From: Escherichia coli
GTDB taxonomy: Bacteria; Pseudomonadota; Gammaproteobacteria; Enterobacterales; Enterobacteriaceae
Assembly (NCBI RefSeq): GCF_003334305.1
Contig: NZ_QOWS01000089.1
Reading direction: 5' to 3' (one strand)
Length of the DNA: 221 nt
Positions within the stretch are counted from its first letter, which is position 1, and every line of letters begins with the position of its first letter. This document shows, piece after piece, positions 1 through 221 of this stretch. The translations under genes were made by a program, and so were the position numbers. The notes beneath the pieces were generated by a model, which saw only the letters and a program-made list of their open reading frames with translations, was not told where the DNA came from and ran no database searches.

Positions 1-181
1 ATTGCTTCAAGAAATCGAGATGTGTTTCCCCGAAATCCTCTATATCTTCCCAACTTTCTGCACCAGAAATAACGGCAAAAATAGTCAATAGTAGGATGCC
101 TGACAATTTATGCTCTACTTTCCAGGCTTATCTGTAATCGGGAATAATAGAAATATGTTCCATCAATTTTTTAAGTTCCAT
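1..181 (-). pseudogene. ISAs1-family transposase (H-repeat-associated-protein-like), 5' portion; frame interrupted by in-frame TAA at 130-128; 3' end lies beyond position 1
   Basis: Minus-strand ATG at 181-179 with an AAGGTG SD 5 nt upstream. Translation is MELKKLMEHISIIPDYR, then TAA (130-128), then the same frame is open for 42 codons to the window edge ([42 protein letters not shown]). Both parts match, from memory, the N-terminus of E. coli H-rpt/ISAs1 transposases ([33 protein letters not shown]...[19 protein letters not shown]), where the stop position is Gln. No alignment was run. Confidence 0.6.
128..181 (-). CDS. Literal 17-codon ORF (MELKKLMEHISIIPDYR*), interpreted as the truncated N-terminal fragment of the transposase rather than an independent gene
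   Basis: ATG 181-179, SD AAGGTG at 192-187, stop TAA at 130-128. A second in-frame ATG lies at 163-161. Any product would be a non-functional transposase fragment. Confidence 0.3.
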   Translation of the reverse strand: MELKKLMEHISIIPDYR

Positions 182-186
182 TTGTT

Positions 187-192
187 CACCTT
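187..192 (-). promoter_or_regulatory. Shine-Dalgarno sequence (AAGGTG) for the transposase start codon
   Basis: Plus-strand CACCTT at 187-192 is AAGGTG on the minus strand; 5-nt spacer (AACAA) to the ATG at 181-179. Confidence 0.6.
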
Positions 193-200
193 ATTTATGT

Positions 201-206
201 AAGGAG
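201..206 (+). promoter_or_regulatory. Shine-Dalgarno sequence (AAGGAG) for a plus-strand start at 216
   Basis: Perfect AAGGAG core, 9-nt spacer (TATTTGATC), then ATG at 216-218. It may instead be a chance match inside the IS terminal region. Confidence 0.4.
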
Positions 207-215
207 TATTTGATC

Positions 216-221
216 ATGTAT
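216..221 (+). CDS. Possible 5' end of an unidentified plus-strand ORF (only ATG TAT visible), divergent from the transposase
   Basis: ATG at 216-218 with a strong SD at optimal spacing. Two codons are visible, so coding potential and product cannot be assessed. Confidence 0.3.

Follow-up and report, generated by a model that had tools for sequence, protein, structure and literature searches.

The 221-nt stretch of Escherichia coli DNA analysed here (‘the window’) is the 5′ end of ybfL, an ISAs1-family (H-repeat, ISEc1-like) transposase pseudogene adjoining the RhsC element. The reading we favour, to which we give a probability of about 0.93, is that of a known nonsense pseudogene: a C-to-T transition would have converted Gln codon 18 from CAA to TAA, ribosomes from the native ATG would stop after 17 residues, within the domain PF13808 and before the DDE domain, so that no functional transposase would be made, and the TAA-bearing 5′ block would have been copied among H-rpt paralogues by homologous recombination or gene conversion. 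The downstream part, repeatedly overwritten from intact paralogues, would thereby stay open and well conserved in appearance. The defect was already known, ybfL having long been annotated as a dead copy, and the feature is an ordinary one.

All 221 bases of the window are identical (100%) to E. coli K-12 (MG1655) at the same locus, codon-18 TAA included, and with K-12 ybfL differing nowhere from it the window is ybfL or an identical allele of another strain or locus. The K-12 match forms the beginning of a 1,137-nt CDS, labelled by PGAP ‘ISAs1 family transposase; internal stop’, with the truncated copies ybfQ and ybfD on either side, rhsC-ybfB-ybfC upstream and ybgA-phrB downstream. Since the K-12 gene order ybfQ-ybfL-ybfD-ybgA has been published, the CDS can be identified as ybfL, which is termed a pseudogene in the literature. 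It is the middle unit of three tandem H-repeat copies after rhsC (the ybfQ-ybfL-ybfD array), its flanks being the other H-rpt copies, and restoration of Gln at codon 18 gives exactly the UniProt entry YBFL_ECOLI, ‘Putative protein YbfL’. The literature searched on ybfL, H-rpt and ISAs1 contained incidental mentions only, the original 1990s H-rpt papers being outside the scope of the search.

The transposase frame is on the minus strand. Translation of the window's reverse complement bore out the first-pass annotation, which had described an ATG at 181-179, 17 codons, a TAA at 130-128 and a frame thereafter open to the window edge. The ATG start (179-181) is at the position common to the intact paralogues, and 5 nt before it is the Shine-Dalgarno sequence AAGGTG (187-192), with an anti-SD duplex of −4.9 kcal/mol. 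The 17 sense codons, MELKKLMEHISIIPDYR (181-131), are the entire product of normal translation from this ATG. After the TAA come 42 sense codons (codons 19-60, positions 127 to 2), ending ...HLDFLKQ at position 2, with position 1 being the first base of the next codon, and the frame runs on past the window to codon 378. Examination of the gene beyond position 1, which had been proposed as a place to look for further frameshifts or stops, revealed none: the full ybfL frame is 378 codons, ended naturally by the stop at codon 379, and has at codon 18 both its sole internal stop and its only lesion. A rough calculation puts the chance of 360 open codons following the stop at (61/64)^360, or ~3e-8, and homology is an independent argument against a chance origin.

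Other candidate features of the window can be dealt with briefly. Two small plus-strand ORFs, of 29 and 30 aa, at 2-91 and 110-202, run antisense to the frame of the transposase; there is no support for their being genes, and they were put down to chance. An Rfam search of the window gave 0 matches, with no RNA family or structure detected, and promoter- and terminator-like sites within it are at chance level; on these grounds a non-coding RNA or regulatory element in the window was rejected. On the sense strand inside the coding region, at window 15-33 (L001:6189-6207), TCGGGGAAACACATCTCGA and the T-rich tail after it make up a weak terminator-like hairpin, which is probably incidental. Another is at L001:5809-5827, in ybfQ, and the regional count of such hairpins is 3 versus 1.0 +/- 1.0 in shuffles.

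When codon 18 of ybfL is repaired to Gln the protein scores 414.6 bits against NF033564, the NCBIfam ISAs1 transposase model (cutoff 70), and has the domains PF13808 (DDE_Tnp_1_assoc, residues 8-94, E 9.9e-32) and PF01609 (DDE_Tnp_1, residues 102-343, E 7.1e-31). The part of PF13808 within the window (1-160, minus strand) contains the stop, which is consequently in the N-terminal domain, ahead of the DDE catalytic domain. Terminal inverted repeats with 18-nt arms (L001 5898-5915 and 7170-7187), 89% complementary, span 1,290 nt; both arms are outside the window and the left one is conserved in paralogues. The uninterrupted frame that goes with an ISAs1 transposase gene is broken here by the TAA at codon 18, and what the domain and repeat comparisons point to is a member of the ISAs1 family by descent, but a pseudogene. 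Transposition of H-rpt in E. coli is reported never to have been observed.

What do copies with an undamaged frame have at codon 18? The first-pass annotation had given an intact motif with Gln (CAA) where the stop is, and CAA is indeed what ybfD, the ISEc1 copies and L102 have at codon 18. Comparison with other copies, which it had suggested, gave CAA at codon 18 in every intact paralogue: six of them (the RhsC-orthologous copy of O15_8X, yhhI, ydcC, the O157:H7 copy and two other ISEc1 copies) together with the further intact copy in L102. The ybfQ motif is PDYRQAWKVVHKLS, with ybfD and ybfQ both having PDYRQAWKV, and PDIRQQGKV is the reading in a more distantly related ISAs1 member, at the yafV locus. 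That a single C-to-T change in a Gln codon would suffice is confirmed by L024-L026, which are intact at the same locus and which over 1,407 nt (the CDS with flanks of 140 nt on its 5′ side and 130 nt on its 3′ side) have one difference from K-12 ybfL, T/C at CDS nt 52. This is window position 130, where the plus strand has A here and G in the intact alleles, so the TAA at 128-130, in the context TAA-G, is one base removed from the CAA of all intact copies. Real assemblies have, at the RhsC-ybgA-phrB locus, a gene for precisely the repaired protein. No intact homologue ending after PDYR, a finding that would have pointed away from a nonsense mutation, came to light, and the CAA alleles at 130-128 belong to other strains and do not replace the TAA of this sequence. 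Relative to intact orthologues and paralogues the lesion is a disabling one, and the earlier description of a nonsense-inactivated ISAs1/H-rpt copy has the support of the codon-18 stop, the one-base intact allele and the PGAP ‘internal stop’ label. The direction of the change, from C to T, and the accompanying loss of function are what these comparisons suggest.

The stop is part of a distinct 5′ haplotype block which occupies window 1-194 (minus strand) and extends from ~−13 to ~+220 relative to the ATG, that is ~40 nt beyond the window's left end, so that window and block nearly coincide. The block is ~6% diverged from ISEc1-type paralogues, and its ~15 differences from them comprise 11 that are synonymous, 3 nonsynonymous and 1 nonsense. 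Among TAA copies it hardly varies, L014 and L015 having one or two changes of their own. In TAA copies AAGGTG precedes the ATG with a 5-nt spacer, and in intact ISEc1-type copies the consensus AAGGAG with a 6-nt spacer (window 182-194, minus strand), so the block carries a weaker ribosome-binding site too; the intact CAA ybfL alleles L024-L026 also have the weaker AAGGTG site.

The identical TAA block is present at three chromosomal loci: RhsC (ybfL), the T6SS-associated Rhs by yafV and, in strain ECONIH4, the ydcC position. All three positions of the RhsC array (ybfQ, ybfL and the ybfD-type truncated copy) have been found with it. Unequal crossing-over and gene conversion between repeats, both tandem and dispersed, would be expected to give such a multi-locus distribution, and gene conversion is, on the pattern of sequences, the probable spreading mechanism. 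At the ydcC position in ECONIH4 the TAA block (L102:2808-3944) is directly downstream of an intact CAA ISAs1 transposase (L102:1532-2668). L069 has the TAA block in the ybfQ position. The metagenome contig OBYM01010071.1 (L082) has two TAA matches 380 nt apart, in the ybfQ-position and ybfL-position copies, and the presence of the stop in both adjacent copies suggests that it was copied into the neighbouring tandem unit. Exchange was probably bidirectional, since an intact ISEc1 copy, L023:1621-2757, with CAA at codon 18, has ybfL-type states at nt 39, 127, 150, 171, 219, 261, 297 and 301.

Array structure itself varies. Some strains have one tandem unit fewer, the remaining truncated copy being the ybfL 5′ block fused to a ybfD-type truncation, with either TAA or CAA: L012 and L013 (TAA) and L016 and L017 (CAA) have at the RhsC locus only ybfQ and one truncated 759-nt copy. 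In strain L027, whose ybfL is intact with CAA, the gene of an IS5-like transposase (5229-6209; 326 aa, DUF772 plus DDE_Tnp_1) is immediately 3′ of ybfL, in the position of the K-12 spacer and the start of ybfD. At the yafV locus the first tandem copy (L002:4812-5938, L006:1891-3017, L011:1812-2938) is a divergent ISAs1 member with a GTG start, VSIQSLLDYISVIPDIRQQGKV..., frameshifted and with multiple stops, which is immediately upstream of the TAA copy and by the T6SS-linked Rhs and ydcD.

The condition of the frame after the stop can be counted against a pseudogene. It is fully open in 11/11 full-length TAA copies from complete genomes and in 33 of the 50 metagenome TAA copies with room for the full gene, and the differences among TAA copies show a strong third-codon-position bias. 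The variants outside the first paralogue panel, which also count against the pseudogene reading, are synonymous-rich as well, with 18 synonymous versus 12 nonsynonymous singletons (P ~1.5e-4 against neutrality). The bias and the synonymous excess were nevertheless rejected as evidence of selection on the downstream ORF. Twenty-five of 51 variable sites have states common to the six intact paralogues of that panel (21 synonymous versus 4 nonsynonymous), the ‘private’ alleles are in linked blocks that recur in different combinations, and the two blocks on which donor matching was tested agree with donors allele for allele: that of L078 has 14/14 of its alleles in an intact CAA transposase and that of L063 8/8 in another, N-terminally truncated, H-rpt copy. 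Such donor-matched blocks would be variation imported from copies that evolved under constraint, and as such are not evidence on constraint in the TAA copies. The synonymous-rich singletons could mean constraint on a truncated product, though the tested blocks trace to donor paralogues. The other 17 of the 50 metagenome copies are disrupted further, 11 of them by ybfD-type truncation, 5 by truncation at nt 757 with other sequence following, and 1 by a break at nt 933. Contigs that contain the gene in part add one further truncation at nt 757 and one indel near nt 157; L051 has an extra stop at codon 60, in a contig whose coverage of 1.6x means that it may be erroneous.

Could translation resume after the stop? 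Reinitiation at the TTG of codon 26 or that of codon 32 following UAA-18 would yield a truncated transposase of ~347-353 aa, which, much like the Tn5 inhibitor, might be a trans-inhibitor or domesticated protein. We consider this improbable, at long odds. It would accord with the frame being open in every full-length complete-genome TAA copy and in the 33 metagenome copies, with TAA being far commoner than CAA on the same haplotype, and with the whereabouts of the in-frame TTGs, 21 nt (codon 26, 104-106) and 39 nt (codon 32, 86-88) past the stop. Reinitiation after early nonsense codons in E. coli is also said to have been established by classical work with lacI and T4 rIIB. However, the start sites are poor. 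The first-pass annotation had noted the TTG at 106-104, confirmed here as codon 26 and the nearest possible restart, and had doubted its use for want of a good SD; that doubt was justified, its SD duplex being −3.3 kcal/mol versus −4.9 for the native start. The TTG of codon 32 has −2.5 kcal/mol, a third candidate is the TTG of codon 58, and the first ATG is only at codon 94. The product would be without the first 25-31 residues, losing the first part of PF13808. Furthermore, the apparent conservation is accounted for by donor-matched conversion tracts, and some TAA carriers are truncated or broken further.

Nor do the deposited proteins help that case. Gene callers start at the TTG of codon 26 to give a product of 353 aa, and at that of codon 32 to give one of 347 aa, and truncated products of 347 aa are deposited on at least 1000 contigs, of 353 aa on 579 and of 285 aa on 121. 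These entries (P0016, P0017 and P0001), variously named ‘hypothetical protein’, ‘H repeat-associated protein’ or ‘ISAs1 family transposase’, are automatic calls, most likely gene-calling artefacts past the stop and not evidence of expression.

A related proposal, which on our analysis has an equally slight chance of being right, is that the TAA 5′ block is a silencing allele which spreads by gene conversion and is favoured, either through transposase shut-off or through an Inh-like truncated inhibitor. If true, it would account for the allele's presence in about half of E. coli genomes and at three loci, for the mostly intact downstream frame and for the rarity of CAA on the same haplotype.

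Decoding of the TAA as sense, whether by programmed readthrough, an ochre suppressor or other recoding, would give full-length transposase, but has as its sole support the frame still being open, and is very improbable indeed. In E. coli few contexts terminate translation as efficiently as TAA-G, and no bacterial genetic code is known to read TAA as sense. The intact paralogues have an ordinary CAA, so the stop is not a conserved feature, and the Rfam search of the window was without a match. The first-pass annotation had thought recoding unlikely, and nothing has been found in its favour.

There is finally the matter of whether the TAA is in the DNA at all. It is: the codon-18 TAA is a real, heritable and common E. 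coli allele. An even sample of 60 complete-genome records, taken along the whole ranking of the 5,208 that matched, included 27 (~45%) with the exact TAA-bearing 221-mer; 2,662 records have at least 99% identity to the window, and TAA carriers amount to about 2,300-2,600 complete E. coli genomes, many K-12 assemblies included. The few fetched copies with one or two mismatches keep the TAA. A sequencing or assembly error for a true CAA, which the first-pass annotation had offered as its alternative, would be an apt way to arrive at a sequence one base away from an intact allele, and alleles with CAA do exist, but an identical 221-mer in ~2,300 independently finished genomes, a TAA 31-mer in 69 metagenome contigs and a PGAP stop flag consistent across the copies examined leave it virtually no chance, and population frequency excludes it. 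The TAA allele is far commoner than the CAA allele of the same haplotype: with the T reverted to C the window has only two perfect matches among complete genomes, both truncated ybfD-type copies, and the two genomes concerned are of the type with ybfQ plus a 759-nt truncated copy. Occurrence of the block in other species was considered and rejected. Neither the TAA 31-mer nor the same-haplotype CAA 31-mer was present (0 matches) in ~100,000 species-representative genomes, and on that account the block appears confined to a subset of E. coli.

Beyond annotation hygiene the importance of all this is small. Public protein sets contain well over a thousand auto-called truncated ‘proteins’ from past the ybfL stop; they also contain the conceptual, Gln-repaired YBFL_ECOLI, which does match real intact alleles, those of a minority of strains. 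The population picture is of a nonsense allele copied between paralogous IS copies, with conversion from intact copies keeping the rest of the frame pristine, and it counsels caution before function is taken as proved by an open frame with a synonymous bias. The movement of the stop-bearing block between paralogues illustrates gene conversion neatly and is no new kind of feature.

The nearest known relatives of ybfL are the intact transposases of ISEc1/H-rpt (yhhI at RhsB, ydcC at RhsE and others), which have in common with it a 378-codon gene and 95-98% nucleotide identity, PF13808 plus PF01609, an element of ~1.29 kb bounded by terminal inverted repeats of 18 nt, and a link with Rhs elements. 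They differ from it in having CAA at codon 18, AAGGAG with a 6-nt spacer in place of AAGGTG with 5 nt, and other bases at ~15 sites in the first 220 nt. The Tn5 inhibitor, Inh, is an analogy for the reinitiation proposal only, and ybfL is not a member of its kind. Inh is a transposase that is without its N-terminal DNA-binding part, is made from an internal start and blocks transposition. Unlike ybfL it has its own promoter and an ATG start, belongs to another IS family and is experimentally demonstrated, whereas ybfL offers only weak TTGs and is known from sequence.

Follow-up and report, generated by a model that had tools for sequence, protein, structure and literature searches.

The 221-nt window, by which we mean the whole stretch of Escherichia coli DNA analysed here, is 100% identical to positions 736785-737005 of the complementary strand of the E. 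coli K-12 MG1655 chromosome (NC_000913.3; 3786-4006 in our K-12 locus, L003). In K-12, this segment comprises the spacer between ybfQ and ybfL and the 5′ end of the RhsC-linked pseudogene ybfL (b0705), within the gene run rhsC-ybfB-ybfO-ybfC-ybfQ-ybfL-ybfD-ybgA, where three H-repeat copies stand in tandem at the end of the RhsC element, ybfL being the middle one. Such H-repeats, located at Rhs element ends, have long been described in E. coli. The ybfL feature itself is already known as an annotated pseudogene in K-12, and in the titles and abstracts covered by a literature search it received incidental mentions only. All of the 221 bases agree with K-12 ybfL, with the ATG and the codon-18 TAA shared as well, beyond which the frame runs on to 378 codons; there is no sequence difference, and only the start of the K-12 feature is drawn differently, at TTG codon 26. 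The window is very probably the 5′ part of ybfL, a defective H-repeat copy interrupted by a nonsense stop; the H-repeat of E. coli is ISEc1-like and belongs to the ISAs1 family of insertion sequences. Established are the identity of the locus, the family to which it belongs, the nonsense change and how widely this change occurs in E. coli, and we met no evidence contradicting the identification as H-repeat and ybfL.

The coding frame lies on the minus strand. Translation gives an ATG at 181-179, a run of 17 codons, a TAA at 130-128 and then 42 further in-frame codons down to base 2. A preliminary description of the window had placed the start of an ISAs1/H-repeat transposase in this frame, and the translation of 181..1 is exactly as written there; its expectation that the next codon would begin with T and encode the Tyr following KQ is borne out as well, base 1 being the T of codon 61, which is TAT (Tyr) in the genomic continuation. 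The span covered by that description can be extended, bases 182-221 being part of the same element as a 5′ leader with a ribosome-binding site. In K-12, the frame opened by the ATG of the window has 378 codons, and the stop at codon 18 is its sole defect. The features of the window are the following, all on the minus strand:

182..221, minus strand: internal 5′ leader of the H-repeat (ISEc1-like); every H-repeat copy can be aligned across this stretch and on to CAGGGAAAGATCA, over about 144 nt ahead of the ATG
187..206, minus strand: hairpin CTCCTTA-N6-TAAGGTG that pairs the Shine-Dalgarno site (from folding; L004 6351-6370 in the yhhI version)
187..192, minus strand: Shine-Dalgarno-like AAGGTG, 5 nt before the ATG (from the sequence and the alignment with paralogs)
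131..181, minus strand: transposase codons 1-17 (MELKKLMEHISIIPDYR), with the ATG at 181-179 (from translation); identical to YhhI residues 1-17, and the start used by PGAP elsewhere
128..130, minus strand: premature TAA at codon 18, CAA (Gln) changed to TAA; yhhI, ybfD and ybfQ have CAA
2..127, minus strand: codons 19-60, ending in LDFLKQ, in which the DDE_Tnp_1-associated domain continues (PF13808 and NF033564 matches)
104..106, minus strand: in-frame TTG codon 26, the start of the K-12 ybfL feature (736900-737961, mapped through L003 3786-4006)

The family assignment rests on profile searches with the read-through translation, in which the codon-18 stop was taken as Gln. The 60 residues of the window match the Pfam family PF13808 (DDE_Tnp_1_assoc) with E = 2.8e-17 over residues 8-60 (model positions 2-54 of 88), which is the outcome anticipated by the preliminary description, and they also match the NCBIfam model NF033564 (ISAs1 family transposase) with 31.6 bits and E = 9.6e-8, residues 29-60 corresponding to model positions 1-32 of 314. 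The latter score lies under the curated cut-off of 70 bits because only 32 of the 314 model positions are present in the window. The full 378-residue K-12 frame passes this cut-off with 414.6 bits (E = 2.5e-124, model positions 1-314 of 314), and in Pfam it matches PF13808 (E = 9.9e-32, residues 8-94) followed by DDE_Tnp_1, PF01609 (E = 7.1e-31, residues 102-343). The full ybfL frame thereby shares the whole ISAs1 model and both Pfam domains in the order of the family, with the catalytic domain PF01609 lying outside the window. The similarity is thus well above anything that chance would produce. In addition, RefSeq uses the name "ISAs1-like element ISEc1 family transposase" for close relatives of YhhI.

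The locus is widespread in the species. A megablast search of the window against 5426 complete E. coli genomes gave matches in 5198, with a median of 4 matching places in each, and the best place was at least 99% identical to the window in 2662 records. RefSeq annotates the matching places as "ISAs1 family transposase", with an "internal stop" flagged at those inspected in other strains, so that 100% DNA identity links the window to annotated ISAs1-family pseudogenes in thousands of E. coli genomes, as the similarity to ISAs1 loci proposed at the outset had implied. The start of the pseudogene differs by annotation: K-12 RefSeq draws ybfL from TTG codon 26 (736900-737961), whereas PGAP starts it at the ATG in other strains and flags the internal stop (L003 3901, which is window 106-104, in K-12 versus L007 2971 in a PGAP-annotated strain). 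The copy lacks the uninterrupted frame of a functional transposase gene, given the TAA at codon 18 and the internal-stop or pseudogene labels of RefSeq. The "transposase gene" of the preliminary description therefore holds for the family, while the copy is a pseudogene and not a working gene, as its use of a read-through translation had already implied.

The most informative comparison is with YhhI (b3484), the intact transposase ORF of the RhsB-linked H-repeat, which has the same 378-codon frame as ybfL. The two genes are 96.4% identical at the DNA level over 1137 nt, they share the leader, the Shine-Dalgarno region and the element ends, and their first 17 residues are identical. At codon 18, YhhI has Gln (CAA) and the window TAA; the other differences within the 60 codons are Thr19, Asp28, Cys35 and Gly43 in YhhI, replaced by Ala, Gly, Phe and Ser in the window. 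Three of these substitutions (SG for SD, TIF for TIC and ESW for EGW) had been correctly given in the preliminary description, Ala19 for Thr19 being an additional one. The divergence between yhhI and ybfL is greatest in the region of the window, with 15 of the 41 differences falling within nt 1-181; SNPs specific to ybfL are located at ORF nt 52, 66, 83-84, 87, 93, 104 and 127. Upstream of the ATG, the Shine-Dalgarno motif is AAGGAG in the intact paralogs versus AAGGTG in the window.

All 221 bases of the window lie inside the H-repeat element. When the sequences upstream of the ATG are aligned for eight copies, the left end of the H-repeat falls at CAGGGAAAGATCA, about 144 nt ahead of the start codon, and the ybfL copy shares this left end with the yhhI copy. 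The window begins 40 nt upstream of the ATG, and the left inverted repeat is located about 104 nt further upstream, outside it. In the yhhI copy, the left end CAGGGAAAGATCA lies at L004 6235 and the right end ATCTTGCCCTG finishes at 7525, which gives an element of 1291 bp by our own measurement on this copy. Its terminal inverted repeats are imperfect, with 11 of 13 positions matching, and both ends are outside the window; they were located by aligning the copies, the inverted-repeat finder having given no direct report of them. Elements of the ISAs1 family are typically about 1.2-1.3 kb long with a single ORF and short terminal inverted repeats, following the ISfinder description. The yhhI copy agrees with this description in length, single ORF and inverted ends, and the H-repeat is likewise a single-ORF element, the ybfL copy differing from the family by its nonsense codon and the yhhI copy by the lack of a flanking direct repeat. 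No target-site duplication was found at this one old, Rhs-embedded copy (flanks ...CAACGGC|CAGGG on the left and CCCTG|AATACAG on the right), which counts against a recent insertion there and not against membership of the ISAs1 family. H-repeats have been listed as insertion sequences although their transposition has reportedly not been observed (PMC3032704).

The Shine-Dalgarno site of the leader can pair within a hairpin that differs among the copies. Its stem is a perfect 7 bp in yhhI, includes a G-U pair in the ybfD version and is disrupted by a U-U mismatch in that of the window, with folding energies of -8.0 kcal/mol (z = -3.2) in yhhI, -5.1 (z = -3.1) in ybfD and -3.5 (z = -0.55) in the window. 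Hairpins sequestering the Shine-Dalgarno site are common in the transposase leaders of insertion sequences, and the H-repeat leader hairpin may act as a translational brake on the transposase.

The stop itself distinguishes ybfL from its relatives, as in an alignment of the four K-12 copies codon 18 is CAA in ybfQ, ybfD and yhhI, ybfL alone having TAA. A 43-mer with the TAA at its centre was found exactly in 2684 records (about half of the genomes, ~2713/5426), at 4515 places and up to 5 times per genome, whereas the same 43-mer with CAA was exact in only 6 records; the CAA query also matched other H-repeat subtypes at 93-95% identity, and only the six 100% matches were used. The stop is real and not an error, because the exact TAA 43-mer occurs in these 2684 records, K-12 MG1655 among them. 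When the pattern CCCGATTACAGAYAAGCCTGGAAAGT was searched for in a genome set with one representative of each bacterial species, all of the 15 exact matches (15/15) carried CAA; they come from E. albertii, E. whittamii, Escherichia sp. MOD1-EC7003, Pseudocitrobacter faecalis and several evidently mis-binned MAG contigs. Since none of the 15 matches departs from CAA, the TAA allele is, as far as this sampling of sequences goes, derived and confined to E. coli genomes and one E. coli-like contig. One of the six CAA records in a ybfL-type context is strain 357900 at the rhsC locus (L005 2971-3737). ORF nt 52 and 675 are the only positions at which its copy and the TAA copy of strain 120899 disagree, and it represents either a reversion or a rarely preserved ancestral allele.

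If the locus is transcribed, ribosomes would start at the ATG and terminate after 17 residues. No full-length transposase would then be made, and the copy would be mobile only with transposase supplied in trans; judging from the frame, termination at codon 18 should abolish the function of the gene.

The sampled TAA copies occupy three chromosomal places, most of them beside Rhs sequences:

Place 1, rhsC-ybgA: K-12, KMS2005, 160-11H1, EC6030 and 120899
Place 2, yafV adjoining T6SS and Rhs genes: E2865
Place 3, RHS core / dsORF-h1 adjoining pptA: Ecol_224 and KFu021

The TAA copy of strain EA2 also abuts pptA, with no Rhs gene annotated in the 3 kb upstream. Compared with K-12 ybfL (L003 3826-4962), the TAA copies at the three loci (L002 5045-6181, L008 2971-4107, L010 2971-4107 and L009 2971-3743) show 0-1 differences in ORF nt 1-181 and 2.7-3.7% further on; had the first 181 nt diverged at the downstream rate, they would contain about 5-7 differences. 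The downstream differences among TAA copies are mostly synonymous (pS 0.06-0.10, pN/pS 0.06-0.14), and of the four full-length TAA copies examined, three (K-12, EC6030 and E2865) have an open frame past the stop, while the fourth, that of EA2, has a second stop at codon 227. Several other copies are without their 3′ end. Taken alone, the low pN/pS and the open frame are unlike a long-dead pseudogene. On the ten copies compared, the simplest reading would be mosaicism, in which recombination or gene conversion transferred a young TAA 5′ block to previously diverged H-repeat copies, and this reading is supported by the zero diversity of the 5′ block. The recipient copies would have diverged while still under selection and then gained the TAA block, and such a recent spread onto already diverged copies explains the low downstream pN/pS. 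The shared 5′ block thus probably stems from recombination or gene conversion and not from independent mutation. That about half of E. coli carry the TAA block on otherwise diverged H-repeat copies, at several Rhs loci, illustrates gene conversion among insertion sequence remnants.

The same observations bear on whether the frame beyond the stop could still be expressed. Bypass of the stop, or re-initiation at a codon such as TTG codon 26, which lies 21 nt past the TAA, would yield an N-terminally truncated transposase-like protein, in line with a frame that is open for 360 codons past the stop in K-12, EC6030 and E2865, with the mostly synonymous differences noted above and with the fact that about half of the E. 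coli genomes retain the TAA allele, which is found at several loci. However, a 5′ block that is identical where the downstream parts differ by about 3% fits a recent block spread, which is enough for the low pN/pS, and decay is seen in the second stop of EA2, the 3′-truncated copies and a 1-nt deletion in a MAG contig. Moreover, no convincing Shine-Dalgarno motif can be read ahead of codon 26, a start there would cut part of PF13808, which begins at residue 8, and none of the observations needs re-initiation or read-through to be explained, so we consider such a product unlikely. The inhibitor protein of Tn5 provides an analogy for a truncated transposase that restrains transposition, and a truncated ybfL product, if it were real, could restrain H-repeat transposition in the same way. 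It is similarly improbable that the TAA 5′ block, which corresponds essentially to the window, is a cassette that gene conversion has spread to at least three Rhs-linked loci and that has been retained in half of E. coli for silencing the transposase or for giving a re-initiated truncated regulator.

The remaining alternatives to a nonsense-interrupted transposase concern the nature of the short ORF and of the opposite strand. The 17-codon ORF (MELKKLMEHISIIPDYR) runs from an ATG, preceded at the correct spacing by a Shine-Dalgarno-like AAGGTG, to a stop codon, and its allele is widespread, as an independent small-protein gene could be; yet its 17 residues are the first 17 of the intact transposase YhhI, the same protein family resumes in frame directly past the stop, the ORF exists only through one C-to-T change, and a gene of this size is annotated neither in K-12 nor by PGAP. 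We judge an independent gene to be very unlikely, in keeping with the preliminary description, which had warned against reading the ORF as a novel peptide gene: the 17 codons are the head of the transposase, cut by a change from CAA to TAA. A structured non-coding RNA or a plus-strand antisense gene has equally little probability. Two plus-strand ORFs of 29 and 30 codons (2..91 and 110..202) are present, along with one promoter-like match on each strand and one terminator-like match on the minus strand, but an Rfam scan of both strands gave no match up to E = 1, and folding of the whole window on the two strands gave z-scores of -0.73 and -0.45, no better than shuffled sequences and with no structure signal. 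The two promoter-like matches compare with 0.9 +/- 1.1 expected from shuffles; the lone weak terminator-like match, inside the coding frame, was judged to be chance, and the two plus-strand ORFs, which are short, unannotated and antisense to a well-supported coding frame, were rejected. Finally, a sequencing or assembly error in an otherwise intact gene would involve only the single base that separates TAA from CAA, but the exact TAA 43-mer recurs in 2684 independent complete-genome records and 4515 places, including K-12 MG1655, and on this ground we rejected an error as next to impossible.

The coding signal of the window and its short ORF are fully explained by a known insertion sequence pseudogene, ybfL of the H-repeat (ISAs1 family), and the window is therefore not a candidate for a new peptide or RNA gene; the chief value of the result is negative.

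Some further observations concern rearranged and misplaced H-repeat copies. Strains 120899 and 357900 have one shortened gene named ybfD with a ybfL-type 5′ end. In 120899, this is a ybfL/ybfD fusion (L001 5423-6181 compared with L003 3826-5854), whereas K-12 has ybfL and ybfD in tandem, and the fusion in these two strains probably arose from a deletion by recombination between tandem H-repeat copies. E. coli-type H-repeat sequence with 92-99.5% identity to the window was also present on contigs (L015; L013, L018, L019 and L020) of MAGs labelled Candidatus Nanosynbacter, Bacillota, Streptococcus, Planococcaceae and Proteobacteria, which are most likely mis-binned Enterobacteriaceae contigs. 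On L015 (2164-2383 and 1784-2004), a ybfL-type copy carries the TAA with the 1-nt deletion directly after it. In E2865, the ybfL-type copy lies beside a second ISAs1-family pseudogene (L002 6284-7410), which is frameshifted and has an internal stop; the alignable DNA of the two is only about 67% identical, which makes it a separate member of the ISAs1 family.

Follow-up and report, generated by a model that had tools for sequence, protein, structure and literature searches.

In the 221-nt stretch of Escherichia coli DNA analyzed in this work (hereafter the window), the heptamer ATGGAAC occurs twice on the minus strand, at positions 181-175 and 163-157, and no further occurrence is present; the question that this locus raises is which of the two ATG codons is the start of the gene that is read from this strand. 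Translation confirmed that both ATGs are in frame and 18 nt apart, so that they read MELKKL-MEH. The original prediction had favoured the first ATG (ATG1, Met1; 179-181), on the ground that only this one is preceded by a Shine-Dalgarno (SD) motif, and had considered the second (ATG2, Met7; 161-163) as a source of ambiguity for annotation. Taken as a whole, the evidence is best explained if the window carries a copy of ybfL in which the SD sequence would drive initiation at ATG1 and ATG2 would encode an internal methionine; we assign to this reading a probability of about 0.9.

Of the 5,426 E. coli genomes that are complete, 5,198 contain a match to the window (median, four copies per genome), and the best site is at least 99% identical to it in 2,662 E. 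coli records; all the full-length matches listed for the complete E. coli genomes fall under the annotation 'ISAs1 family transposase'. The match is of 100% in K-12, as in thousands of E. coli chromosomes, and in K-12 it is located in the RhsC element, in a context formed by rhsC, ybfB, an Rhs core fragment, ybfC, ybfQ, the window gene, ybfD, ybgA and phrB. The RefSeq annotation of K-12 describes the gene as an 'ISAs1 family transposase' CDS, a pseudogene with an 'internal stop', whose annotated start corresponds to window position 181. The gene is unnamed in the K-12 record, where the flanking ybfQ and ybfD are named, and from the K-12 map we take it to be ybfL. The window thereby corresponds to the 5' end of ybfL, a known inactivated transposase gene of the ISAs1 family (ISEc1 / H-repeat), which is the middle one of three tandem defective copies of this kind in RhsC of E. 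coli K-12; its first 60 codons occupy positions 1-181 of the minus strand, as given by the translation, the RefSeq CDS and the profile matches described below.

The protein encoded by ybfL, repaired at codon 18 for the computation of profile scores, matches the NCBIfam model NF033564 'ISAs1 family transposase' with 414.6 bits (cut-off 70) over the complete profile (1-314 of 314). Residues 8-94 correspond to PF13808 (DDE_Tnp_1_assoc; E 1e-31) and residues 102-343 to PF01609 (DDE_Tnp_1; E 7e-31). Among 76 sequences D109 and E306 are invariant and D172 is conserved in at least 90%; the three residues are present in ybfL, and we infer that they form the DDE triad. The match to the curated model, the domain architecture, the acidic residues, and an element of ~1.2-1.3 kb with short terminal inverted repeats place ybfL in the ISAs1 family. 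An Rfam scan of the window gave no match at E <= 1.

The ybfL element has a length of 1,290 bp and both ends are present, IRL CAGGGAAAGATCACG and IRR CAGGGAAAGATTACG, with 14 of 15 positions matching; these repeats were located by a direct motif search, after a generic inverted-repeat search had missed them. The comparison of left ends revealed that the terminus CAGGGAAAGATCACG is common to independent insertions and lies 143-144 nt upstream of ATG1, whereas the complementary right terminus is found 10 nt past the stop codon, for an element length of 1,290-1,291 bp. For the copy in the window the left terminus falls beyond the stretch, at about window coordinate 324, and positions 182-221 (minus strand) are the last 40 of the 143 nt of the untranslated left end. 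Inspection of the 12-nt flanks of ydcC, of the L029 copy and of the Dickeya copy showed no direct repeat, and ybfL adjoins other H-repeat fragments; a target-site duplication is typical of the ISAs1 family, but not defining. The H-repeats have been listed as insertion sequences although their transposition has not been observed (PMC3032704).

Several other features of these elements were observed. The H-repeat copies show nesting: the ybfL copy starts, with its left end CAGGGAAAGATCA, at the point where the ybfQ copy is interrupted (L001 3035-4324 and flanks), and immediately past the right end of this ybfL copy comes the ybfD copy, which does not have a left terminus of its own. The left end in Salmonella (L011, 376-400) is likewise preceded by a fragment of the 5' region of another copy, with ATATGATCAAATATCTCCTG joined to CAGGG. 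The sequence GATCA is present at the terminus and again in the conserved block ATGATCAAAT, ~35 nt before ATG1. Near-identical ISEc1 copies (L018, L021) appeared on short contigs of metagenome-assembled genomes labelled Streptococcus sp. and Flavobacterium psychrophilum; these labels most likely reflect binning contamination by Escherichia DNA. Finally, an E. coli copy (L008, P0047) and P0042 are 82% identical overall, with an N-terminus that has diverged strongly (MSIQSLLDYISVTPDIRQQGKVKHKLSAILF) and with GTG as the start codon, a pattern that suggests a mosaic or a recombinant between ISAs1 sublineages.

The original prediction hinted that the copy in the window is not intact, and this was borne out. 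The whole frame of ybfL comprises 378 codons and its single lesion is a TAA at codon 18 (130-128, minus strand), where the paralogues have CAA (Gln); the reading frame of a transposase is interrupted at this point, in agreement with the 'internal stop' of RefSeq. The minus strand reads TAA GGT GAA CAA ATG GAA CTT AAA AAA TTG ATG GAA CAT ATT TCT ATT ATT CCC GAT TAC AGA TAA GCC TGG, and its translation from ATG1 is MELKKLMEHISIIPDYR followed by the stop. Translation of ybfL from ATG1 would end at codon 18 and yield a 17-residue peptide, and from ATG2 one of 11 residues; because this TAA stops translation from either ATG, the choice of start hardly matters for the product of ybfL itself. It had been anticipated that annotation pipelines may choose either ATG, but on the ybfL allele the ab initio callers bypass both and begin at the TTG of codon 32 (86-88, minus strand), 3' of the premature stop, where database proteins are found to start.

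Regarding the choice between the two ATGs, ATG1 is the first start codon past an in-frame TAA (193-191; YMIKYSLHK-stop-GEQMELKK in translation), with none in between, and it is preceded at a distance of 4 nt by the SD sequence AAGGTGA (186-192, minus strand). When the 20 nt before each ATG were paired with the anti-SD sequence, the duplex energy was -8.7 kcal/mol for ATG1 and -3.3 kcal/mol for ATG2, in agreement with the claim that only the first ATG has an SD. The same difference is evident in ybfD, ybfQ, E. albertii, Salmonella, Dickeya and Citrobacter, with -9.2 to -9.5 kcal/mol before start 1 versus -1.3 to -4.5 kcal/mol before ATG2, the latter range referring to the other copies with ATG at codon 7. 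The block TAAGGAGA is found 4-6 nt before the ATG or GTG of position 1 in E. coli, E. albertii, Salmonella, Citrobacter, Dickeya and Entomohabitans, and Serratia and Cedecea show AATGGAA at this place. The AAGGTGA of ybfL is a derived variant, given that the Escherichia consensus is AAGGAGA with a spacer longer by 1 nt than that of ybfL. Most of the lineages compared have both the SD block and a start codon at this place. A strong SD is not universal across the family, since it is weak or absent before start 1 in three diverged copies (L007, L009 and L010; -1.0 to -3.5 kcal/mol). A scan of species-representative genomes with a degenerate pattern gave new lineages for these comparisons, its 14 loci being too few for rigorous covariation. 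A sigma-70 scan around the start detected no promoter-like minus-strand site upstream of ATG1 in the stretch scanned, and the counts were near the shuffle expectation.

The codons located between the two ATGs also behave as coding sequence. ATG or GTG is found at position 1 in all the intact homologues examined; in a set of 54 full-length close homologues M occupies position 1 throughout (54/54), L, I or F is found at position 3, and all but one (53/54) have L at position 6. At the DNA level these residues are encoded by different codons, TTG, TTA and CTG for Leu6, and CTT, TTA, ATC and ATT for position 3; the changes are synonymous or conservative, and therefore the codons upstream of Met7 look translated. 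Position 7 is less constrained, with M in 49 and L in 5 of the same 54 homologues. In L007, L008 and L009 codon 7 is CTT or TTA (Leu), and two of these three copies have GTG at position 1, that of L007 immediately after an in-frame stop. Among 125 family representatives with 37-54% identity, column 7 is occupied mainly by other hydrophobic residues (L 26, V 15, I 14, F 10, M 9), and the segment that precedes the conserved Pro of the PDPR motif has a modal length of 16 residues, compared with 13 in the query. In the AlphaFold2 model obtained from 76 sequences (mean pLDDT 91, pTM 0.88; pLDDT 87 for residues 1-10), helix 1 is formed by residues 3-10 and Met7 lies in the middle of it.

Annotated N-termini point in the same direction: RefSeq starts the intact ydcC (378 aa), as well as the pseudogene ybfL, at Met1, and the 378-aa protein cluster includes 38,559 members versus 9 and 2 for the 372-aa clusters. 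Homologues that consistently start at the second Met with a conserved SD before it, the case that would have overturned the original prediction, were not found in this comparison. The preference for Met1 is thus supported by the SD, by its conservation, by the coding pattern upstream of Met7, by the Leu at codon 7, by the model and by RefSeq/PGAP, and we infer that ribosomes very probably use Met1 as the physiological start of the intact copies. A search of the literature found no experimental start-site evidence for ydcC, yhhI, ybfD or ybfL, and these genes are absent from the N-terminomics supplements. According to this mechanism, ribosomes would be recruited by AAGGTGA (192-186) and would initiate at ATG1 (181-179), and ATG2 (163-161) would be read as an internal Met, a hydrophobic residue of the first α-helix in the DDE_Tnp_1_assoc domain. 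Low-level, SD-independent initiation may occur at ATG2 or at the TTG of codon 6; for ATG2 it is conceivable because the stretch before it is A-rich and probably unstructured. An observation that speaks against initiation at ATG1 is that the ORF from Met7 has stayed intact in copies where an A5 frameshift separates the two ATGs.

These copies are related to the origin of the annotations that begin at Met7. Four of the proteins retrieved begin with MEHISII, and the Met7 calls P0001, P0009, P0040, P0132 and WP_047089717.1 trace to copies in which Met1 is disabled, either by the shortening of an A6 run to A5 or by the change of ATG to ATA. In P0009 (E. albertii, L002) the run between the ATGs is A5 instead of A6, and ATG1 opens MELKN followed by a TGA that overlaps ATG2; in P0040 (L005) ATA replaces ATG1. 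The copy of the E. albertii type strain (L014) has A5 too and its SD is decayed, and L027 carries a TAG at codon 6. The E. coli strains CRE1540 (L029) and PI12 harbour A5 copies whose IS left end is complete and whose PGAP CDS starts at ATG2; the CRE1540 copy gives WP_047089717.1, of 372 aa, and has no pseudogene flag. The anticipated choice of either start by the pipelines is correct insofar as Met7 calls exist, but these occur only where Met1 is disabled.

The alternative that best survives takes this run as a frameshift-prone switch. In the window the A6 run forms codons 4 and 5 (AAA AAA; 167-172, minus strand), and A5 is found in L002 (595-599), L014, L029 (1431-1435) and L030 (1431-1435), copies of E. 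albertii and E. coli that are otherwise mostly full-length. With A5, ATG1 would open only MELKN, and from the TGA overlapping ATG2 (AUUGAUGG) ribosomes would reinitiate to give a low level of a 372-aa transposase; ATG2 would act as a back-up that yields the transposase minus its first six residues. In its favour, A5 is present in at least four copies of two species and in different IS backgrounds, and the complete 372-codon ORF is kept in three of the four. Moreover, dS between L002 and the E. coli A6 copies is 0.16-0.18 and between L002 and L014 it is 0.28; being nearer to the A6 copies than to the other A5 copy, L002 suggests independent deletions, and the loss of one A appears, from the sequences compared, to be recurrent. 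Stop-start overlaps of the UGAUG type are an established geometry for translational coupling, which the TGA/ATG2 overlap matches. On the other hand, this overlap arises automatically from Leu(TTR)-Met and selection is not needed to account for it, six A's are short for efficient slippage, and homopolymer indels are common neutral lesions, L030 being truncated further. The A5 alleles are infrequent, being present in 19 of the 5,203 E. coli records that fall within the relevant identity band, and the 372-aa clusters are small beside that of the 378-aa protein. The dN/dS of the A5/Met7 copies (0.09-0.14) is uninformative as a test of function, given that ybfL, a certain pseudogene, shows an equally low value (0.08). 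We consider it unlikely that the run is a switch of this kind, and equally doubtful that ATG2 serves as its back-up start. If true, mutation would switch an ISAs1 transposase between its normal form and one that is altered or of low output.

Even less probable is that translation truly starts at Met7, or that Met7 is an additional physiological start, so that the 372-aa protein would be made alone or together with the 378-aa form as a pair of proteoforms. ATG2 is in frame and lies behind an A-rich stretch that is probably open, the PF13808 match starts at residue 8, and 372-aa proteins beginning with MEHISII do exist in the databases and in RefSeq (P0009, P0040 and WP_047089717.1). Nevertheless, in all the 372-aa calls that were traced Met1 had been disabled through mutation; ATG2 has no ribosome-binding signal of its own, as indicated by the -3.3 kcal/mol of its duplex, and as a start codon it is not conserved among the homologues, the diverged copies with CTT or TTA at codon 7 being unable to start there. 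In addition, codons 3 and 6 are kept at the protein level via synonymous change, half of the predicted helix 1 would be lost, and an N-terminus with only 7-8 residues before the Pro of PDPR, as a Met7 start implies, is found in 2 of the 125 family representatives, one of which is itself an E. coli MEHISII call.

It is very improbable that the two heptamers are a DNA-level element, such as a small duplication or a direct repeat that binds a protein close to the end of the IS, for although the repeat extends to 10 nt with 9/10 identity at an 18-nt spacing (TATGTTCCAT / TAAGTTCCAT) and this heptamer appeared twice in 0 of 200 shuffles of the window, the latter result comes from a post hoc test, 633 of 2000 dinucleotide shuffles (32%) contained some exact 7-mer repeated directly within 30 nt, the site lies 143 nt inside the IS and away from its terminal repeats, and the first copy is not conserved as DNA, given that ATGAAT, ATGGAT, GTGAAT, GTGAGT or ATGAGC replace it in other lineages (Salmonella, Citrobacter, Serratia, Dickeya and diverged copies) where the protein pattern is kept. 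Because these lineages do not conserve the repeat in their DNA, the repeated heptamer is, as judged from sequence comparison, a coincidence produced by the occurrence of Met-Glu twice in the Escherichia lineage and not a repeat element.

Upstream of ATG1, the anti-SD-like sequence CTCCTTA (200-206, minus strand) is complementary to TAAGG(A/T)G (193-187), and a local hairpin is predicted from both. The same prediction was obtained for ybfD, Salmonella, Dickeya, Citrobacter and Serratia, where z-scores range from -0.9 to -2.5, and in Serratia both arms differ in a complementary manner. In the ybfL copy it is weakened by a U-U mismatch (z = 0.14). In most lineages the pairing probability of the SD was not above that of upstream-shuffled controls, the observed value being attained by 20 to 235 of 300 shuffles, and the MAFFT alignment did not place the hairpin arms in a common register. 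A hairpin formed by CTCCTTA and TAAGGAG that would occlude the ribosome-binding site in read-through transcripts is thus an unproven prediction of the folding model. On the opposite strand, AAGGAG (201-206) followed 9 nt later by an ATG (216-218) was considered as the start of a divergent gene and was rejected; it opens only MYKL before a stop codon, and this ATG is absent in Salmonella.

The ISEc1 / H-repeat genes of E. coli, namely the intact ydcC and yhhI and the defective ybfD, ybfQ and ybfL of RhsC, belong to the same element, with 91-100% identity at the DNA level. They share the N-terminus MELKKLMEHISIIPDYRQ, the arrangement of SD and ATG1, the length of 1,290-1,291 bp and the terminal inverted repeats; the TAA at codon 18 distinguishes ybfL from the other copies. 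ybfL and ybfQ, in turn, depart from the Escherichia consensus AAGGAGAACAAA-ATG in having AAGGTG for AAGGAG and a spacer shorter by 1 nt (window 186-192 compared with L001 2919-2926, which is ybfD, and with L022); this shared derived ribosome-binding site suggests that the two RhsC copies are related through duplication or gene conversion. As other members of the ISAs1 family, these elements have a single transposase ORF of ~375 aa with a DDE domain, an N-terminal DDE_Tnp_1_assoc domain and a short helix before PDPR; in contrast, Met at position 7 is peculiar to the enterobacterial ISEc1-like branch, and elsewhere L, V, I or F are found.

IS50 (Tn5), which produces a transposase/inhibitor pair, likewise has two in-frame ATGs close to the 5' end of its transposase gene. 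In IS50 the second start is 55 codons downstream and gives a shorter product that is known to act as an inhibitor; in ybfL, by contrast, ATG2 is only 6 codons downstream, is not preceded by an SD, is not conserved and lies within a predicted helix. An IS50-like dual-start system at ybfL is not supported by the evidence. Similarly, the presence of CTCCTTA ~6 nt upstream of TAAGGAG, with pairing predicted in several lineages, resembles the 'fold-back inhibition' of IS10/IS50; unlike the sequestration of the ribosome-binding site in those elements, the ISEc1 hairpin is not statistically supported and is weakened in the ybfL copy.

The two ATGs raise, as the original prediction held, a question of start-site ambiguity and not a new feature; it is an ordinary annotation question, settled in favour of the first ATG. 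Since ybfL is a long-annotated pseudogene of E. coli K-12 whose start was already known, and the reference annotation already uses the start supported here, the finding in itself matters very little. Its consequences concern the use of annotated N-termini: the TTG-initiated ORF called on the ybfL allele is spurious, being downstream of a nonsense codon, and the 372-aa 'ISAs1/ISEc1 family transposase' entries beginning with MEHISII are unfit as start evidence for intact genes, because they are the products of damaged copies with a frameshift in the A run or a mutated ATG1.

Follow-up and report, generated by a model that had tools for sequence, protein, structure and literature searches.

Identity and Composition of the Window

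What can a short, AT-rich stretch of DNA from an insertion sequence tell about the element it derives from, and about the genes that lie around this element? The question is raised by a stretch of 221 nucleotides of Escherichia coli, hereafter called the window, to which an earlier note had attributed a G+C content of about 34%. Assuming that the window belonged to an insertion sequence of the ISAs1 family, the note had guessed from family knowledge that its surroundings may be an accessory locus.

The figure for base composition proved accurate: 76 of the 221 bases (34.4%) are G or C, with a gradient from ~40% at positions 1-60 down to ~25-27% at positions 141-220. The E. coli genome has a G+C content of ~51%, and the 15-30 kb loci that we sampled range from 48 to 53%. 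The low G+C content of the window exceeds chance relative to its host (P = 6e-07 in a simple binomial comparison with 50.8%), and equally AT-rich windows of 221 nt account for only 3-9% in five E. coli loci of 15-30 kb each. Most of the comparably AT-rich windows fall in Rhs tips, in the 5' ends of H-repeats, in other AT-rich accessory open reading frames (ORFs) and in intergenic DNA.

Over all its 221 bases the window is 100% identical to a segment of the chromosome of K-12 MG1655 (NC_000913 736785-737005, corresponding to positions 11786-12006 of our K-12 extract, L003), which spans the end of the spacer following ybfQ and the start of ybfL. Nucleotide identity to the other H-repeat copies of K-12 is also high (ybfQ 94.6%, yhhI 91.4%, ybfD 91.0% and ydcC 90.0%), as expected of an H-repeat of the Rhs-associated kind. 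We take the ybfL copy to be H-rptC2, the middle one of the three tandem H-repeats that lie downstream of rhsC; the names H-rptC1, C2, C3 and B are said to have been given to the H-repeats of Rhs elements by Zhao et al. in 1993. We hold it highly probable that the window, read in reverse complement, corresponds to positions 104-324 of a 1,290-bp ISAs1-family (ISEc1-like) H-repeat in the allele of K-12 ybfL, a pseudogene that would act as passive portable homology.

Such DNA is widespread in the species. For 2,662 of the 5,426 complete genomes of E. coli, the best match is a copy at least 99% identical to the window, and some H-repeat match is found in 5,337 of the 5,426, at a median of 4-5 places per genome. 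Within the 221 bases K-12 ybfL (b0705) does not differ from the window, a TAA at codon 18 included. Other strains carry these 221 bases at three further kinds of locus, and identity to ybfL therefore does not fix the location of the window. Since the window contains no flank and exact copies of it are present at no fewer than four sites, it could come from any of them. Exact matches in the plasmid collection are to several E. coli 'plasmids' of 0.28-4.9 Mb, for which no annotation is listed at the match; the largest of these are chromosome-sized and probably represent mislabelled chromosomes or fragments thereof. In the phage collection, only a 1.5-kb record (92% identity) and a Salmonella contig (76%) were matched, and no link to phages emerged there.

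Anatomy of the Element

The complete element measures 1,290-1,291 bp in K-12 ybfL, yhhI and ydcC and in the copy of strain E2865. Homology among copies starts at the left inverted end, CAGGGAAAGATCA, which lies 103 nt beyond window position 221, whereas the right end, AATCTT(G/T)CCCTG (given as AATCTTGCCCTG), is an imperfect inverted repeat of the left one. The window corresponds to element positions 104-324 and thus contains neither end. ISfinder describes the ISAs1 family as having elements of ~1.2-1.5 kb with terminal inverted repeats that begin with CAGGG. Both length and terminal repeats of this kind are present in K-12 ybfL, yhhI, ydcC and the E2865 copy.

For target-site duplications, we considered direct repeats of 8-10 bp, as applies to ISAs1 elements. 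The copy of strain E2865 at the yafV locus (1,290 bp, L002 14898-16187), which contains the window exactly, has a perfect 10-bp direct repeat, GCGTTAAACA, on its two sides, and nine of the ten bases of this flanking repeat match in strain NCTC9064. The repeat around the E2865 copy, a putative target-site duplication, suggests that the yafV site was once reached by transposition. No flanking direct repeat was found around K-12 ybfL (which sits in a tandem array), yhhI or ydcC. According to a previous study, H-repeats sit at Rhs C-terminal tips and their transposition has not been observed (PMC3032704).

The Transposase Frame and Its Interruption

The minus strand of the window carries the beginning of a transposase gene, with the following features:

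Positions 2..181, minus strand: start of the H-repeat transposase ORF (ISAs1 family), codons 1-60, from Pfam and NCBIfam matches
Positions 128..130, minus strand: in-frame TAA at codon 18, from the alignment with K-12 paralogues
Positions 104..106, minus strand: in-frame TTG at codon 26, where the feature of the K-12 ybfL pseudogene starts (736900)

The frame opens with an ATG at positions 181..179 and leaves the window at position 2, base 1 being the first base of codon 61. When the stop is read as Gln, the 60 residues encoded in the window match the Pfam domain DDE_Tnp_1_assoc (E 2.8e-17); residues 8-60 fall in this N-terminal domain and cover positions 2-54 of PF13808, that is most of it. 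The same 60 residues have a sole NCBIfam hit, to transpos_ISAs1 (NF033564; 9.6e-08, 31.6 bits), which remains under the 70-bit cutoff because only 60 amino acids are present. On the same model, 414.6 bits are reached by the full-length parent ORF, for which K-12 ybfL was used with codon 18 changed back to Gln. This ORF has 378 codons and shows the domain order of the ISAs1 family, namely PF13808 (DDE_Tnp_1_assoc) at residues 8-94 (9.9e-32) followed by the catalytic PF01609 (DDE_Tnp_1) at residues 102-343 (7.1e-31). Judged by every sequence criterion testable, the element in the window belongs to the ISAs1 family, and the family assignment that had simply been assumed beforehand is thus borne out by the Pfam and NCBIfam hits on the window and by the score of the parent ORF. 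Two plus-strand ORFs of 29 and 30 aa were rejected as candidate genes, for nothing supports them and they run antisense to the transposase frame, whose own support is strong.

Codon 18 is CAA (Gln) in all four K-12 paralogues, ybfQ, ybfD, yhhI and ydcC, and the TAA of the window is read from this alignment as a single C-to-T nonsense change. Starting from the normal ATG, translation yields at most a 17-residue peptide, and the copy cannot supply its own transposase. With its frame interrupted in this way, the window copy is a pseudogene that cannot transpose on its own. The annotation agrees: RefSeq tags 'internal stop' on those sampled copies whose feature spans codon 18, and the K-12 record has ybfL as a pseudogene.

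Apart from codon 18, the full-length TAA copies contain no further stop or frameshift over 378 codons. Such intactness is unusual for an old pseudogene and may reflect continual patch recombination with intact paralogues. The nonsense allele has almost wholly replaced CAA within the ybfL-type haplotype. Using the window with TAA changed back to CAA as the query, we found the CAA form of the same 221 bases only in strains 357900 and VCSW8, two of the 5,426 genomes, as against ~2,660 with TAA. Both CAA-form copies (L017 and L018, 4001-4221) are C-terminally truncated and sit at the rhsC locus; they could be either the surviving ancestor or revertants. A protein search with the 60-residue N-terminus returned no intact full-length protein of this haplotype, only fragments of at most 105 aa. 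None of 100,044 species representatives was hit by a 45-mer across the stop (first base of the stop codon given as Y), which means that the exact haplotype is absent from the representative genomes, that of E. coli included.

The lack of any lesion beyond codon 18, together with the near fixation of the TAA allele, might also be taken to mean that translation re-initiates after the stop, for instance at the TTG of codon 26, and produces an N-terminally shortened transposase or a regulator, the upstream ORF of 17 codons then being a leader peptide. The annotation of K-12 would fit this reading, for the ybfL feature starts from that TTG (L003 11901), 75 nt after the ATG (11826), and TTG is the only re-initiation candidate near the TAA. 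There is no good Shine-Dalgarno sequence ahead of it, however, and a protein begun at codon 26 would have lost the first third of the DDE_Tnp_1_assoc domain (residues 8-94). Moreover, the copies are marked as pseudogenes in both RefSeq and K-12, several TAA copies are also truncated at their C-terminus, which does not point to selection for an intact ORF downstream of the stop, and recombination with intact paralogues explains the intactness equally well. We therefore regard re-initiation as very unlikely and retain the view of the window copy as a pseudogene.

Leader and RNA Features

The remainder of the window belongs to the leader of the transposase gene. The features of the leader are given below, together with a stem-loop that lies within the coding sequence:

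Positions 182..221, minus strand: last 40 nt of the 143-nt H-repeat leader (element positions 104-143), from an alignment of seven copies, the left-end motif and the element ends
Positions 187..192, minus strand: AAGGTG, similar to a Shine-Dalgarno sequence and 5 nt ahead of the ATG, from sequence and alignment
Positions 187..206, minus strand: small hairpin CTCCTTA-N6-TAAGGTG pairing the ribosome-binding site, from RNA folding
Positions 15..33, minus strand: terminator-like stem-loop TCGGGGAAACACATCTCGA, followed by TTTCTT, within the coding sequence, from a consensus match only

Where the window has AAGGTG the H-repeat paralogues have AAGGAG. A U.U mismatch weakens the hairpin of the window, to which folding assigns -3.5 kcal/mol (z -0.43), whereas the intact form of the yhhI type, CTCCTTA-N6-TAAGGAG, has a predicted stability of -8.0 kcal/mol (z -2.7); in ybfD the hairpin is retained via a G.U pair. 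By analogy with other insertion sequences, it may limit translation from read-through transcripts. The stem-loop in the coding sequence (L003 11974-11992) is one of two terminator-like structures in the region, against 0.5 expected, and is probably without function. It is also present in ybfQ.

A structured RNA was considered for the window as a whole and discarded, for its fold is no more stable than those of shuffled sequences (z -0.73). Both strands of the window matched no Rfam family at E values up to 1, and a promoter scan around the 5' end of the element found no excess of sites (4, compared with 4.4 in shuffles).

Genomic Context of Exact Copies

To see in which surroundings the window occurs, we considered 13 genomes evenly spaced down the ranking of exact window matches. 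All 13 copies have Rhs tip or O-antigen genes on their upstream side: 12 adjoin an Rhs element, and the 13th lies within an O-antigen cluster. Each of these 12 copies is directly preceded by an Rhs core extension and the small ORF that follows it. The copies fall into four recurrent arrangements:

rhsC locus (5 genomes): rhsC, ybfB, Rhs core fragment (ybfO), ybfC, ybfQ, copy, ybfD, ybgA, phr
yafV locus (4 genomes): Rhs core protein with ydcD/yncI-like genes or dsORF-h1, copy, yafV, ivy, fadE
pptA locus (3 genomes): Rhs core, dsORF-h1, truncated copy, pptA, yddH
O-antigen locus (1 genome): galF, copy, GT4 glycosyltransferase, wzx, O3 family

The same context is found in K-12 and in the two top-listed genomes outside the sample, namely 120899 (rhsC locus, like K-12) and E2865 (yafV locus). 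In all these genomes, the 13 sampled ones included, the Rhs tip or O-antigen genes lie within 0.3-1.5 kb upstream of the copy. The opposite flank consists of core genes (ybgA-phr, yafV-ivy-fadE or pptA-yddH). The guess of an accessory locus was therefore right for every sampled copy, each being beside an Rhs element or in an O-antigen cluster, as far as the upstream side is concerned; it does not hold for the downstream side.

Two side observations concern individual loci. The O-antigen copy (L010 4507-6276) has a divergent left end, and its homology ceases close to the 3' end of the element, features that identify it as a remnant. In E2865, a type VI secretion cluster lies directly upstream of the Rhs element of the yafV locus (L002 1-10498) and contains several pseudogenes: an internal stop interrupts tssA, a frameshift affects tssK, and tagH is incomplete through truncation.

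The base composition of the element was compared with that of its host, as the earlier note had proposed, and the difference is clear. The whole element has a G+C content of ~40%, as against ~51% for the genome, and only 29% in its first 200 bp; the transposase ORF has a G+C of 0.41 and a GC3 also of 0.41, versus a GC3 of 0.52-0.68 in the flanking core genes. Within the Rhs loci, the rhsC core has 59% G+C and the tip ORFs ybfB and ybfC have 31-37%. The window owes its AT-richness to the foreign composition of the whole element with respect to a host of ~51% G+C, and this composition agrees with a foreign origin. The low G+C belongs to the insertion sequence itself, where it is most pronounced towards the 5' end, and is not direct evidence on the neighbours.

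One could then argue that neither low G+C nor the identity of the insertion sequence is informative on the neighbourhood, and that the copy is simply one of an insertion sequence scattered among ordinary core genes. One flank is indeed always core (ybgA-phr, yafV-ivy-fadE, pptA-yddH or galF), and relatives ~91% identical to the window are present on small plasmids without any Rhs element. Against this stand the Rhs tip or O-antigen genes upstream of the copy in all 13 sampled genomes, in K-12 and in the two top-listed genomes; scattered insertion would not yield four recurrent sites of only two kinds. This possibility is extremely unlikely in our judgement, and the association of the window with Rhs and O-antigen loci is the reading we follow. 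A host of similar G+C and flanks of core housekeeping genes, which had been named in advance as observations that would speak against an accessory locus, were not what we encountered.

Mosaic Structure and Recombination among Copies

The presence of identical 221-base segments at different loci can be examined by comparing each copy along its length with the H-repeat types of K-12. This comparison was carried out with loci L002, L008, L010, L011, L012 and L013 against the K-12 extract L003. The yafV copies have 20 consecutive informative sites of the ybfL type, between element positions 127 and 362, whereas their sites up to element position 99 and from 431 onward are of the yhhI or ydcC type; the chance of such a run of 20 sites under random placement is ~2e-14. 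The pptA and O-antigen copies have the same ybfL-type block as the yafV copies. The block, with the TAA included, extends from approximately element position 100-127 to 362-431 (~240-330 bp) and is identical at the rhsC, yafV, pptA and O-antigen loci. It surrounds the window in what is the most divergent stretch of the element, with 88-91% identity between types versus 95-100% elsewhere.

The sharing of this block by copies that are otherwise of different type indicates, on the strength of these sequence patterns, recombination among H-repeat copies. The Rhs elements appear to have taken part in such exchanges. A module consisting of Rhs, ydcD, yncI and H-repeat, which K-12 has at pptA, is found next to yafV in other strains; its left junction is common to the pptA and yafV sites, and the right flanks differ. 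The ydcC copy of K-12 has the same left junction as the yafV copies, that of E2865 among them, together with a different right flank (on the pptA side), and the block is absent from it.

Alternatively, the TAA element could have transposed as such to the four loci, mobilised in trans by the transposase of intact copies such as yhhI and ydcC, with no recombination involved. The putative 10-bp target duplication around the E2865 yafV copy and the coexistence of intact paralogues in the same genomes speak for this mechanism. Trans-mobilisation moves whole elements, however, and only the internal block (~100-127 to 362-431) is common to the loci; the yafV and pptA copies belong to another type both at their left end and over their 3' two-thirds, and K-12 ydcC, whose left junction is that of the yafV copies, lacks their block. 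We consequently give trans-mobilisation little probability as the cause of the present distribution and favour patch recombination among copies.

From the mosaic patterns and the shared junctions, we infer that the H-repeat today would be mainly passive portable homology at Rhs and O-antigen sites. Recombination between its copies would relocate Rhs modules and swap internal patches of the element; such patch exchange may have spread the TAA block among loci and, at the same time, may keep the remaining sequence of the pseudogene looking intact. The spread of the block might also have been favoured by selection, either because the family was thereby silenced to the gain of the host or because the truncated product, or the 17-residue peptide, interferes with intact copies. 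We think this quite unlikely; neutral hitch-hiking on the exchange of Rhs modules is an alternative for the same spread.

A separate rearrangement is seen at the rhsC locus of some strains (L001 15041-15799, L014 3041-3799, L017 and L018), which have one truncated copy of 759 bp. Its 5' part is of the ybfL type and its truncated 3' end is as in ybfD. It looks like the product of a deletion by recombination between ybfL and ybfD in the tandem arrangement of K-12.

Relation to Known Elements

Besides ybfL, the known relatives of the window include yhhI (linked to RhsB), ydcC (linked to RhsE) and ISEc1 of ISfinder, which are the same element of 1,290-1,291 bp with the same inverted ends and an ISAs1-family protein. 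Their identity reaches 95-100% over most of the length but only 90-91% inside the window, where they differ by having CAA in place of TAA, AAGGAG in place of AAGGTG, and a leader longer by one A. In other genera, the family is represented by its prototype, ISAs1 of Aeromonas salmonicida, and by the rfb-linked IS1358 of Vibrio cholerae; the H-repeat belongs with them by the NCBIfam ISAs1 model and the pair of Pfam domains. IS1358 is linked to O-antigen regions, and this link is paralleled by the one exact copy of the window in an O-antigen cluster of E. coli. The association of H-repeats with Rhs and O-antigen loci has been known since the 1990s.

Comparable situations have been described for polysaccharide loci. 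An H-repeat remnant lies at the recombination junction of the O-antigen cluster of Salmonella enterica group D2, for which the authors made a comparison with K-12 yhhI (PMC3715488), and an ISAs1 transposase is present inside a novel O-antigen cluster of E. coli (PMC9705854). The Salmonella remnant resembles the present case in being an H-repeat at the junction of a polysaccharide cluster; in Salmonella DNA, the window finds no better match than one of ~76% identity.

Implications

The pseudogene whose 5' end makes up the window is already known and catalogued for E. coli. It is nothing new in kind, and the importance of the window is limited to correct annotation. A window of 221 bases derived from a repeat is not assignable to a single locus; even so, a guess on its context made from family knowledge alone proved to be verifiable. 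For the block-wise spread of a nonsense allele, we found no description in the accessible literature, dated 2011-2021. The mosaic around the nonsense block is a small example of patch recombination among the copies of an insertion sequence, and it may explain why an old pseudogene looks intact in other respects.
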